The notes beneath the pieces were generated by a model. That model saw nothing but the letters and a program-made list of their open reading frames with translations. It made no database searches and was not told the origin of the DNA. Positions 1 to 64,000 of a stretch of 64,000 nt of DNA are shown here, in pieces. Source of the DNA: Cinqassovirus ah1 (lineage: Duplodnaviria; Heunggongvirae; Uroviricota; Caudoviricetes; Straboviridae); IMG/VR virus record IMGVR_UViG_2974724611_000001, positions 76,650-140,649 of that record; one strand, 5' to 3'. The first letter of the stretch is position 1. The number at the start of each line of letters is the position of its first letter. Both the position numbers and the translations under genes were made by a program.

Positions 1-1441
1 CTTCCAACAGGCAATTGAAATACATCTGACGGATAGTAGGAGACATTTCACGCATGTATCCCAGAATACCAATTACGATACTATCGCCGTTGGCTCCCTT
101 GTAATGATCAAGCATGTCTTTGCCTAGTTTTCCGCTTGTAATCTCAAGAGCAACGTCGGTAGTATTAAATCCGAATAGCCAGCAAGTTGGGTCAGACTTA
201 ATATTGCCAAAAGTCATTGCCATAGTCTGATAAGCAGAATACGGAATTTGATTGCCAAGAATGCCGTACTTTTCTTTTAGCCCACGGAAGAATGAAATGT
301 TGTTGCGTAGAAACTCAACGTTTTTCAATTCCAACGCTTCTTCGATTGCGTATACACCCGTGGAATTATCCATAAACAGGAATGCAGCGATTCGTTTTCC
401 GATTTCAGTCAACTGGGTAACAGTGTACACATAACGTTGGCGCCACTTGTTATGGATTTCAACTTGTTCTTCGTCGGTAAGATCAAACTCGAATCCAGTT
501 ACCATATGTCCTTGATTGCTAACAGTAGGATAAGCCAACTGTGACATTGCCTGTAATCCTCTCAGACCGGTATCAGAATCAACGCACTTTTCAATCTGAC
601 TGGAAATGAATTGGAGCAATCCCGCTTCATGATCATATGTCAGATAGTCTGGCTGAACAGGAACAGCTACAGGCTCGTCCTGGACGCTCGGAGCAGCATC
701 ATCGGTAACGTCATTGACGTCAGGAGAAGCGTGGACTTGTGCCACGTTATCGTTCTTGTCGTCGTCATCATCGTCACCTACATTCGATGTAACACCTGCA
801 CCAGCAGCAGTACCGACAGTTACGGTATTTACACCAGCAAGGCGCGCATACTTAACATACATACTAACTGTCCACAAATCTTCACCCGCTTCTGGGAATT
901 TCTTCAAGACTCGACGCAACTCTTTGGAAGTGTCGATCAGACTAATAGCTCCGGTCTTGAACTTATTCATTAGCTCACGGAGCTTAGGATGCAAGTTCGT
1001 CAGCGCGGTAGATTTGATGTTTGCTACCCAACCACGGACGATATCATCATCAACGGTATTAATAACACCAGCTTTACACTTAACTAGGAAGCGGGTCATT
1101 TCGCTTACCTTAGCGTCACTGATAAACATTTTCTTATCAGCCATGAGTTTCAACACCAGAGAAATGTTATGGTTATCGTCTCCGATATTCTTTAACATCA
1201 ACTGGCCGTCACTCTTGAAATAACGCTCATACTTGCGCAGGCTAGACAGGTGATTCATCTGGCGAGCGGCATTGAAACTACCAAGAATACCGATGAAGTT
1301 GAACATGAAAGCATTCATGATCGCGGTTTCATCATCAACAAATGTTGCCTTGTTTGCGGCATCATACATGGTATTTTCTGCCAAGAAGCGTTGGTATTCC
1401 TCTTCTTCTTGACGTTCGAATAATTGTTTGGTTGTTAACAT
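1..1441 (-). CDS. Large late protein, possibly Alt-like (virion-internal ADP-ribosyltransferase); runs off the left edge
   Basis: Hand translation from ATG at 1441 (MLTTKQLFERQEEEEY...NAFMFNFIGILG...) appears open to the window edge; GAGG RBS and CTAAATA late box upstream; the catalytic domain is not in the window. Confidence 0.45.
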   Translation of the reverse strand, partial: MLTTKQLFERQEEEEYQRFLAENTMYDAANKATFVDDETAIMNAFMFNFIGILGSFNAARQMNHLSSLRKYERYFKSDGQLMLKNIGDDNHNISLVLKLMADKKMFISDAKVSEMTRFLVKCKAGVINTVDDDIVRGWVANIKSTALTNLHPKLRELMNKFKTGAISLIDTSKELRRVLKKFPEAGEDLWTVSMYVKYARLAGVNTVTVGTAAGAGVTSNVGDDDDDDKNDNVAQVHASPDVNDVTDDAAPSVQDEPVAVPVQPDYLTYDHEAGLLQFISSQIEKCVDSDTGLRGLQAMSQLAYPTVSNQGHMVTGFEFDLTDEEQVEIHNKWRQRYVYTVTQLTEIGKRIAAFLFMDNSTGVYAIEEALELKNVEFLRNNISFFRGLKEKYGILGNQIPYSAYQTMAMTFGNIKSDPTCWLFGFNTTDVALEITSGKLGKDMLDHYKGANGDSIVIGILGYMREMSPTIRQMYFNCLLE

Positions 1442-1474
1442 TTATGTTCCTCATTGGTGAGCTTTAATTTACTA

Positions 1475-1481
1475 TATTTAG
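1475..1481 (-). promoter_or_regulatory. Late promoter box CTAAATA
   Basis: Same box precedes several late genes in this window. Confidence 0.7.
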
Positions 1482-1492
1482 TGCGTCCAGCA

Positions 1493-1615
1493 CTGCGGCG
1501 TAAGCCGCTAGAGTAGAAAAGACAAAATAAAATCTCTTATAGATCTTTAATGAGAATCTATTTTGTCTTCCTTAAGGTAATCAATGAGTTAGCTTCGCAG
1601 TCGCCGGCGCGACTT
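1493..1615 (+). repeat. Dispersed palindromic repeat, copy 1
   Basis: GCGGCGTAAGCCGC hairpin, AAGACAAAATA...TATTTTGTCTT inverted repeat, AATCAATGAGTTA, GC hairpin; near-identical copies at 31150, 31341 and 60013. Confidence 0.9.
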
Positions 1616-1626
1616 CCTACAACTGA

Positions 1627-2529
1627 TTAACTTTTGTGCAAATAACTTGGTAAATGATCAATCATTGTACAAACAACTCGGTGAGTGAACTCTTTAACAA
1701 TACTATCAACTAGATCTTGTCGTTTGATATTCTCTACTAGCCAAGGAGTAAACTCTTGACTTTTGTACTGGACAGTTGTATATGCGCCAATCATTGATCC
1801 ATATATACTTGCGATTGTGTCGCTATCTAATCCCATGTTTGCTATGAGAAAAATCCCATACTCTTTGTGTTCGAACTCTAGGAACACTCTCCAAGCGATT
1901 GTGAGCGAGTCCTTAACGTAGCCAGTAGGCAAGCATGAGTCTTCATCGAAATACGCTCCAAACTCTTTGGATAGCGTCCTTTTGTTTACTCCGTCGAATA
2001 TCCGATGCATGATACGAACATATAGCATAGAGTAATGCAGACACAACGGAACCGGATGGGTAAACTCCGTCATGTATTTAACGATTCGCTCGATATCTTC
2101 TGGACTTCTACCGTAAGTTGCAATCGCGACTGGATACATACGCATGAGCGCGCCGTTACCGGCACCTTTAGATGGGTCTGTTACCGGTTGGTCCTTGAGT
2201 ATGGCATAGGCAGTACCTGTACCAACATCAAAGCACTCGCCAGTGGAAGAAAACGCACCACGCTCGATCCAACGCTTCATATCGCGTTTAATAGCTGGAA
2301 CATCAAACTCACCATATTTGAAGTTGCGCATGGTGATCAGCGCACAGGTGGTATCGTCTGTGAAGTTACCGTATTGATTGTTAAAAACATCGCGTTTTGT
2401 TTTCAGGAGTTCGAGATCTACGTTACGCAGTCTTTTCTTTCCTTTAGTGCCGAAATTGAATTCGTTGAATGCGCCTACGCAATCGCCAATGATTGCAGCT
2501 TGTGTGGTGTTTTTGATAATGTCGATCAT
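1627..2529 (-). CDS. ADP-ribosylglycohydrolase (DraG/ARH family)
   Basis: Motifs GDCVG, FTDDT, CFDVG, GNGALMR, DSDT. Confidence 0.9.
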   Translation of the reverse strand: MIDIIKNTTQAAIIGDCVGAFNEFNFGTKGKKRLRNVDLELLKTKRDVFNNQYGNFTDDTTCALITMRNFKYGEFDVPAIKRDMKRWIERGAFSSTGECFDVGTGTAYAILKDQPVTDPSKGAGNGALMRMYPVAIATYGRSPEDIERIVKYMTEFTHPVPLCLHYSMLYVRIMHRIFDGVNKRTLSKEFGAYFDEDSCLPTGYVKDSLTIAWRVFLEFEHKEYGIFLIANMGLDSDTIASIYGSMIGAYTTVQYKSQEFTPWLVENIKRQDLVDSIVKEFTHRVVCTMIDHLPSYLHKS

Positions 2530-2597
2530 GATATTCTCATAAATGAAAAAGGGCCTTACTCGATAGGCCCAGATTGTACTTCAACTTTCTATGTAAA

Positions 2598-3215
2598 TCA
2601 ACGACGATGTGGAATAATTGATTCCATGTAGTTGTTGACATAGACAACATCACCAGCAACCCGTTGCAGGTTGCAATCATCCATTTCGGATTTGACAGAG
2701 TGGAACACAACTTGATCTTTGCTGTTGTCTTTGCTGATAATTTTCAGCAGGATGTATTCTTGTGTCATCGGGTCGATCATAGGCTCACCTCCCATTTTCA
2801 GAACTTCGATCCGAGTGCCGCTATTCCGGTACAGTTCGATCATGTCACCTTCGACGATAGCACGACCTGTAATCAGACCAGGATTCATCACTTTCCGTAC
2901 TTTGTGAGCGTAGAAACCGCCACGCTTAACCCAGCCCATTGTGCCGACTTCGATACTTTCGTTGGTGATACCAAAGTTAACTTTGTTGACCCGAGTGATC
3001 AGAGCGTTGCCGTTGACAATACGCATAGAAACACGTTCATCGCTCGCTTCTAGGTTGTAGACTGGCTCAACGTTGGTACCAGTTCGTTCGATATTCAGAA
3101 GAACATAAGAACGATCTTTGATTGAAATCGATTCTCCTGGTTTCATGTCAATCAGTCGGATATAGTTGTATTCTACTTTCGGGAGAGCTACTTGATGTTT
3201 CAGATAATAAGCCAT
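2598..3215 (-). CDS. Hypothetical protein
   Basis: 205-aa ORF in co-directional block with RBS. Confidence 0.7.
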   Translation of the reverse strand: MAYYLKHQVALPKVEYNYIRLIDMKPGESISIKDRSYVLLNIERTGTNVEPVYNLEASDERVSMRIVNGNALITRVNKVNFGITNESIEVGTMGWVKRGGFYAHKVRKVMNPGLITGRAIVEGDMIELYRNSGTRIEVLKMGGEPMIDPMTQEYILLKIISKDNSKDQVVFHSVKSEMDDCNLQRVAGDVVYVNNYMESIIPHRR

Positions 3216-3224
3216 GATATTTCC

Positions 3225-3422
3225 TTAGTGTGTGATTTCGTTAATACGAGTTTCGTATGCTTTGATATGACTGCGGAACAAATCCATATTTTCTTTGTGT
3301 TCCATGATAACAGCTTGTGACAGTGCGCGTTGTGCGAATGCATGAGATTCGATCAAAACTTCTTTCTCAATACCGAATCCACGTTTGGCGCGTTTTGCTT
3401 TCAGTTCAGCAGTAGTCATCAT
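3225..3422 (-). CDS. Hypothetical protein
   Basis: 65-aa ORF, tight packing, GAGG RBS. Confidence 0.6.
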   Translation of the reverse strand: MMTTAELKAKRAKRGFGIEKEVLIESHAFAQRALSQAVIMEHKENMDLFRSHIKAYETRINEITH

Positions 3423-3476
3423 GATTTATTCCTCAGTTCGTTTGATGTAGCTATATTAACAGCTATGAATTTCGTG

Positions 3477-3794
3477 TCAATCTTTTTTCGGAACTATTCT
3501 CACAAAAATTTTCATTGAGATCATGCCGCCTTCATAACAGAACTCTTCGACCATACCGGACTTTGGATCTTGTGTGATCTCAGGACACAGCTTAGTGAAC
3601 ATCCAATAGGTGTCGCGTTTGTACTGTTTGAAACTCTCGGTATCTCTGATCTTCTGTGACTTAGTTTTGCCATAGAAGTCATTCAGAACTCGCAGAATGT
3701 AGGCGAATCGATTTATCAATACCGGATGCGTTAGATAATGTTTTGTTTCGTAATGCATTTTATGCTCCAAAAGGGCCCGAAGGCCCTCGATCAA
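3477..3794 (-). CDS. Hypothetical protein
   Basis: 105-aa ORF, start overlaps upstream stop. Confidence 0.6.
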   Translation of the reverse strand: MIEGLRALLEHKMHYETKHYLTHPVLINRFAYILRVLNDFYGKTKSQKIRDTESFKQYKRDTYWMFTKLCPEITQDPKSGMVEEFCYEGGMISMKIFVRIVPKKD

Positions 3795-4339
3795 AATTCG
3801 TCATCCGACTCACATAGCTCAACAAAGCCGATTCCATGTGCATCCATAGCGCCTTCGTCGTTCTTACGGATAAGAATAGTCTTACCTTTAGCGTCACTCA
3901 GAACAACGGCATCGGAAGTAATCAACAGAACTTTGCATTTCCCGTTCCGACTTTCAACTTCATCGGCGATATCAAGTGGAGCACCGACACCGATCCGATA
4001 TGCTGCTTTTTCAACAAACAAGCCGTTGGAGCTTGCTTTGCGAACAATACCGAGAGGCTTCATTTGTTGACGAGTTACGCTATAAGTTTTGGAATCCTTA
4101 TATACCCGAGTAATCTCGACTTCATACGCACCGAACAGACGGAAAGTAAGCTCGGTTTTACCGTCTTCGGATTCAGCACGATAGAACGGAGAATATACTC
4201 CGGAACCATTGCTCACTCCGTATCGAACAAAATTTTTGAACTTGACGTTATTCGCTTCATCAACGAACGGCTTACCGGCTAGGTGAATTTCCACAAGCTC
4301 CACAGGAACGTCTTTGATATTGCTCTTATGATAAAACAT
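3791..4339 (-). CDS. Hypothetical protein
   Basis: 182-aa ORF in packed operon. Confidence 0.7.
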   Translation of the reverse strand: MFYHKSNIKDVPVELVEIHLAGKPFVDEANNVKFKNFVRYGVSNGSGVYSPFYRAESEDGKTELTFRLFGAYEVEITRVYKDSKTYSVTRQQMKPLGIVRKASSNGLFVEKAAYRIGVGAPLDIADEVESRNGKCKVLLITSDAVVLSDAKGKTILIRKNDEGAMDAHGIGFVELCESDDEF

Positions 4340-4341
4340 AT

Positions 4342-4728
4342 TTACCCTTTTGATTTGTAATAACCGGATTTAACTCGTTCGCGATACGCTCGACGTTGCT
4401 CCAAAGTCAAATCGTCTTTCATCAGTGTTACTAGCTTATAAGGTTTCGGCATTTCTGTCAACTTCAAATATTGATTTGTTTCGCGTGGCGCACCGGGTCG
4501 TTTCTCAGACTCATAGAGAAAAGCTTTGCCAAGAATTTCGCATCCGTCAGAATGAAGCCACTTTGAGTAAAGAAATTCAATCGGAGGCGAACATAACCCA
4601 GTTACATCGCGATCTTCCGCTAGATCTCGCAGCTTGTCAAATTCTTCTTTGCTTACTTCCACATAATCATGAGTTACTTCTCCGACGTCGCAATATTCGT
4701 CGTGGTCTCGAATTCGTTCTATTCTCAT
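4342..4728 (-). CDS. Hypothetical protein
   Basis: 128-aa ORF in packed operon. Confidence 0.65.
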   Translation of the reverse strand: MRIERIRDHDEYCDVGEVTHDYVEVSKEEFDKLRDLAEDRDVTGLCSPPIEFLYSKWLHSDGCEILGKAFLYESEKRPGAPRETNQYLKLTEMPKPYKLVTLMKDDLTLEQRRAYRERVKSGYYKSKG

Positions 4729-5093
4729 TAGCTATTCACCCAGCAAGAGGAGTTATTGGTAATAAAAACTTTCGTTTTATAAAACCATTTGATTGCACTA
4801 TCTTTAGATTTAAACCGTTTTAGATAACTTGTGTTATCGGTTCCCTTGAAATATAGAACGGTATTGTGTCCGCTGTCAATAAATTTTTGCTCTTTTCCTT
4901 CTTCTTCGGAAACAGGCCATGTTGAACGTTCGTTGAGCAAATGACAAGCGGCGAACGTCCGTTCGCCAATTTTGATGCCCCAATAATCGTCTTTCTGTAT
5001 TTCTATGAATCCCAAAAACGTATAGCCTGTTATTCCACTCGACATATAGTTAATGAGATTCATTTTTGGATCGTCAAGGCACTTATGAATCAC
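4728..5093 (-). CDS. Hypothetical protein
   Basis: 121-aa ORF, coupled start/stop. Confidence 0.65.
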   Translation of the reverse strand: MIHKCLDDPKMNLINYMSSGITGYTFLGFIEIQKDDYWGIKIGERTFAACHLLNERSTWPVSEEEGKEQKFIDSGHNTVLYFKGTDNTSYLKRFKSKDSAIKWFYKTKVFITNNSSCWVNS

Positions 5094-5731
5094 GCTTTAC
5101 ATCCGTAATATTTGGAATCAACAAACTTACCGACGTAGATACCTTCCATATCCTGATAAATCACAATCTGAGAATCACGATTTGGCAGCATAGGACTCGC
5201 CTTAGTTACGTCGATTGAAACCATATCGATGTTATCGAAACATGGCGGAGTTTTACCGTCTTTCGACTTGACTTCACGATCTTGCCAGATATCGGTAACT
5301 TTCGGACGAGTTACACGTTTGGTCTTGTTAATCACTTGTATAGTGAAAATAACATCGATTTCATGAACTACTTCAATCCTCTTGATGTAAGACATAAATT
5401 TCAGCAGTCGATTTGCAGAGCCGTTGAAATCTGCATAACCGGAGAAGTCCAGAACTATAACATCGATTTTACGCTCTCTGCCAAGCTCTACCACAGCGTT
5501 ATGAACCGCGTCCTGTAGGGCACTCATAGTTACGCCGTCAACTTCACCAACAGCGATTTCACCGTCACCAAATTCGGTATCGATATCTGAGATTTTACCA
5601 ATGATACTTTCTTGGGTTTCTTCGTTGTTCAAAAAGACGACATACTTGCCTTTCTTCGCTTCTTCTACCGCAAGTTCAATAGCTTTGCTAGTCTTGCCTG
5701 CACCGGCACTTGCTTTAATTACCTTGATCAT
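5090..5731 (-). CDS. P-loop NTPase (RecA/DnaB-like fold)
   Basis: Walker A ASAGAGKTS, FLNNEE strand, Walker B-like VIVLD. Confidence 0.7.
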   Translation of the reverse strand: MIKVIKASAGAGKTSKAIELAVEEAKKGKYVVFLNNEETQESIIGKISDIDTEFGDGEIAVGEVDGVTMSALQDAVHNAVVELGRERKIDVIVLDFSGYADFNGSANRLLKFMSYIKRIEVVHEIDVIFTIQVINKTKRVTRPKVTDIWQDREVKSKDGKTPPCFDNIDMVSIDVTKASPMLPNRDSQIVIYQDMEGIYVGKFVDSKYYGCKA

Positions 5732-5987
5732 TTACTTCCTCGTGATATTCTTCTAACCAGTAGTTATCTGAGTCTTTGTTCCGACGTTTCAAATCTGCTT
5801 GAATGCAATCAATAACGTCTTGATGATTTCGCATTTTCTCCGCATGTGGCTCAACATCGGATTCTACAGTGAATTTTATCTCACCAATAAGAACAATGCA
5901 ACTCATAAAATCGCGACGTTTAACCCAAACAGTAACATCATACTTCTTGAGTTTCGATTTGCGCTTGAAATAGTTAAGTAGATTCAT
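5715..5987 (-). CDS. Hypothetical protein
   Basis: 90-aa ORF. Confidence 0.6.
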   Translation of the reverse strand: MNLLNYFKRKSKLKKYDVTVWVKRRDFMSCIVLIGEIKFTVESDVEPHAEKMRNHQDVIDCIQADLKRRNKDSDNYWLEEYHEEVNDQGN

Positions 5988-6003
5988 TATAAAAATCTGG
6001 GAA

Positions 6004-6261
6004 TTAACCCCGATTCTCCAGAGATTTGATCATCGCATAGAGTCGATCAATATGACGGCGCTGGGAGATTACCATCATCCACATAAACACAAAGAACGAC
6101 ATAGCAGAGATTACAAATGAGCCTTCCACTTGATAGTTTTCGTAGCCAGCATACAGATCCATGAAAATGTATGAATAGCCTAGAAACATCAGCAGAAGAT
6201 AGATAACATTGTCTACCTTGAAATTCCACTTGCCGTCTACTTTCATTCGAGTATCAATCAT
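6004..6261 (-). CDS. Small membrane protein
   Basis: Two hydrophobic segments. Confidence 0.6.
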   Translation of the reverse strand: MIDTRMKVDGKWNFKVDNVIYLLLMFLGYSYIFMDLYAGYENYQVEGSFVISAMSFFVFMWMMVISQRRHIDRLYAMIKSLENRG

Positions 6262-6271
6262 TTTTATTTCC

Positions 6272-6463
6272 TTAGTTCATTACTAACATAAATGGGCAGT
6301 TTACGCAAACACCGTACCAAAGTGCGCCGCTTGCTACAACTGGGATAAGAGTTCCAATATCAATCTTGCCGCTCAACGCAAGTTGCGCATATGTACCAAA
6401 AGCGGTAGCGAACGAGACAACAACAGCAATAACGACAAGGACAATCCAACCGAATATGATCAT
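6272..6463 (-). CDS. Small membrane protein
   Basis: Start at MIIFGWIV overlapping upstream stop; hydrophobic. Confidence 0.6.
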   Translation of the reverse strand: MIIFGWIVLVVIAVVVSFATAFGTYAQLALSGKIDIGTLIPVVASGALWYGVCVNCPFMLVMN

Positions 6464-6687
6464 ACAGTTAGATCTCTGTGAATTTGCGACAGTGCCGCTA
6501 GTTCGGTTTCGTCTTTGCAATCAAACGCCGCATCTTCAATCAGTCGCATGATGATATCATGATGTTTAATCAGGTTCATCATAACACGACGGGCATTTTT
6601 GAAATCATGATCACTCATTGACTTCGGTTTGCCTTGAATGCGAAGACCGTTACGTGCATTTTCTGGTAACATTTCATTCAGAAACAT
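6460..6687 (-). CDS. Hypothetical protein
   Basis: 75-aa ORF. Confidence 0.6.
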   Translation of the reverse strand: MFLNEMLPENARNGLRIQGKPKSMSDHDFKNARRVMMNLIKHHDIIMRLIEDAAFDCKDETELAALSQIHRDLTV

Positions 6688-7249
6688 ATTTTACTCCTAA
6701 CTTTTCGGCGATAGTTTTCAGTCGTTCTTCTCGATCAAGACGAGTCTCAATCACCATTCGAGTATAGAACGAGTTGGCAGCAATTTCAACTAATTTCTTC
6801 GTTGCTTCTTCAACATCAGATTTCAACACCGCTTGAGAAACGGAAGTTGTTACCATTCCGTTGACGATGTTAACATTCTTCATGTTTTCTGACGGGATAC
6901 GAACCGGACTATTTTGTGCGCTGGTACCGCGAGAATCAGCAGTAACTCGAATGTGTACCCAATCACAGTTACTTTCGTTCGGTACGTCAACGTCAATCAG
7001 CACGGTATCATCCGTTTGTAGAGACGAGAGAAATGCTAACGGTACTCGACCCAAATAACGTCCATCGAACTTTCCATCCAGATCAAAGAAGCAAACGTGA
7101 TAGACTTCTTGATTTTCCACTACCTTAGAAATAGCGTAAACGTTCTTCGGGTTACCAGTACCCATGATAACATCACGATAACGGAACGTTGCTCCAATTT
7201 CTTTCAGCATTTCGGCAATGCTATCGGTTGCTTTAGTGTGCATTTTCAT
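6674..7249 (-). CDS. Hypothetical protein
   Basis: ORF with GGAG RBS before ATG at 7249. Confidence 0.65.
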   Translation of the reverse strand: MKMHTKATDSIAEMLKEIGATFRYRDVIMGTGNPKNVYAISKVVENQEVYHVCFFDLDGKFDGRYLGRVPLAFLSSLQTDDTVLIDVDVPNESNCDWVHIRVTADSRGTSAQNSPVRIPSENMKNVNIVNGMVTTSVSQAVLKSDVEEATKKLVEIAANSFYTRMVIETRLDREERLKTIAEKLGVKYVSE

Positions 7250-7538
7250 TCTCCAGAATTTCAATGAGTCCAGTATACAGAGATTTGGCTTCTAGTTCAA
7301 CAAATTCAGGTAAATCCAGTAGATCGAAACATAGACAACGGCCGTAGTCCCAGCCAAGATTGTAAGCGATAGACTGCCACTTTGCTTTACTACCGAATGG
7401 TCGTTTATCGTGTTTCAGAAACTCGATCATCGTTACTGGGACAAAGCTTTCATCTTGCTCGGAGAAATCTGAATAGTAGCCTTTCAGAATCATCATGAGT
7501 CGTTCAAGTTCAAACGCCCGTGGCATACGACGCTTCAT
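7233..7538 (-). CDS. Hypothetical protein
   Basis: 101-aa ORF. Confidence 0.6.
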   Translation of the reverse strand: MKRRMPRAFELERLMMILKGYYSDFSEQDESFVPVTMIEFLKHDKRPFGSKAKWQSIAYNLGWDYGRCLCFDLLDLPEFVELEAKSLYTGLIEILENENAH

Positions 7539-7628
7539 GACTTGCGTCCAGTAGGTAATTCTACGGACGCCAACTACATCCAGATATTGATCGTCTATTT
7601 GCTTGATAAGCTTTTCTTTTCGTCCATG

Positions 7629-7883
7629 TTATTCCCCTTTCATATCAGTTTCGTATTTCTCGATCATCTGCATATTGATCCACTCGGGCTTGGTTTCGAA
7701 GCTGTTATACAGAGCTTTCATGCTTTCGATTTGTTCGCCAACACTGCCAGCCCACAGGCGAGATTCAGAACGATTTCCGTATCCCAGAAAGAACTCACAA
7801 TCGGATTTCATACGACTCAGTAGCATGTATTTGAATTCGTGGTCCGCTGGACGAGTTGCGATAACTTCTTGAATATAGGTCAT
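7629..7883 (-). CDS. LPD11-like protein (large polyvalent protein-associated domain 11)
   Basis: YMLLSRMKSDCEFFLGYGNRSESRLWAG...KPEW matches my recollection of the LPD11 signature; own sigma70-like promoter. Confidence 0.65.
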   Translation of the reverse strand: MTYIQEVIATRPADHEFKYMLLSRMKSDCEFFLGYGNRSESRLWAGSVGEQIESMKALYNSFETKPEWINMQMIEKYETDMKGE

Positions 7884-7911
7884 GATTTGTTCCTCTCGTT
7901 TGGATATGTCC

Positions 7912-7949
7912 ATAATAGCAGGTTAGATTGGCATGTCAAGCACCAAAAC
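7912..7949 (-). promoter_or_regulatory. sigma70-like early promoter
   Basis: TTGACA-16 nt-TATTAT. Confidence 0.55.
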
Positions 7950-7950
7950 G

Positions 7951-7973
7951 AAAAGGCACCCGAAGGTGCCTTA
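7951..7973 (-). terminator. Intrinsic terminator
   Basis: AAGGCACC-TTCG-GGTGCCTT hairpin followed by T-run on minus strand. Confidence 0.75.
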
Positions 7974-7988
7974 ATTTATCTTAACTGA

Positions 7989-8267
7989 TCACTCATTATC
8001 CCAAGAACGTTTTACGTTACGTCCGTCGCGACGAGGACGAGACTTGTCTTTGGCTGGTTTTTCGATGTGCTCACGCTCTTCCATGATAGACTTGATCAAA
8101 TCGTAATACTCGGCCAGATTATGAGCGCGTTCGCGATCTGCATCGGAACAATCCTGTTGATCTGCATGATATTGTGCAGCAGCGCGAGACTTCAACACAG
8201 TTTTACGCAGTGCATTCAGACGTTCGGTAGTCAGATTGCGGAGTTTTTTCTCAGTTAGAAATTCCAT
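7989..8267 (-). CDS. Hypothetical protein
   Basis: 92-aa ORF. Confidence 0.6.
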   Translation of the reverse strand: MEFLTEKKLRNLTTERLNALRKTVLKSRAAAQYHADQQDCSDADRERAHNLAEYYDLIKSIMEEREHIEKPAKDKSRPRRDGRNVKRSWDNE

Positions 8268-8322
8268 CTTTGTTTCCTACAGGTGGTTTTAATACACTAT
8301 CACTATCACTAATGGCAGATAT

Positions 8323-8444
8323 TGGCGGAGAAGGTGGGATTCGAACCCACGACCAACAGTTTGATTTTGCAAGGGTTTGCGGTAAAGAATCTTAATCAGA
8401 TTCCGCTTTTTGCGACTACTGCTCTACCACTGAGCTACTTCCCC
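8323..8444 (-). ncRNA. tRNA-bodied RNA with about 50-nt insert replacing the anticodon arm (CCGCAA module)
   Basis: GGGGAAG/CTTCTCC acceptor with GCCA end, canonical D arm GCTCAGTGGTAGAGC and T arm GTGGGTTCGAATCCCAC; 122 nt. Confidence 0.8.
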
Positions 8445-8460
8445 AAATTTTTAACAACAC

Positions 8461-8583
8461 TATGCTGGCGGTCTGGGCCTCGAACCCAGATTACAGGCTT
8501 AACAGGCGAGTATTTATTGCGGAAAACATTCTTATCAGAATGAATTTTACAGTGTCCTACCAATTAGACGAACCGCCAGCATA
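8461..8583 (-). ncRNA. tRNA-bodied RNA with CCGCAA-module insert and Asn-like anticodon loop
   Basis: TGGCGGT/ACCGCCA acceptor, D arm GTCTAATTGGTAGGAC, T arm CTGGGTTCGAGGCCCAG; no encoded CCA. Confidence 0.75.
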
Positions 8584-8589
8584 ATGTTG

Positions 8590-8719
8590 TTTGTTGTAGC
8601 GATACTGGATTCGAACCAGTGACGTTTCTCGATGTGCCCACACTTAACGGAATCGAACCGTTCTCGATACTTCTCTGCGATCAGAGGCGTTCTCCCGCTG
8701 AACTAATCGCGACAACAAA
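8590..8719 (-). ncRNA. tRNA-like RNA with two T arms
   Basis: Val-like 5' half (GCGATTAGTTCAGCGGGAGAAC); T arms AACGGTTCGATTCCGTT and ACTGGTTCGAATCCAGT. Confidence 0.7.
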
Positions 8720-8732
8720 ACAATCTTAACAC

Positions 8733-9152
8733 TTATTTCTTAGAGGGTAAACCTTTTTCGTTGAAATTTTTCACTGCCAGTTTGAACTTCAAACGAATCA
8801 ACGTTTCCCGATTCGGATTTACTTTCATGATCTTGGCGTTACCGCGATGAATCAGCGCGTAAACATCCTCGATCTGATTGCGAGCGATAAGCTCCGCGAA
8901 CTCCTCACTATATCGAATCTGAGTAGTGAAGTCGATAAACTCCTCACCTGAAATCAGATCAACAGAACGAGTTACGGCACCATCATACATGTATTCCGTG
9001 TTTACAACAACTCGAACATTATCAGCACCGTCGAACGAGATCATTGGAATACCAAGAGGACGTTTGTATGAAAGTGACAACAGACGATCTTTCTCTTTCT
9101 GTTCTTCTTGTTCTTTACGCTTTGCTTCCGTGCCACTTGCCTTCTTCGACAA
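8733..9152 (-). CDS. Hypothetical protein (true start probably ATG 9203 across an indel)
   Basis: 139-aa ORF; upstream GAGG RBS and ATG lie in another frame. Confidence 0.55.
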   Translation of the reverse strand: MSKKASGTEAKRKEQEEQKEKDRLLSLSYKRPLGIPMISFDGADNVRVVVNTEYMYDGAVTRSVDLISGEEFIDFTTQIRYSEEFAELIARNQIEDVYALIHRGNAKIMKVNPNRETLIRLKFKLAVKNFNEKGLPSKK

Positions 9153-9232
9153 TAGCAGTATAGGTATTAGGAAACAGCAGTTTAGCCAGATATTTCATAC
9201 TCATGATAACTTCCTCTTAGTTAATGTCGCCA

Positions 9233-9577
9233 TTATAATGACTCTGGATTACCAGTCAAGAAAAAATACGCGATTGCGATCAAAATTTTACACACAATAT
9301 GAAGTGCTTGATCTTGATGTAATCCAATCTTGCTGTTGCACTTAGCATAATCGATGATCCAATGACTCACAAGCTCTGCCAAACTAAGCCAAACGCTCTT
9401 GGTTGCAACGTATACCACAAGCGCATGAGTAGCACTATGAGCAGTTAGCCAGTAGAACCAATGCACCCCATAGAGCGGAGAATTGATTGGATTCTTACCA
9501 CGAGCAATACTATCGGATTGCAGAACATAATCGGCCACAAAATGGCCGATTATGAGAATATACAGAATTTCAAACAT
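9233..9577 (-). CDS. DUF3307-family membrane protein
   Basis: GHFVADYVLQ, HSATH, SHWIIDYAK, DQALH motifs. Confidence 0.8.
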   Translation of the reverse strand: MFEILYILIIGHFVADYVLQSDSIARGKNPINSPLYGVHWFYWLTAHSATHALVVYVATKSVWLSLAELVSHWIIDYAKCNSKIGLHQDQALHIVCKILIAIAYFFLTGNPESL

Positions 9578-9776
9578 TTCCAGGCGCCATCACTAAGAAA
9601 ACGTGATACCCGTTTTGTTTGATCTGCCTAATATGGAAAGAGTATCCACGCCTCAACAGCTCGGTGTGATCGTATTGGCTAATGAAATCACTTCTGTCCT
9701 GCGGATCGGTACTAACTTCGTCATATCCCATGCACTCGATAATTCGAAGAATCCGCTTGAGATTTTCAGATATCAT
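9570..9776 (-). CDS. Hypothetical protein
   Basis: Coupled ORF. Confidence 0.55.
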   Translation of the reverse strand: MISENLKRILRIIECMGYDEVSTDPQDRSDFISQYDHTELLRRGYSFHIRQIKQNGYHVFLVMAPGNV

Positions 9777-10042
9777 TTACCAGCAATCTCTAATTTACAG
9801 TTTGCCAAATGATGTTCGATAACACGGTCATCGGCAAACAGTTTCAGATTCAAAGCGGCACGATAAAAATCACCTTCGCCTTGATACGAATGAATCCAGA
9901 ACTCAACGTTTCCTTCGTCATCAATAATAGCGTCGTTCGCTTCCCAATTGGAATCGTTGTTACGCTTGATCTGATTGGCATATTGTACCAATGCGCGTTT
10001 GAATGTCTTGATATTGTAAATCAGCATTGTTGCATTCTGCAT
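9773..10042 (-). CDS. Hypothetical protein
   Basis: Coupled ORF. Confidence 0.6.
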   Translation of the reverse strand: MQNATMLIYNIKTFKRALVQYANQIKRNNDSNWEANDAIIDDEGNVEFWIHSYQGEGDFYRAALNLKLFADDRVIEHHLANCKLEIAGK

Positions 10043-10043
10043 T

Positions 10044-10298
10044 TTATTCTCCGTTGACCTGTTTGACGAAATCTTCCACTTGCTTTATCCAAGCAGACAC
10101 GCTAGTTTGATTTCGGAAGAAATCCATTTCGAACTTATGTTCCAAATCCGTGCCGTTAACATTAAATTTTACCACTATCTCATTCTTGATAAGATTAAAC
10201 GAAACATCATCGGCTTTAAACTCCATATTGTGGATTTTTGCCATTGCATCGCCATACATCTTAACGTTAGCAAGGATAAACTCAATAATCGAACTCAT
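10044..10298 (-). CDS. Hypothetical protein
   Basis: Coupled ORF. Confidence 0.6.
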   Translation of the reverse strand: MSSIIEFILANVKMYGDAMAKIHNMEFKADDVSFNLIKNEIVVKFNVNGTDLEHKFEMDFFRNQTSVSAWIKQVEDFVKQVNGE

Positions 10299-10307
10299 TT
10301 TTAATTC

Positions 10308-10721
10308 TCACATTGGAGTTGAAATTTGACCGAACTCAGCTTGCAGCCTCTTGTATTGCTCTAAACGTTGTTGCTTCTGATTAGCGTCCCATTTTTCTTT
10401 TTTAACCCGATAGTCTTCATCACGTTGTTTGATATGCTCGAATGAACGAGCAATCTCGGACTCGATATCTTCCAGAACGTCATCAATCTCACGATCATCA
10501 ACAGCAACATCAATGCTACAAACGTGAAAGTCGTCATCCCAGCCAGTCTCATACGTGACGCTAATCGTCATATCTTCGAGATCCATACTAACATTCGAAT
10601 ATTTTCCTGTCAACTTCCGAATGTTATCTTTATCGTGAAACTGAGAAACTTTTTGATTCCAATCAATTCGCAACTCTTCTACTTTCGCCACAATCTTCTT
10701 ACAATCTTCACTCTTGAACAT
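10308..10721 (-). CDS. Hypothetical protein
   Basis: 137-aa ORF behind TTGACA promoter at about 10745-10773. Confidence 0.65.
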   Translation of the reverse strand: MFKSEDCKKIVAKVEELRIDWNQKVSQFHDKDNIRKLTGKYSNVSMDLEDMTISVTYETGWDDDFHVCSIDVAVDDREIDDVLEDIESEIARSFEHIKQRDEDYRVKKEKWDANQKQQRLEQYKRLQAEFGQISTPM

Positions 10722-10775
10722 ATCATTCTCCTAATTAGAATCGTATTATCTCATATTCAAATCAGTTGTCAATAA

Positions 10776-10801
10776 AAAAGCCACCTTCGGGTGGCTTTTT
10801 T
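10776..10801 (-). terminator. Intrinsic terminator (bidirectional form)
   Basis: AAAAAAGCCACC-TTCG-GGTGGCTTTTT. Confidence 0.8.
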
Positions 10802-10802
10802 A

Positions 10803-12239
10803 TTAGAAATCGATACCGACGTAACGGTCGCTCATGATCTTGTCGAGCATGATTTGCATCGGGTTAAACTCTTTCGCACTCAGGATTGTCTCCATGATTG
10901 CAGGACTAAAACCAGAAACAAGAGCAGTGCCTTGATCATCTTTGGTCACCGGATTGTTAGTCGGGCGCGGGCAAAGATTCCAGAACACCAGTTTCGGCAT
11001 TTCGTAACCAGCGTCGCGGTAAGTCTGACGAATCACCTCAAAGTTGGTAGGCTCACGGTCACGCATACGATAGTAACCACTATAGCCACCATCAGCAACG
11101 TTGAATTCCATGTCAGACAAGACAACCAACATAGTCGGCATATCTTCTTGCGGAACTCGATTGCGTACAGCGCGATCAAGAATGATCTTGAATGCACCAG
11201 CAAAGTTGGTAGAGCCACCCCACGGAGCGCGTCTCAGATGATTCACCATGCTTTGAAGATCGTCGCCTTTCTCTTTGATGTTGTAGAACTCAGGATTATC
11301 ATCGAAGGTAATCACTTCGTTCCGGAACACACCGCGCGAACGTTCGCCGATGTACAGACCCAGAGAAATCGCGATGTCCATAGCAGACAAGCCAGCAACA
11401 GCGGTCGGAGTGCTCATAGAGCCGGAAACGTCAACCATTGCGATTACGTTTTCAGTAGAGCCAGCCATCCAGTCGCGTTGTGCTTTCCACTGTGCATCAG
11501 CAGCAACGGAAGAACCAGTACGCAGGGATTTGATCATGTCATACGGATAAACCGCAGCAGCGTTGATCTTAGCCTCACCCTTTTTCAAGGACTCAAGGTA
11601 AGCAACATAATGCTCATTCGCGTTTTTCAGGAATGCTTTCTGATAACGAGCAGAAGCAACAGACGGCAGTTTATCGAACTCAATACCGTCCCACTGACGA
11701 GCACACATCTTTTGTTCAACGGTGTTCGACATACGGACGATAGTGTGACGATATTCTTTAGCAGTCATTCGCATAGCTTTGGCCAGAATACCGGCTTCTT
11801 TGCCCTTTCGAGGTGCCCACTTTGCAGCAAGACCGTTTTGCTTGGTCATGATTGCATCAACCATGATAGCCACAGCAGCGTCCTGAATCGGAGAATTGAA
11901 CATTGCTACCACGTCTTTGAAGCGACCGATTTCAGGAGTGTTCATCAGAACTACGGTGGCGTCAACAGGGTGACGATGCGCAAGGACTTTCAGCAGGCGG
12001 ATGAATTGTTCACGTTCACCGGCACCACCGCGAATATCGCGAGCCCATTGCAGAATGCGAACAGCCCAGTCAGGAGACTCGGTATAAGCATCAACAAACA
12101 TCTGAGTCAGATCTTTCCCGCGAGAGGAACCAATCTGAGAAAACAGATTCAGACACTTGTCGCCAGTGGTGTAGTTAGTGACAGCACCGTTAGCAGTGCG
12201 GGTTTGAGCTTGTACCATTGCATTCATAAAATTAGACAC
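10803..12239 (-). CDS. Ro60/TROVE-related protein with C-terminal vWA domain (DUF2828 type)
   Basis: GTG start at 12239 after GAGG RBS; WARDIRGGAGER, LAAKWAPRK, TVEQKMC, INAAAVYPYD; vWA MIDAS DVSGSM...T...SDMEF. Confidence 0.85.
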   Translation of the reverse strand: MSNFMNAMVQAQTRTANGAVTNYTTGDKCLNLFSQIGSSRGKDLTQMFVDAYTESPDWAVRILQWARDIRGGAGEREQFIRLLKVLAHRHPVDATVVLMNTPEIGRFKDVVAMFNSPIQDAAVAIMVDAIMTKQNGLAAKWAPRKGKEAGILAKAMRMTAKEYRHTIVRMSNTVEQKMCARQWDGIEFDKLPSVASARYQKAFLKNANEHYVAYLESLKKGEAKINAAAVYPYDMIKSLRTGSSVAADAQWKAQRDWMAGSTENVIAMVDVSGSMSTPTAVAGLSAMDIAISLGLYIGERSRGVFRNEVITFDDNPEFYNIKEKGDDLQSMVNHLRRAPWGGSTNFAGAFKIILDRAVRNRVPQEDMPTMLVVLSDMEFNVADGGYSGYYRMRDREPTNFEVIRQTYRDAGYEMPKLVFWNLCPRPTNNPVTKDDQGTALVSGFSPAIMETILSAKEFNPMQIMLDKIMSDRYVGIDF

Positions 12240-12252
12240 AGAATTACCTCTT

Positions 12253-12852
12253 TCAGGTTTGTTTGAATTTGTCCCAATCATAGGACAGTTTGTTTTTCCA
12301 GCACTTGCGGCAGAACGAAATGTAACGTTGTTCAGCCCCAATGCAAATTTGTTCACCTCGACGGATAACATTGCCGTTATCATCAACGCGAGCTACCATA
12401 CAGGATTTTCTACCACAATCACAGATACCAGACAGTTGTCTAATTTCATCTGAAATCGAAAGTAATGCCCTAGAGCCAGGGAACAAGTTACCGAGAAAAT
12501 CGGTACGCAGTCCGTAGCACATAACAGGGATATCCAGCTTGTCAACAACGTCGGACAGTTCCCACACTTGTTTTTCAGTCAGGAACTGTGCTTCATCAAC
12601 AAGAACACAGGCGATATCGGACAGTTTACTCTCTTTTTCGATCATTGTAAACATGTTTTCGTCAACATGCACACAGCGACACTCGCGCTGGATACCGATA
12701 CGTGATCCAATCGTACCTTCTGTTCTAGTGTCAAACGCAGGTTTGTACAGCAGAACGTTTTGATTTCTCTCGTTGTAGTTGAAAGCCACTTGCAGTAATT
12801 GAGTGCTCTTGCCCACGTTCATCGAGGCATGTGTAAAAAACAGCTTTGCCAT
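12253..12852 (-). CDS. tk: Thymidine kinase
   Basis: SMNVGKST, VLVDEAQFL, YGLRTDF, Zn-binding CDCG...CRKC. Confidence 0.95.
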   Translation of the reverse strand: MAKLFFTHASMNVGKSTQLLQVAFNYNERNQNVLLYKPAFDTRTEGTIGSRIGIQRECRCVHVDENMFTMIEKESKLSDIACVLVDEAQFLTEKQVWELSDVVDKLDIPVMCYGLRTDFLGNLFPGSRALLSISDEIRQLSGICDCGRKSCMVARVDDNGNVIRRGEQICIGAEQRYISFCRKCWKNKLSYDWDKFKQT

Positions 12853-12901
12853 TAGTTCCTCTTTTCTGTTACTTTAACTCGCCTTCCGTGGCAAGTAAAC
12901 A

Positions 12902-13228
12902 TCAGTAACAATATTTTGCTAAAAAGTTAGCTTGGTATGAATCGTCCTTGATGTAGTATTTGATTCCACTCGAATAAACAGCTTTCATCAACACAACGGT
13001 TTCTTGTTTGAACTCGGGTACAATCGTACAGCTACCGGTTTCGATTGAGTAAACAAGAATCCCGTTATATTCAAACTCAACACGAGCAGCTTGATAGAAC
13101 TTACCACGCCATTCTTCTGGCTTATATCTTGTCGCCTGTGCTGTTACTTCTCGTACTACGATTGGTTTTTCTGGTTCACCGCACCCAGATAACAGCACGA
13201 CGAACACAAGAAACATTACACGGAACAT
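12902..13228 (-). CDS. Putative lipoprotein
   Basis: Signal peptide with LLSGC lipobox. Confidence 0.65.
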   Translation of the reverse strand: MFRVMFLVFVVLLSGCGEPEKPIVVREVTAQATRYKPEEWRGKFYQAARVEFEYNGILVYSIETGSCTIVPEFKQETVVLMKAVYSSGIKYYIKDDSYQANFLAKYCY

Positions 13229-13237
13229 AGAATTCCC

Positions 13238-13666
13238 TTACAGAACAGGCACCACAGTGATAGCAGAACTAGCGTTGTCGCCGTCCATTTTCTTGGTATA
13301 GCTAACATAAACCATGTTCATATGCTCTTTGTCATACACACGGTCGATTACCATGTTCTTGAAGAACCAGCTTTTCTTCTGAGAGAATACGTTCTTGCGA
13401 GACGTCAATTCAACCCCAGATTCGAACGGAGCAGAAACACACTGCATGGCAACATCAGTCTGATCTTCGAAACTCAGAGTTCGAGACGGCAGATTGACAT
13501 AGCAGGTGATGTTTGGATAATCAGGATCGCTGAATACTTCCACACTCAGAGTATCTTTGAATACCAGACCAGAGGTCTCTACTTCATACAGAGTATCGGC
13601 TTTAACAGCACCGACTGCCAGCATGGCACATACGAATATAACATTTTGAATAATCTTTTTCATCAT
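13238..13666 (-). CDS. CreA-family exported protein
   Basis: Signal peptide; FSDPDYPNITCY, VFSQKKSWFFK, RVYD, YVSYTKK, SSAITVVP pattern. Confidence 0.75.
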   Translation of the reverse strand: MMKKIIQNVIFVCAMLAVGAVKADTLYEVETSGLVFKDTLSVEVFSDPDYPNITCYVNLPSRTLSFEDQTDVAMQCVSAPFESGVELTSRKNVFSQKKSWFFKNMVIDRVYDKEHMNMVYVSYTKKMDGDNASSAITVVPVL

Positions 13667-13866
13667 ATTTCCTTAGCAATTAGTTTGCAGTTGACAACAT
13701 AACACGACTTGCCGTTATACTTAAACACAACAAAATCTCGGGTAATACTCAAGTCGGTAACTATCAAATCCTTAGCAAGGATTTTCTCTCCACTTTCGCT
13801 CGGAAGTTGATAGTACGTTTCGTAAGCCTGATCGATGTAATAGATCGATACGACATATTGTGTCAT
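13663..13866 (-). CDS. Hypothetical protein
   Basis: Coupled ORF starting MTQYVV. Confidence 0.55.
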   Translation of the reverse strand: MTQYVVSIYYIDQAYETYYQLPSESGEKILAKDLIVTDLSITRDFVVFKYNGKSCYVVNCKLIAKEI

Positions 13867-14108
13867 TATTTCACATCCCAGAGAACAGAACAAGTGGCAT
13901 TTGTGACGAAGTATTTCCGCTCATTGAACATAAACATCCAACCGTTGTTGTTTCTATTCAACTCACTAGCGTGAATGCCATTGATCAGCATACCGTCGGG
14001 TGTCTTTACATATCCGCCATTATGAAACCAGCAAGTAATCATGCCAGGAACGGCGAACACAGAGCTATTAAACATCATCAGAGCCACAAAAGCAAGAACT
14101 TTTTTCAT
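13866..14108 (-). CDS. Small exported protein
   Basis: Signal peptide, two Cys. Confidence 0.6.
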   Translation of the reverse strand: MKKVLAFVALMMFNSSVFAVPGMITCWFHNGGYVKTPDGMLINGIHASELNRNNNGWMFMFNERKYFVTNATCSVLWDVK

Positions 14109-14329
14109 TTTTCACCACACTTTTCTTTCAAACGTTTAATTTCATCGTACATTTCGGACACGATGTTGGAAACATAACGGCGACAATCGCCTCCAGTTCC
14201 CCAACAAGTGGTACAGCAATATTGATCATCAAAGCCCATTCCGCTACAGTCGGGACAGCTCACTAGACCGCGGAATTCATCTTCATCGATCATACGCTTG
14301 ATCATATGAAGTTCGGAGTTATCAATCAC
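14105..14329 (-). CDS. Small Zn-finger protein
   Basis: CPDCSG...CTTCWGTGG. Confidence 0.6.
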   Translation of the reverse strand: MIDNSELHMIKRMIDEDEFRGLVSCPDCSGMGFDDQYCCTTCWGTGGDCRRYVSNIVSEMYDEIKRLKEKCGEK

Positions 14330-14601
14330 CCTTGCACATCCATGAACAGGTTATCGGCACCATAGAACTTGATAAAGCGTTGTCCAACGATTGCCACCAT
14401 TGTGCCATACTCGGACATGATAGAACCGCAGTCGTGATACATATTCTTGGTGAAAACGAATGGACGAACTCCAAAGACGTTTTCGAACAGTTGACCGGCA
14501 TCATCGTTTCGCTCATAAATTGAGTCCATACAATCAACGATGCGAACACCGACAAGGCTCATTGTCAATAACTCTTCCAGATTCTTTACAAATACTTTCA
14601 T
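14326..14601 (-). CDS. Hypothetical protein
   Basis: Coupled ORF. Confidence 0.55.
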   Translation of the reverse strand: MKVFVKNLEELLTMSLVGVRIVDCMDSIYERNDDAGQLFENVFGVRPFVFTKNMYHDCGSIMSEYGTMVAIVGQRFIKFYGADNLFMDVQG

Positions 14602-14831
14602 TTTCCATCTTCTCCATACAGTTTAATCAAATCATAGTTACCGAAATCGCATGTAAACGCAACAACTTTTCGGTTTTTGTGAACTTGATAATACAACTCT
14701 AGTCCACGATTGCGCTTATATAAGTCCGGCTCGCCGTCGAATTTCACGGTAATAGTTTCAAACTGACTAAGCTCAGTCTCGGTAAAGTGCAAAATCTCTC
14801 TTGCCGAATTGAAAGTTATATTTTTACTCAT
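14598..14831 (-). CDS. Hypothetical protein
   Basis: GGAGG RBS; TTGACA/TATGAT promoter at about 14858-14885. Confidence 0.6.
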   Translation of the reverse strand: MSKNITFNSAREILHFTETELSQFETITVKFDGEPDLYKRNRGLELYYQVHKNRKVVAFTCDFGNYDLIKLYGEDGK

Positions 14832-14934
14832 GATTAACCTCCTGTTTCTATGTGACCATCATATCAGGTCACAAAAGAGTGTCAACACTTTTTGGAAATA
14901 AAAAATCCCGCCGAAGCGGGATTGTGTTTACCAT

Positions 14935-15426
14935 TCAGTCATCGACATATGACTTATTGTGAATAATTTTGAAAATTGCAACTTCGGATACCGAATACTT
15001 TTTGGATAACATAGCCATGGTAACAACTCTAGGAACATAAGATTCGCGTATTTCCTGAACTTGTTTTTGATTCAGTTTCGCTGTAATCGATTTCTCCCCT
15101 TTTGGGCTTACAATCAGATTATTTTGATGTGCGTGTTTTACGTTGTCTGAGTGTGTGCACCATTCCAGATTAGAAACGTGATTGTTTGATTTGTCCCCAT
15201 CTTTATGATTTACAGCTGGTAAGTTATTTGGATTCGGTAAGTAGGCAGTGGCAACTAATCTATGTATTGTAAAAAATTTAGCGGTTCTATCCTTTAATTT
15301 CGTACAATGACAAGAATATCCTCGATTGTTTGTGAACAACTTTAAAAATCTATTTCTACGTTTAGACCAAAGTCGTCCGTCTTCGGTTATTGCAAATCGA
15401 TCCTCATATCCCAATACATCTTTCAA
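14935..15426 (-). CDS. HNH homing endonuclease (NUMOD4/HNH type)
   Basis: IHRLVATAY, VNHKDGDKSNNHVSNLEWCT, C-terminal HTH-like segment. Confidence 0.9.
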   Translation of the reverse strand: MKDVLGYEDRFAITEDGRLWSKRRNRFLKLFTNNRGYSCHCTKLKDRTAKFFTIHRLVATAYLPNPNNLPAVNHKDGDKSNNHVSNLEWCTHSDNVKHAHQNNLIVSPKGEKSITAKLNQKQVQEIRESYVPRVVTMAMLSKKYSVSEVAIFKIIHNKSYVDD

Positions 15427-15441
15427 TTTATTTTAAACACC

Positions 15442-15603
15442 TTAGCCTTTATGTTTTGCAATCTCAATAGCCTGTAGTTGATCTATTGCTTGTTCTTTGG
15501 TTTTGTGTGTGCCAAGAACTTTCGTCTTAGCATGATTCAAAACCACCCATTCGTCGCCTAGTTTTTTAACAAACTCCAGCAACATGAAACTTTTAAAATC
15601 CAT
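15442..15603 (-). CDS. Small basic late protein, possibly head-internal
   Basis: GGAG RBS; MDFKSFMLLE N-terminus resembles T4 capsid-targeting sequences. Confidence 0.55.
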   Translation of the reverse strand: MDFKSFMLLEFVKKLGDEWVVLNHAKTKVLGTHKTKEQAIDQLQAIEIAKHKG

Positions 15604-15619
15604 ACAGATCTCCAAATAA

Positions 15620-15704
15620 AGGCGTCGGAAGGCAGGACTCGAACCCGCACCCCACTGGGTTTCTGCCCAGTAGCTCTTCCAATTGAGACTTACAACCGAC
15701 ACCT
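15620..15704 (-). ncRNA. Atypical tRNA-like RNA under a late promoter
   Basis: AGGTGTCGG/CCGACGCCT stem, D-like arm, CTGGG-CAGAAA-CCCAG arm, T arm GCGGGTTCGAGTCCTGC; CTAAATA at 15707-15713. Confidence 0.65.
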
Positions 15705-15713
15705 ATTATTTAG

Positions 15714-15983
15714 TTAGATGTTTTCGTGAGCTTCGCACATCATTTCAGCCAATGTGTCTTCGTTGTCACTAACAATCAAACAACGAGACTCATGAAGTTC
15801 AAGACGATACGGATCCAAATCACCATAGCAGTATTCGGCACCACTTTTCATGATATCGCGAATTTCATCGGCACAATCTTCGATGTAATCCTCATCTACA
15901 ATATCTTTTTGATTCAGAAATGCAATGATTTCCCAACGGTGATGAACAACTTTCTTTTTATAGCCTTCAATCATCAGAATCAT
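15714..15983 (-). CDS. Hypothetical protein
   Basis: Start MILMIEG. Confidence 0.55.
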   Translation of the reverse strand: MILMIEGYKKKVVHHRWEIIAFLNQKDIVDEDYIEDCADEIRDIMKSGAEYCYGDLDPYRLELHESRCLIVSDNEDTLAEMMCEAHENI

Positions 15984-16278
15984 GTTCGTATTCCCAGTTA
16001 GCTTGATGTAAAGCTTGGTGCATTTTAAAGTTGAAATCGTCTTTCTGTCTAGCCAGTTCTCTCCTGAATGCGAACTCACTAACAGAAGCAATCAACATCT
16101 TTTTATCTTCTACGGCGTTAAACGGCGACTCCGCAACATAAACAAGTCTATTTTGTTGGTGCATTTCGTTGATGTACCGACAAACGCGAGCTCCGTTATG
16201 GAACTTACGTGCGAGATAAAGACGTTGAAACCGAGACACCCGGATGTTTTTCTGCTTGTCAAAGTCGTAATAATGCAT
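15967..16278 (-). CDS. Hypothetical protein
   Basis: Coupled ORF. Confidence 0.6.
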   Translation of the reverse strand: MHYYDFDKQKNIRVSRFQRLYLARKFHNGARVCRYINEMHQQNRLVYVAESPFNAVEDKKMLIASVSEFAFRRELARQKDDFNFKMHQALHQANWEYEHDSDD

Positions 16279-16484
16279 TATATGTCCAAATCCCCAAAAC
16301 TCTCTTCGGTATGTTCTTCTATCGAGAATCGGTAGCTTTCGCTATATCCTTTATCGGAATACTCAGCACTAGCGCGAGCGACAACGGATTCAGCAACCTT
16401 TTTGTCGGTACGAACGGCATAGAACTCTTTGTATTCTCCGCCGTATTCTATATCAAAGAACGAACGGATTACAATATAAAACAT
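16278..16484 (-). CDS. Hypothetical protein
   Basis: GAGG RBS, start MFYIV. Confidence 0.6.
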   Translation of the reverse strand: MFYIVIRSFFDIEYGGEYKEFYAVRTDKKVAESVVARASAEYSDKGYSESYRFSIEEHTEESFGDLDI

Positions 16485-16505
16485 GATTATTTCCTCAGAT
16501 GAATT

Positions 16506-16580
16506 TGGTGGCCCCGAGCGGACTCGAACCGCTTTTCTTCGCTTATGAGGCGAGCACATTTACCATTATGTTACGGGGCC
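16506..16580 (-). tRNA. tRNA with CAT anticodon (Ile2-like or Met)
   Basis: GGCCCCG acceptor, loop CTCATAA, CCA encoded. Confidence 0.85.
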
Positions 16581-16622
16581 GTTTGTTTATAGGAACCATT
16601 ATTACACAGTTCCTAATGATAG

Positions 16623-17009
16623 TCAACCTTTAAGATTCAATTTGTATCTAATCGAAGTCAAAAACGTCATGATATCTTCCAGTGCATTCACCAGATCGAA
16701 ATGTCGTTTAGTCTCCAAATACTCATGCACCATAGTACACTCTTGCAGGAAATTGTCAATCAACATTTCAACTTCAACTTCCGCATGAGTAGCAGTAAAG
16801 CTCTGAGCATATCCACGAGCGATAGCGTATTCTGCAAAGCTATCAATCAGCTCTGGAAGTTCTTCGTAATACGCTTGGAGCGCTTTGTGACGGCTATAGA
16901 TAGTAGTAGTCAGGTGTTGGTGATGAACGTATGCCACGCTTTTCAGAAGCTTGGAAATTAGTTCGCCAACACTTGAGTTTGTATCACCTTTGAAATCTTT
17001 GAAACTCAT
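16623..17009 (-). CDS. Ferritin/Dps-like four-helix protein
   Basis: HHQH...RHKAL..YYEELPELIDSFAE pattern; MSFKDF N-terminus. Confidence 0.6.
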   Translation of the reverse strand: MSFKDFKGDTNSSVGELISKLLKSVAYVHHQHLTTTIYSRHKALQAYYEELPELIDSFAEYAIARGYAQSFTATHAEVEVEMLIDNFLQECTMVHEYLETKRHFDLVNALEDIMTFLTSIRYKLNLKG

Positions 17010-17055
17010 ATTATACTCCTAATGAAAAAGGGAGCCGAAGCTCCCTTTATTTATC

Positions 17056-17133
17056 TGGTGCGCCAACTCGGACTCGAACCGAGAAACAACTGATTCTAAA
17101 TCAGCTAGGTAGACCAATTCCCATCATTGACGC
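17056..17133 (-). tRNA. tRNA-Leu(TAG), short variable arm
   Basis: Cloverleaf, loop TTTAGAA, CCA. Confidence 0.85.
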
Positions 17134-17139
17134 ATTGTT

Positions 17140-17227
17140 TGGAGGAGAAAGTGGGATTCGAACCCACGGACCCTTGCGGGCCTACGAATTAGCAATCCGA
17201 TACGTTCGGCCTCTCTGTCATTTCTCC
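17140..17227 (-). tRNA. tRNA-Ser(GCT)
   Basis: Cloverleaf with long variable arm, CCA. Confidence 0.9.
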
Positions 17228-17337
17228 GTATTCTTTGATGTATTCGGCAACTCGTTTAATCTGTTCCCATTGAGAATCAGTAACACGCTGACCGGATAAC
17301 ACGAACGAGGCTCTTACATTTTCCTCGATCTCTTTCT

Positions 17338-17559
17338 TTAAGCTTTGCAATAGTGAGTGCCTCTTCGAACAAAACCACCAAAATCTTTCTGACCAATGCA
17401 GTGAACACCGCGAGTAACTTTAATCAGTCCAAGCTTTAGCAGCTTTTCGATTTGTTGATTGGTACATCTGGCATCACCTTGAGTAGTAGCGAAACCGTAT
17501 GAATCAGCTTTATCAGCGAAACGGGATGCCAGCTCAAGATCTTGTTTTGTTGCTTTCAT
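17338..17559 (-). CDS. Hypothetical protein (may continue across an indel)
   Basis: GAGAG RBS, start MKATKQ. Confidence 0.5.
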   Translation of the reverse strand: MKATKQDLELASRFADKADSYGFATTQGDARCTNQQIEKLLKLGLIKVTRGVHCIGQKDFGGFVRRGTHYCKA

Positions 17560-17583
17560 GATATAACTCTCTATTGTTTGATT

Positions 17584-17678
17584 TGGCGGAAGCGATCCGA
17601 TTCGAACGGATGGACGAGGGGATACCTCGCCGTCAGTTTTCAAGACTGGTGCAATAAGCCGGACTCTGCCACGCTTCC
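17584..17678 (-). tRNA. tRNA-Ser(TGA)
   Basis: Cloverleaf with long variable arm, CCA. Confidence 0.9.
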
Positions 17679-17818
17679 AAATTCTTCGACACGGCTTTAT
17701 GTCGTCATGACTCTTGAACATTACGTTCTGGCTACATACGCGCATCACCTTCCCGTTTGATAATTTAACGAGTTACGGGAATCATAGCAGCTCATTTTTA
17801 GCCTTTGCAAGCTAAATT

Positions 17819-17894
17819 TGGCGGGGGTAACTGGGCTCGAACCAGTGCATGACGGAATCAAAGTCCGTTGCCTTACCAACTTGGCTATACCCCT
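17819..17894 (-). tRNA. tRNA-Gln(TTG)
   Basis: Cloverleaf, unpaired 1:72, CCA. Confidence 0.9.
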
Positions 17895-17906
17895 ATAAAC
17901 TGGGAC

Positions 17907-17989
17907 GAATATGAACGTTTAACGTGGATCATCGTCTTATCTTTCGGACAACGTATTTCTACGGCCTACTAAGGTAACTCCACATATTC
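17907..17989 (-). ncRNA. Putative structured RNA
   Basis: GAATATG/CATATTC closing stem with internal hairpins; no ORF. Confidence 0.45.
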
Positions 17990-18182
17990 AAACGATGCAA
18001 CGCTTGAATCAATTCAAAGAACTCTATATTAGAATACTTTGAAATGATCCACAAGTGAATCACTCGCCCCTTAAATCGCATCACCGATCAAATCGGGAGA
18101 GGGAATTTTCAGCTGGACTTCTAACAAAGTTTCCTAGGACATCGTTAGCATTCTCTTTAACAGGCCTTTGCAGGCAACTCTG

Positions 18183-18256
<74 letters not shown>

Positions 18257-18271
18257 AATATTCTTATAAAA

Positions 18272-18379
18272 TGGGGCGCTAAGGTAGAGAATCGAACTCT
18301 ACATGAAATCAATACCGACGGGGCAATCTATATCCCGACTTTCGAGAAGCTATCTCATTGCACTTAAAAGCATTAGCGA
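18272..18379 (-). ncRNA. tRNA-like RNA (acceptor, T arm and CCA with atypical core)
   Basis: CGCTAA/TTAGCG stem, T arm TAGAGTTCGATTCTCTA, CCA. Confidence 0.65.
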
Positions 18380-18403
18380 TTTCACCTTTCAAAGCGATTA
18401 AAC

Positions 18404-18479
18404 TGGTGCGCCGAACTGGAATCGAACCAGTGACCAACGGAATTTCAACCCGTCACTCTACCTGCTGAGTTATCGACGC
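18404..18479 (-). tRNA. tRNA-Phe(GAA)
   Basis: Cloverleaf, CCA. Confidence 0.9.
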
Positions 18480-18489
18480 AAAATTTGTG

Positions 18490-18562
18490 GGTGACGGACG
18501 GGCTTCGAACCCGTGACTACCAGGATCACAACCTGGAGTTCTACCAACTGAACTACCGCCAC
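18490..18562 (-). tRNA. tRNA-His(GTG)
   Basis: Cloverleaf, C73. Confidence 0.9.
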
Positions 18563-18643
18563 ATAAATGATCACTCGAAAGAAAGCATTTATGTAACGAG
18601 TTACACACCAGATGCTACAAACGGGGCATCTGGATCCCTCTTA

Positions 18644-18728
18644 TGGTGCTCGGCACAAGATTCGAACTTGCGATGCCTTTCGGTCTGGATTACAAAACCA
18701 GTGCATTCAACCACTCTGCCAACCGAGC
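18644..18728 (-). tRNA. tRNA-Thr(TGT) on a class-II-like (long variable arm) body
   Basis: Loop TTTGTAA in CTGGT/TCCAG stem; G1:C72, C2:G71; 13-nt variable arm; CCA. Confidence 0.7.
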
Positions 18729-18737
18729 GTTTTAAAT

Positions 18738-18829
18738 TGGTGGATGCGGTAGGATTCGAACCTACAACGTTTACCCTGTGGGGCCAGATTTACAGTCTGG
18801 TGCAATACCACCGTCATTGCAGCACATCC
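18738..18829 (-). tRNA. tRNA-Tyr(GTA)
   Basis: Cloverleaf with long variable arm, CCA. Confidence 0.9.
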
Positions 18830-18854
18830 ATTATTCGTTATTTAGTACGCTAAG

Positions 18855-18928
18855 AAGCGAGTACCTGATTCGAACAGGTGATCTCTGGGATATGAGCCCA
18901 GCGAGGACGGCCTCTCCTCCAACTCGCA
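18855..18928 (-). tRNA. Initiator-type tRNA-fMet(CAT), CCA not encoded
   Basis: GGG/CCC anticodon stem, 1:72 mismatch. Confidence 0.8.
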
Positions 18929-18948
18929 TCTTAGCGCACTAATCAATT

Positions 18949-19024
18949 TGGTTCTCCGTATGGAATTCGAATCCATGTTACCGCCGTGAAAGGGCAGTGT
19001 CCTAGTCCACTAGACGAACGGAGA
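18949..19024 (-). tRNA. tRNA-Glu(TTC)
   Basis: Cloverleaf, CCA. Confidence 0.9.
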
Positions 19025-19028
19025 TCTG

Positions 19029-19268
19029 TCAGTAAGCGAAACTAAACAATCGTCTTTGTTTTGCTTTTAAGTCTTCTTCGACAACAGGAACATTATCACA
19101 TGTTTCCGCAGTAGAGTAAACATCTTTTTGTTTTTCTTTTTCAGCGGCTTCCGCAGCTTTCTTTCTAGCAAGTGGACCAACGTTTTTCCACAAAGGCGCG
19201 TTGTACCATGCTGCACTACATTGATTCGCTGAGCCACGATTGGCACGAGCGTCTAAATCATTACTCAT
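19029..19268 (-). CDS. Hypothetical late protein
   Basis: GGAG RBS, CTAAATA at 19296-19302. Confidence 0.6.
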   Translation of the reverse strand: MSNDLDARANRGSANQCSAAWYNAPLWKNVGPLARKKAAEAAEKEKQKDVYSTAETCDNVPVVEEDLKAKQRRLFSFAY

Positions 19269-19305
19269 TTACTAACTCCGTCTAAATTACAACAGTATTT
19301 AGTAA

Positions 19306-19443
19306 CCAAATTTAAATGCACTGTCGCGATCCCCGTAGGTGGTTCCCACCTACTAGCCTTTGTTCGCACAAGCTTGCGGCTCTTAGCTACATACGAGGGC
19401 TTATCTCGTCCCATTTAGGTTAGGGCAATGCACTTAAATTTGG
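19306..19443 (-). ncRNA. Structured ncRNA of about 138 nt
   Basis: 18-bp closing stem CCAAATTTAAGTGCATTG/CAGTGCATTTAAATTTGG with multibranch interior. Confidence 0.65.
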
Positions 19444-19514
19444 TGGAGACGGCGGGATTTCCACCCGTATCTCAGATCCCAGTGACCTGCGATTATGAAG
19501 TTATCTACGTCCCC
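19441..19514 (-). ncRNA. tmRNA-TLD-like mini RNA with G3.U70 and ACCA
   Basis: GGGGACG/CGTCTCC-A-CCA; reduced D stem; 5-nt loop where the anticodon would be. Confidence 0.65.
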
Positions 19515-19561
19515 GAGAAGGCTTAAACGTAACGAGTCAGAGGTTTAAGCGCGATTGAATT

Positions 19562-19636
19562 TGGTGGTGCATAGTAGATTTGAACTACTGACCGACGGCG
19601 TATGAAACCGCAGCTCTACCACTGAGCTAATGCACC
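19562..19636 (-). tRNA. tRNA-Met(CAT), elongator type
   Basis: Cloverleaf, CCA. Confidence 0.85.
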
Positions 19637-19828
19637 AGACGGTATCAAGAGTCGATACCGAGGCAATAATATTGATTTAACTCATACTACCGCTATATAG
19701 GCCGCAGTATAAGAAGCGCGTTGGTGTCAATAGTAACGTTTAAGTTATTCGCCCCACACAACAATCACCGCTTTTTATAGCCTATCGCCACGCAATAAGC
19801 AATCTACCTATTGATTGACTCGACTATT

Positions 19829-19905
19829 TGGTGAGTCGCCCGAGATTCGAACTCGGGACCTTCTGATTAAAAGTCAGATATTCTATCCAACTGAATTAGC
19901 GACTC
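19829..19905 (-). tRNA. tRNA-Lys(TTT)
   Basis: Cloverleaf, CCA. Confidence 0.9.
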
Positions 19906-19911
19906 ATTGTT

Positions 19912-19986
19912 TGGCAGGGCGCGGGAGACTCGAACTCACATCGCGCGGTTTTGGAGACCGGCATAATACCGTTATACTAACGCCCT
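19912..19986 (-). tRNA. tRNA-Trp(CCA)
   Basis: Cloverleaf, loop CTCCAAA, CCA. Confidence 0.9.
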
Positions 19987-20165
19987 AGAATTCTTACCAG
20001 CTATCAAAATCTGTAATAGGAACGCTCTTTGCGCCTTCTTTGACAGCTTTCGCACTTACTACAGTACCGATTGAACCGCTTTGATATTCAATGTTTCGTG
20101 CATCTGCATGAGTTCCATCATACGCTGTAATTCGGTAACTGAAAATCTTACAATCATTTTTGCAC

Positions 20166-20366
20166 CTACACAATAGGACTTTCGATTATGACGTCAAGAA
20201 CGGAATAATACGTGCTGTATTCCGAACTCATATCATCGTAATATGCGCGAACTTTGCTTTCGGCATCGTCTACGTCTTCCGCTTCTACCAACTTAATGGT
20301 ATCGAATGACTTAGAGGAACCCATGTATTCGCTTTTCATATAACGTATCTTAGCAAGAAACATCAT
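20166..20366 (-). CDS. Hypothetical protein
   Basis: 66-aa ORF. Confidence 0.55.
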   Translation of the reverse strand: MMFLAKIRYMKSEYMGSSKSFDTIKLVEAEDVDDAESKVRAYYDDMSSEYSTYYSVLDVIIESPIV

Positions 20367-20375
20367 CGTTGTAAA

Positions 20376-20765
20376 CTACCTTTTAGCCGCTAGTTTGAAA
20401 TATTCGCTGTTCGGTACCGACATCGGTTGAACACCAGTTAACTCAAGAGCTATTAAACTCGGCATAGCTTTGAGGATAAGAGGCATCTGTATCTTATCAG
20501 GCAACGGACGCTTTTCAAGTTTGATTTTTCGAATCTCTTGCCACTGATTCCGTTCTTCGCAGGCTTTCAGTAGCTCAAGTTCTAAGTCATTGCTATAGTT
20601 AACACCATACGCGATTACGCTATCAAATTCAACTGGATTTTGATCAACATACTCGATGATCTGCCGTAAAGTTTCGACGTCATCTTGAAACCAACCGCAG
20701 TTGATAAAACAATTTCCGACACAATCGCCGTTCTTCATGAACAGCGCATAACTAGGTGCGCTCAT
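20376..20765 (-). CDS. Small protein ending in a gp23 major-capsid-like motif
   Basis: C-terminal LILKAMPSLIALELTGVQPMSVP resembles T4 gp23 VRRAIPNLIAFDICGVQPMNSP. Confidence 0.65.
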   Translation of the reverse strand: MSAPSYALFMKNGDCVGNCFINCGWFQDDVETLRQIIEYVDQNPVEFDSVIAYGVNYSNDLELELLKACEERNQWQEIRKIKLEKRPLPDKIQMPLILKAMPSLIALELTGVQPMSVPNSEYFKLAAKR

Positions 20766-20780
20766 ATTTTATTTCTCATT

Positions 20781-20855
20781 TGGAGTACCGAGTCTGGTTC
20801 GAACAGACGATAAAGTGATTTGCAATCACTTGCCTTACCTCTTGGCTATCGGCAC
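20781..20855 (-). tRNA. tRNA-Cys(GCA)
   Basis: Cloverleaf, U73, CCA. Confidence 0.9.
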
Positions 20856-20862
20856 GTTAATC

Positions 20863-20935
20863 TGGAGCGAGTGAGGAGAATCGAACTCCCTATCTACGGC
20901 TTGGAAGGCCGAGCGCGTACCTTACGCACACTCGC
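20863..20935 (-). tRNA. tRNA-Gly(TCC)
   Basis: Cloverleaf, CCA. Confidence 0.9.
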
Positions 20936-21554
20936 TTTTACAACTTTTTATGTGTTTGATCATTCCACCAGTTTTCTTACCGGTTCTACCGCATTTTGGA
21001 CACGATATAATTGGTCTATTATCTGGTGCGTTTTTGACCGACTCTGAAATTTTTCTTCTAGTTTCTTCACTTTTTGGCAAACTGGCAATTTTAGCAAGTT
21101 TCTCGAAGTGAAGTTTAGCATTTTCTGGATCTTTACGAACCCAGCTATTACTTCGTATTTTATTTTTGGATTCTTCCGAATGTCGGAATTTACTAGCCAT
21201 TTCACTTAATATTTTCTTGGTTTCTTCTGTGTGATGTTTACCGTGAAATTTCGAAACAGCTCCAGAGTTTATCCAATCCCACCCGCCTTCTCCACCAATC
21301 TTCAAATTGTATGTATCATCGCGGCCTACAAAATCACTGTCAACAATTTCACGTTCTTTGAGATACATTTCTTCCTTTGTCTGGAATTCGTAAAGTATCT
21401 CCTTTTTGAAGTTATCAATCCCGTATTTGGAAATAGATAGTTTCAAATGTTTACCGGAGCCCATATACCCATCATTTTCATCTGATGTCTTATGTGCGCC
21501 TATGTAGAATTTGCCGTTTATTTTGTTGGTGATTTTATAAATTAAGTATTTCAT
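20922..21554 (-). CDS. GIY-YIG homing endonuclease with NUMOD3 repeats (SegB-like position in the tRNA cluster)
   Basis: LIYKITNKINGKFYIGAH, YNLKIGGEGG, HGKHHTEETKK. Confidence 0.9.
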   Translation of the reverse strand: MKYLIYKITNKINGKFYIGAHKTSDENDGYMGSGKHLKLSISKYGIDNFKKEILYEFQTKEEMYLKEREIVDSDFVGRDDTYNLKIGGEGGWDWINSGAVSKFHGKHHTEETKKILSEMASKFRHSEESKNKIRSNSWVRKDPENAKLHFEKLAKIASLPKSEETRRKISESVKNAPDNRPIISCPKCGRTGKKTGGMIKHIKSCKSECA

Positions 21555-21611
21555 CGGAACTCCAAAAAAGGAATACCGAGCGCCTCACGGCGTGTCATTA
21601 AATCAAAAATT

Positions 21612-21685
21612 TGGTGGAGCACGGGGACTCGAACCCCGGATCTCTGCGTGCAAAGCAGAAGTGTTCCCAATTATACCATGACCCC
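21612..21685 (-). tRNA. tRNA-Ala(TGC)
   Basis: G3.U70, loop TTTGCAC, CCA; 3' acceptor strand one base short (probable sequence error). Confidence 0.85.
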
Positions 21686-21694
21686 AAATTCTAA

Positions 21695-21870
21695 TAGATA
21701 CTCGAAAGTATACATTAGAATAGGCACTTTATGCAAGTACCTACGCAAGTCTTCGGATTCACATACGGGAGTGGTGACTAACCCACGTTACTTTTACCTG
21801 CTGTTCCCTCTCAGCCGCACATCCAACTACCGAAGCAAAGGAGTGCTATCTTTTAATAGTAGATTTGAAG
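21695..21870 (-). ncRNA. Putative multibranch structured RNA
   Basis: Nested pairings GCACT/AGTGC, CTTCGG/CCGAAG, GTGCGG/CCGTAT; no convincing ORF. Confidence 0.45.
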
Positions 21871-21960
21871 TTTTGTATTGGTTGCAGAAGTGAATCCATA
21901 CATTTTCAAAGAGCATTGAACTACTGTCGGGTAAGTTCATTTTTCCTACTAGGTAGAAAC

Positions 21961-22037
21961 TGGCAGTGACGACGGGGCTCGAACCCGCGCTCTCCGACGT
22001 GACAGGCCGGAATTTTAACCAACTAAACTACGTCACT
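21961..22037 (-). tRNA. tRNA-Asp(GTC)
   Basis: Cloverleaf, CCA. Confidence 0.9.
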
Positions 22038-22043
22038 AGAAAC

Positions 22044-22118
22044 TGGTAGCCATGGGCAGGCTTGAACTGCCGACCCCACCCTTATCAGGGGTGTGCTCTA
22101 CCACTGAGCTACATGGCT
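22044..22118 (-). tRNA. tRNA-Ile(GAT)
   Basis: Cloverleaf, CCA. Confidence 0.9.
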
Positions 22119-22123
22119 ATAAA

Positions 22124-22231
22124 CTGGAAGACTTTTAACTGCCACCTGGACTCTTGTGCTAGAGAGTTGAGGAATCGAACCTCACCGTTTTCTTAACAAT
22201 AGAAAATTCGAATGGTTTGCTGAAATCTTCC
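22124..22231 (-). ncRNA. CAGCAA-motif RNA A, circularly permuted tRNA-like (YrlA-like)
   Basis: GGAAGATTT/AAGTCTTCC terminal stem, CAGCAA, anticodon-like hairpin, T arm TGAGGTTCGATTCCTCA, loop-closed stem ACTCT/AGAGT. Confidence 0.7.
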
Positions 22232-22254
22232 GTAGCACGGTAAATTGTTATTTG

Positions 22255-22328
22255 CGGAGGAGACCGGACTCGAACCGGTGACCTGTCGCTTAACAGGCGA
22301 ATGCTCTAACCAACTGAGCTACACCTCC
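22255..22328 (-). tRNA. tRNA-Asn(GTT), CCA not encoded
   Basis: Cloverleaf, loop CTGTTAA. Confidence 0.9.
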
Positions 22329-22356
22329 CAAATAACAACTCTAATCAATAAGAAAC

Positions 22357-22418
22357 GGAATGAACTTTTAGGCTATTTCAATATAATGGCTTTTTAAGTT
22401 GGTTGCTGAACTCATTCC
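22357..22418 (-). ncRNA. CAGCAA-motif RNA B
   Basis: GGAATGAGTT-CAGCAA...AAAAGTTCATTCC; starts just downstream of promoter 22430-22458. Confidence 0.65.
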
Positions 22419-22429
22419 TATCTTTGTTT

Positions 22430-22458
22430 ACTATACACTACTATTTAGTGACTGTAAA
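22430..22458 (-). promoter_or_regulatory. Early promoter with embedded late box
   Basis: TTTACA-17-TATAGT with CTAAATA (22442-22448) in the spacer. Confidence 0.75.
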
Positions 22459-22479
22459 CAAAGCTTCTTAAATTTTTGA

Positions 22480-22534
22480 CAGGCTCACTTTTGTTTTTCA
22501 TCCGCAGAAAAGTTTTGATTGCTGAACGGAGCCT
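22480..22534 (-). ncRNA. CAGCAA-motif RNA C
   Basis: AGGCTCCGTT-CAGCAA...TTTTC-TGCGGAT-GAAAA...AAAAGTGAGCCT. Confidence 0.65.
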
Positions 22535-22541
22535 TATAAAG

Positions 22542-22570
22542 ATTGTATCACGTTTTATCAACGCTGTAAA
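22542..22570 (-). promoter_or_regulatory. Early promoter
   Basis: TTTACA-17-TACAAT, 7 nt upstream of RNA C. Confidence 0.75.
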
Positions 22571-22609
22571 CTATCTTTTATTTATGCTCTACTTTAAGAG
22601 CATGTGATA

Positions 22610-22638
22610 ATGATAGCACAGTGTTTTAATAGAGTAAA
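22610..22638 (-). promoter_or_regulatory. Early promoter
   Basis: TTTACT-17-TATCAT. Confidence 0.7.
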
Positions 22639-22907
22639 CAATCTTTTTCTCGATATCCCACACATTGTTTCATGCTACTGCCGGTTGAGTCCGAAGACCG
22701 AATAAGGGTTCACTTCCACGTTAGGTTTACGGCATACCGAGAAAAAGACAGTCCGCATCACAGTGTTAGCGCAAGGGGTTCCACTGTCACTAAGTTATTT
22801 AGTGTCTACTGTCAACCAGCTAGGTGGGCGCTGGTCCCGTCCATACGAGCATGATGCCACCAATACATGCTCGGAAAGATCTTACGGTTTTTCAAATCTC
22901 GAAATCT

Positions 22908-23132
22908 TTACTTGTCGTAATAATATGGCTTGCATTGACCTTCGAACTTGGTTTGACCACCGAACAATCCAACGCGATTCTCGCCATATGTATCTTGTGC
23001 ATTTTCCTCCGCGACTTTCAGCGCGGCTCTGCATTCTGCTTCGGTGTCGAACTTCTCAATTGTATGGCTATGTGAGCCATAATTGGTACCAAAGTTAACG
23101 AACAACGAAGTAATCAACAAGAACTTAATCAT
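22908..23132 (-). CDS. Small exported protein
   Basis: Hydrophobic N-terminus, two Cys. Confidence 0.55.
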   Translation of the reverse strand: MIKFLLITSLFVNFGTNYGSHSHTIEKFDTEAECRAALKVAEENAQDTYGENRVGLFGGQTKFEGQCKPYYYDK

Positions 23133-23157
23133 AACATCACCTATTGGCATTGTAAAC

Positions 23158-23445
23158 TTATTTAGTATCGCAGGAATACACTTCTTTCACGCGAGTTACA
23201 GAACGTTTGGTAACGTTAATGGAGCTACCCTGATACCAGCGAGACTCAGAGTCCAGCACTTTGTCAACAACTGCCTCAGACTTAGGCAGAATCACATCAA
23301 AGCAGGTTTGTCCCATTTTGTCTTTCATGTGCGACCAGATAGACAGCGAGAAACGTTCGAGTTTGTTACAGACTTTTACCTTGCACATTTCTTCGGACTG
23401 AGCGCCGAAAGATAACAGCGCGAGCAGAATTACGGCAGCTTTCAT
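23158..23445 (-). CDS. Small exported protein
   Basis: Signal peptide, four Cys. Confidence 0.65.
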   Translation of the reverse strand: MKAAVILLALLSFGAQSEEMCKVKVCNKLERFSLSIWSHMKDKMGQTCFDVILPKSEAVVDKVLDSESRWYQGSSINVTKRSVTRVKEVYSCDTK

Positions 23446-23747
23446 TCTTCAATCTCCACAACTCGATTTGTTTTTACAAGATGATCCCACAGCTTTTGAT
23501 AAGAGATTGAATAATCTTCTTTATCGTTGCAGCAAGAACAGCCTTGTTCATAGTAAACGGTGATCCAGTTCATGTCAAGCTTATAGCCACATCCGTAGAA
23601 ATGACGACTACCGTGACTGGGTTTACCCAGCTCATAGTTTACGACCTCTTCCAGTGCGGTATCAATACCGTCAGAATCGATGAAGTCTTCCGCCGCGTCT
23701 TGCTTACGCAAAGCGTCCATAAAGTCAAACAGATTATCAATGTTCAT
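23442..23747 (-). CDS. Hypothetical protein
   Basis: Coupled ORF. Confidence 0.6.
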   Translation of the reverse strand: MNIDNLFDFMDALRKQDAAEDFIDSDGIDTALEEVVNYELGKPSHGSRHFYGCGYKLDMNWITVYYEQGCSCCNDKEDYSISYQKLWDHLVKTNRVVEIEE

Positions 23748-23749
23748 GA

Positions 23750-23926
23750 TTATTTCTCACAATTAACACACATATAAAAAGGCATTGATGCTGCAACGGC
23801 ACCACTAATGGTAAGACCATACGGGAGAAAATTGCCACATTTGCATTTTGATTGCTTTCGATAGTTGACTTTCTCAACAGAACGAATCATAACACGGCAC
23901 AACGATTGAAGCAAGAACTTATTCAT
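23750..23926 (-). CDS. Small Cys-rich protein
   Basis: GAGG RBS; CKC...CVNC. Confidence 0.5.
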   Translation of the reverse strand: MNKFLLQSLCRVMIRSVEKVNYRKQSKCKCGNFLPYGLTISGAVAASMPFYMCVNCEK

Positions 23927-24022
23927 TTTATTTTCCTCATTAGCCATAGTAATACGTTATCGCATTAATATGGCGGCTCTTTCGAGCCACCTTTTAGAAA
24001 TCGGGCCATTCGTCTCTCACGA

Positions 24023-25132
24023 TTAGACCCCCCCCTTGAACTCCACGATATTTGAAATCTCGTTGAACTCACCGTACTTCTGCATTGACGGAACAATGTT
24101 GCCATTCTCGTCATGAATCAGATCTGGATTTTCTTTCCAGCTACCGACTGGATACATGTATTCTGACACAGCATCCGAATTCAAGTCAACAACTAATTTC
24201 GGACTGATTTTTAGTGGGTATTCGCGAGTCTGATCATTCTCAGCACCAGCTACCACAATTCGAGTCATCAGATCGGCATGATACAGATGATCGTTGTCCT
24301 GACTGCCGTATTGTTGTGGGTTAAACTCGATGATGAGTTCACACAACATGCTAACAAACTTACGGAGTCCGATATGCAGATCTGCATTAGCAGCGGTGAG
24401 TTTAATAACAAGGTTTGTCAAGTTGTTTTTAGAGTAAGGACCCATTCCTACATTGACAACGCTATCATATTCCCAGGAGAAACCCATACTGAGATATTCA
24501 TTGAACAGATCCTTTCTCAGTTCATCACGAATGATCTCTGGCTCCTTCTCGATTTCTTCCAGTCTAAAAGTGAGTTCTTCTTTAGTCAAGCGTTTTTTAT
24601 CTGGATCACGAATTGCAAGCCTGGCGAAAGTATCGCGGATCTCTTTATGCGACTTGATAGCGTAGTCTTTGTTCCATGATTGTTCCAATTTGCGGTCATA
24701 TTCTGCTACCATCAGATCATAGACTTTCCGCTTGATTACCATGAACATAACTGGAGATTTCTTTGCACCGCTGAATGAGAAAGCTGGCTGAATATACAAA
24801 GCTTCTTCGTGCATCAAGTCCTGATATGACAGCTTTTTCGGATCGAATAGATCATCAATGTTAACATTACGTTCTTCGTCACAAACGATATAAGTCTTTA
24901 CCATGTCTTGGAACGCTTGGTATGCGTCGTTATCTTCGATCTCGAAGTTACCATAGTCATCATATGTCGCATACATCGGAAGATGCATAGCGAGCTGGTA
25001 TCGATCCCAGTTATAGCAACCAGGTGCGGCTGGAATAGTTTCTCCGTTACAAACGAGTGCCAGCAGAACAACCGGTTCGCCACATGTAACGATATGACGA
25101 CTAACGCCACAAATAGTATTGAAAGAACCCAC
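24023..25132 (-). CDS. Hypothetical protein (369 aa)
   Basis: Long ORF with RBS. Confidence 0.75.
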   Translation of the reverse strand: MGSFNTICGVSRHIVTCGEPVVLLALVCNGETIPAAPGCYNWDRYQLAMHLPMYATYDDYGNFEIEDNDAYQAFQDMVKTYIVCDEERNVNIDDLFDPKKLSYQDLMHEEALYIQPAFSFSGAKKSPVMFMVIKRKVYDLMVAEYDRKLEQSWNKDYAIKSHKEIRDTFARLAIRDPDKKRLTKEELTFRLEEIEKEPEIIRDELRKDLFNEYLSMGFSWEYDSVVNVGMGPYSKNNLTNLVIKLTAANADLHIGLRKFVSMLCELIIEFNPQQYGSQDNDHLYHADLMTRIVVAGAENDQTREYPLKISPKLVVDLNSDAVSEYMYPVGSWKENPDLIHDENGNIVPSMQKYGEFNEISNIVEFKGGV

Positions 25133-25187
25133 GTAATTTTCCCTTGATTAGGTTACAAAAAAGCCCCAGTTAAGGGGCTTATGATAA

Positions 25188-25577
25188 TTAAGCGATAGCT
25201 TCCAGAACAGCTTCCAGAGATTCTTCGATCATGACGCGATTCGGTACGTCATACTCGGAAGTGCGGAAACTCAGAAGAACTTCACCGTGAATGTTCTCAT
25301 GCAGACCAACGATCTTGTCGGCACCAACTACGAACTTCGCAATGCCACGATGTTCAACCGGAGTAACAACAGCGCGTTTGATGTAGCAATCTTTCAGTTT
25401 CAGCGCCAGATCTTCGAAACGCTCGGCAACAGTATACACAGTCGGCAGTTGACCGTCAACTTTTACAGTCAGCAGAGTCTTACCAGAATGCAGCTTTACC
25501 AGACCAACAACTTTCTCGGAGTTGACTACGAAACGGGTGATTTTACCAGCTACAGGGGATACAACAAAACGGGACAT
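25188..25577 (-). CDS. Hypothetical protein with two-fold internal repeat
   Basis: SPV..ITRFVVNSEKVVGL and TPV..IAKFVVGADKIVGL. Confidence 0.7.
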   Translation of the reverse strand: MSRFVVSPVAGKITRFVVNSEKVVGLVKLHSGKTLLTVKVDGQLPTVYTVAERFEDLALKLKDCYIKRAVVTPVEHRGIAKFVVGADKIVGLHENIHGEVLLSFRTSEYDVPNRVMIEESLEAVLEAIA

Positions 25578-25586
25578 TTTAGTTCC

Positions 25587-25823
25587 TTAAACAGTGATAG
25601 AAAATACATGCTGGTCATTCTCAATGATTCCAGCGTTGTTGTCAACGAAAATTTCAAAATTCATTTCCTTTGACGCTTCGATGTGAGCTTTCGCAGCTTC
25701 TAATGCCACTACACTCGGGTATTCCGAACGATTTCCAGCGAAAATACAGATGCCGTTTAGACCATAAACACGTCCACTAAAGCTTCCGTCTTCATCTTGG
25801 TCCAGTATACAGACAAGTTTCAA
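25587..25823 (-). CDS. Hypothetical protein
   Basis: GAGG RBS before TTG start. Confidence 0.5.
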   Translation of the reverse strand: MKLVCILDQDEDGSFSGRVYGLNGICIFAGNRSEYPSVVALEAAKAHIEASKEMNFEIFVDNNAGIIENDQHVFSITV

Positions 25824-25843
25824 CGTGTCAACCTCTTTTCGTT

Positions 25844-25928
25844 TGGTGGGGATAGTGGGACTCGAACCCACACGTCCGAAGACTTGGGATTTTAAATCCC
25901 CCGCGGCTACCGATTACGCCATATCCCC
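25844..25928 (-). tRNA. tRNA-Leu(TAA)
   Basis: Cloverleaf with long variable arm, CCA. Confidence 0.9.
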
Positions 25929-25933
25929 GAATT

Positions 25934-26018
25934 TGGTGGGAATAGTGGGAGTCGAACCCACACGACTTTCGTCAACAAGGTTTGAGCTTGTCCTGTATGC
26001 CTGTTCCAGCATATTCCC
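25934..26018 (-). tRNA. tRNA-Leu(CAA)
   Basis: Cloverleaf with long variable arm, CCA. Confidence 0.9.
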
Positions 26019-26110
26019 AAAAATAATGCGCGTCCGGAACTCTCTTGTGTACATTGGACTTTATGAGTGTCAGTTCCGACGCGACTTTTTCTTTTGTGTA
26101 AAACACATTG

Positions 26111-26212
26111 CCGAGGATACTGGATTCGAACCAGTGACCCACTGCTTCTTCTGTACTCTCGTTGGAAAGCACAGGAGAAGGCAGTTGTTCTATCCCACTG
26201 AACTAATCCCCG
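26111..26212 (-). ncRNA. Val-like tRNA with anticodon loop expanded into a long hairpin
   Basis: Intact acceptor, D and T arms; ACTGC/GCAGT stem encloses 35 nt. Confidence 0.75.
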
Positions 26213-26236
26213 TCAATGTGTTCTAATAGACTGGAA

Positions 26237-26731
26237 TCAAGGACTCCAGTCAAAATTTAAATCTTCCATGTATTCTTCGAGTATACATAGCTTGTAATCG
26301 ATTGTAAAGCTTTTTGGCAAAACAAAATCAGGACCAACATCATAACTAGCGGTAATGTGTGGATGATAGTCAGGATAATCATGAGTTGCACCATGTTTCT
26401 CTCTGATCTCTTTGTGTCTAGCACCGAACCATGGGTCGGTGAGCTTCAACACCAAAGCACGTTTGCCGCTTTGAGTTTCAAAGATATCAGGTATCATGAC
26501 ACCTTGCAACACTTTATCGATCTTACCACTTGCCTGAAACTCAGGCAAGTATTTTCTTGAGTAGATCAAGGTAGTGTGTAGCTTATCATAGGGGACAAGA
26601 TTAGGTATCCCCATTTCCCTACATCTTCGAACAATTGCCATTGCAGTGCGCGGCTTGTAACGTACTGCTACATAAGTGCCGCGCGTGTCTTGCTTATTCG
26701 CTTCTGTGAATTCAGAAAACGACTTTAACAT
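26237..26731 (-). CDS. 57B: gp57B, 2H phosphoesterase
   Basis: LHTTL and YHPHITASY motifs; T4 synteny. Confidence 0.9.
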   Translation of the reverse strand: MLKSFSEFTEANKQDTRGTYVAVRYKPRTAMAIVRRCREMGIPNLVPYDKLHTTLIYSRKYLPEFQASGKIDKVLQGVMIPDIFETQSGKRALVLKLTDPWFGARHKEIREKHGATHDYPDYHPHITASYDVGPDFVLPKSFTIDYKLCILEEYMEDLNFDWSP

Positions 26732-26964
26732 TACTCGGTTACCAGCTCGCCGTCAACTGCTTTCGGAGCTTTCAGTTCAGCGATTGCTTTCAGATAAGCT
26801 TCTGGTTGAGTAGCAGCTTCGCCTTCCAGGCCCAGTTCTTTAGCCAGTTGAGCAAAGAAACCCTGATAGAATTCAGTTTCTTGGGTGCGAGCTTCTTGAG
26901 CATCAAACAGACGAACTTTGAGAGTGTTCAGTTGTGCTTGCAGTTGTTGAACTTGTTCTTGCAT
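26731..26964 (-). CDS. 57A: gp57A, tail fibre chaperone
   Basis: Coiled coil LNTLKVRLFDAQE; synteny. Confidence 0.8.
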   Translation of the reverse strand: MQEQVQQLQAQLNTLKVRLFDAQEARTQETEFYQGFFAQLAKELGLEGEAATQPEAYLKAIAELKAPKAVDGELVTE

Positions 26965-27614
26965 TTCAATTCCTTATAAGTGTTTAAGACATCATAACGG
27001 AAGCTATCTAATGTGCTATCGTTATGAATAATTGGTTCATGTTCTAACGGAGTCAGACCCCGCTCTGTGATATGATTATCACACATTTTTGTGTCGCGAT
27101 AAACAAAGAACATTAATCCGTGTTTTCGCACGTATTCGATTTCGTGTTCTTGTCTAATGTCCGGAATAACAACATCGAGTCCCCAAACGCGGACTTCCGA
27201 TTCAATGCACTTGATCCAATAATCGCGATCAACACGATCAACGATAATATCGGTACCTAGCAACTGCATCATCCGTCGCATTGTAATAGGACGTTCAACG
27301 TCGAGTCCGATTATAATGTTATTTAGTACGTCAGATTGGTCATTGCTGAATTTGATATAGGTATCATTGAGATATTTTATTGCTTCAAGCCAGAATTGGC
27401 GAGTAAGCTTAAACTCAACAACGTCTCTATCTTTTCCTTTGCCGTCAATATCAGCGTAGCTAAATCCAGCACAGGTTTTCATTGAAGCAAATTCCAATGC
27501 CCGTTTTATAGGAGTAGCAAGCGAACAAACGGTGATTGAGTTGTCATATTCCGCAATGAATTTAGCAGCGGTATCTTTACCGCTGCGCTTTTTACCATGA
27601 ATACCGAATATCAT
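26928..27614 (-). CDS. 1: gp1, dNMP kinase
   Basis: GKKRSGKDT, MQLLGTD, DIRQEHE, HITE. Confidence 0.9.
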   Translation of the reverse strand: MIFGIHGKKRSGKDTAAKFIAEYDNSITVCSLATPIKRALEFASMKTCAGFSYADIDGKGKDRDVVEFKLTRQFWLEAIKYLNDTYIKFSNDQSDVLNNIIIGLDVERPITMRRMMQLLGTDIIVDRVDRDYWIKCIESEVRVWGLDVVIPDIRQEHEIEYVRKHGLMFFVYRDTKMCDNHITERGLTPLEHEPIIHNDSTLDSFRYDVLNTYKELKCKNKFNNCKHN

Positions 27615-27622
27615 ACTGATCC

Positions 27623-28192
27623 TTATGTGTGGGAATAAAATGGATGCAAAGTAGGAGCACTGCCATTAGATCCGGCAACGTAAGGACGTATTTCCACACC
27701 GTCTTTTTCTATGACAAATGACTTATACATAAACTGAACGGGAAGAACGATCGGACTATTAATTTCGTCGGTGTATGTAAACTCTACCTCACCTAAATTT
27801 GACGGCCAAGCGTCAATGAACTTGAATGTTAGAACGATTTTCTTCTTGGAGTTATCCAGAACGTGAAGTAGCAAAGTTCTAGGAACAGTGCCTTCGATTT
27901 GTGCAGTGCTGTTTAGCTTTGCATAGTCTACTACAGATAACATCCACTTGTAAACTTCCACATATGCACTTAATTCCTCATCAAGCAACACACGTATGTT
28001 AAGCGGCTCGAAATCAACAACAGTGCCTGGAAGTTTACCAGTTGTCATTGGGTTAATTGGTATTTCAATGGGGTTAATATTGATTCCAGGGATACCCAAT
28101 CCCTGGACTGCCATCTCAAACGCAATTGTACCTCCAGAGTCTGGAATATCCAGTCGGAAGTTCGTTACGTGTGCTGGGTTACTATGTATCAT
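27623..28192 (-). CDS. 3: gp3, tail tube terminator
   Basis: NFRLDIP, LDEEL..Y.EVYKWM, F.FIDAWPSNLG. Confidence 0.85.
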   Translation of the reverse strand: MIHSNPAHVTNFRLDIPDSGGTIAFEMAVQGLGIPGININPIEIPINPMTTGKLPGTVVDFEPLNIRVLLDEELSAYVEVYKWMLSVVDYAKLNSTAQIEGTVPRTLLLHVLDNSKKKIVLTFKFIDAWPSNLGEVEFTYTDEINSPIVLPVQFMYKSFVIEKDGVEIRPYVAGSNGSAPTLHPFYSHT

Positions 28193-30042
28193 CGATTTTG
28201 CATCCCGTATGGTGTTGAGTTTGAATATCCGTGATCTGACGGGAATCCAAATGAGCTTGTGTAAATGCTGGTATTGTTGTTGTTAACGTTACTCGTCATT
28301 GCCATTTGTGCTCGCATCGCCGTTGCGTCGCGTTGTCTATCTCGTTCTTTCTTTTCTGCCTCGGCTCGCTTCAAATTCTCTCCACTAGCTTCAACGGCAG
28401 CACTTTCTGGTGCCATACCACTTTGAATATTAGCAACAGGAGATAGTTTCTCTTTCAAAGCATCCCCGGCGCTGTTTACCATGTCAGAAACTTTACCGTC
28501 GGTAACATAGTCCGCAATATCGTAAAGATCGCTCAGTAGTAACGCGGTTCCGACAAACGGAATAAACTTAGTCGCAACTCTACCCACAACTTTAGCCGCT
28601 CCAGTCAATGCAGCTTTACCACCGATTTTTTCAAGGAAACCTTTTGTGCCCGCAGCAGCGGCTTTTTGTCCAGCTTTTCCTTCAATAGTCTCAGCAGCTT
28701 CACCAAGAGCTTTGCCAGATTTCATTTCAACATCAGGCGTTTTACCTGGCTCAATAGTCGGCTTAGGCTTACCGTTAATATCAACATCAACGTTTGGTCT
28801 AGGCTTACCCTTCGAATCAACATCTGGTTTTGGCTTTTTGCCGTCGGCGTCAACATCCGGTCTATGCTTTTTGCCGTCAACATCGATATCGGGCTTCGGC
28901 TTTTTAAATCCAGGGAAAGCTTTCTCAAACATTGAGCCAAGCGACGATTTAATCGCAGACGCAAATTTAGCAGCTAATCCACCAAGAGTCGTGATCAATA
29001 ATCCGAATCGCGAGAATAGTCCTGTACCAAGACTTGCTAATCCTCCAAGTAAGCCACCGAACATCTTCATGATGCCACCAATCAACAGCATTTTGCCCAG
29101 ATCTTTCAGTGTGCTGATTAGTGTCTTGTGACGCTTGTCGTTTTCTCCTCGCTCTTTCCTATTCTCACCTCTCTCCTGACGCTGCTCTTGACTCTCTTTT
29201 TTGGATTGTTCTTCCGCATTAACATCTTCGCCAGTTTCAACTTCGCGAGAAGATTGGAATTTACTAATCTCTTTTTCTCTCAGTCGCTCAAATCTATTTT
29301 CCTTGAGCTTTTCAATTCCTCTACTACCAACGTCCTTGATAAATTTAGAACCTTTACTAGCGACTGTATTCACCGCAGATCGAGCCATGCCGTATCCAGG
29401 AATATCTTTAAACACAGCAGATTCAACTCCACTGACCATTTGACTAAACGCACCTGACGCCGTTTCATGAATAGTGGAAAGAGTATTCTTGACAAGGGAT
29501 TCAGCGGACTTGCGAATAAATCCTTTATTTTCTTCTCGCTCCTGCTTGTCTGCTTTCTTCTTGTCCTCATACTCCTTGCGACTTGTTAAACCTTTCTCTT
29601 TCAGGAACTTTTTCAGCTCCGCATCAACGTCCGGTTTTGTTTCCGGCGTCGGTGATGGACTAGGTGCGTCTCCGGCTGGAATATCAGTCTGCGCGGCAGC
29701 ATTAGCCGCTTGTTCAGAATATCGAATAATAGGACTCTGACTCGATATTTTATTTTCCAACTCTGTTCTTCGCTGTAATGCCTTCTGATATTCGTCCTCA
29801 ATTTGAGAACTATTTCGTTGAGCGTAGGCAACCGTGTCCATATATTCAGTGGCGCGTTCAGTTGCCTTTACTTTAGACGAAATAGACTTAACAAGCGAGT
29901 CCTCGGCTTTCGCAACGTCGAGACTAGAATCGGTAGTCATATCAAATGCCGTTTCCAGATCCCTCGCTTGTTTTCGGGTATCATCAAGTTGCACAGCGAG
30001 CTTTAAACTAGAGTCTTCCAGTATTTCGTTTGTTTCTTTCAC
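28189..30042 (-). CDS. 29: Probable gp29 hub / tape-measure protein
   Basis: 617 aa, helical and low-complexity with hydrophobic Gly-rich middle; follows 26/51; KPKPDVD repeats. Confidence 0.6.
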   Translation of the reverse strand: MKETNEILEDSSLKLAVQLDDTRKQARDLETAFDMTTDSSLDVAKAEDSLVKSISSKVKATERATEYMDTVAYAQRNSSQIEDEYQKALQRRTELENKISSQSPIIRYSEQAANAAAQTDIPAGDAPSPSPTPETKPDVDAELKKFLKEKGLTSRKEYEDKKKADKQEREENKGFIRKSAESLVKNTLSTIHETASGAFSQMVSGVESAVFKDIPGYGMARSAVNTVASKGSKFIKDVGSRGIEKLKENRFERLREKEISKFQSSREVETGEDVNAEEQSKKESQEQRQERGENRKERGENDKRHKTLISTLKDLGKMLLIGGIMKMFGGLLGGLASLGTGLFSRFGLLITTLGGLAAKFASAIKSSLGSMFEKAFPGFKKPKPDIDVDGKKHRPDVDADGKKPKPDVDSKGKPRPNVDVDINGKPKPTIEPGKTPDVEMKSGKALGEAAETIEGKAGQKAAAAGTKGFLEKIGGKAALTGAAKVVGRVATKFIPFVGTALLLSDLYDIADYVTDGKVSDMVNSAGDALKEKLSPVANIQSGMAPESAAVEASGENLKRAEAEKKERDRQRDATAMRAQMAMTSNVNNNNTSIYTSSFGFPSDHGYSNSTPYGMQNR

Positions 30043-30203
30043 GACTCACTAGCCTCCTTAGCTCGTTTATTTCTGTCATTAATGAATAGAGTACGATATA
30101 TGGCACGTTCGAAGGGAGTTGTAGTTTCCAACTCTTCAATCGACCAACCCTCTTTGTGCATTTCGTAATTTACGTTGAATAAATCGTAAACCGAATCATT
30201 CAC
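30039..30203 (-). CDS. 51: gp51-like small ORF, in the -1 frame of gp26
   Basis: VNDSVYDLFNVNYEMHKEGWSIEELETTTPFERAIY resembles the C-terminus of T4 gp51; absent from the ORF track (under 60 aa). Confidence 0.7.
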   Translation of the reverse strand: MNDSVYDLFNVNYEMHKEGWSIEELETTTPFERAIYRTLFINDRNKRAKEASES

Positions 30204-30208
30204 GAGGG

Positions 30209-30985
30209 TCAGTCGAAAAAATCGGATAGCCCTCTCAGTGTAACGGGTTCAGCATGTCCGCAATGAGGACATTTTACTGCCAAGTCAAGAGTCGTTTGTG
30301 GAATATCATTAACAAACTTAGCCATTTTCTCATAGCCGTCTTTGTCCAAATAATCCAATAGTTCGATCAACTCTTCATGTTGAATATCTTCTCCGACTTT
30401 CATAACATCGCCGTTAAGATGAACTTCCTGAACACAACGCATAGTGATATCAAACAAATCGGATTCTTTTTCTACGTCAAAGAATTCAGATTCATATACA
30501 GTCGGATAACGCATCTTGATAGAAAGCTTATCGTTGATCTTAATCATACTTTCCGGGACTCTTGACAACTTCGCACGACGCAGATCCGCATTTACCTTGA
30601 TCTGAGTTGAGCACTGACGTTTAGCCGGTTCATCGCCAATCATTACGGGATTACCCTCTTCGTCCAAAGCGTCGATCATATTCTGACAAATAAACGACAC
30701 AGGAACGACTGACGTACCCTTGGAGAGCTTCCACACTGCTAGATAGATAGTCTCTATGTCAAAGATCGGAAGCGTCTCCAAATCGATTCCAGACGTATCA
30801 ATCACGCAGTTTTTCAGAATTTGGATCATAGCGTCTTCCATAGGAGAGCCACTTTCATGAGCCAACATCAAAATTTTATATTCTTTCACCAAGAAAGCAC
30901 GAACTCGAACTTTCTTTCCACTAGACAGCTTGACGCTCGATTGTTGAACAGCTTCAAGAAGCATGTCCCTTGTAAACTTTGCCAT
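30209..30985 (-). CDS. 26: gp26, baseplate hub assembly protein
   Basis: RAFLVKEY, KMRYP, KCPHCG, GLSDFF; TATAAATA at 31008-31015. Confidence 0.85.
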   Translation of the reverse strand: MAKFTRDMLLEAVQQSSVKLSSGKKVRVRAFLVKEYKILMLAHESGSPMEDAMIQILKNCVIDTSGIDLETLPIFDIETIYLAVWKLSKGTSVVPVSFICQNMIDALDEEGNPVMIGDEPAKRQCSTQIKVNADLRRAKLSRVPESMIKINDKLSIKMRYPTVYESEFFDVEKESDLFDITMRCVQEVHLNGDVMKVGEDIQHEELIELLDYLDKDGYEKMAKFVNDIPQTTLDLAVKCPHCGHAEPVTLRGLSDFFD

Positions 30986-31149
30986 TTAAAAACTCCTTAT
31001 TTGTTCTTATTTATAGAAACGCTCGTAAACTTCACCAAACAACTGGTGAAGCGTTTCGACTCAATATGAGTATGAACGTATCAACTCACCAATGAATCGA
31101 TTATAGAGCATTCCAACGAGATAGTAATCAAGTCGAGATAGTCGATAGA

Positions 31150-31288
31150 CTGCGGCGTAGCCGCTAGATTGTTACTACCTTGTTATAAAAAGACAAAATA
31201 AAATCTCTTATAGATCTTTAATGAGAATCTATTTTGTCTTCTTCAATGAAATCAATGAGTTAGCTCACTACGTTCGCAATCTTGCGAT
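31150..31288 (+). repeat. Dispersed palindromic repeat, copy 2
   Basis: Same core as 1493-1615. Confidence 0.9.
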
Positions 31289-31340
31289 CATCGATTTCTG
31301 GAAGAGTATAGTATTTGAACTAATGTAAACCGTCGATAGA

Positions 31341-31468
31341 CCGCGGCGTAGCCGCTCGCTATTTGATCAAAGACAAAATAAAATCTCTTATAAATCTTTA
31401 ATGAGAATCTATTTTGTCTTCTTCAATGAAATCAATGAGTTAGCTCACTACGTTCGCAATCTGACGAT
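31341..31468 (+). repeat. Dispersed palindromic repeat, copy 3
   Basis: Tandem with copy 2. Confidence 0.9.
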
Positions 31469-31504
31469 CAATGTTTACTGGATAGTATTGCAATCATATA
31501 ATGA

Positions 31505-32492
31505 TTATGCATTCCTGATTCCACGTACCATTTGTTTAGTTCTGTTATAGAACGACTCTACGGAGTTGATCAAGTTATCTTTACCGGCATGTTCAGCATG
31601 AATCATTGTGCTAACGGTAAATTCTACCTCGAACGTCGCTACCTGATTATTGTTTTCGTAATCCAGTTGAACTTCGCCAACTCGAACTGGAAAACACCCG
31701 TCACTATGAACAACGGAAGTCATTACTCCGCGTCTGTTTAAAGTCACGATATCAATGTCCCGAGCGTAATTGCTATAAAAGCCGAATGTACCTTCTTGGA
31801 TTATGAATCGAGTTCATCCAAGTTAGGAACCAAATACGTTCCGCGTAATCGGAAGAGCAATAGAATGTCATTCTGATCGGATCAACCGTTCTATTTCGAA
31901 CTTCGGTAAACGGCTTTCTTTCGTTGTAGTTTGATTGTGTATCAAAGCTAACACCAGGCAAGCTTACCGATTTTACCATAAGCGCCAGATCTCTGTTTAC
32001 GTCATAATCAGACCCCAAGAATCCGTCAAGCAGTTCACCTGCACCCGGAATCATTCTCACTAGAGTTGGGTCAATCGCGCCCATAATATTTTTGATCTTC
32101 GGACTCAATAACTTTTTGCCCTGATTCATCGCGATATCTTGAATACGATGCCAACTAAAATTTGTTCCTCCGAAGAATCCACCAGTTGATTTGTTAATCG
32201 CATCGCCAATTCCACCAATAGTCTCGCCCAGTGGACCCAAATGTCCCAAAATGCCGTCAGCGGAAGCAACGGATTTAAAATCACCAAATCGAACAAGAAA
32301 CGTATTCGATCTTGCTAAATCTTTATTTTCAATCACTCGCATAAAACGCGCAAAGTCCGGAGTAGAATTCGGATCATCTGCTAATTTATCCGCAATATAA
32401 TCAATACCGTCAGATAATGCCGTACTCGCCATTCCAGGAATTTTACCCGGAATCTCTTTAATATAATTCGCGGCTGTATCTAATAAGCCCAT
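31505..32492 (-). CDS. 54: gp54, baseplate-tail tube initiator (frameshift near 31795)
   Basis: DLARSNTF.V, VKSVSLPG, ITMTF-like segment, C-terminal VQLDYENNNQVATFEVEF in the next frame. Confidence 0.8.
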
Positions 32493-32541
32493 TATAAACT
32501 CCTTTAGTAAAAAGGCGGCATTCGCCGCCTTGTGTAAATTA

Positions 32542-33540
32542 TTAATAGCCCTTCCAGACTTTCTGTGCACCAAACGATTTGCTCTGAGGACCAGAAACAA
32601 ATTTTTGGAAAGGTAAGAAGCAAACATTCACCCAGTCTTGTGGCTTGATCTCAATCATACCACCTTTAATTCGCTGAGGAATATATGCCTTGATCATATG
32701 CTCGGCACCACGCATTGATTTAACTTTGTCCCAGTTAATCTTCAACGAAGTTTTGTTGGTAATGCGATCTGTACTTGCATATTTCAACAACTCTTCCAAA
32801 AAGTCCTTACGTGCTTTCGGCGGAATATAGTGCAAGTTCAAGCCCATCATTAATCCTGGATATCTCAAACTCGGACCAAGATAAACAATAAGCGGATACA
32901 CGTCCCAATATGGCAGAGTGTCTTTATGCTTCGCGTCATATATGTAGGTATACAGTTTGCCAATCTGTGGCTTATTCGGCCTGAATCCACGAACGTTCTT
33001 TTTGATAATATCAGTAAACCACTCGTTGGATTTCTTCTCGTTCTTTTGAACGCTATCCCGAGTTCTTAGCTTCACCTGGGCATTGAAATCCTGTTTCAGC
33101 AAATCATATTTCTGTTTTGCCGTCAACTTGGACTTATTCCTCATACTATCTTCCAGATTCTTCTTGATGATGATATCATCCCTGAATTTTCTGAAAGCAC
33201 GACTCATGGTTTCTTTATTAAGATTCTTATCATCTGCGAATTGGGAGATTGTGATTCCTTTCTCCTTTGCTCTTAGATAAGCCACACCAAGCTCTACCCA
33301 TTGCGCTTTATTCTTATTTGGATTAATCGCGCTGTAATATTCCTTGATATCGTCTTTATAACGACGCATAGCACGACCAAACGTTTCGTATTTAAGTCCG
33401 TTATCGTCTGCGAACTTCTTTACCGTTAAGCTTGGATTCTTTTTCTTTGCGTCAAGAAAACGGACACCTATATCAATCCAGGCTTTCTTATTACGCTTTT
33501 CAGCCGGAGTTTCCGGAATCTGAACTTCCTCAAATATCAT
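32542..33540 (-). CDS. 2: gp2, DNA end protector
   Basis: YDAKHKDTLPYWD.YPL, GLNLHYIPPKAR. Confidence 0.95.
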   Translation of the reverse strand: MIFEEVQIPETPAEKRNKKAWIDIGVRFLDAKKKNPSLTVKKFADDNGLKYETFGRAMRRYKDDIKEYYSAINPNKNKAQWVELGVAYLRAKEKGITISQFADDKNLNKETMSRAFRKFRDDIIIKKNLEDSMRNKSKLTAKQKYDLLKQDFNAQVKLRTRDSVQKNEKKSNEWFTDIIKKNVRGFRPNKPQIGKLYTYIYDAKHKDTLPYWDVYPLIVYLGPSLRYPGLMMGLNLHYIPPKARKDFLEELLKYASTDRITNKTSLKINWDKVKSMRGAEHMIKAYIPQRIKGGMIEIKPQDWVNVCFLPFQKFVSGPQSKSFGAQKVWKGY

Positions 33541-34000
33541 CTTTCACCCCTTTGAATCCCATTCGTTTCAAGGTATCTTCTGTGATTATATTAAATCTCC
33601 AACCTTTTTGCTCGCATATTTTAATCGCGGCTTTCCACTTTGATGTATTAACACCCCAAGTATATACTTCCTGTGCAAATCGTTTCTTTGCCGCTGCCGT
33701 ATTTCTAGTTGGCATTTGTGGAGGCATTGTCTCTTTTCGAGGCTTTACTTCCCAGAGTGAAATATCTCCGTTTTTCCAGCATACAGTCATGTCCATGAAG
33801 TATCTTCTTTTCTTACCGTCTGCTTCTGAGAAATAAGGAATTACAGTTTCCTCTGAATTCCACCACTTGACTTCTGGGTTTCTGTCAAGCATTTTCATGA
33901 TGAAAAGTTCCCAGCTACTGCGATACGTTATTTTTGAGGCATCGCCTCTATATTTTTCTTTGTTTTCAGGCACAAACTTGCCTTTATATGTTTCTGCCAT
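33530..34000 (-). CDS. 4: gp4, head completion nuclease
   Basis: YKGKFVPENKEKYRGD, YRSSWE, RRYFMD, EVKP. Confidence 0.95.
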   Translation of the reverse strand: MAETYKGKFVPENKEKYRGDASKITYRSSWELFIMKMLDRNPEVKWWNSEETVIPYFSEADGKKRRYFMDMTVCWKNGDISLWEVKPRKETMPPQMPTRNTAAAKKRFAQEVYTWGVNTSKWKAAIKICEQKGWRFNIITEDTLKRMGFKGVKDDI

Positions 34001-34018
34001 AACTAACTCCTTTAACTG

Positions 34019-34032
34019 TATTTAGCTAAATA
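34019..34032. promoter_or_regulatory. Back-to-back divergent late promoters
   Basis: TATTTAG-CTAAATA palindrome between genes 4 and 48. Confidence 0.75.
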
Positions 34033-34051
34033 ATCATAAAAGGAGCTTAAT

Positions 34052-35124
34052 ATGGCCAACAAAACAATCACTATGTTAAACAACGGTGTCAAGACGATTT
34101 CAGATGCCGCTGGTAAATTTATTGGTGAATTTCTTAGCTCGCCAAGTGGAGAGACAGGGATTCAAGCACTACAATATCCTCTCGCAATGAAGGGAGAGGC
34201 AGACAGACACAAGAACTACCTATGCTTTTATGCCGTTGATGCCGCCGCTCAAGGTTTGAGCAATGCAGATATTCAGACCCGAAGCTTGAATAGCGTTAGT
34301 GTAAGTTCAACGAGAAGACTATTGCCGTTATTCAGATGTATATGCCAAATCTTAATCAGAATATCGGTCACGAATACAGCGATAATGACGGTGGATTCTT
34401 GCAAGATATGATGATGAATTACGCTGGCTCTGCTGGCTCTGGACTTATTGAAACTGGTAAAGATCTGGGTGTGGCATTTGCGAAAACTGCGATTCAACAA
34501 GTAACTGTTAATTTGGGTAAAGCGACTCAACAATATAATGCGCAACTGAGTGGCAAGGTGTTGGGTAGCAGAAGCGCGAACATGTATAAAAATACATCTT
34601 TGCGATCACAGACGTTTCTATATAACTTGCGTCCAAAGAATCTGGCTGAATTGAAAGAAGTTGGACAGATCATACGTGCGTTTCTGATTTATAGCTCTGC
34701 ATCTGTTACAGGAACAACTTCTATCAACGAAATGGTGGGCAGTATTACTGGCGGATCAAACGCTCTTGGATCGATTGGTGCGGGTGGTGGTACTGAGAGT
34801 ATCCAAGTTCTAAAAGTTCCTCCGCTGTGGTATCTTGAGGAGAGAGTTAATAGCCAATCCGCATCGGCTGAAATCAGATACACTCCCAAGTTTGCAATGG
34901 GTCCGTGTGCGTTAACGAATATTAGAATCACAAGTACACCGGAACAGATTTATAACTCATTCGAGGGAACAGCCGGTGACCCAATTGCTATTGATTTGGA
35001 ACTAACATTCACCGAATTGCGTCCAGTGTTCAAAGAATATTGGGAAAGTCTGACAAAGAATTTGGGCTCACAAGATACCGGTCAATTCTTCTTTGGCTCA
35101 TATGCAAGTAAGGAAAGCAAATAA
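34052..35124 (+). CDS. 48: gp48, baseplate tail tube cap (frameshift near 34300)
   Basis: LQYP; YMPN; ANMYKNT.LRSQTF.YNLRPKN; GPCALTNI; LELTFTEL. Confidence 0.75.
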
Positions 35125-35690
35125 TGTTGATGCAATTTTTTGACCCGATTAACTACAACGGTATTCCAACTGCGAATATTTTTAAGAGTTACGGTAAGTA
35201 TTTTAATGAAGTCGCTGGTAGTTTCGTATTGCGTCGTTATTTCGTGACGGGTGATCCCCGTCCTGAATTGCTGGCTCATAGACTTTATGGAAACAGTTCG
35301 TATTACTGGATTCTGTTGATGTTGAATAATATATATGATCCGTTTCATGGATGGATTAAATCGCAGGAGCAAGTTTATAGCTCTGCCGCGCAAAAATATA
35401 AGAATCTACCAGACAAAGAAAACACGGTATTATATCATGTTGATTCTGACGGCAAACGATATTACCGAATGAAAGAGTTTCCTGTTGGATCAAAGAACTG
35501 GTATGATATTGGAGACACACTTCATCGATTTGTTCAGCACACGGGTGCGCTTGCTCCCGTTAGTGCGATTGAACATGAGTTGAATGAGAATGAAAACAAG
35601 AGAAACATTTTTATTTTGAGTCCGGCTGATTTGCAGACTTTTCTGGATATGTTGACTCGTAGAATGGAGAGAGTTCGTCGTGGCAGTTGA
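35124..35690 (+). CDS. 53: gp53, baseplate wedge
   Basis: RPELLAHRLYGN...YWILLMLNNIYDPF.GWIKS. Confidence 0.9.
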   Translation: MLMQFFDPINYNGIPTANIFKSYGKYFNEVAGSFVLRRYFVTGDPRPELLAHRLYGNSSYYWILLMLNNIYDPFHGWIKSQEQVYSSAAQKYKNLPDKENTVLYHVDSDGKRYYRMKEFPVGSKNWYDIGDTLHRFVQHTGALAPVSAIEHELNENENKRNIFILSPADLQTFLDMLTRRMERVRRGS

Positions 35691-36905
35691 CCGTATTAGT
35701 ACCAACTCGCTTGAGAATTTCACGATTGAGCGAATTCTGGTAATGCAAGGTGAAAACGGATTTGAAGTCAGTGATGCGTTTTACTCAATCGAGATAAACG
35801 AGGGAATGACTAAGGGATTTATGACTGGTGTTCTTACGATTAAGAATGATGCTGATTTTCTCGATGTTGCTATGAATCCTAGAGGTGATGAATACATCGA
35901 GATCAGCTTTTATCACAAATACCCAGGTGGTGCTTCTGGTAAAAAGTTCACCAAGCTATTCCGTGTTAACTCTTATAAAGAGTTTACCGACGCAAATACA
36001 ATGAGTCGTGGTGTAATTGAATTCCATTTTGAGAGTGTTGGATCTATTGATAACGAATTCGTTAGAGTTTCTAAGTCTTATTCCAACGTTGTACCCATGT
36101 TATTGTTGCTGATATGCTCAAACTTCTTGGATACAAAGACATTGATATGAAGATTGAGCCAACTCTTTATAACAAAGATATTGTTATTCCTAATTTGACT
36201 CCGATTGAAGTGATAGGACATCTTGTTAATCATTCTCAATCGGGTGATAGTATTACGAAAGGAGATAGCAACTTTTATTTCTTTGAGAACAGGGATCAGA
36301 TCAACTTTGTTAGTGGATCGAGTATTGTCAACACTGCTCCGGTTGCGACTTATGTTTATAACATGACAAGCGATCAGAATTTCCAAGGAAAGGTAATCAA
36401 GTTTGTTCGAGATCGCGGATATAACTTGCGGGATCAGGCAAGAAACGGTGCTTTTGGTGTGACTGTTATTTCAAACAGTCTTGTTGATAAGAGTTATAGA
36501 GTTACTCCCTTGGAAGTTGAAAGTGTCAAAGCGGTATATAAGACTTTGAATACGGATAAGTGGTATGGAGGCACAGTTGGAAACAATCGTGATTCATGTA
36601 TTCTTATGTCTAGTGAGGATCAGATGTATCAATATTTGAACATGGGTTCTAACGGTAATAGCCTCGGTATTCAAAGAGTAAATAGATCAAACTTTAATGC
36701 CAAACGCGCATTCGCTCGTATTGGTGGAAATACCGACATTACAAGCGGAAGTGTTATCGACTTGAAAGTGCCGAGTATGAGTGGAAATAGCAATAACAGA
36801 GATAGCGGCAAGTGGATCGTTTTCTCTGTTCGTCACTTCCTAACTCGGGAGCAATATTTTATGGATCTTGAGTTAATGAGTGATTCCGATATTAGGAGAA
36901 CTTAA
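35680..36905 (+). CDS. 27: Probable gp27 baseplate hub (frameshift near 36090)
   Basis: Position between 53 and 5; FYFFEN; C-terminal GSVIDL...SGKWIVFSVRH hub signature. Confidence 0.7.
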
Positions 36906-38719
36906 TGTTTTACGGATTACAATATAAGTGGTTCGAAGGAGTCGTGGAGGATCGATTTGATCCTCTCGATCTGGGACGTGTTCGTGTTCGTGTGATGGGA
37001 ATTCATAGCAATCAAAAAGCAAAGAACGACAAGAATGGTATCCCAACAGAAGAGTTATTGTGGATGCATCCAATGCTCCCAATTACATCTGCATCTATGT
37101 CCGGTATAGGACAAAGTCCAACTGGATTAGTTGAAGGCTCACATGTTGTTGGATATTTTAGAGATTCATTTTGTCAAGATGGTGTTATTATAGGATCTCT
37201 ACCTGGGATTTATAAAAATAAGCCAGATTCGACAAAAGGATTCGCTGATCCGAACGGACAATATCCGAGATACGTCGGCAATGACGTAAACGTATTGGCT
37301 GGAGGTGGACAACCAGGAAGCGGAGGTTCTGGTAGCGGAGCTATGGTAGGTCCAAACGGTGAGCCTATTTCCGTTTATACTCAGAATGAGAATACTGGAC
37401 TAGCAGTTAAGCCGGATGATACACCAGCCGGAGAATATATTCCAGACGATGATCCAAATTTCACGATTGAAAAGATGCTTGTTCAAGACGAAGGTGTCCG
37501 CACTAAATGGTATCTTGACTCGGAGGGATATCCAACAATTGGAATCGGTCATTTGATTATAAGAGAAAGAACGAGTAACTTGGTAACGATCAACTCTATT
37601 TTGAGTGCTCAATTAGGAAGAGTTGTTACTGGTGGTGTTATTACTTCGGAAGAAGTTAGCAAACTATTTCAACAAGACTTGAATAAAGTTCGGGCTGATA
37701 TTATGCGGTTTACTTCTATTGCTCAAGTTTATATGAAAGCAAACAGATCTCGCCAAATGGCAATCGAGAATATGTGCTTTCAAATGGGTGCAGGTGGTCT
37801 CGCTAAGTTCAAAAACACACTAGCGGCTATGGCGCGTGAAGATTGGCCGGCGGCTTACAACGGATTACGCGACTCATTGTGGGCTAGACAAACTCCAGGA
37901 CGCTCTGCTAGAGTTTCCAAGATTATTCTAACGGGTAACTTAGAGTCGTATGGCGTAATGACTCCAGAAGCGGCTCCAAAGCTTATGCGAGTGAATAACG
38001 AAGACCCCATTGGCACAGTATCTCCTAGAGCTACAATCGAAGACTCTGATGACCCAGAAAATCCGCCAGAAGAGCCGAAGACTCGAATAATGTTCGAGGA
38101 GCCCAAATCAAGCTACGCGGCTCAATATCCATATAATCACGTTTATGAATCTGAGAGTGGGCATATTCAGGAATTCGATGATACTCCTGGCAAAGAACGT
38201 TACCACAGAAAACACCCGACTGGCACTTTTGAAGAAATACGCCCAGACGGAACACGTTTAGTTAAAATCGTTGGTGAGGATTATCTAATCGTCAAAAACG
38301 GAAGAAATCTAAACGTAAAGGGTAATTTGAAAGTTGTTATAGAGGGCAACGCGGAAATGTATTATATGGGAAATGTTACACAAACAATCGACGGTAACAT
38401 GACTCAAATGATACGCGGTAATGTTCAAGAGACGGTAGAAGGAAACGTTAATCAACATGTTGTTGGCAACGTTGATCAATTTATCGAAGGTAACGTGGGT
38501 CAACTTATTAGTGGCAACGTCAATCAAAATATAGACGGTAATGTTACACAGGGGATTAAAGGAAATCAAACATCAAATGTTGACGGAAACTATAAATTAA
38601 CTGTCAAGGGAAACTATGATGTTGTTGCTACTGGTAACGCTAAGATGAAGGGACAAAACGCTACTATGGAAGCTTCTGCTACCGCCCAAGTCAGCGGCTC
38701 AACTATTAATCTAAACTAA
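36905..38719 (+). CDS. 5: gp5, baseplate hub with lysozyme and beta-helix needle
   Basis: OB fold GVVEDRFDPLDLGRVRVR; lysozyme EG...DSEGYPTIGIGH; YPYNHV.ESESGH; 8-residue GNV repeats. Confidence 0.97.
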   Translation: MFYGLQYKWFEGVVEDRFDPLDLGRVRVRVMGIHSNQKAKNDKNGIPTEELLWMHPMLPITSASMSGIGQSPTGLVEGSHVVGYFRDSFCQDGVIIGSLPGIYKNKPDSTKGFADPNGQYPRYVGNDVNVLAGGGQPGSGGSGSGAMVGPNGEPISVYTQNENTGLAVKPDDTPAGEYIPDDDPNFTIEKMLVQDEGVRTKWYLDSEGYPTIGIGHLIIRERTSNLVTINSILSAQLGRVVTGGVITSEEVSKLFQQDLNKVRADIMRFTSIAQVYMKANRSRQMAIENMCFQMGAGGLAKFKNTLAAMAREDWPAAYNGLRDSLWARQTPGRSARVSKIILTGNLESYGVMTPEAAPKLMRVNNEDPIGTVSPRATIEDSDDPENPPEEPKTRIMFEEPKSSYAAQYPYNHVYESESGHIQEFDDTPGKERYHRKHPTGTFEEIRPDGTRLVKIVGEDYLIVKNGRNLNVKGNLKVVIEGNAEMYYMGNVTQTIDGNMTQMIRGNVQETVEGNVNQHVVGNVDQFIEGNVGQLISGNVNQNIDGNVTQGIKGNQTSNVDGNYKLTVKGNYDVVATGNAKMKGQNATMEASATAQVSGSTINLN

Positions 38720-38728
38720 GGAAAAAGA

Positions 38729-39283
38729 ATGGCAAATATAGTCGATCCGCTTGGTGGATGGGAACAATATGCCAATATCTACGAGTATTACGAGGGGGCA
38801 GGAAATCTGCCCGTTCGTCAGACGATTGAATTTGGCGCAAATATCGATCCACTAACGGAAGTTGTATTATCGGTTCGCGTTGATGTTAACGTGTTAATCG
38901 AAGATTACGGCGGAAGTAGAAGGGGCTTGCTTGTTGAGCCTAAGTTTGTTGATTATTTTGAAAAGAACGGAGCTAAGTTCACAATAAAATATAGGGATCG
39001 GAAAACACTTGAAATAAAAACTGCCAATGGTTTCTCCGAGTTGCCTTTTGATCCAAAAACTTGTGATATTATTGAGTTTAATCCACCCGGTGAATTGTCA
39101 GCTCAAATAATATACAAACCTACTATCACTTATAGAAAATACGATCCTCTCAATCCAGGACTTCCTGGCACAGTTCAAAACACCTCAAAAACATACATTC
39201 AGACGCTTCATGGATCATATCAGGGATGGGCAAATAAACTCAAAGATTACATAAATAAGAGTGGACCATTTCCGAGGATATAA
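38729..39283 (+). CDS. gp5.1-like protein
   Basis: Position after gp5; weak recall of similarity. Confidence 0.55.
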   Translation: MANIVDPLGGWEQYANIYEYYEGAGNLPVRQTIEFGANIDPLTEVVLSVRVDVNVLIEDYGGSRRGLLVEPKFVDYFEKNGAKFTIKYRDRKTLEIKTANGFSELPFDPKTCDIIEFNPPGELSAQIIYKPTITYRKYDPLNPGLPGTVQNTSKTYIQTLHGSYQGWANKLKDYINKSGPFPRI

Positions 39284-39284
39284 C

Positions 39285-39578
39285 ATGGCAGGAATTGTAT
39301 TAAACATGGCCCCAACTATTGGACCGGGGCCGTGGAAACCTTCAAAAGTTGTTGGCACTAGCTCTACTGTATTTGCAGAGGGCCAACAAATCGTAGTTAA
39401 ACAAGATGATCAAGTAATAAAACATGAAAGGCCAGACGGACCTGATTGGAAGCAAGGCAAAGTTATCGCAAGCACTTCTAAAGTATTTGTTGAAGGAAAG
39501 CCAATTGCTCAAATCGGAGACGTATGCACCGATGGTGAAATACTGGTGAAGTCGGCAACAAGCGTATTTGCTTCATAA
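39285..39578 (+). CDS. 5.4: gp5.4, PAAR-like spike tip
   Basis: VFAEG...VFVEGKPIAQIGD pattern. Confidence 0.8.
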   Translation: MAGIVLNMAPTIGPGPWKPSKVVGTSSTVFAEGQQIVVKQDDQVIKHERPDGPDWKQGKVIASTSKVFVEGKPIAQIGDVCTDGEILVKSATSVFAS

Positions 39579-39587
39579 GGAGAAATC

Positions 39588-40010
39588 ATGAGTTTGTTTA
39601 AAAATCGACTGCGAATGTTAGCGGTTGATACAAAAGAGTATTATTCCGATATTTCTGCTGATTTTAGCCGAGACTTCCGAGACAACGATATTAGTGTAGT
39701 CACGAATGTTAGTGCTGTTCAACAATCTATGGCAGGAATTATTGGAACGCGACGTGGTGAACGTCCATTCGACCCCAATTTCGGATGCGATATTCATAAC
39801 TCGCTGTTTGAAAACATGAGCGAGGCATCGGCTACCGCGATTGAACGCTCGATATACGACGCAATAGGCAACTATGAGCCTCGTGTTCGAATTGAAAACG
39901 TATCCGTTATTCCAGTATATGACAGAAACGAATATATCGTTACTCTGTATTATCGGCTAATAACAGATCTCAACTATTTGTACGAACTTAAAATGGGAGT
40001 AGCTGGATAA
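39588..40010 (+). CDS. 25: gp25, baseplate wedge
   Basis: YYSDI, GERPFDPNFG, YEPRV. Confidence 0.95.
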   Translation: MSLFKNRLRMLAVDTKEYYSDISADFSRDFRDNDISVVTNVSAVQQSMAGIIGTRRGERPFDPNFGCDIHNSLFENMSEASATAIERSIYDAIGNYEPRVRIENVSVIPVYDRNEYIVTLYYRLITDLNYLYELKMGVAG

Positions 40011-41953
40011 TGGCTAATAAGATTAATGCAGTGGATTTGCCGAAGGATTTTACCGGTGCTTCGTTTGAGCAAATCAAAGTAAAGCTGATTCGTTGGTTGC
40101 AGAATCAGGATGAATTTAAAGATTATAATTTCGCTGGCAGTCGCTTATCCGTTTTGACTGATTTACTGGCATACGCAACCCTGTATATTCAACAGTTTGG
40201 TAACGCCGCTGTATTTGAAAGCTTCTTGCGTCTTGCACAACTGAGATCGTCGGTTGTTCAGCATGTACAGGATCAGGGTTATTTGCCTTCTACTGCGAGC
40301 GCGAGTGGAACAACTGTTCGATTCACTGGATATTACAGTCCTATGGAATCAAGTCCGATTTCTATTACTATTCCTCGTGGAACAAAGTTCACCGGCTCGA
40401 TTGAAGATATCGATTTCTATGATTATGTAACTTGGGATGATGTTCAAGTTATCCGAGGCATTAACAATCGTTATATTACAGATCTTGCGTTGAAACAGGG
40501 TAGAATTATTCGTCAGGAAATGATTTACCAGAAAGATAGTATTATCGAGATTAACGATACCAGTATTGATAGAAACTATGTTCGTGTTTATGTTGACGGC
40601 GCTCCTTGGACGGACTGGACCACTAAGCCTCTTGTTAGTGTTGGTGGTACAAGCACTGTATTTTATCAGCGTGAAACAATCGACGGATATACCGAGATTT
40701 TCTTCGGTGAAGGCGAGAAAGTAATTAAAGCTAATGGACAGTTGAGTTCAAGCTTTGTTGGTGGATTAAAGCCTTCCGTTGGCTCAACTATCGTTATTGA
40801 ATATCTGACTACCGACGGCAAAGTCGCTAACGGGTGTCGTAATTTTGCATACGTTGATACTATTCCAAATATTGTCGTTGAGCGCATCGAAGAAAATCCA
40901 ACTTCTCCGCTTGGAAAAGATGACCCAAATTATACAGGTGCAGCCGGTGGTGGTGGAGAGGAAGATATTGAGCGTCTGCGCGAACTTGGACCTATTATGA
41001 GAGAGACCCAGCGCCGTGCGGTTACTCGATCTGATTATGAGGCTTTCGTCAACTACCGTTTTGGTAACATCGTTCAAGCTGTTCAATGTTATACAGATTC
41101 AGAAAAGCCTGGATATGCATTTATTGCTATCAAGCCAAAAGACGGGCTTTATTTGACTACCGTTCAGAAAGAAGATATTCAAAACTTCCTGCGCGAATAC
41201 AACGTGGCAACAATTACCCCCGTTGTTCATAGTCCGAATTACCTATATGTCAAATCGAACGTGAAGGTAACATACGCAATGAATAACTTGAGTCAAACAG
41301 AAGAGTGGCTACAGGGTAAAGTATTGGACGCAATTGACCGCTATTACATCGAAGAAGTTGAGATTTTCAACAAGGGCTTCTATACATCCAAATTGAACGG
41401 ACGAATTGATGATGCGGATATATCAATTCTTGGTACTACTACGAATATCGGTCTTGTTCGCGAAATTGAGAATTTCTATTCTTCTCCAATGATTGGCATT
41501 AAATACTTGAATAAGATTACCGAAGGATCAGTATACAGCTCTGATATCAAGTATACTCCAAGAGCGGGAACAAGTTATAATGTTCATTATGTCGGTACAA
41601 GAAAGAACAATGTTTCATTTAACGGCAAAGTTGGAATGACTTTGATTGGACCATTCGCCGTTGGTGATATCACCGGTGTTCCTGCATATACAGGAAACGA
41701 CTTTGATCGCAAAGTTATTGACGGCAGAAATCTATATTATGCTGTTGGTGAAGTTGATTATGTTGCCGATGCGATTTCTTTCAATCTAGGTGTTCTAAAT
41801 CAGAATATCGATAAGTTTAGTTCTGCTTATATTGAACTTCATGCAACACCCGTCGAAGATAACATTTATACTTCCGACGGAACAATGATTGTGTTCGAAA
41901 ATAACCTCAGACCACAATATACCACTATTCAAATGGAGGCGGTAGTTCGCTAA
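40010..41953 (+). CDS. 6: gp6, baseplate wedge
   Basis: FKDYNFAGSRL, AQLRSSVV, QRRAVT..DY. Confidence 0.95.
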   Translation: MANKINAVDLPKDFTGASFEQIKVKLIRWLQNQDEFKDYNFAGSRLSVLTDLLAYATLYIQQFGNAAVFESFLRLAQLRSSVVQHVQDQGYLPSTASASGTTVRFTGYYSPMESSPISITIPRGTKFTGSIEDIDFYDYVTWDDVQVIRGINNRYITDLALKQGRIIRQEMIYQKDSIIEINDTSIDRNYVRVYVDGAPWTDWTTKPLVSVGGTSTVFYQRETIDGYTEIFFGEGEKVIKANGQLSSSFVGGLKPSVGSTIVIEYLTTDGKVANGCRNFAYVDTIPNIVVERIEENPTSPLGKDDPNYTGAAGGGGEEDIERLRELGPIMRETQRRAVTRSDYEAFVNYRFGNIVQAVQCYTDSEKPGYAFIAIKPKDGLYLTTVQKEDIQNFLREYNVATITPVVHSPNYLYVKSNVKVTYAMNNLSQTEEWLQGKVLDAIDRYYIEEVEIFNKGFYTSKLNGRIDDADISILGTTTNIGLVREIENFYSSPMIGIKYLNKITEGSVYSSDIKYTPRAGTSYNVHYVGTRKNNVSFNGKVGMTLIGPFAVGDITGVPAYTGNDFDRKVIDGRNLYYAVGEVDYVADAISFNLGVLNQNIDKFSSAYIELHATPVEDNIYTSDGTMIVFENNLRPQYTTIQMEAVVR

Positions 41954-44900
41954 TGATTAAGGCACCCACGATTACCAGCTTGCGTATAGCAAAGCTTGGT
42001 GCAAACTTCTTGCACTTGAAATGGGATGACGTGGGTTCTAACTTCTTTTACATCGTAGAATATTCCATCGATAACGGTGATGGAAATTATGCGTGGATTC
42101 AGCGCGGGGTCACACCAGACCCAGACTGGTTCGAAGATAGAATCCTTGCACCCAACACAAAATACATTTTTAGAATCTCTACCACTTTCTCTGGATTTGA
42201 GCCGTCGGATTGGGTTTATTCTGATGTTTTTGAAACATTCGACACAAACGCTTATTCCGTTAGTACAATGTCGCAGTTGATTCCTAATAATGTTTTTGTA
42301 AAAAACAAATTGACTGATAACAAAAATTACGTGAACTTTGACAAGGATCCGATCTATGCAACGCTGATGAACGAAAACTTTGTATATGACCCGGGTATTG
42401 CTAATATCACCAATATAGAAAACTTTATTGCCGCTGATGAGGAATCACACCTAATACAAGAAGAAGTTGAAAAGGTTTGTGTTAGCGTTGACCGTACTTA
42501 TCTCGGATATAAGGACGAAGTTCTTTATACATTCGAGCGTTTCCAGAATATGGCAAAAGTATCGAATGACGGAGGCCAAAACTGGTGGTATTATCAAGCT
42601 CTAACCGGTAGAATTGGATATCCAGTTGCTCGAACAATCATGTATCAAAACTCAAACAGTAGTTTCCTGTTGGGTTATGATGATGTTTTCTACGGACGTC
42701 AGTCTGATGAAATCCGATTCAGTAGCAATACGCATTTCTGGTCTGACGATCAAATCACATTCGTTCGTATGGACGTCGATGCCAGTATCCCATTTAAGAC
42801 TCTGGTATTCGGTCGCTACACTTCATATCCGGAAGATATTCGACGCAAGGTAGAAGCACAGGCGGCGTCCAATCAGTGGATTTATGCTGTAGCGGAAGAT
42901 AAATTTCGTCGCATTCTCGTTAAGAACGCTCCTATTGGCACAGACGCAGAGGGCAACACAATCAAGATGTGGGACAGTAATGTTTACCATATCACAAATA
43001 ACCCGCTTTGCGTTGTCAAGAAACTTGATGTATTCAAGGACAAATGCTACGCATTGGTAACTGGTAAAGTTGCAACTATGGAAACAGATCGTCGCAATCC
43101 GGATAATATTTTGCCTGCGTCGGAAGCCGGTGTATATCGATTTGATGAAGTATATAAACCAGAATTATTCAAGCTTGGGAATATTAACTCGAACGGATAC
43201 ACAAAAGGAATTGACTTTGCAAAAATGTCGGTTACTTTTGCGGGTGGGTCACATGCCGGTCAAGTAACAACGTCTTGGGAAAATCGAGTATTCAGGGGAA
43301 AGAACGGTGTCCAGATGACCGTTGTTCGCACTATTAGTAGCAAGAACAAAGACGCATTTATTTTTGATGCGGATTTGAAAGATGCTGACGGAAATTTGGT
43401 TCAGGCTAAAGTTGATGCATTCAATGCCGCATTTGCAAATCCAAATGAGTTTGAGCTTATCATGGAAAATGGTCAGATTGTACTACCTGGTATTCCAAAC
43501 GGTGGTTCTTGGGTCAGAGTTTTCGGTAATACCGAACAGGAAAGACTTAGCATTGAACATAAGTTCAGCAACATGAGTACCGACGGAGTAAACATCTTTG
43601 TTAGTTCCGCTGCTTATAAGTTTGATGAAACTGTTGTTGATTCTGATTTGCCACAAAAATATCCAGATGATGTTAGTTCAGCAGTAAAATATAGTTCCGA
43701 ATATCCATATTTGTCTTACAAGAGACACCACTTCTATGTATGGAAATCGGAGGACGGTGAAGAATATACAAGACGTCCGCAGACTTATTATAACGAGGCA
43801 AACTTTAGCTGGATGGCCACACATGGACAACGTTGCTGGATTTCTCATGACAATAAAGCAGTCGTTATTAATCCGAGAAAAACACATAGCTACAGATTAG
43901 ATCCGGATTACAAAACAAACAAGGAAGTATGGAATAAAGGAAACGTCAAGTTCTATCTCGAAAACGTCAAGTTTAGTGGGTTCACCCAATACTGTAACGG
44001 TATCATGATTCATAAGGGATATGATCGCGAACGCGCTTCTGGAGGAGAAATAATTGCCTATTACGAATATCCATATCGTGTTCGTGATAATGCAACGATT
44101 GTTTGGAGACCTGAATTGGTAGCGATTGAGGCAAACTTACAAGATCAAGAACGTCCGACACCTCCTGTTGTGAAAGATGAAACTGGACTTGTTGATCCGG
44201 ACTTGAGTCACTTTATCAGAATAATGGGACCGGAAGTATATTTTGATGATGAATCCAATTTCTCTAAGTTTGGTGAATACTATCTGAAATATATTTCAGA
44301 AGGGTCTGAAACTTATTACAACAGACTTTTGAATCTGATTCGTAATAAGTATCCAAGAGAGAAAGACAACTTCGAATATCTGTGGTCAGAAATTAGACGT
44401 CGTAACATTTATTTGGATCAGGAAAAGCGCGATTCGGTTATTAGATTCTTCGAATCAAAAGCAGCAAATTTCTATAGTTCAAAGGGAACAGAAGCGAGTT
44501 ATAAATTCCTGTTCAAACTGCTATATGACGCGGACGTGGAAATCGAAGTAGAGAGTTCGGTTGGTATTGATTATGATATCGTTGTTAAGTCTGGAAACGT
44601 AGATCAAAGTCTCGTAGGACGCACTATATACACTCCTACCGGTAGAGCTAACGTTACCTATATCGAGCGTATCTATGATAGCGGCCTGCTTCGCTGGAAG
44701 ATTACATTGCATAACTTGATTGGTAAGTACGTCGAAGGGCAGATTATCAAATCAGAGAGTTCCGCATTTGAGGGTGAAATTGTTCGTGGTGTTCGAGGTA
44801 AAGAACTTGCTTATTCTGACATTGATTATATCAACCGGAATCGTTCTTACTATGTGATGAAAATTCGCTCCGAGTTGAACACCGCTAGGTATCGAGACGA

Positions 44901-45444
44901 TATTTTGCGTTTTGTTCATCCTGTTGGATTCGGGTTTATTGGTATTGCTATGCTAACTGTTTTTATTAACGGTGGTATTAGTATGGTGCCGCAGCAAACC
45001 ATGATTGAGATAAATAAGACATACAGATGGGACTCAGGGCTTCCTAGTGTAACTCCAAAACTGAAAACGAGTGTTAACCCGGATTCGCCGCTAGATAATC
45101 CAGATCCGTTATTTGATAGTAAAACCGGAGAATTGATCGAAGTTCAACAAGCACAGACTGCTTTTGATATTGCTAAATGGCAGACTGCGAAAGATTCAAA
45201 CGGTGTTGCTTACGGAAACAGGAATTATGACGCAAACGAATCAAACGTTACTTGGAACGGAAAAGTTTATAAACCGTCCGAAAGACGTTTAGAATGGAGT
45301 CCTTTGTTCAGTGATTTTAGTACACGATTCAGTGATTATCGCCGTCTCGTAGAACAAAGACTGAAAGACGACTTGGGAGATCCTCGTGATGTTAGTCGTT
45401 TGGTAGCTTTGAAAGAACCGTCACAAACAAGAATTGAGGAATAA
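41953..45444 (+). CDS. 7: gp7, baseplate wedge initiator
   Basis: MIKAPTITSLRI.KL, WDDVGSNFFY, KGTEASYKFLFKLLY, FVHPVGFGF. Confidence 0.95.
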   Translation: MIKAPTITSLRIAKLGANFLHLKWDDVGSNFFYIVEYSIDNGDGNYAWIQRGVTPDPDWFEDRILAPNTKYIFRISTTFSGFEPSDWVYSDVFETFDTNAYSVSTMSQLIPNNVFVKNKLTDNKNYVNFDKDPIYATLMNENFVYDPGIANITNIENFIAADEESHLIQEEVEKVCVSVDRTYLGYKDEVLYTFERFQNMAKVSNDGGQNWWYYQALTGRIGYPVARTIMYQNSNSSFLLGYDDVFYGRQSDEIRFSSNTHFWSDDQITFVRMDVDASIPFKTLVFGRYTSYPEDIRRKVEAQAASNQWIYAVAEDKFRRILVKNAPIGTDAEGNTIKMWDSNVYHITNNPLCVVKKLDVFKDKCYALVTGKVATMETDRRNPDNILPASEAGVYRFDEVYKPELFKLGNINSNGYTKGIDFAKMSVTFAGGSHAGQVTTSWENRVFRGKNGVQMTVVRTISSKNKDAFIFDADLKDADGNLVQAKVDAFNAAFANPNEFELIMENGQIVLPGIPNGGSWVRVFGNTEQERLSIEHKFSNMSTDGVNIFVSSAAYKFDETVVDSDLPQKYPDDVSSAVKYSSEYPYLSYKRHHFYVWKSEDGEEYTRRPQTYYNEANFSWMATHGQRCWISHDNKAVVINPRKTHSYRLDPDYKTNKEVWNKGNVKFYLENVKFSGFTQYCNGIMIHKGYDRERASGGEIIAYYEYPYRVRDNATIVWRPELVAIEANLQDQERPTPPVVKDETGLVDPDLSHFIRIMGPEVYFDDESNFSKFGEYYLKYISEGSETYYNRLLNLIRNKYPREKDNFEYLWSEIRRRNIYLDQEKRDSVIRFFESKAANFYSSKGTEASYKFLFKLLYDADVEIEVESSVGIDYDIVVKSGNVDQSLVGRTIYTPTGRANVTYIERIYDSGLLRWKITLHNLIGKYVEGQIIKSESSAFEGEIVRGVRGKELAYSDIDYINRNRSYYVMKIRSELNTARYRDDILRFVHPVGFGFIGIAMLTVFINGGISMVPQQTMIEINKTYRWDSGLPSVTPKLKTSVNPDSPLDNPDPLFDSKTGELIEVQQAQTAFDIAKWQTAKDSNGVAYGNRNYDANESNVTWNGKVYKPSERRLEWSPLFSDFSTRFSDYRRLVEQRLKDDLGDPRDVSRLVALKEPSQTRIEE

Positions 45445-45445
45445 A

Positions 45446-46431
45446 ATGTCTTCTATTATCTATCGTTCAATTGTAACAAGTAAGTTCAGGACAGAAAACC
45501 TCCTGAACTTTTATAACTCGATTGGCGATACGGCAGACAAACATACGATTTACGCGACATTTGGCCGCCCAGATAAATGGGCGGACAATGAGACGGATTC
45601 TAAGTTTGCTCCACCGTATCCAGATGATTCAATCGAGGGAATCGCTGATGTATGGTCCCGTATGTTGGGTGCTGTAAAAATCCAGCAAGCTTTATTGCGT
45701 CCTGTTGTTCCTCGTGACGACTGGGGAGATCAGCGATTTACTGATCCGTTTATTCATCATATCGGTGATATTGTTGTAACAAACAGTGCTCCCTATAATA
45801 GAACAGAGATTGGTTCTGGGTGGATGATTTATCGTTGCGTTGATGTTCCTAACGTCGGACAATGTAGTATTAAAAGCATTGTTGAAAAGGGCGAGTGTAT
45901 GAAAATCGGAGGTAAGTGGACACCTAGCGTGAATCGCTTTTGCCTGTTGGTAAGAGTGACGGCGTTGATATGAAAGACGGATATATCTGGGAATATCTAT
46001 ATACGATTCCGCCCGATGTGGCAATTAACGAATGCACAAACGAGCATATTGTTGTGCCGACTCCACAGGAATTGATTTCTAATCCAACTCGTTGGGGTTA
46101 TCAACATGTATTGAAGTGGTATCCCAATAAATACGATGTTATCTATAGAATGAAATGTCATACGTTGCGATTCCGAGCGTACATTGACAGTATTTATTTT
46201 AAAGAAGCGTCTATGGTAGGTAACAAAGGTTTCCGTCAAATGAGTGTTATTCTTGATCCTATTTTGGTGAAAAATAACCCAGCAAGCCCTGATGTTAAAG
46301 CGACGGGTGCAAACTATTTGCCAAGTCAACTTGAAAGACATTCGGGCGAAATGATTTATATGGAAAACAGACAGCCTATTATTCGTTCGCGAGATCAAAC
46401 GGAAGAGTTCAACTTAGTATTTGAGTTTTAA
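45446..46431 (+). CDS. 8: gp8, baseplate wedge (frameshift near 45930)
   Basis: IYRSIVTSKFRTENL, FAPPYP, WEYLYTIP, HSGEMIYMENRQPI. Confidence 0.92.
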
Positions 46432-46433
46432 TG

Positions 46434-46459
46434 AGAGCCACCTTCGGGTGGCTTTTTTA
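46434..46459 (+). terminator. Intrinsic terminator
   Basis: AGCCACC-TTCG-GGTGGCT followed by T-run. Confidence 0.85.
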
Positions 46460-46506
46460 TTGGTGATTTTGCTAAATAAGTTAATATAACAACGGAGAAC
46501 TTTATA

Positions 46507-47433
46507 ATGCAGCAAACTAAGATTTTGATTGACACCGGTGAAGAAGGTGTGGAAGGAACAGGCGATACCCTATACCAAGGCGGTACTTCGCTTAATAGAA
46601 ACTTGAATAGCTTGTATAATGTGTTTGGTGATTACAGACAATTTAAGTCTGATGCCGGACAAGGAAATCAAGTAATGACTCTTCATGCCGGTGGATATTA
46701 TCAGAAGCACTCCCGTGCATATTATGCAGGAGCAGAGCAACCCAGCGGTAACCCAGTTGAGTTCGGATCGCTTCACGATCTCTCTGTTACAAGAGACGGT
46801 GCAGGCGATTTGATTGTTACTCTTCCTGCTGGTAACAATCACCAGGGAGAATATGTCCACGTTATCAACACAGACGGTTCTGTTGGTGTTGGATCAGGCA
46901 AAGAAGTTATTATTCGTGTGAGTGGTTCCGGTGATAGTATTGGAACTCTAGGAACACAGATGAAAATCCAGAAACCATATTTTTCTATTCGCCTATGGGT
47001 GGATAAAGCAAACCCAACTGGTTCACATTGGAGCTATAAAGTTGAGAGTTTGTTTGGTGACGGATCTGTTCCATATAACAGTGTCATTTCAAACATCGGC
47101 ACAGGAGTAACCAAAGATATTCCTCTGTTCAACAAATTCCAGTATAACGCAGTTAAGCATATGGTATTTGTTACCGAGCGTGGATCGAATATTCAGCAAG
47201 AAGCGAGTGAAGTTTTGGTACTCGTAAATAACAGCAACAATAACGACAACACTGTTTATATGACGGAATACGCTCGTATCCGCACTAAGTCAACTGCAAA
47301 TTCAAAAGACGATTTGCTATATGAAGCTGATTATAGAATTGTGAATGGAGTTGTTAGAATGTATGTCAAGAACATCGGTTCGACTGCAATTGACGTTACC
47401 GTTAAAGCAATCGAATCCATTGGGGGTCAATAA
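46507..47433 (+). CDS. 9: gp9, long tail fibre connector
   Basis: IDTG...GDTLYQGG..LN.N, GYYQKH; CTAAATA at 46472-46478. Confidence 0.9.
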   Translation: MQQTKILIDTGEEGVEGTGDTLYQGGTSLNRNLNSLYNVFGDYRQFKSDAGQGNQVMTLHAGGYYQKHSRAYYAGAEQPSGNPVEFGSLHDLSVTRDGAGDLIVTLPAGNNHQGEYVHVINTDGSVGVGSGKEVIIRVSGSGDSIGTLGTQMKIQKPYFSIRLWVDKANPTGSHWSYKVESLFGDGSVPYNSVISNIGTGVTKDIPLFNKFQYNAVKHMVFVTERGSNIQQEASEVLVLVNNSNNNDNTVYMTEYARIRTKSTANSKDDLLYEADYRIVNGVVRMYVKNIGSTAIDVTVKAIESIGGQ

Positions 47434-49589
47434 TGAGTAAACAATCTATTATCATCGGTAACGCAGTTGATGACGGCACCGGTGATTACATGCGTCGTGG
47501 TGGACAGAAGATTAACGACAACTTCACTGAACTATATAGTGAATTGGGCGACGGTTCTGTTCCTCACGCTGCTGGCGCGTGGAAGCGTTATTCTACAGTC
47601 GGCACACCGCTTAATGTTGTGTTCGGTAAAGCATACACAATCGACACAACCGGCGGACAAATCACAGTTAACTTGCCTGCTGGTAAGCCATCCGATTACG
47701 GTAAAGTAATTCGTCTTCGCGATGTTAACGGCTCTTGGGCAACTAACCCAGTTAACTTAGTTCCGGGTGGTACCGATACCGTTAAAGGAACAACTAAGAA
47801 ACACAAGCTTTGGAAGAACTATCTTGACGCCGAACTGGTATATTGCAGTCCTGGTAAATGGGAATATGCAGATAACAAGCGGGTGAACGGAATTAGTACC
47901 GCAAACGGTGCCACTGTTGCAAGAAAGGAATTTATTGCGGTAGAAGGCCAAACTGATTTCATTAATATTTTCGAATCCAGTTATAACCCAGCTGCGGTAG
48001 AAGTTTATCGTCGCGGTAACTTGCTCTATTACGGAGATCGCATTTCCGAGAATACTGACTACGGATCAATGACAGCAAAAACTCCTGTTGTTAGTGATGT
48101 GACTATTACAGGTGGCAAGAAAAATGATACTGTTGGCTATTCTCAGGGTGTGGTTGGAACAATCAACGCAACAAAAAATAAAGTTGAAGGACTTGTTATT
48201 GTTGATTTTCGTGGAGAAGTGTCAACAAATACCGTTATCATGCAATTTGCAAACGGCGCTAAGCCGATGGACGCAAACGTAATTTACGTTCAAAACGGAA
48301 CTTCTGGACCATGGTTCTTACAATATGATTCAAGTCGTACCGCATATATTGGTGTTTATCCAGATCTGATTACAAAGCTAACATCTACCGAGAGTCAGAC
48401 ATATAAGGTATCGGTATATAAACTGAATACACTTGACGGATTTTCTATTCGTTTATCAGAGCCATGTTTTGCGGGTGACGTTGTTACCGTTGTGACTTAT
48501 CTCGATGGAATTGCGTCATATCGTAGCTCATATCAACGTTATACTCTTAGAGTGTATGACGAAAAACTTACAACCGCTGACATTAAGACTGTTCCGGGAC
48601 AGCGTTGGGTAGGAGATCTGAGTAAGAAAGCTAGATTCAGTTTAAACGACTTTGACCTGCTGGAGAACGAGACTTATAACCCGTTTAGTATGGAGATACT
48701 TGTAAACGGTAGATCTCTTACCAGAGCAGGAGAGGGAGATTTGCCTGCGTTTATTTGTGAGGGCGCAAATGCGAATGACGAAACATCTTGTATCGCACTT
48801 GGTGGTGCGTGGGTACCATCTGGTGGTGATTTCTCTACAGTAACGGATTTGAATGATCGTTATCGTGAGTTTGTTATCAACCAACCACTAAATCACAAAG
48901 ATATCATTACTATTCGCTGGTATAATAACGATATCGGGACAACGCTTGATTGGGAAGGCGACGGTGGAATCAAAGAATTGGCAGATGCTCGATTCCTAGT
49001 TTCCGATAGAACGTTCAATCGAAATAGCAAAATTATGTACACCGATACAAATAATCCCAATGCATCAACTGCTGTAGCAGATCCAGAAACGGAAGATGCA
49101 ATTAGATTTACAAGTGTAGATAGTTTACTTGAGTCGATTTATCCTGTTGGGTCAATTTATATCAACGCACACAACCCAAATAATCCAAAGTCATATATGG
49201 GATTTGGAGAATGGCGTAGATTTGGACAAGGTAGAGTTCCAGTTTCGTGGAACGAAGATAATCCGAATGACCCGAATTTTGGATTGAATACCAATGATAA
49301 AGACGTCAACGGAAACCCAAGACATTCTGCTGGTAATACCGGAGGTGCGGTAACAAACACACTTGGTATCACCAATATTCCTCCTGTAACATCAAGCGAG
49401 AAAGCTTTGATTGTTGATCCTGCTGGTGATGTTCTTGTTGGCGGTTGTCAATTTGACCCAGACGATCATGGTCCCGGGTTTAAGAGATATCGAGAAGACT
49501 TGGTGAAAGCGCGTCCGAGTGAGATTGCGTTGCCAGTTAATAATCTACAACCGTTTATTACGGTTCATATGTGGCTAAGGGTTCTATAA
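47433..49589 (+). CDS. 10: gp10, baseplate wedge / tail pin
   Basis: GNAVDDGTGDYMRRGG.KIN.NF; IYPVGSIY; LQPFITV..W.R. Confidence 0.95.
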   Translation: MSKQSIIIGNAVDDGTGDYMRRGGQKINDNFTELYSELGDGSVPHAAGAWKRYSTVGTPLNVVFGKAYTIDTTGGQITVNLPAGKPSDYGKVIRLRDVNGSWATNPVNLVPGGTDTVKGTTKKHKLWKNYLDAELVYCSPGKWEYADNKRVNGISTANGATVARKEFIAVEGQTDFINIFESSYNPAAVEVYRRGNLLYYGDRISENTDYGSMTAKTPVVSDVTITGGKKNDTVGYSQGVVGTINATKNKVEGLVIVDFRGEVSTNTVIMQFANGAKPMDANVIYVQNGTSGPWFLQYDSSRTAYIGVYPDLITKLTSTESQTYKVSVYKLNTLDGFSIRLSEPCFAGDVVTVVTYLDGIASYRSSYQRYTLRVYDEKLTTADIKTVPGQRWVGDLSKKARFSLNDFDLLENETYNPFSMEILVNGRSLTRAGEGDLPAFICEGANANDETSCIALGGAWVPSGGDFSTVTDLNDRYREFVINQPLNHKDIITIRWYNNDIGTTLDWEGDGGIKELADARFLVSDRTFNRNSKIMYTDTNNPNASTAVADPETEDAIRFTSVDSLLESIYPVGSIYINAHNPNNPKSYMGFGEWRRFGQGRVPVSWNEDNPNDPNFGLNTNDKDVNGNPRHSAGNTGGAVTNTLGITNIPPVTSSEKALIVDPAGDVLVGGCQFDPDDHGPGFKRYREDLVKARPSEIALPVNNLQPFITVHMWLRVL

Positions 49590-50564
49590 ATGATCAATAT
49601 CTATCAACAGCCGGTTGATATTACTTTTGCCTACGGATCAAGATTTTCATTTTCCGTTGGTGCGAACACTGATATCGACAACGGCTATGTAACATATCGC
49701 TGGGAGTGGACTGCTCCCAGCACAGCTAACTGGGCAGCAATTCAACATCCTTCTGCCACGTTAATGAGCGTCGTTATTCTTCCTTCTATGGGAACAGTAT
49801 ATAACACAAATGATTTTCGTTGTGTTATTACCGAATACGATAATCTGGGAGTTAAAAAATCTGAGTTAATAACTTCTATTGTCAAAGGTATCAAGTTTGA
49901 AGGAAGAACATCGGTAGCAAAAACAAAAACTTCCGACGCCGTTCTTATTAGATCTCGTCTAGCTAGACATTCCGAGTTTGAACTTCATCCGTCCCTAGAT
50001 AATACGTTTCTGAGTGATAATATTGGCCTTGCTACATTACAAGACGCAGAAGACAATATTACGCATCCGAACGTTCAATCCGCAATTGTTGATTTGGCAG
50101 ACGGTATGACTTTGCCTGTTGGTTCAGTTATTATCGAAAGAAAGAACGATGATCCTAGCGGAAAAGCACAACAAACGGTATTACAGTTTGACGGAATCAT
50201 TGCTTCTCCTGTTGCCGACGTCGATGTTGTCTTGAACGTATTCGGACGTAGAGTTGTGATTGCGGATAAGAGTATTGCAGCACAGGTAAAAGATCAAGTT
50301 TTGACGATTCTTGCGGATTTTGAAAACGCTGGACTTTATGTTAAGAACGTCAGTTCTGTTTCGGCAACTTCTATTTCGTTTGAGCATAGAGATCATAAAA
50401 ATCATGTTCCTCCTGCTTGGACTCAATACGGAGTTACTATGACTGGTCTAGTTGCGTCTCCTGCTGCTAAGGGTTATGGACAGTGGCAAAAATTTGCAGA
50501 AACTAACATTACTGGATTAGATGCTGCGGTATCTAAACTTTATTACTGGGAGAGAATTTCGTGA
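49590..50564 (+). CDS. 11: gp11, baseplate wedge (N-terminally extended)
   Basis: SRLA...EF, GYGQWQKF, YYWERIS; synteny. Confidence 0.8.
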   Translation: MINIYQQPVDITFAYGSRFSFSVGANTDIDNGYVTYRWEWTAPSTANWAAIQHPSATLMSVVILPSMGTVYNTNDFRCVITEYDNLGVKKSELITSIVKGIKFEGRTSVAKTKTSDAVLIRSRLARHSEFELHPSLDNTFLSDNIGLATLQDAEDNITHPNVQSAIVDLADGMTLPVGSVIIERKNDDPSGKAQQTVLQFDGIIASPVADVDVVLNVFGRRVVIADKSIAAQVKDQVLTILADFENAGLYVKNVSSVSATSISFEHRDHKNHVPPAWTQYGVTMTGLVASPAAKGYGQWQKFAETNITGLDAAVSKLYYWERIS

Positions 50565-51870
50565 GAACAAATAATATTACACAGCATATTAGTTCTAAAG
50601 CGGGGTCGGTTGTATTCGACCCCACAAAAGCTCCGGCATTCGATAATACAATTACCGATTTGCAAAAGCTGGGAGAAAAAATCGACGCTCACGCCACGAA
50701 GCTTTGCCTGTTGCTAGTGAAACAGTATCCGGTATTGCCGAATTGGCCACCGTTGACGAAGTATTGCTTGGAAACGACAAAACAAGATTAGTTACTCCTT
50801 TTACTTTGCAACAAAAATGGGCTCGTCCAAATGCAAGTGATACGGTTTATGGACTTGTTCGTTATGCCACTGTAGCTGAGAGAGAAGAAGCTGCTGCTAA
50901 GGTTGATATAACTGTAAACACAAGTGCATTGTGGGACGTTGTGCGCAACAAGGCAACATCTTCTGAATCTAAGCGTGGGTCTGTTAGTCTTTCAACTCTG
51001 GTAGCTGCCAAAGCAGGCGTAGACGACACCACCGCGATGACACCAGCTAAAGTAAAAGCAGCAATCGATACATTTGCAGTGACAAGTATTTCTGGTGCAA
51101 CCGAAACAGTTGCAGGTACAGTAAAAAATAGTCCTGCTCTGGTAACAAACGCGGCATTACACACGGGATTCGCAGTTACTCCGAAGGGATTTATTGAGAC
51201 TAGAGCTGCACAGAATCGCGTTGGAACAGTTCGTATGGCAACCCAAGCGGAAGCTAATGCTAGAACGGCTACCGACTTGGCAATCAGTCCAGCGACTCTT
51301 CCAATCGCGTCTGATACACAATACGGCATTACTGCCCTTTTGCACAACGCGCAATCTGGTGTTACTAACAAAGCGTTAAGCGCACACGGCGCAACTCTGT
51401 TTATTAACAGAAACGGCGATCAGATGACAGGAGATCTAACTGTTCGTGGATTATTCACGCTTTCTCCACAGGGTGGTTCATCAAACTCATTTACACGAAA
51501 AGATTACGTGGACGGCTTAATTAATTCTCGCTCACCAAACGGCCACCAACACGGTACTCCACGAGAAGTATGGACACATTTGTGGCAAGGACCATTAGAT
51601 CGCGGAAACTTCGCAATCAATCAGCCGTGGTGGAACTTTGATGCTCTTGTTATTGAAGGCTCCCGCGACGGTGGCCATGTATTCTTTACTCGTGAAGTGA
51701 GTCGCTGGCAAATAGAACAGATGCAAAACAAATATCCTAACTGGGATCTGGTAGCTAATGAAGCTTATTATTGGTACGGTAAGTTCGGTGGTGACGGTCG
51801 CACATTTTATGTGACCACAGAAAACTGTTATTTGTGGAACATCTACGGTATTAAAAAATACTGGTCTTAA
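50561..51870 (+). CDS. 12: gp12, short tail fibre (frameshift near 50700)
   Basis: NN..QHISSKA..V.FDP; ASE...G...ATxxE repeats. Confidence 0.85.
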
Positions 51871-51913
51871 TACTAAATAACAGTATTAGCAAAATAACTT
51901 ATAAGGGTGAATA

Positions 51914-54900
51914 ATGGCTATCGAAAAACCAACACAGTCACAATTGCCATTTGTTGACGGCGTTCCTGCCGTTGGACAGACTCGCATCGACTGGATTCAA
52001 AACGGTGAATATACCGACGGAGCTGTTAGCGCCACTGATAACGGTGGCGCCCTTAACAGAGCTTCGGTTAAGGTGCAGAAAAACGTTAACGCTATTAACG
52101 TTGAATTGAATAAAACAAAAGACTCGTTGAGCAAAGTTATCGATTTGGCAGAAACCCATGATCGCATTCTGAATGCACAGGGAGACGGAACAAACCTATA
52201 TGATCGAATGACTGCGGTAGAAACCGTCAACAAGACACAACAAGATATATTGAAACGAATTGAAGACGATGAAATCGAGCATGTTGCAAAGACGGAAGCA
52301 ATCAACAAGCGTATTACCGACACAGTTGACCCGCAAATCGTTAATATCAAGAAGATGCTTGGCAACTACAAGGGATTCGATCAGGACGGTAATCCGGATG
52401 TAAATGCTCCTGGTTTGGGGGTAAAGGGTCAAGTTGAGCGCAACTGGGAGAGTTCCGTACAGCACGAAAACAGAATTAAAAGCTTAGAGAGTTTCTGGCA
52501 AGGAGATACTCCCGATATTCTCATTCGTAACGTTCGTGATATTCGTTCTGAAATCGGTCCTTCTTCCGATAAAACGGATAAGACCCTATATCAGAGAATG
52601 AAATCATCGGAGGATCATGTAGCAGAAGCGAACAAACATCTTGATGATATTGATCTTTCAACCGGTAAGATTGAGTTTCCGATTAAATATGTGAATCAAG
52701 CCGGAACAGAAATCACAGTAAACAACATTTGGGAATATACCAAACTCGTTCGTGGTGACGTTGGCGCAAATCAGAATCTCTTGAACACAACCGTTAATAC
52801 GGTAACAAAACACACTACCGATATCAAAACACTACAAGATTTTGATGTTAGTTCGGATCAGCGTCTTGATGCACTGGAATCTATTGTTGGTGTTCAGCCT
52901 ACTGACGGATTGCGTGGTGATGTTCGCGCTCTTGATTTGAGAGAAGCGAATAACGCAAGTCGATTGGAAGGAATGGTAAAAACGGTAACGGATCTCGTTA
53001 ACTTGGAGACAACTCCGGCAGTTAGAGATCTACAGGAAGACGTCGCTAAACTTAATCCAGACGTTTACGGAACTGGAGTAGATACTGATTCTGATATTGT
53101 TAAGCTTGGTATCAAAACAACTAACCAGCGTATGTATACCGAAATGTACACTCCGTTTAAAACCGGTAGTGGATTTATTTTGGATACTTCCGATCAAAAC
53201 ATAGATGCGTCGTTTGTTCGTCGTTATATCAACAATAAATGGGAATGGAGAAATCTGTTTGACAGCGATCTTGTTATCGGATCAAATCGTTCACTGAGAA
53301 ACTTTGACGGACAATCCGCTGTATCGTTCAATTTGAGACCTGGACTTGCTCCTGTTACAATTTTCGGCCAAGAAAACTCCGAGATTGAAATCAAAGGAAC
53401 AGTATTGAATGAGATTGATATTCCTGGTGTTAAATTCAAAACACAAGAAGTCATTAAGTTTGGTGATGTTCGGCACATTATTGGAAACAATAAACCAATT
53501 GAGTTCAAAATCGATACCGGTAGTTCGCTCGTAGTTAGATTTGGTACAAACGTTGGCACAGTAATCCATTCTTTGAACTTGAAGGATTATGTTGCTGATA
53601 TTGATCCTAGAACTGGATTCAGGCTGAATCGTGATGTTGGTATTACTGCTGATACAACTCTTGGGAACAAGAATGTTATCAAGTCGGGATTCCTGAACAA
53701 AACTGTTACCGTTTCCGACGAAGGTATGTTGACTGAGTTTGCTGGCGAAGTTTCTAAAATTCGTTTGGCAATTGGCGCAAACTATACCGGTTATACTGAT
53801 GCGAACGTTCTTATTAATGAAGTCGGTGCTTCTGTATTTGCTACAAAAGATTATGTTGAAGTTGGTGACACTAAAGCAAGTCCAGCACTAAGAACATTCG
53901 GCGACGATCTTCGTTCCGTTAAAGTCGTTGCTGGTTCAGCGAACACACTGTATACAGTGTGGCACGACGGATTAGACGCTCCAAAGGACGGTGCATTCTA
54001 CGCACGCAAAGACGGAGCATGGACAGCATTTAACCCAGGTGGAAACGGACAGGGACTGGCTGATGACGCTCCAAATAACGGATTGCCTCACGTTCGAGTA
54101 ACAACAAACGGTAATTCTGTTTGGGAAGCGTTGGGTTCAAAAAATATCAATCTGAGTCCGAACGTTGCAATTAATTTCAATACAACGGATCATGGATTGG
54201 TATCTGCATTTGCTCCGCTCGCAACTGGTGCTATTAGCATTGGATACGACAACAGCAAATCTCCGATTACATTCAAAGGTAGAGTTCAGAGCTTTACAAT
54301 GGGCAATGAGCAAGCATTGTTGGGACTGACTACTTCCGATGAAATTCGTACAATCGTTAAAGTTGACTTTGAAAACAATATTGTTCTTGGTGATGAAACA
54401 CCGCAGTTTATTTCGGTAAACAGCCGCTTGTTGATTTCAATAACAGATCTTACAAAGTATGGCATGACGGTATCGATGCACCTAGCGATCAAAAATACTA
54501 TGCACGTCGTAACGGCAACTGGACAGAAGTGTTCAACGGTATTGACCCAAATGCCGATGTAAATACTTCAGGAGCGTACAAGTCTAAGAACGTAAATATT
54601 GGCTTCACCGAACAGGTTGGTGCTGATTATCTTGTTCATATTGGACAAAACAATCAATATACCAAGATTGAGGGTAAAGTGATGGATATTCAATTGGCAC
54701 AGCCAGTTGATAACTCATTTACTTCCGTTAAAGGTATGCTGAAAGGCGCAGAAATCAACGTAATTGCGGTAAAAGATAACGTCGCCGGAAATAGTCAAGT
54801 TGTTGTTGGTGATACGAACGTTGAATTACAAATGAATTGTATCAACGCATATGTGAACGGAAACGCGGTAATCACTTCCGCATTTGATGTTCCTAGCAAC

Positions 54901-55020
54901 GACATCCGTTATTCTCGTAGAAACGGTCAGTGGGTACAGAGTTACTATTATGGTGACTTTGCTACAAACGCACCGGCTAATCCAACAGAAGGTGACGTAT
55001 TCTTTGAGTTCGTAAACTAA
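51914..55020 (+). CDS. wac: Wac/fibritin, greatly extended (frameshift near 54395)
   Basis: LPFVDGVP..GQTRI.WI.NGE, LNRA, coiled coil, four foldon-like motifs; CTAAATA at 51873-51879. Confidence 0.85.
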
Positions 55021-55030
55021 GGAACTAAAG

Positions 55031-56602
55031 ATGCCAATTAGAATTGCTGATCAAAATGGGGTGCTGCATAATGCAGCCCCCAAAATTTATAACGGATATT
55101 GGAGAAATGCCGTTGCTTGGGTTTATTCTGGTGGAGCATGGCGTAGAACTTATGATCCAAAAGATGAAAACTTGCTAATCAATAGTCGTTTATTGAACGG
55201 AACAGATTATTTCACGTATGCGGACGGAAGAGTAATCGGATTTACACCACCGGGCTGGAGCGCATTTTCTAATGTACCTCAGGTTAGAGGAAATTCGTAT
55301 GCATTCTATTCGAATCGCGAGGACGAATATAGCCGAGCGTATACATTCAAAGCAGCAACGAGCCGAATGTTCTTTAGAACTAGAATTTATCTTAAAGCCG
55401 GTGAAACGTATAACGCAAGTGCTTTTGTTCATTCTATTAATCTTCAAGTAGGAAGAAAGTCATTTGATATCTACGTTGACGGAGTTTCATCTGACAAACA
55501 GAAAGAATATATTCAGTTCGTTACGCAGTTTCCTACTGTTCCTGAATTGAAAGCAGGTATGAGAGTGCAATCAACTTTCAAAGCATTAAAAGATTGTTTG
55601 GTGCAGTTTAATATCGGCGTTGGAGTTGATTACAACGACAGTGGAGAAATCCAAGTTAGTCAGCCCATGGTAACTAAGTCGAGTGTTATGCTTGCTTACC
55701 AGCCTACTCCAGTTGATGCCAACTACAATGCGATTATCATGAAAGACACATACATGAAGCTGAATAAAACGCTTCCTCCAATCGCAGGAACAAATCATTT
55801 GGAGTCTAGTGTTCAGTTGCTTGATGATGTATCAGATCGCATAATGATCATTGGATATAATAACGATATTTCGACCTCCGGAATCGGAGTTGATATCGTT
55901 AAAAATACGCTGTTTGTTATGGCAGAAAACGTTATTACACATGAAGTACCTATTATAACTCCTATTCCGAAGAATCTGGTATTTGGTGCAGGAATCTGGT
56001 ATGATGTTTCTGGTGGATACATTAGAAATATTAGATTACACGCAAACGGAGATTTAATAGCTAGAATTCCAGACACAACTTCGGTTGTTGCTGCTACTAA
56101 TTTTGTGTTCGGTAGTAAGCAGTACCCTATTAAAGGAGTCATAGTTGAGCAATTTGGTATGTTCGTAAACGGAAGAAACCATATTTTCAACATCGAAGAA
56201 GGAACGGGAAATATTTCGAGTGAAACTCCTAGTCCTGATATGTTGACTGTTGATTTTGGGTCAGACGATACGAAATACGAGTGGCTCGGCGCATTGCTAC
56301 CTAAGATTACAGTTCAACCTGATTCTGAATATATCGGAACATCTGGTATGACGGTAGAGCTTAAATCATCCGGAAGCAATTACGACACAATAGAATGGAG
56401 AACTCAATACGGAGCAATCGAGAATTCGAACTCGAATAATCTAAGTGTTATTGTTTCTGATACTTATGATTATAGTCTTGTTTATCAAGCAGTTTATAAG
56501 AATCGATTCGGAAGTGTGAGTACAATAAAAACAAAAATCTCCGAGTTCCCTACTCCTAGACGATTGATCCAGGACGAAAAAGGGAGATCGGTTGGGTACT
56601 GA
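55031..56602 (+). CDS. Putative fibre-associated / receptor-binding protein
   Basis: N-terminal VYSGGAWRR adaptor motif followed by beta-rich domains. Confidence 0.55.
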   Translation: MPIRIADQNGVLHNAAPKIYNGYWRNAVAWVYSGGAWRRTYDPKDENLLINSRLLNGTDYFTYADGRVIGFTPPGWSAFSNVPQVRGNSYAFYSNREDEYSRAYTFKAATSRMFFRTRIYLKAGETYNASAFVHSINLQVGRKSFDIYVDGVSSDKQKEYIQFVTQFPTVPELKAGMRVQSTFKALKDCLVQFNIGVGVDYNDSGEIQVSQPMVTKSSVMLAYQPTPVDANYNAIIMKDTYMKLNKTLPPIAGTNHLESSVQLLDDVSDRIMIIGYNNDISTSGIGVDIVKNTLFVMAENVITHEVPIITPIPKNLVFGAGIWYDVSGGYIRNIRLHANGDLIARIPDTTSVVAATNFVFGSKQYPIKGVIVEQFGMFVNGRNHIFNIEEGTGNISSETPSPDMLTVDFGSDDTKYEWLGALLPKITVQPDSEYIGTSGMTVELKSSGSNYDTIEWRTQYGAIENSNSNNLSVIVSDTYDYSLVYQAVYKNRFGSVSTIKTKISEFPTPRRLIQDEKGRSVGY

Positions 56603-56645
56603 GGACGATAAGTTAATCGAAACCCAAAAGCCCTAAGGAGGCTAT

Positions 56646-57250
56646 ATGCCCACAATTAAAATTTCCGACCTACCCAAAGTCGATGAATATGTTGGAAACG
56701 AGTTCGGGCAAGTAATACAGAACGGCAGCAATAAGAAAGCCGTTCTATTGTTTGCCGACTCAAACAACAAAATTGTTATTCCCAGTGGATTTACAGTTCA
56801 CACAGAAACAAATGACGGAGTAAAAACGTTATAGAGTTAACGCAAGACGGTAAATCTTTCTATCTTGGACCAAAAAGTGTTAAGCCGGTGATTGAAGCAG
56901 ATGTATCTGGTATGGTAGTGAAAAACATTACCGTTCCGAACAACATCGGCTATAATGCACTTAGCACAGAAGGCGAAAGAAAGAGTCTTATTAAACTTGG
57001 GAGTGACAACAAGGTAACTATCGGAGACGATAAAGCCTCATTGACTTTGATCCAGGGATCCAATCATGAAATAACCGTTAGACGCGAAAGTTTGCCGGGA
57101 AATAATGATTGGTCGGATTATCGTTTGATCGACACGGGATTGTTTAAGGATTATTTCGTCATACACATGAATTCAGTGTATACCTATGGTACCGCTGATC
57201 CAAATGACAACGACGGATATCCAGACGGACACCTATACATCAAATATTAA
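56646..57250 (+). CDS. Putative fibre protein (frameshift near 56825)
   Basis: MPTIKISDLP start and GTADP...PDGHLYIKY end. Confidence 0.55.
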
Positions 57251-57276
57251 TCGAACGGCGAGTTTCCCCGCCGTTA

Positions 57277-57443
57277 TATGGAGGGAAGATTTTTGTTTAT
57301 CCAAGATAAATAACACAAATACGCCTTGTGAAGTGCGTCTCAAAATAAACGGACAATACAAGACAGGAACTGCATATATTAAAGTAAACGGCAAATACCA
57401 ACCGGTAAACAGCCAAACAACAAACTTAAAGCTGAAAGGCTAA
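57277..57443 (+). CDS. Small fibre-adaptor-like ORF (start uncertain)
   Basis: LKINGQYK...YIKVNGKYQ repeats. Confidence 0.4.
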
Positions 57444-57452
57444 GGATTAAAA

Positions 57453-57650
57453 ATGCAAGCAATTATTTTGTTTATGCTCAAGCGAGTTGGCACCGAAGTG
57501 CTGTTGCAGATGCTAAAGCAGTTAGTAAAGATTCTGGAAAAGCGCATCGATAATAACTTTGGCTCAGAAGACGTTGACGCAATTGAAAAACGTGTTGAAG
57601 TTGCTAAAGATCCATTTGCCTCGCCAATTGCGCACCCAGGAAAAGAATAA
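57453..57650 (+). CDS. Hypothetical protein
   Basis: AAGGA RBS, 65 aa. Confidence 0.55.
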   Translation: MQAIILFMLKRVGTEVLLQMLKQLVKILEKRIDNNFGSEDVDAIEKRVEVAKDPFASPIAHPGKE

Positions 57651-57665
57651 AGGAGATTAGCCGAG

Positions 57666-58585
57666 ATGATGTCAAATAATTTTGTTAGGAACCCAAGAGA
57701 GCTTAAAGATCTTATTTTGAGACGTCTTGGCGCTCCCGTAATTCAAGTGGAAGTAACAGAGGATCATATCTATGATTGCATTGGACGCGCACTTGAATTG
57801 TACAAAGAATATCACCACGACGGCTTGAATAAAGCCTATCTGAGTGTTAAACTGAATCAAGAACAAGCAGCAACCGGCTATATTGACATTTCTGCTTATC
57901 CAATTTTTGCAATCACAAAAATCATTCGTCACAAATCAACTCTATGGGGCGGATTAGGCGGTGGAGCTACGCTAAACTTTTTCACTGACTTTTTGACTAC
58001 ACTTGGTGGCGGTCCACAGGGCATTAGTTATCATGGTCCTTTCGGAGCACTTGGTAATATTGGATTCTTTGCACAATTCCAGAGCTATCAGAATTTAATG
58101 ATGGATCAGCTTGACCCTCTTCCGGATTATTGGCTTGACCCAGTTAACGGTGTTGTTCAGCTAACAGGAAACTTTAGAGAGAACGATATTATTATCATGG
58201 AAGTTCATATTCAGAATTTTGTCGAACTCGAAAGATCTGTTCGTGGTATCGCTGGAGCTGGAATCGTCGCTGGCGGACCAACGTCCGCTGATAACAGAGA
58301 CAAGTGGATGAACCCATACGCTAGAATGCCAGCAAACGTCGCTGGAAGAGCTAGGAGCGAATTCCCGGATCAGGGGGTATACAATGTTCGATGGGTGAAG
58401 GATTACGCTACAACGCTCACCAAAGAGATTTGGGGTGAAATATTAGCGAAACATCAAGCATGGCATTGCCGGGTGGTGTTACTGTTGACGGCACAAGACT
58501 AATCGAAGAAGCCAGACAAGAAAAAGAAGTGTTGCGCCAAGAGCTTATGCTTTTGGAGGAGCCACTTCCCATTATTATGGGGTAA
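57666..58585 (+). CDS. 13: gp13, neck protein (frameshift near 58460)
   Basis: NPRELKD.ILRRLGAPVI.VEVT; C-terminal LPGGVTVDG.RLIEEA in the next frame. Confidence 0.92.
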
Positions 58586-58588
58586 TTG

Positions 58589-59377
58589 ATGTTTGCACGT
58601 AATCAAAGCATGTTTGCCCAGCTCGAAACAGGAGCTGGGTACAGTAAGACTTATCAAAACGAAGTATTAAATCCGTATGTGAATAAACACGAATACGAGC
58701 CGACTCTTTCATTGCACGAAATGCTTGTTGCTGAATCTATTCAGATGACTGGCGTTGAAATGTATTATATTCGTCGTGAGTTTGTTAACTTTGATCGAAT
58801 CTTTGGCGAAGATATGCAATCTAAATTTAAGAAAGCATATAAAGTCGCTATGTATTTGGAGAGTTTCGATGAATATAGCGGACAGAGGGATTTCTTTTCG
58901 AAATTCGGTATGCAAGTCAATGACGAAATCACTTTGTCTGTTAGTCCAAAGTTGTTTCAGATTCAAGCAGACGGAGAACGAGTTAAGGAAGGAGATCTGA
59001 TTTATTTCCCACTCAATAACAGTTTGTTTGAAGTTACCTGGGTAGAGCCTAGTTCGCCTGTTGTAAACCGCGAACAGCTCGCCAAATACAAAGTAACAGC
59101 ACAGAAATTTATTTACAGTGGTGAGGAAATCAAGCCAGAGTTTGATCCAAATCGATACGTGCTCGGAGACGATGACCCGCTATCTCAGATCAATGCACTT
59201 GACGGACGCGCGGATATCTCGGTGGACGAGTTCGCGGAAGATGACGCATTCAACGAAGAGTCGGAAGATTTTGTTGTTGAGTTTGACAACATTATCGGAA
59301 ACGGTGCACCAATAGCAGAACACAAGCAAATTAATCCTGCTCCTGTTAGTGCATTCGATGATCTCGAATCGTTTTAA
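58589..59377 (+). CDS. 14: gp14, neck protein
   Basis: LVAESIQM.G, D.IFGED, FFSKFGMQVNDE, EGDLIYFP. Confidence 0.95.
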   Translation: MFARNQSMFAQLETGAGYSKTYQNEVLNPYVNKHEYEPTLSLHEMLVAESIQMTGVEMYYIRREFVNFDRIFGEDMQSKFKKAYKVAMYLESFDEYSGQRDFFSKFGMQVNDEITLSVSPKLFQIQADGERVKEGDLIYFPLNNSLFEVTWVEPSSPVVNREQLAKYKVTAQKFIYSGEEIKPEFDPNRYVLGDDDPLSQINALDGRADISVDEFAEDDAFNEESEDFVVEFDNIIGNGAPIAEHKQINPAPVSAFDDLESF

Positions 59378-59380
59378 GTA

Positions 59381-59402
59381 AGAGCCCGTTATGGGCTCTT
59401 TT
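59381..59402 (+). terminator. Intrinsic terminator
   Basis: AGAGCCC-GTTAT-GGGCTCT followed by T-run. Confidence 0.75.
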
Positions 59403-59994
59403 TGTATGTGGAACACAACTCACAAATTGCGTCCGATTTGATTCGACGCAACGAGAGATCGAAGCTGCCGTGTTGCTTGCAAGTTACCTGATATTGTGTG
59501 CTGTTGCCAGCCCATCCGGAGACTTGACGAATTGTGTATCCGTGTTTCTTTGCGTACTCGCTGGTGATTTGAATAGCAAGATGCTTTGGCTTTTTATTTT
59601 GTATGCCAACGCATATAGTACAAGTTGGTGCGTCGAACATGACTTTACCTACCTTCTCATAGAAAATGTGACCGTGCTCACAAGTCAAAGCGACCTGGCT
59701 TTCCCTGTGCCAATCCTCTTTTGGTGAGGGAGGCATATGGAGTTTAAACTTTGTGTTTGACAAGTTGCGACGCACCAGAGTCTCTTTTTGTTGGGCAGTG
59801 AACGGGTAGCGTCGATTGCACCAACACATGAGTCGTTCAATCTGTTGAAAAGTACCAGGGAACACAGGCTCACCTAGCCATGTTTTCTTTGAGCACTCTT
59901 CACAAACACAAGCATACACTTTGTTCCTAGCGTTGTCAACACAAATTATACGTGTGATAGTGAAATGAACAATTTTCATACCGATTCTGTTCAT
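59389..59994 (-). CDS. Antisense Zn-ribbon repeat protein (homing-endonuclease-associated type)
   Basis: CVCEEC, TCEHGHIF...CTIC, TCKQHGSF...CELC. Confidence 0.65.
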   Translation of the reverse strand: MNRIGMKIVHFTITRIICVDNARNKVYACVCEECSKKTWLGEPVFPGTFQQIERLMCWCNRRYPFTAQQKETLVRRNLSNTKFKLHMPPSPKEDWHRESQVALTCEHGHIFYEKVGKVMFDAPTCTICVGIQNKKPKHLAIQITSEYAKKHGYTIRQVSGWAGNSTQYQVTCKQHGSFDLSLRRIKSDAICELCSTYKKSP

Positions 59995-60012
59995 AATCTA
60001 TTCTCTTCCAGA

Positions 60013-60129
60013 AAGTCGCGCCAGCGACTGCGAAGCTAACTTATTGATTTTATTGAAGAAGACAAAATAGATTCTCATTAAAGATATATAAGAGATTTTA
60101 TTTTGTCTTTTTAGCGGCTATGCCGCAGT
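60013..60129 (-). repeat. Dispersed palindromic repeat, copy 4 (inverted)
   Basis: Reverse complement of the 1493-1615 element; CTAAATA follows at 60136-60142. Confidence 0.9.
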
Positions 60130-60161
60130 CTGCGACTAAATACAAGTAAAGGAGGATACCA

Positions 60162-60984
60162 ATGTTTGGGTATTTTTACAACAGTATTTCAAGACGCTAC
60201 ATTGTTCTAATGGGACAACTGTTCAACGGTGTACAGGTAGCGCGTGAACGAGACGGTAAAGTTTCGTATCAGAAAGTGCCGATCACATACGCCAGTAAAG
60301 AGCGGTTCACTATGAAGCTCAACAGTGTTAACAGTAACATCGACGAACATGGAGTTGCTCGCATTGAGACGATTTTGCCACGTATGAACTTGGAACTGAT
60401 CGACATGGTATATAACCCTATGTTCAAGACTGGTGTCAACGTCAGATCCCAATCTCTTGGTGCAGGTACTTCTGTGTCTCGTAATAATCCGGTACCATAC
60501 AAGTATATGTTCAATCTGTCAATCGCTACCAGATTTGAGGATGATATGTTTCAGATTGTTGAACAAATATTGCCATATTTTCAACCAAACTTTACTACCA
60601 AGATCACGGAACTTCACGATAGTTTAACACCGGTTGATCGCGATATTCAGATCACAATCCAAGGACTTTCTATTTCAGAAGATCTCGAAGGTGCATCTAC
60701 CGAACGTCGTCGAATTCAGTGGGATATTACGTTTGAACTTGACGGCTGGCTATATCCTCCAATTGCGAACTTGAAGGGCGAAATTAAGACAATTTATCTT
60801 GATTTCTATTCTAACAAGACTGAGTTGAAAACGAGCGAAGAAAATTTTGAATCTGTTGACTTTGAAGTGGACCCAAGAACTACCACAAAAGAAAATTGGG
60901 ACGGTAAATATATTCAGACAACAAGCGAGAATATTCCTATTCCAAAAGAGCCTACTAAACCGGGACCGAGAGGATTAAAACACA

Positions 60985-60992
<8 letters not shown>
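60162..60992 (+). CDS. 15: gp15, tail sheath terminator
   Basis: MFGYFYN.ISRRYI, KVPITYASKE, ILPRM, QILPYFQP. Confidence 0.95.
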
Positions 60993-63388
<2,396 letters not shown>

Positions 63389-63397
63389 GGAAAACAA

Positions 63398-64000
63398 ATG
63401 GCATTACTTTCTCCGGGTGTAGAGACTAAAGAGATTAATTTGCAGACCACTATTGCACGTTCTTCTACCGGGCGCGCCGCGCTTGTAGGGAAGTTCAACT
63501 GGGGTCCTGCTTATCAAATTTCCCAAGTAGTCTCAGAAGTTGATTTGGTAGATAAATTTGGTCGCCCCGACGATCAAACCGCTGATAGTTTCTTTAGCGG
63601 AGTCAACTTCTTGAATTACGGCAACGATCTGCGTCTTGTCCGTGTTCTGAATGAAACAAAGAGCCGTAACTCCTCTGCTCTATATGAGAGTCTGAGTTAT
63701 ACAATCACTTCTCCTGGCGTTGATTACAAAGTCGGTGATGTGGTAAACGTATTGCAAGGCGGAAACGTTATTGCGAGTGGTAAAGTTACCGTAGTTAGTT
63801 CATCTGGCGGCATTGTCGCTTTTTATGTTCCAACTGCTGCTATTATCACCCGAGCAAAAGCTATTAACGATTATCCTGCTCTTGATAATGCATGGCAAAT
63901 TCAATTTGCTGCCGGTGGTCCCGGATCTGGACAAGCTGCGACTGCTACTGTCGTTGGAATCAATCTGGACTCTACCATTTTCGTTCCTAACGATGAATAT
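63398..64000 (+). CDS. 18: gp18, tail sheath (partial)
   Basis: MALLSPGVETKE, GKFNWGPA, NFLNYGNDLRLVRV. Confidence 0.95.
   Translation, partial: MALLSPGVETKEINLQTTIARSSTGRAALVGKFNWGPAYQISQVVSEVDLVDKFGRPDDQTADSFFSGVNFLNYGNDLRLVRVLNETKSRNSSALYESLSYTITSPGVDYKVGDVVNVLQGGNVIASGKVTVVSSSGGIVAFYVPTAAIITRAKAINDYPALDNAWQIQFAAGGPGSGQAATATVVGINLDSTIFVPNDEY

What the first reader, a model, noticed from the sequence alone, without database searches (positions are those of the whole stretch)
8323..8583. tRNA chimeras with the CAGCAA-type module grafted into the anticodon arm
Seen: two adjacent tRNA bodies with normal D and T arms. In place of the anticodon arm they carry the same module in permuted order (AAAAAGC-GGAATCT-loop-AGATTCT-TTA-CCGCAA; AAAATT-CATTCT-loop-AGAATG-TTTT-CCGCAA) followed by an anticodon-like loop. 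The second has TCGCCTGTTAAGC, identical to the anticodon arm of the Asn tRNA at 22255. The first has G3.U70 and an encoded CCA. Inference: these are non-translating, possibly aminoacylatable tRNA decoys, and the permutation shows the module works as a unit.
Basis: partly seen in the sequence, partly recalled or inferred. Interest (0 to 1): 0.75.

Follow-up and report, generated by a model that had tools for sequence, protein, structure and literature searches.

The report
tRNA-shaped partner RNAs of phage Ro60-like protein
Two oversized "tRNA" genes in this T4-like Aeromonas phage are probably not decoders or broken genes but tRNA-shaped small RNAs whose anticodon region carries a conserved docking hairpin, and that hairpin travels with the gene for a Ro60-like ring protein in many very different phages.

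Summary
On the minus strand lie element B (8578-8463) and element C (8444-8323). Both have intact acceptor, D and T arms and share one module: an A-run, a 6-7 bp hairpin, a U-run, then CCGCAA. Nine related Aeromonas phages from three genera keep both elements, with compensatory changes in the stems, so they are not decaying pseudogenes.

C has no conserved anticodon. B keeps an invariant Asn-like loop behind a 42-nt insert.

The same module, with the helix open at the RNA ends instead of capped by a loop, marks three small RNAs at 22126-22534. It also marks small RNAs directly beside homologues of the window's DUF2828 protein (10803-12239) in distant phages. There, (TT|TA)CNGCAA is about 8.6-fold enriched on the gene's strand within 400 nt, in 63 of 80 loci.

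The DUF2828 protein models as a full-length Ro60 fold (TROVE ring plus vWA).

Best reading: B and C are Y-RNA-like partners of this protein in natural tRNA topology, with an open acceptor end (CCA encoded in C) and a sealed docking helix. That is the reverse of YrlA. No binding or function was tested. G3:U70 is not conserved, so a conserved alanine-charging role is unsupported.

Earlier follow-up reports of this scan reached the same reading on related phage genomes.

The parts
8323..8444 (-). Element C: 122-nt tRNA-shaped RNA. It has a 7-bp acceptor stem (G3:U70 here), a D arm, a 5-bp anticodon-stem remnant (8419-8415 with 8360-8356), the module, a T arm, G73 and an encoded CCA (8325-8323).
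   Evidence: Rfam tRNA 54.3 bits with a 53-nt insert. Conserved in 9 phages with compensatory changes. Scores 115.6 bits with model R1, of which it is a training sequence.
8377..8411 (-). Module ('handle') of C: A-run 8411-8407, hairpin 8404-8386 (7-bp stem, 5-nt loop), UUA, then CCGCAA at 8382-8377.
   Evidence: The hairpin pairs in 100% of 11 aligned sequences; 3 of 6 pairs change on both sides and the 3 loop-proximal pairs are invariant.
8463..8578 (-). Element B: 116-nt tRNA-shaped RNA. It has a 7-bp acceptor stem (extendable to 9 bp with 8580-8579), U8, a 4-bp D stem, the module, an Asn-like arm, a T arm and G73. CCA is not encoded.
   Evidence: Strict cloverleaf scan. Alignments. T-stem compensation among relatives.
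8517..8548 (-). Module of B: A-run plus UU 8548-8543, hairpin 8542-8527 (6 bp, GAUA loop), UUUU, then CCGCAA at 8522-8517.
8494..8510 (-). Asn-like anticodon arm of B: loop CUGUUAA with a stem of 3 standard pairs and 2 mismatches. The 13-mer at 8509-8497 is identical to the arm of the phage's own tRNA-Asn.
   Evidence: 2 matches, 0.06 expected. The loop and its flanks are invariant in 9 phages.
10803..12239 (-). Gene for the DUF2828 + DUF7788/vWA protein, predicted to have the Ro60 fold (TROVE-like ring plus vWA). It is the proposed protein partner. It lies 2.2 kb upstream of B and C on the same strand.
   Evidence: Pfam. AlphaFold model with pLDDT 83.5. The top 13 Foldseek PDB hits are all Ro60, aligned over the full length, E 8e-9 to 5e-6.
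22126..22231 (-). Open-ended ('T-type') handle RNA with a YrlA-like permuted tRNA body: T arm, closed acceptor-like hairpin, D-like segment.
22357..22418 (-). Short open-ended handle RNA: 8-bp terminal stem, UU, CAGCAA ... AAAAG.
22481..22534 (-). Short open-ended handle RNA, directly behind a GTTTAC-17-TACAAT-type promoter-like site.
   Evidence: Its handle aligns to the Rfam Class I RNA consensus at 17.1 bits, below the cut-off.
9232..9259 (-). Sigma-70-like promoter (TTGACT-16-TATAAT, 11 of 12 matches) that could drive ORF 9152-8733, elements A, B and C, and the rI.1 homologue as one transcript.
   Evidence: Consensus match only.
7953..7972 (-). Terminator-like hairpin downstream of the rI.1 homologue; a likely end of that transcript.
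   Evidence: Consensus match only.

Best explanation
B and C are stable, non-decoding, tRNA-shaped small RNAs. They act as partner (Y-RNA-like) RNAs of the phage's Ro60-like DUF2828 protein.

Each has a complete tRNA top half, so it is probably cut out of a polycistronic early transcript by the tRNA-processing enzymes (RNase P at the 5' end, trimming or CCA addition at the 3' end).

Where the anticodon arm should end, each carries the family's docking 'handle': a short helix flanked by an A-run on one strand and by UU(A)-CNGCAA on the other. In most family members this helix is formed by the RNA's own 5' and 3' ends. In B and C it is sealed by a G..A loop and the acceptor stem is open instead. 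They are therefore exact circular permutations of the YrlA-type layout.

The handle would dock the Ro60-like ring. The tRNA body would serve as the adaptor face toward tRNA-binding enzymes, nucleases or repair factors; in B this includes an Asn-type anticodon loop plus G73.

Shown: anatomy, conservation, covariation, the protein's predicted fold, and the genomic linkage of handle and gene.

Inferred: binding, processing and downstream function.
For: 1. Conservation. All three tandem tRNA-like elements are kept in 9 Aeromonas phages of three genera at 84-98% identity. There are compensatory changes in the T, D, acceptor and module stems. On the 11-sequence alignment 91.5% of cells pair, against 72% in shuffles, and 15 of 22 pairs change on both sides.

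2. No conserved anticodon in C. Putative anticodon triplets differ among close relatives, and GenBank calls the same gene Val, Leu or 'OTHER'.

3. Same handle, opposite closure. It occurs on three small RNAs in the window.

4. Linkage to the gene. In 80 viral loci encoding 41-48% identical DUF2828 proteins, (TT|TA)CNGCAA occurs at 1.73/kb on the gene's strand within 400 nt of the gene. The opposite strand has 0.13/kb and the rest of the loci 0.20/kb. 63 of 80 loci show it, and scrambled control hexamers are not enriched. Stem-plus-handle RNAs number 46, against 7-11 in shuffles.

5. The handle follows the gene, not tRNA clusters. Three CAGCAA RNAs lie directly downstream of the 'Ro-like RNA binding protein' gene of mycobacteriophage AvadaKedavra, which has no tRNA gene within 4 kb. 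Three lie upstream of the gene in Listeria phage WIL-1. The T4 tRNA region has none.

6. Loop-capped, tRNA-topology members also occur beside DUF2828 genes in distant phages: L018 (a tandem pair, both with CCA), L031 and L096. Model R1 scores these at 85-118 bits and ordinary tRNAs at 46 bits or less. The second L018 copy, at 85.4 bits, was not in the training set.

7. Protein fold. The model (pLDDT 83.5) matches Ro60 structures over its full length, with TM 0.35-0.62 across the 13 Ro60 hits (0.45-0.62 apart from Deinococcus Rsr); the 13 best PDB hits are all Ro60.

8. Co-occurrence. In the phage collection the same number of records (11) hold B/C and a DUF2828 homologue of at least 80% identity.

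9. Precedent. Ro60 proteins bind tRNA-like Y RNAs encoded beside them, with a short conserved motif next to the terminal stem (PMC4201824; PMC12135203).
Against: - No binding, expression or processing data exist. The link is genomic only.
- B and C lie 2.2 kb from the gene, not adjacent to it.
- The handle (CNGCAA) differs from the GNCGAA/CGAA motif of known Y RNAs.
- The Rfam YrlA model scores only about 16 bits here, against a cut-off of 69.
- Felixounavirus JLBYU28 has a DUF2828 gene but no CAGCAA RNA beside it, so the pairing is not universal.
- B, without its 42-nt insert, would be a nearly normal tRNA-Asn(GUU). An undescribed excision pathway cannot be excluded for B.
- R1 was trained on B and C, so their own scores are not independent.
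Confidence: 0.62

Rival explanations
1. They are intron-containing tRNA genes. The 42-54-nt insert is removed and the halves are joined, for example by a nuclease plus the T4-type kinase and ligase repair enzymes, to give working tRNAs: Asn from B and something else from C.
For: B minus 8552-8511 is a 74-nt cloverleaf with a CUGUUAA loop, G73 and a 4-nt variable loop. L018's second copy keeps a good Gly(UCC)-like anticodon hairpin after the module. ARAGORN finds no tRNA-Arg or tRNA-Val in the window. GenBank annotators called C an intron-bearing tRNA.
Against: C has no conserved U33-containing 7-nt loop, and its candidate anticodons vary among close relatives. The insert is far too small for a group I or II intron, and Rfam finds no intron or ribozyme family in it. 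The insert is itself the most conserved, covarying part, and it is shared with RNAs that are not tRNAs at all. B's anticodon stem has two mismatches, and a normal tRNA-Asn with the same arm already exists at 22254-22328. No bacterial or phage splicing pathway is known for an insert at position 26/27 (established knowledge).
Confidence: 0.1
2. They are free-standing tRNA decoys, independent of the Ro60-like protein. They would soak up host anticodon nucleases, tRNA-modifying enzymes or synthetases, with the module only stabilising the RNA.
For: B's Asn-type loop with its flanks is invariant in 9 phages and identical to the phage tRNA-Asn arm. B also has G73, which together with the anticodon is the known Asn identity set (established knowledge). 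C in this phage has G3:U70 and CCA. tRNA-targeting defences are common (literature listed).
Against: This idea does not explain why the module is tied to the DUF2828 gene across phyla. It also does not explain why the module appears on RNAs of about 55 nt with no tRNA features. C has no conserved anticodon-like loop, and G3:U70 is not conserved. The two ideas are not exclusive: a Ro-bound RNA could still present a decoy face.
Confidence: 0.15
3. They are tRNA pseudogenes disrupted by insertion of a small mobile or regulatory hairpin (for example a terminator or processing signal) and have no function of their own.
For: The A-run, hairpin, U-run layout superficially resembles a weak bidirectional terminator. 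Nolan et al. 2006 list three tRNAscan 'pseudo' tRNAs in Aeh1.
Against: Compensatory changes keep every stem in three phage genera. Similar elements sit beside DUF2828 genes in phages whose proteins are only 41-48% identical. The hairpin is AT-rich and only 6-7 bp, so the terminator scan does not call it. In the open-ended relatives the U-run and A-run flank a terminal stem, which is not a terminator geometry.
Confidence: 0.05

Closest known systems
YrlA-type Y RNAs with Ro60/Rsr (Rfam RF02553; Chen et al. 2014, PMC4201824; YrlA structure preprint 10.1101/312249)
   Same: Both are tRNA-like small RNAs (D arm, T arm, acceptor-like stem) carrying a separate protein-docking helix where the anticodon stem continues. 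Both have a short conserved single-stranded motif right next to that helix. Both are encoded near a Ro60-fold protein on the same strand. The strand order of the motif relative to the tRNA body is the same once the permutation is undone.
   Different: YrlA has its 5' and 3' ends in the docking helix, a loop-sealed acceptor stem and no CCA. B and C have an open acceptor stem (CCA encoded in C) and a loop-sealed docking helix. The motif is CNGCAA, not GNCGAA. The protein is DUF2828, not a Pfam TROVE family member. The Rfam YrlA model scores about 16 bits against a cut-off of 69.
Thermus phage phiLo Ro60 with Yrl1/Yrl2 (PMC12135203; PDB 9KOP, 9L5Y)
   Same: A phage-encoded Ro60-fold protein with partner RNAs encoded beside the gene. 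The phiLo structures are among the best structural matches of the window's protein.
   Different: The phiLo RNAs are stem-bulge-stem RNAs with a CGAA motif and open ends. They have no complete tRNA body with an acceptor end.
Bas63 gp130 (PhageMaP preprint 10.1101/2024.10.10.617714)
   Same: A Ro60-like phage protein encoded directly upstream of a tRNA array. The authors guess that some annotated tRNAs may be Y RNAs, and they report the gene as a counter to the Ppl defence system.
   Different: No RNA was identified there. The Felixounavirus I looked at (JLBYU28) has no CAGCAA handle next to the gene. I did not verify that gp130 is the DUF2828 homologue.
Phage T4 stable RNAs rnaC and rnaD (species 1 and 2)
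   Same: Stable RNAs of unknown function in the tRNA cluster of a T4-type phage. rnaC has a T arm and an acceptor-like stem.
   Different: Neither carries the handle motif, I saw no sequence similarity, and T4 is not among the DUF2828 hits listed.
Dictyostelid Class I RNAs (Rfam RF01414; PMC7919456)
   Same: A short stem joins the 5' and 3' ends, followed on the 5' side by a conserved 11-nt motif whose Rfam consensus ends in UUACAGCAA. That is the layout and motif of the open-ended handle RNAs (alignments; description).
   Different: They are eukaryotic, about 60 nt long and have no tRNA body. The phage RNAs score 17.1 bits against a cut-off of 41.5. B and C are the loop-capped form. I did not test whether dictyostelids have the protein.

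Membership tests
Canonical decoding tRNA | 7-bp acceptor stem, D arm, and T arm with a UUCGA-type loop | tested here: met
   C: Rfam tRNA 54.3 bits. B and C: strict cloverleaf scan. Covariation.
Canonical decoding tRNA | 5-bp anticodon stem closing a 7-nt loop with U33 and a conserved anticodon, contiguous with the D arm | tested here: not met
   C has no such loop, and its candidate triplets differ among relatives. B has the loop, but its stem has 2 mismatches and a 42-nt module separates it from the D arm. ARAGORN calls neither.
Intron-containing tRNA (group I intron, or bulge-helix-bulge intron) | Insert with a group I core, or a bulge-helix-bulge motif at the exon-intron junctions, whose removal gives a canonical tRNA | tested here: not met
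   The insert is 42-54 nt and Rfam finds no intron or ribozyme family in it. Removal gives no canonical anticodon arm in C. I did not search specifically for a bulge-helix-bulge motif.
YrlA (Rfam RF02553) | Score at or above the family's gathering cut-off (69 bits) | tested here: not met
   15.4-16 bits here, arising from the neighbouring T and D arms of B and C. No hit at the cut-off in 14 distant loci.
YrlA (Rfam RF02553) | Permuted order (T arm, loop-closed acceptor stem, D arm) with the RNA ends in the Ro-binding stem and no CCA end | tested here: not met
   B and C have the natural tRNA order and an open acceptor stem. C encodes CCA, and the docking helix is loop-closed. The window's RNA at 22126-22231 does have the permuted order.
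YrlA (Rfam RF02553) | GNCGAAN0-1G motif next to the terminal stem (PMC4201824) | tested here: not met
   The motif here is UU(A)-CNGCAA.
Y RNA in the broad sense (partner RNA of a Ro60-fold protein) | Encoded near a Ro60-fold protein gene | tested here: met
   The DUF2828 protein has the Ro60 fold. B and C lie 2.2 kb downstream on the same strand. In distant phages the handle clusters within 400 nt of the gene.
Y RNA in the broad sense (partner RNA of a Ro60-fold protein) | Physical binding to the Ro60-fold protein | not testable with these tools
   Needs RIP/CLIP or EMSA.
DUF2828-linked CAGCAA-handle RNAs (working family, defined here and in earlier notes of this scan) | Helix flanked by an A-run 5' of one strand and UU(A)-CNGCAA 3' of the other | tested here: met
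   B 8548-8517 and C 8411-8377. Hairpin pairs in 100% of sequences, with covariation.
DUF2828-linked CAGCAA-handle RNAs (working family, defined here and in earlier notes of this scan) | Same genome and same strand as a DUF2828 gene | tested here: met
   all five handle RNAs of the 221-kb genome are on the gene's strand.
Dictyostelid Class I RNA (RF01414) | Score at or above the gathering cut-off (41.5 bits); terminal 6-bp stem plus the 11-nt motif | tested here: not met
   17.1 bits on the open-ended RNAs. B and C lack a terminal handle stem.
Alanine-accepting tRNA mimic | Conserved G3:U70 in the acceptor stem | tested here: not met
   Of the six sequences in the alignment, G3:U70 is in this window only and Aeh1 and PX29 have G3:C70; the other three rows were cut short at that column. 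Counting the 3' strand in the nine-phage alignment, U70 is in this window and avDM12-TAAL only, C70 in the other seven. L018 and L096 have A3:U70.

The most novel reading that the evidence does not exclude
Phages have built a second, undescribed branch of the Ro60/Y-RNA particle (DUF2828 protein plus CAGCAA-handle RNAs). Some of its RNAs are complete tRNAs in natural topology with a free CCA end, and in B-type members an authentic anticodon loop. These could be processed, CCA-tagged and even aminoacylated like tRNAs while carrying a Ro60-like ring. That would physically couple an RNA-surveillance protein to the tRNA machinery (synthetases, EF-Tu, anticodon nucleases or repair ligases) as a counter-defence device.
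Probability: 0.12. Interest if true: 0.9.

Novelty: new variant of a known kind. Interest (0 to 1): 0.72.

Why it matters
Ro60 and its Y RNAs are an old puzzle. The known bacterial Y RNAs look like circularly permuted tRNAs with a sealed acceptor end, and nobody knows what the tRNA-like face does.

Here the same design appears un-permuted: an open acceptor end (with CCA encoded in C) and a sealed docking helix. It sits on a different Ro60-fold protein family that 708 phage records carry, with a different handle motif.

This has three consequences:
- It corrects the annotation of 'tRNA-Val', 'tRNA-Leu', 'tRNA-OTHER' or pseudo-tRNA genes in these phages.
- It gives a sequence rule for finding the partner RNAs.
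- It offers a tractable lytic-phage system for asking what a tRNA-shaped adaptor on a Ro ring is for. One preprint already links a Ro60-like phage protein to escape from a defence system.

Tried and rejected
- A crude regex for hairpin plus CNGCAA in the window gave mostly chance hits. The bare 9-mer is not enriched window-wide: 15 found against 11 expected.
- A relaxed stem-plus-motif scan has a high background, about 130 of 198 hits. Only its distance distribution was informative, so I replaced it with the assumption-free k-mer count.
- Rfam found no YrlA, Class I RNA or other family at its cut-off on B/C, on the window, or on 14 distant loci.
- blastn in 'distant' mode found B and C only in the Aeh1-like group. 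More distant members needed structure-aware scans.
- phmmer against PDB sequences gave nothing for the protein. Only the fold comparison did.
- A MotA box, a late promoter (the AAUAAAUA stretch in B) and a terminator were considered for the module. I dropped them because the motif is on the RNA-sense strand of conserved structured RNAs and the terminator scan does not call it.
- I tested whether B-type anticodon arms copy the phage's own tRNA in L018 and L031. They do not. The 13-mer identity is specific to this phage group.
- The literature search for DUF2828 gave only unrelated plant and tardigrade papers. One review (PMC10870794) is not held.

Full report
**What is there**

The window is part of a 221-kb T4-like Aeromonas phage. 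Its closest relatives are avDM12-TAAL at 98% identity, Aeh1 at 91%, PX29 and the AsFcp phages at about 90%, and phiAS5 and phiWae14 at about 84%.

Three tRNA-like elements lie in tandem on the minus strand, between ORF 9152-8733 and an rI.1 homologue at 8267-7989:
- A, 8712-8599
- B, 8578-8463
- C, 8444-8323

The finding concerns B and C.

Element C scores 54.3 bits with the Rfam tRNA model, with a 53-nt insert in the anticodon region. Element B passes a strict cloverleaf scan: 7/7 acceptor pairs, a 4-bp D stem and 5/5 T-stem pairs. ARAGORN finds 23 ordinary tRNAs in the window but neither B nor C.

**The module**

Both elements carry an A-run, a 6-7 bp hairpin whose three loop-proximal pairs and G..A loop ends are fixed, a U-run, and then CCGCAA. 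The module is at 8548-8517 in B and 8411-8377 in C.

In C the module sits inside a 5-bp remnant of the anticodon stem. In relatives this remnant changes only in ways that keep or improve pairing.

In B the module lies between the D arm and an Asn-like arm. A 13-mer of that arm is identical to the arm of the phage's own tRNA-Asn: 2 matches against 0.06 expected. The stem of this arm has two mismatches.

C has G3:U70, G73 and an encoded CCA. B has G73 and no encoded CCA.

**Conservation**

An alignment of nine phages from three genera keeps A, B and C, with compensatory changes in the T stems, in A's acceptor stem and tetraloop hairpin, in C's D stem and in C's module hairpin.

I then aligned B and C from four phages with three distant elements, 11 sequences in all:
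- 91.5% of cells pair, against 72% in shuffles and 58% or less when the partner columns are slid.
- 15 of 22 pairs change on both sides.
- The module hairpin pairs in every sequence.

These are therefore not decaying pseudogenes.

What is not conserved matters as much:
- C's anticodon-like loop differs between close relatives.
- The triplet that tRNAscan-type tools take as the anticodon also differs. GenBank calls the same gene tRNA-Val(CAC) in Aeh1 and a joined tRNA-Leu in PX29; it is not annotated in phiWae14, where the only tRNA called in this stretch (tRNA-Ala) overlies element A.
- G3:U70 occurs only in this phage and avDM12-TAAL; the others have G3:C70.

By contrast, B's Asn-type loop with its flanks is invariant across all nine.

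**Where the module leads**

I tested both leads.

*The protein.* ORF 12239-10803 (minus strand) matches Pfam DUF2828, DUF7788 and vWA. Sequence search against PDB finds nothing. An AlphaFold model built on 25 homologues has a mean pLDDT of 83.5. It matches Ro60 structures over its full length: the 13 best Foldseek hits are all Ro60 (Xenopus, human, Deinococcus Rsr, Thermus phage phiLo), with E values from 8e-9 to 5e-6 and TM scores of 0.35-0.62 (0.45-0.62 apart from Deinococcus Rsr). Only isolated vWA domains follow.

The family is in 708 phage records. Some mycobacteriophage records already label it 'Ro-like RNA binding protein'.

*The other RNAs.* On the same strand at 22126-22534 the window has three small RNAs. 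Their terminal stem is followed by UU-CAGCAA on the 5' side and preceded by AAAAG on the 3' side. One of them, at 22126-22231, has the YrlA-like order: T arm, closed acceptor-like hairpin, D-like segment.

Read around the circle, B's module equals the two ends of such an RNA joined by a four-base loop. Terminal stems in distant phages even share the AGAAU.../...AUUCU sequence with the hairpins of B and C.

The motif also has the same place relative to the tRNA body in both forms. It precedes the 3' strand of the anticodon stem, and the A-run follows the 5' strand. B and C are therefore the un-permuted form of the same design.

**Linkage to the gene**

I fetched 80 viral contigs encoding DUF2828 proteins 41-48% identical to this one.

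| Measure | Result |
|---|---|
| Stem-handle RNAs (strict pattern) | 46, against 7-11 in shuffles; mostly on the gene's strand and directly next to the gene |
| (TT\|TA)CNGCAA within 400 nt of the gene, gene's strand | 1.73/kb |
| Same motif, opposite strand | 0.13/kb |
| Same motif, rest of the loci | 0.20/kb |
| Loci showing the near-gene motif | 63 of 80 |
| Scrambled control hexamers | not enriched |

The handle follows the gene and not the tRNA clusters:
- Mycobacteriophage AvadaKedavra has three CAGCAA RNAs right after the gene and no tRNA within 4 kb.
- Listeria phage WIL-1 has three just before the gene.
- The T4 tRNA region has none.

The pairing is not universal. A Felixounavirus has the gene without this handle beside it.

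**Capped, tRNA-topology members elsewhere**

A cloverleaf scan and a covariance model find the same architecture beside DUF2828 genes in three distant contigs:
- L018: a tandem pair behind its own promoter-like site, both ending in CCA. The second copy was not used for training and scores 85.4 bits.
- L031: one copy.
- L096: one copy, inside a tRNA array, ending in CCA.

Ordinary tRNAs score 46 bits or less with this model.

L018's second copy shares B's D arm and keeps a Gly(UCC)-like anticodon hairpin after the module. By eye, L031 has a loop of the same N-U-NNN-A-A form. There are thus two sub-types: C-like with no anticodon loop, and B-like with one.

**How it most likely works**

A strong sigma-70-like promoter at 9259-9232 and a terminator-like hairpin at 7972-7953 suggest one transcript spanning the ORF, A, B, C and the rI.1 homologue (consensus matches only). 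Excision would then depend on the tRNA-like ends; this step is inferred.

I propose that the handle docks the Ro60-like ring and that the tRNA body is the adaptor face. This follows known Ro60 systems, in which Y RNAs tether or gate the ring (PMC4201824, PMC12135203).

What the adaptor recruits is unknown. Three observations make tRNA damage, tRNA repair or counter-defence the most plausible area:
- The gene's company in other phages, such as an RtcB-type ligase 1.3 kb away in the Listeria phage.
- Its position beside tRNA arrays.
- A preprint reporting a Ro60-like phage protein as a counter to a defence system.

**Comparison with what is known**

[quoted passage not shown] Its motif is GNCGAA. 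B and C reverse the first two features and differ in the third.

They fail the Rfam YrlA cut-off. I therefore do not file them as YrlA. I file them as a new variant of the Ro60/Y-RNA kind.

I found no paper describing DUF2828-linked CAGCAA RNAs.

The open-ended handle closely resembles the stem plus 11-nt motif of dictyostelid Class I RNAs. Both alignments score 17.1 bits, below that family's cut-off. This lead came from earlier notes of this scan and I only partly checked it.

**Earlier notes of this scan**

After I had done these tests, look-ups showed that follow-up agents had reached the same reading for the homologous pair in related Aeromonas phages, and for the protein-RNA pairing in many other phages. 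I count these as agreement, not as evidence.

**Limits**

Everything about binding, processing, charging and function is inference. For B, excision of the insert to give a tRNA-Asn cannot be excluded in silico.

Noticed in passing
window 8599-8712 (-): Element A is a third tandem tRNA-like RNA. It has a 7-bp acceptor stem (compensated T-A to A-T in phiWae14 and phiAS5), a D arm, a covarying 5-bp hairpin with a 4-nt loop in place of the anticodon arm, and a long extra region that holds a second complete T-arm-like hairpin. It has no CNGCAA handle and is conserved in all 9 relatives.
   Followed up: partly
window 26111-26212 (-): A tRNA-like RNA (Rfam tRNA 53.7 bits) whose anticodon arm is a continuous long hairpin with no anticodon loop. 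Its fold z-score is -3.5 and it has no handle motif.
   Followed up: no
window 16506-26018 (-): ARAGORN finds 23 tRNAs covering 18 amino acids. No tRNA-Arg or tRNA-Val is called in the window.
   Followed up: no
L018:12150-12235 (+): Directly after the tandem capped pair lies a third RNA. A 5-bp terminal stem is followed by UACAGCAA, and the 3' strand is preceded by a T arm and followed by ..CCA. It appears to be a hybrid between the open-ended handle and an acceptor/T minihelix.
   Followed up: no
L100:6850-8061 (Listeria phage WIL-1): The DUF2828 gene lies 1.3 kb upstream of an annotated tRNA-splicing (RtcB-type) ligase, with an HD-domain protein and a NADAR-domain protein nearby. This is an RNA-repair neighbourhood like the bacterial rsr-rtcB operons.
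   Followed up: no
L098:5404-5569 (Escherichia phage JLBYU28, Felixounavirus): The DUF2828 gene sits directly upstream of a 20-tRNA array. The short gap after the gene holds a promoter-like site and an RNA with an ACGAA motif, not CAGCAA. A 30-codon ORF is annotated on the opposite strand there.
   Followed up: no
L077:13732-14223 (+): A viral contig with a DUF2828 gene and two handle RNAs also encodes a full tmRNA (Rfam 85.5 bits) 2.3 kb downstream.
   Followed up: no
window 21878-21889 and 22399-22410 (-): The motif UUC(A/U)GCAACCAA recurs in the tRNA cluster. The copy at 21889 has no obvious terminal stem in my scans.
   Followed up: no
L001, L002, L003 (GenBank records of Aeh1, PX29, phiWae14): The same three elements are annotated inconsistently across records: tRNA-Val(CAC), a joined tRNA-Leu, tRNA-OTHER, tRNA-Ala, or nothing.
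   Followed up: yes

What the first reader, a model, noticed from the sequence alone, without database searches (positions are those of the whole stretch)
22124..22231. Circularly permuted tRNA-like RNA with YrlA-like architecture
Seen on the minus strand: a 9-bp terminal stem GGAAGATTT/AAGTCTTCC, then CAGCAA, a hairpin TTTTCT-ATTGTTA-AGAAAA, a perfect T arm TGAGG-TTCGATT-CCTCA, a loop-closed stem ACTCT-CTAGCACA-AGAGT, and a GG-containing D-loop-like segment. The order T arm, closed acceptor, D-like segment is the permuted order I recall for YrlA Y RNAs. The D-like arm is weak.
Basis: partly seen in the sequence, partly recalled or inferred. Interest (0 to 1): 0.8.

Follow-up and report, generated by a model that had tools for sequence, protein, structure and literature searches.

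The report
Phage Y-like RNA, permuted tRNA shape
A 106-base gene in the tRNA cluster of a T4-like Aeromonas phage encodes a conserved small RNA shaped like a tRNA with its parts in rotated order, carrying a "handle" that travels with a phage protein predicted to fold like the RNA-surveillance protein Ro60, so it is probably that protein's partner RNA in a branch of the Ro60/Y-RNA particle that I did not find in Rfam or in the papers searched.

Summary
Observation confirmed.

The element is real. It is kept in Aeromonas, Vibrio and Yersinia/Serratia phages, and the stems change sequence but keep pairing.

Interpretation supported. The order is terminal stem, CAGCAAAC, V hairpin, canonical T arm, loop-closed acceptor, GG-bearing mini D hairpin. 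This is the YrlA layout. Dozens of IMG/VR relatives have full D arms and 7-bp closed acceptors. Rfam's YrlA model aligns end to end with two of them, below threshold.

It is not an Rfam YrlA member. The element gets no hit, and its 5' motif is CAGCAA, not GNCGAA.

The terminal stem plus UA-CAGCAA plus an A-rich strand forms a portable handle. At least four other RNAs in the window share it.

The handle co-occurs with a DUF2828+vWA protein (window 10806-12239) whose model matches Ro60 full length (Z 23). The protein family was found in 22 of 24 RNA-positive viral records and 0 of 16 controls. Handle RNAs cluster directly beside the gene on the same strand.

Most likely this is a Y-like partner RNA of a phage Ro60-like ring. 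Binding and function are untested.

This scan has already noted the same system on many other genomes.

The parts
22126..22231 (-). Whole RNA element (106 nt): permuted tRNA-like body framed by the CAGCAA handle
   Evidence: Sequence; conserved in related phages; full-length match to CM R2 at 22125-22232
22223..22231 (-). Terminal stem, 5' strand GGAAGAUUU
   Evidence: Outermost 7 bp pair in 84/84 cells across 12 copies, with 2-3 pair types at 6 of 7 positions
22126..22134 (-). Terminal stem, 3' strand AAGUCUUCC
   Evidence: Partner of 22223-22231; compensatory changes in avDM12, phiWae14, Aeh1, Vibrio and jumbo phages
22215..22222 (-). Handle motif CAGCAAAC, directly after the 5' strand of the terminal stem
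   Evidence: CAGCAA is invariant in all 12 copies. Consensus over 64 gene-adjacent RNAs is U A - C A G C A A
22188..22206 (-). V (variable-arm-like) hairpin UUUUCU-AUUGUUA-AGAAAA
   Evidence: The stem is kept with changes (UUUUUC/GAAAAA, UUCUU/AAGAA). The loop varies in sequence and length (6-8 nt), so it is not an anticodon loop
22168..22184 (-). T arm UGAGG-UUCGAUU-CCUCA with canonical T loop
   Evidence: 57/60 cells paired; GAGG/CCUC changes to AGGG/CCCU, GGGG/CCCC and GCGG/CCGC
22150..22167 (-). Loop-closed acceptor-like stem ACUCU-CUAGCACA-AGAGU, abutting the T arm
   Evidence: 60/60 cells paired; the sequence is entirely different in Vibrio (UCAGUG/CACUGG) and jumbo phages (ACAUCC/GGAUGU)
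22142..22149 (-). Mini D hairpin CC-AGGU-GG (reduced D arm, GG in the loop)
   Evidence: CC/GG changes to GUC/GAC, GUC/GGC and GC/GC. The loop, UGGAC or AGGU, always holds GG. The 2-bp stem is weak, and the pairing is inferred
22135..22141 (-). A-rich joining strand CAGUUAA before the 3' strand of the terminal stem (3' half of the handle)
   Evidence: About 50% A at positions -5 to -1 in 64 handle RNAs when no A requirement is imposed
22357..22418 (-). Sibling minimal handle RNA (stem, CAGCAA, short interior, AAAAG, stem)
   Evidence: 10-bp framing stem; R2 20.3 bits; promoter-like site just upstream
22481..22534 (-). Sibling minimal handle RNA (AGGCUC ... CAGCAA ... AAAAGU GAGCCU)
   Evidence: Read from the sequence; 6-bp stem; promoter-like site 22570-22542 just upstream
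8323..8444 (-). Sibling RNA: normal-order tRNA-like with acceptor, D arm, T arm and encoded CCA; the anticodon arm is replaced by a closed handle (AAAAAGC-hairpin-UUUA-CCGCAAAC)
   Evidence: Sequence; Rfam tRNA 54.3 bits with a long insertion; closed-form handle found at 8377-8404
8461..8583 (-). Sibling RNA: normal-order tRNA-like with a closed handle (AAAAUU-CAUUC-loop-GAAUG-UUUU-CCGCAA) between the D arm and T arm
   Evidence: Read from the sequence; 5-bp handle stem, seen by eye only
10806..12239 (-). Gene for the Ro60-like protein (478 aa; DUF2828 + DUF7788/vWA), candidate partner of the handle RNAs
   Evidence: Pfam. AF2 model pLDDT 87, pTM 0.87. Foldseek ranks 1-13 are all Ro60, E 3e-9. 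VIA Z 23.0, 407 residues, rmsd 3.8 A to 1yvp. MIDAS residues are invariant
22430..22638 (-). Three sigma-70-like promoter matches upstream on the same strand (22638-22610, 22570-22542, 22458-22430)
   Evidence: Consensus scan: 3 found against 2.2 expected, so weak as statistics. No minus-strand terminator in 21500-23000
22254..22328 (-). tRNA-Asn, upstream neighbour (22 nt before the element)
   Evidence: ARAGORN and Rfam
22044..22118 (-). tRNA-Ile, downstream neighbour (7 nt after the element). RNase P cleavage at its 5' end would define the element's 3' trailer (inference)
   Evidence: ARAGORN and Rfam

Best explanation
The element is a phage-encoded Y-RNA-like non-coding RNA of the YrlA type. 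It is a circularly permuted tRNA-like body (V hairpin, T arm, loop-closed 5-bp acceptor, reduced D hairpin with GG) whose 5' and 3' ends form a stem that carries a conserved handle: stem, U(U/A), CAGCAA(AC) on the 5' side and an A-rich strand on the 3' side.

Inferred steps, none shown directly:
1. It is probably transcribed with the neighbouring small RNAs and tRNAs and cut out by the tRNA-processing enzymes.
2. It folds into a tRNA-like L shape through T-loop/GG contact.
3. It binds through its handle to the phage's Ro60-like ring protein (DUF2828+vWA, window 10806-12239), as Y RNAs bind Ro60.
4. The tRNA-like body would then act as the particle's adaptor or decoy towards tRNA-recognising factors, such as nucleases, repair enzymes or modification enzymes.

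Because its acceptor is only 5 bp, closed and without CCA, this copy should stay in one piece and cannot be charged.

Shown here: the structure, its conservation and covariation, family membership, the Ro60 fold of the protein, and the genomic coupling of handle RNAs and protein gene.

Inferred only: expression, processing, binding and biological role.
For: Structure and conservation:
- The element is kept in 5 Aeromonas phage lineages, KVP40-like Vibrio phages and Yersinia/Serratia/Erwinia-type jumbo phages, with compensatory changes in every helix.

Family:
- A pattern scan of IMG/VR gave more than 100 loci and 78 distinct stem-framed candidates, some of them chance matches. About two dozen of these have canonical D arms and closed acceptors of mostly 7 bp.
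- RNAalifold on an unfitted MAFFT alignment recovers the terminal, T and D stems, with double changes at 13 of 16 pairs.
- Pair counts: 94.7% paired against 70% in shuffles and 33-45% in slid registers; covariation 0.71 against 0.25, 0/500 shuffles reaching it.
- A CM seeded without any Aeromonas or Vibrio sequence hits the element full length.

YrlA likeness:
- RF02553 aligns 1-114 to relatives L012 and L031. The layout matches Chen 2014.

Protein:
- Ro60 fold over the full length.

Coupling of RNA and protein:
- DUF2828 or DUF7788 is present in 22/24 RNA-positive viral records against 0/16 controls. The family occurs in about 1.4% of reference phage records.
- In 80 loci centred on the gene, same-strand handle hits number 30 and 37 in the two kilobases flanking the gene, against 1-10 per kb elsewhere and 0-1 next to the gene on the opposite strand. 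They are often tandem arrays.
- All 11 Aeromonas phage records with this RNA are exactly those with a close orthologue of the protein.
- T4 has neither the protein nor a full-length handle RNA.

The same handle is attached to different bodies in this window.
Against: - There are no expression, end-mapping or binding data of any kind.
- In this phage the RNA lies 10 kb from the protein gene, not beside it.
- The element gets no Rfam YrlA or Y RNA hit, and its motif differs from the Rsr-site motif GNCGAA.
- The protein gets no Pfam TROVE hit, and sequence-profile matches to Ro60 are not significant (E 0.35-1).
- The D arm is reduced to a 2-bp hairpin.
- The energy model alone disfavours the T arm and V hairpin in this copy.
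- Co-occurrence records are not phylogenetically independent. Both features are enriched in large tRNA-rich phages, although the same-strand adjacency argues against mere co-enrichment.
- The role of tRNA-like domains is unknown even for bona fide YrlA.
Confidence: 0.7

Rival explanations
1. The RNA is a tRNA-derived stable RNA or processing element of the tRNA cluster that acts without the Ro60-like protein. It could be a tRNA-like 'punctuation' structure that guides RNase P or RNase E cleavage of the polycistronic precursor, or a free decoy for host enzymes that bind or cut tRNA. On this reading the link to DUF2828 is indirect.
For: It lies 22 nt after tRNA-Asn and 7 nt before tRNA-Ile on the same strand, with no terminator. 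T4 also keeps stable non-tRNA RNAs (rnaC, rnaD) in its tRNA cluster. In this phage the protein gene is 10 kb away. No binding data exist.
Against: The conserved handle is shared with RNAs that have no tRNA-like body and appear to have their own promoters. In other phages handle RNAs sit in arrays directly beside the protein gene on the same strand. Co-occurrence is 22/24 against 0/16. A mere processing signal would not need an invariant single-stranded CAGCAA.
Confidence: 0.13
2. The handle is recognised by a different protein, host or phage, such as an RRM, La-like or Hfq-type protein or an RNA ligase/repair enzyme. The DUF2828 protein would have another ligand.
For: The only protein partner named in the passages I read for the look-alike Dictyostelium Class I RNAs is the RRM protein Rnp1A (PMC7919456). 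The handle motif differs from the motifs that Ro60/Rsr contact.
Against: Same-strand adjacency to the DUF2828 gene and near-perfect co-occurrence. The Ro60 fold is a dedicated Y-RNA binder in every studied case, including a phage one (PMC12135203).
Confidence: 0.1
3. It is a degraded tRNA gene or spacer remnant with no function of its own.
For: It lies in a tRNA cluster. It has a T arm but no anticodon arm and only a rudimentary D arm. Neither ARAGORN nor Rfam calls it.
Against: It is conserved across phage genera whose flanks have diverged, with compensatory changes in four helices and an invariant motif. It belongs to a large family with the same frame.
Confidence: 0.03
4. It is a true permuted tRNA gene. 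The closing loop of the acceptor is opened by RNase P and 3' trimming or CCA addition, giving a chargeable two-piece or re-ligated tRNA.
For: Some relatives have 7-bp acceptors with discriminator plus CCA at the start of the closing loop (L071, L115, L082, L028, L076, L014, L099). Two relatives keep a full anticodon arm (L085:414-530, L063:1034-1150). M. smegmatis YrlA is cut by RNase P and receives CCA.
Against: This copy has a 5-bp acceptor, no CCA in the loop, no anticodon stem-loop and a 2-bp D stem. Chen 2014 found that YrlA RNAs without a 7-bp stem are not cut.
Confidence: 0.03

Closest known systems
YrlA-type bacterial and phage Y RNAs bound by Ro60/Rsr (Rfam RF02553; Chen et al. 2014, PMC4201824; Thermus phage phiLo Ro60-Yrl, PMC12135203)
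   Same: The 5' and 3' ends form a stem with a conserved single-stranded motif on the 5' side. The interior is a permuted tRNA-like domain in the order V arm, T arm, loop-closed acceptor, D arm. The genome encodes a Ro60-fold ring protein with a vWA/MIDAS domain, and RNA genes often lie beside that gene on the same strand. The YrlA model aligns full length to canonical relatives.
   Different: The motif is (U)UA-CAGCAA(AC), not GNCGAAN0-1G or CGAA. The element scores nothing against RF02553, and relatives reach only 31-38 of the 69 bits required. The protein is Pfam DUF2828+DUF7788, with no TROVE hit and 12-17% identity to solved Ro60s. The D arm of this copy is reduced to a 2-bp hairpin. The RNA lies inside a tRNA cluster, 10 kb from the protein gene. 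One handle is used on several kinds of body: permuted, normal-order and minimal.
Dictyostelium Class I RNAs (Rfam RF01414; Kjellin et al. 2021, PMC7919456)
   Same: A short stem joins the 5' and 3' ends. It is followed directly on the 5' side by the motif CUUACAGCAAU, and there is an A-rich stretch before the 3' strand. The RF01414 model aligns full length to a minimal phage handle RNA (L031 2524-2579, 34.5 bits, E 2.5e-5).
   Different: Class I RNAs are 42-65 nt with no tRNA-like body and are reported only in dictyostelids. The element here is 106 nt and gets no RF01414 hit. The phage hit is below the gathering score of 41.5. Whether dictyostelids use a DUF2828 protein with these RNAs was not tested here.
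Phage T4 stable RNAs rnaC (species 1) and rnaD (species 2) in the T4 tRNA cluster
   Same: They are small stable non-tRNA RNAs encoded among the tRNA genes of a T4-type phage, with unknown function. By eye, rnaC ends in a T arm plus an acceptor-like strand.
   Different: No sequence or handle similarity. T4 has no full-length match to model R2 and no DUF2828 gene.
Circularly permuted tRNA genes (for example Cyanidioschyzon merolae) and two-piece or permuted tmRNA
   Same: The gene order is rotated relative to the functional tRNA fold. The T arm and acceptor 3' strand precede the acceptor 5' strand and the D arm.
   Different: Those genes mature into chargeable tRNA or tmRNA with an open acceptor. 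This copy has a closed 5-bp acceptor without CCA and no anticodon loop (own knowledge for the comparison; sequence).

Membership tests
YrlA (Rfam RF02553; Chen 2014) | Scores at or above the Rfam gathering threshold (69 bits) | tested here: not met
   No YrlA hit on 21900-22450 at E <= 10. Canonical relatives reach 37.9 and 31.3 bits, full length
YrlA (Rfam RF02553; Chen 2014) | 5' motif GNCGAAN0-1G (putative Rsr site) | tested here: not met
   The conserved 5' motif is CAGCAAAC. The UUCGAA at 22212-22207 is not conserved in Aeh1, avDM12 or phiWae14
YrlA (Rfam RF02553; Chen 2014) | Stem formed by the 5' and 3' ends | tested here: met
   9-bp stem; 84/84 cells paired over the outer 7 bp in 12 copies, with covariation
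YrlA (Rfam RF02553; Chen 2014) | T arm with tRNA-type T loop | tested here: met
   UGAGG-UUCGAUU-CCUCA; 57/60 cells paired, with compensatory changes
YrlA (Rfam RF02553; Chen 2014) | Loop-closed acceptor-like stem between the T and D elements | tested here: met
   ACUCU-loop-AGAGU abuts the T arm; 60/60 cells paired, 2-4 pair types at 4 of 5 positions. The loop length was chosen per sequence to maximise pairing
YrlA (Rfam RF02553; Chen 2014) | D arm with conserved GG after the closed stem | tested here: inconclusive
   There is only a 2-3-bp hairpin with GG in its loop (CC-AGGU-GG), which covaries across lineages. Relatives have full D arms
YrlA (Rfam RF02553; Chen 2014) | V (variable-arm) hairpin before the T arm | tested here: met
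   UUUUCU-7 nt-AGAAAA; the stem is kept with changes and the loop is variable
YrlA (Rfam RF02553; Chen 2014) | Encoded in a genome with, usually beside, a Ro60/TROVE protein | tested here: inconclusive
   There is no Pfam TROVE hit, but the DUF2828+vWA protein has the Ro60 fold (Z 23, full length). It lies 10 kb away here and adjacent in many other phages
YrlA (Rfam RF02553; Chen 2014) | Bound by Ro60/Rsr; carries tRNA-type modifications | not testable with these tools
   Needs immunoprecipitation, gel shift and modification mapping
Phage 'CAGCAA-handle' RNAs (not found in Rfam or in the papers searched; defined operationally here) | Framing stem followed within 0-4 nt by C(A/C)GCAA, with an A-rich strand before the 3' strand | tested here: met
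   GGAAGAUUU-CAGCAAAC ... GUUAA-AAGUCUUCC. Consensus from 64 RNAs. Full-length hit to CM R2
Phage 'CAGCAA-handle' RNAs (not found in Rfam or in the papers searched; defined operationally here) | Genome also encodes a DUF2828/DUF7788 Ro60-like protein | tested here: met
   Window 10806-12239. 22/24 against 0/16 across viral records
Dictyostelium Class I RNA (Rfam RF01414) | 42-65 nt, 6-bp terminal stem, 11-nt motif CUUACAGCAAU, score at or above 41.5 bits | tested here: not met
   The element is 106 nt and gets no RF01414 hit. The handle core CAGCAA and the stem position are shared. A minimal phage relative scores 34.5 bits
tRNA (Rfam RF00005; ARAGORN) | Cloverleaf in normal order with an anticodon arm | tested here: not met
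   Not called by ARAGORN or Rfam. The order is permuted, and the only 7-nt hairpin loop is not conserved
T4 rnaC / rnaD stable RNAs | Sequence or model similarity to the T4 RNAs | tested here: not met
   No similarity on inspection. The only R2 hit in T4 is a handle-less tRNA-Thr/tRNA-Ile junction

The most novel reading that the evidence does not exclude
The CAGCAA-handle RNAs, this permuted tRNA-like one included, are true partners of the DUF2828 Ro60-like ring. Together they would form a separate, widespread branch of the Ro60/Y-RNA particle, present in roughly 700 reference phage genomes from T4-like, FelixO1-like, Listeria, Staphylococcus, Campylobacter and Mycobacterium phages. In this branch one handle presents interchangeable tRNA-like cargoes: closed permuted bodies, normal-order bodies with CCA, and bare hairpins. 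The same handle would explain the orphan Class I RNAs of dictyostelid amoebae as Y-type RNAs.
Probability: 0.45. Interest if true: 0.85.

Novelty: new variant of a known kind. Interest (0 to 1): 0.75.

Why it matters
Ro60 with Y RNAs is a conserved RNA-surveillance particle, but why bacterial Y RNAs mimic tRNA is still unknown. So far phage examples are limited to genomes with an annotated TROVE protein.

If this reading holds, a much larger set of phages, including classic T4-type, FelixO1-type and Listeria or Staphylococcus myoviruses, carries a divergent Ro60-like ring. These phages would also carry families of partner RNAs that display tRNA-like bodies in several topologies.

Three things follow:
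- It gives a genetically tractable phage-host system to ask what the tRNA mimic does. Examples are shielding or repairing the phage's own tRNA set, and diverting host tRNA-directed nucleases or PNPase.
- It suggests a function for a large family of 'hypothetical' or 'RNA-binding' phage proteins (DUF2828).
- It suggests a testable protein partner for the unexplained Dictyostelium Class I RNAs.

It also shows that spacers in phage tRNA clusters can hide structured RNA genes that tRNA finders and Rfam miss.

Tried and rejected
- Rfam at gathering and at E <= 10 on the element gave nothing except an 11-nt T-loop scrap to tmRNA and chance hits such as SpF41. ARAGORN made no call.
- T4 rnaC and rnaD show no similarity.
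- The single-sequence MFE draws the terminal and closed stems but not the T arm or V hairpin. I rejected it as the native fold because its alternative helix is not conserved.
- Pairing between AAAC (after CAGC) and GUU in the 3' joining strand fits the window, PX29 and Aeh1. It does not fit avDM12 or L031, so I do not claim it.
- A bare genome scan for a 7-bp stem plus C[AC]GCAA is too permissive: 94 hits against 42-73 in shuffles. I used it only with positional or A-rich criteria.
- MAFFT cannot register the V and acceptor hairpins. The automatic RNAalifold consensus for the CM lost the D stem, so I gave a hand-checked structure instead.
- A sequence-profile search of the protein against PDB put TROVE proteins on top, but at E 0.35-1, which is not significant. 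A single-sequence search found nothing.
- An Rfam scan of three gene-adjacent arrays (L188, L183, L197) for Class I RNA found nothing at E <= 0.1 in 64 kb.
- The ESM Atlas gave only viral DUF2828 clusters and no information on eukaryotes.
- The supplementary tables of Chen 2014 are not held, so I could not check whether any T4-like phage was on their list.
- Literature searches for DUF2828, YrlA plus phage, TROVE plus phage, permuted tRNA plus phage, and Ro-like plus tRNA-like found no description of this RNA family.
Full report
WHAT IS THERE. The window comes from a T4-like Aeromonas phage close to PX29/AsFcp (Straboviridae). It holds a minus-strand cluster of 23 tRNA genes. The finding lies in the 135-nt spacer between tRNA-Asn (22254-22328) and tRNA-Ile (22044-22118), on the same strand as those genes.
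- terminal stem GGAAGAUUU/AAGUCUUCC (22231-22223 with 22134-22126)
- CAGCAAAC (22222-22215)
- hairpin UUUUCU-AUUGUUA-AGAAAA (22206-22188)
- T arm UGAGG-UUCGAUU-CCUCA (22184-22168)
- loop-closed stem ACUCU-CUAGCACA-AGAGU (22167-22150), directly abutting the T arm
- CC-AGGU-GG (22149-22142)

The structured unit is 22126-22231, 106 nt. No same-strand ORF covers it. ARAGORN and Rfam do not call it. At E <= 10 there is no YrlA, Y RNA or tRNA match.

IS IT REAL. The spacer is retained in PX29, Aeh1, avDM12, phiWae14 and phiAS5. More distant copies occur in KVP40-like Vibrio phages and in Yersinia/Serratia jumbo phages. In the distant copies the helices have entirely different sequences but the same layout and the same CAGCAAAC.

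I parsed 12 copies with fixed anchors:
- Terminal stem: 84/84 cells paired.
- T arm: 57/60 cells paired.
- Closed stem: 60/60 cells paired.
- Slid registers gave 27-48/84, 29-41/60 and 19-24/60.
- Most positions show 2-4 standard pair types.

The V-hairpin stem is kept, but its loop varies in sequence and length, so it is not an anticodon loop. The D-like part is a 2-3-bp hairpin whose stem changes in a compensatory way (CC/GG, GUC/GAC, GUC/GGC, GC/GC). Its loop always contains GG.

One caveat applies. For this single sequence the energy model prefers another interior fold (-26.6 against -20.4 kcal/mol; T-arm probability 0.19). That alternative depends on a stretch that relatives do not conserve.

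THE FAMILY. I scanned IMG/VR with a pattern made of the two invariant motifs. It returned more than 100 loci, and 78 distinct candidates are framed by a perfect stem of 7 bp or more, some of them chance matches. About two dozen of these are canonical permuted tRNAs. Their order is stem, (U)UA-CAGCAA(AC), V hairpin, T arm, loop-closed acceptor of mostly 7 bp, UA plus a full D arm such as GCUC-AAUUGGUA-GAGC, an A-rich strand, stem.

Three independent tests support the family structure:
- RNAalifold on a plain MAFFT alignment of 25 members recovers the terminal, T and D stems, with double compensatory changes at 13 of 16 pairs.
- On an 18-member alignment 94.7% of cells pair, against 70% in shuffles and 33-45% in slid controls. 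The covariation score is 0.71 against 0.25, reached by 0 of 500 shuffles.
- A covariance model seeded only with these IMG/VR members matches the window's element end to end (22125-22232, 34.4 bits, E about 4e-5) and skips most D-stem positions.

The element is therefore a family member with a reduced D arm.

COMPARISON WITH YrlA. Chen et al. 2014 (PMC4201824) define YrlA by these parts: a stem formed by the two ends, a 5' motif GNCGAAN0-1G thought to contact Rsr, and V, T, closed 'acceptor' and D arms. That is the same order as here. Rfam's YrlA model aligns 1-114 to two canonical relatives: L012 at 37.9 bits (E 8.6e-5, or 3.5e-7 on the short stretch) and L031 at 31.3 bits. The alignment runs over the V/T/acceptor/D core. 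Both scores are far below the gathering score of 69, and the handle motif differs. The layout is YrlA-like, but membership in the curated family is not met.

THE HANDLE IS PORTABLE. Notes from the same scan pointed me to other elements in the window, and I checked them.
- 22357-22418 and 22481-22534 are minimal RNAs: stem, CAGCAA, short interior, AAAAG, stem.
- 8323-8444 and 8461-8583 are normal-order tRNA-like RNAs in which the anticodon arm is replaced by the same unit, closed by a loop: AAAA, stem, loop, stem, UUUA-CCGCAAAC.
- In IMG/VR two members even keep a full anticodon arm. Several closed acceptors begin their loop with discriminator plus CCA. This recalls M. smegmatis YrlA, which is cut by RNase P and receives CCA.
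- Over 64 RNAs the handle consensus is U(0.86) A(0.64), C A(0.81) G C A A, then an A-rich stretch, the 3' strand and G(0.62).
- Rfam's Dictyostelium Class I RNA model (stem, CUUACAGCAAU, A-rich stretch, stem, UG) aligns full length to a minimal phage RNA (34.5 bits, E 2.5e-5; gathering score 41.5). Published Class I features are the same (PMC7919456).

THE PROTEIN. Window 10806-12239 (minus strand) encodes a 478-aa protein with Pfam DUF2828 and DUF7788/vWA domains and no TROVE hit.
- Its AlphaFold model is confident: pLDDT 87, pTM 0.87.
- Foldseek ranks 1-13 are all Ro60 structures from Xenopus, human, Deinococcus Rsr and Thermus phage phiLo, at E 3e-9 to 5e-6 over the full length.
- VIA gives Z 23.0, rmsd 3.8 A over 407 residues (model 9-458 against Ro60 12-537). 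The best non-Ro matches are vWA domains only, at Z 9.8 or less.
- The MIDAS residues are invariant in the family.
- Homologues occur in 702 of 50,697 reference phage records. Some are annotated 'Ro-like RNA binding protein'.

COUPLING OF RNA AND PROTEIN.
- Of 24 RNA-pattern-positive viral records, 18 have DUF2828.
- I re-tested five of the six negatives. Four have the family-specific vWA half in a 560-595-aa ORF, and none has TROVE. That makes 22 of 24. The two left were doubtful RNA calls.
- Sixteen records whose pattern hit was an ordinary, unframed tRNA have none. Fisher's test gives p about 5e-9, but the records are not independent.
- In the reverse direction, I examined 80 loci centred on DUF2828 genes. 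Same-strand handle hits number 30 in the kilobase upstream of the gene and 37 in the kilobase downstream. Elsewhere they number 1-10 per kb, and next to the gene on the opposite strand 0-1. Tandem arrays of 3-5 RNAs are common.
- Within Aeromonas phages, the 11 records with this spacer RNA are exactly those with a close orthologue of the protein.
- T4 has neither the protein nor a full-length handle RNA.

HOW IT MOST LIKELY WORKS.
Shown:
- a conserved, covarying, permuted tRNA-like RNA with a handle
- a Ro60-fold protein in the same genome
- tight genomic coupling of the two across phages

Inferred:
- The RNA is transcribed from the promoter-like sites upstream (22638-22430). No terminator follows them.
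- It is released by tRNA-processing enzymes. RNase P cleavage at tRNA-Ile would leave a 7-nt trailer.
- It folds through the T-loop/GG contact and binds the Ro60-like ring through the handle, as Y RNAs bind Ro60.
- The tRNA-like body then serves as adaptor or decoy towards tRNA-recognising factors. The role of this domain is unknown even for YrlA.
- With a closed 5-bp acceptor and no CCA, this copy should stay intact and uncharged.

I put about 0.9 on the structural reading and about 0.7 on the whole statement, partner included.

RIVALS.
- A protein-independent processing or decoy element of the tRNA cluster (0.13).
- A different protein reads the handle (0.10).
- A decayed tRNA (0.03), contradicted by the covariation.
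- A true permuted tRNA gene (0.03), which does not fit this copy's acceptor and its lack of an anticodon loop.

NOVELTY. Ro60 with Y RNA is known in some phages that carry annotated TROVE proteins. I found no paper and no Rfam family that describes the CAGCAA handle RNAs, their tRNA-like forms in T4-type phages, or DUF2828 as their partner. Chen's supplementary lists could not be read. This scan's index shows that other agents have already noted the same pairing on many other genomes. Those are unchecked AI notes. The tests reported here are my own. I class the finding as a new variant of a known kind.

Noticed in passing
window 26111-26212 (-): A tRNA-like RNA (Rfam tRNA 53.7 bits, not called by ARAGORN) with normal acceptor, D and T arms but an anticodon region of about 35 nt. 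That region forms a long, nearly perfect hairpin (CUUCUCCUGU...ACAGAAGAAG). It has no CAGCAA handle.
   Followed up: partly
window about 8595-8715 (-): Another unannotated tRNA-like RNA just upstream of the two normal-order handle RNAs. It has a D arm, a stem with a 4-nt loop where the anticodon arm should be, an extra T-arm-like hairpin (AACGG-UUCGAUU-CCGUU) in the variable region, then a second T arm. There is no handle, and neither ARAGORN nor Rfam at gathering calls it.
   Followed up: no
window 8323-8444 (-): The normal-order handle RNA has a G3.U70 pair in its acceptor stem, discriminator G and an encoded CCA. Unlike the closed permuted copy, it could in principle be processed and charged.
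   Followed up: no
L085:414-530 (-), L063:1034-1150 (-): Two IMG/VR family members keep a complete anticodon stem-loop after the D arm (ACGGC-UUCCAAG-GCCGU and a UUUCAAG variant; anticodons CCA and UCA). In these the handle sits in the variable-region position of an otherwise whole, permuted tRNA.
   Followed up: no
L071, L115, L082, L028, L076, L014, L099 (coordinates /): In several relatives the loop that closes the 7-8-bp acceptor begins with discriminator plus CCA. This suggests that RNase P and 3'-end processing could open them into two-piece molecules, as reported for M. smegmatis YrlA.
   Followed up: no
L009, L011, L019, L021, L024 and many others (sample 3300045988): A very frequent 90-nt form (CAUAAU-CAGCAAAC ... 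GGUUCGAUUCC ... GUUAUG) with only a 6-bp frame and no clear closed acceptor or D arm. It lies about 450-570 nt from a second CAGCAA/T-arm element in contigs of 43-86 kb. I did not classify it.
   Followed up: no
L005 (phiAS5) 495-580 and 601-705: In phiAS5 the upstream tRNA-Asn carries an extra hairpin in its variable region. The handle RNA there is followed by a protein gene instead of tRNA-Ile, so the RNA is kept while its neighbours change.
   Followed up: no
window 10806-12239 compared with 21600-22700: Mosaicism. The Ro60-like protein is closest to avDM12 (98%) and Aeh1 (96%) and less close to PX29 (93%). The tRNA/RNA region shows the reverse order: PX29 92%, Aeh1 88%, avDM12 84% DNA identity.
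   Followed up: no
L007 (T4) 1409-1547 (-): By eye, the 3' part of T4 rnaC (species 1 RNA) ends in a T arm (CCGGG-UUCGAAU-CCCGG) followed by CGUUUCG, which could pair with an upstream CGGAACG as an acceptor-like stem. This is a normal-order tRNA-like 3' domain without a handle.
   Followed up: no
L188 1657-1772 and 6946-7062; L183 9594-9708: Rfam tRNA hits of 115-117 nt (47-49 bits) near DUF2828 genes in other phages. They resemble the window's 8323-8444 and are probably further normal-order tRNA-like RNAs with an inserted handle.
   Followed up: no
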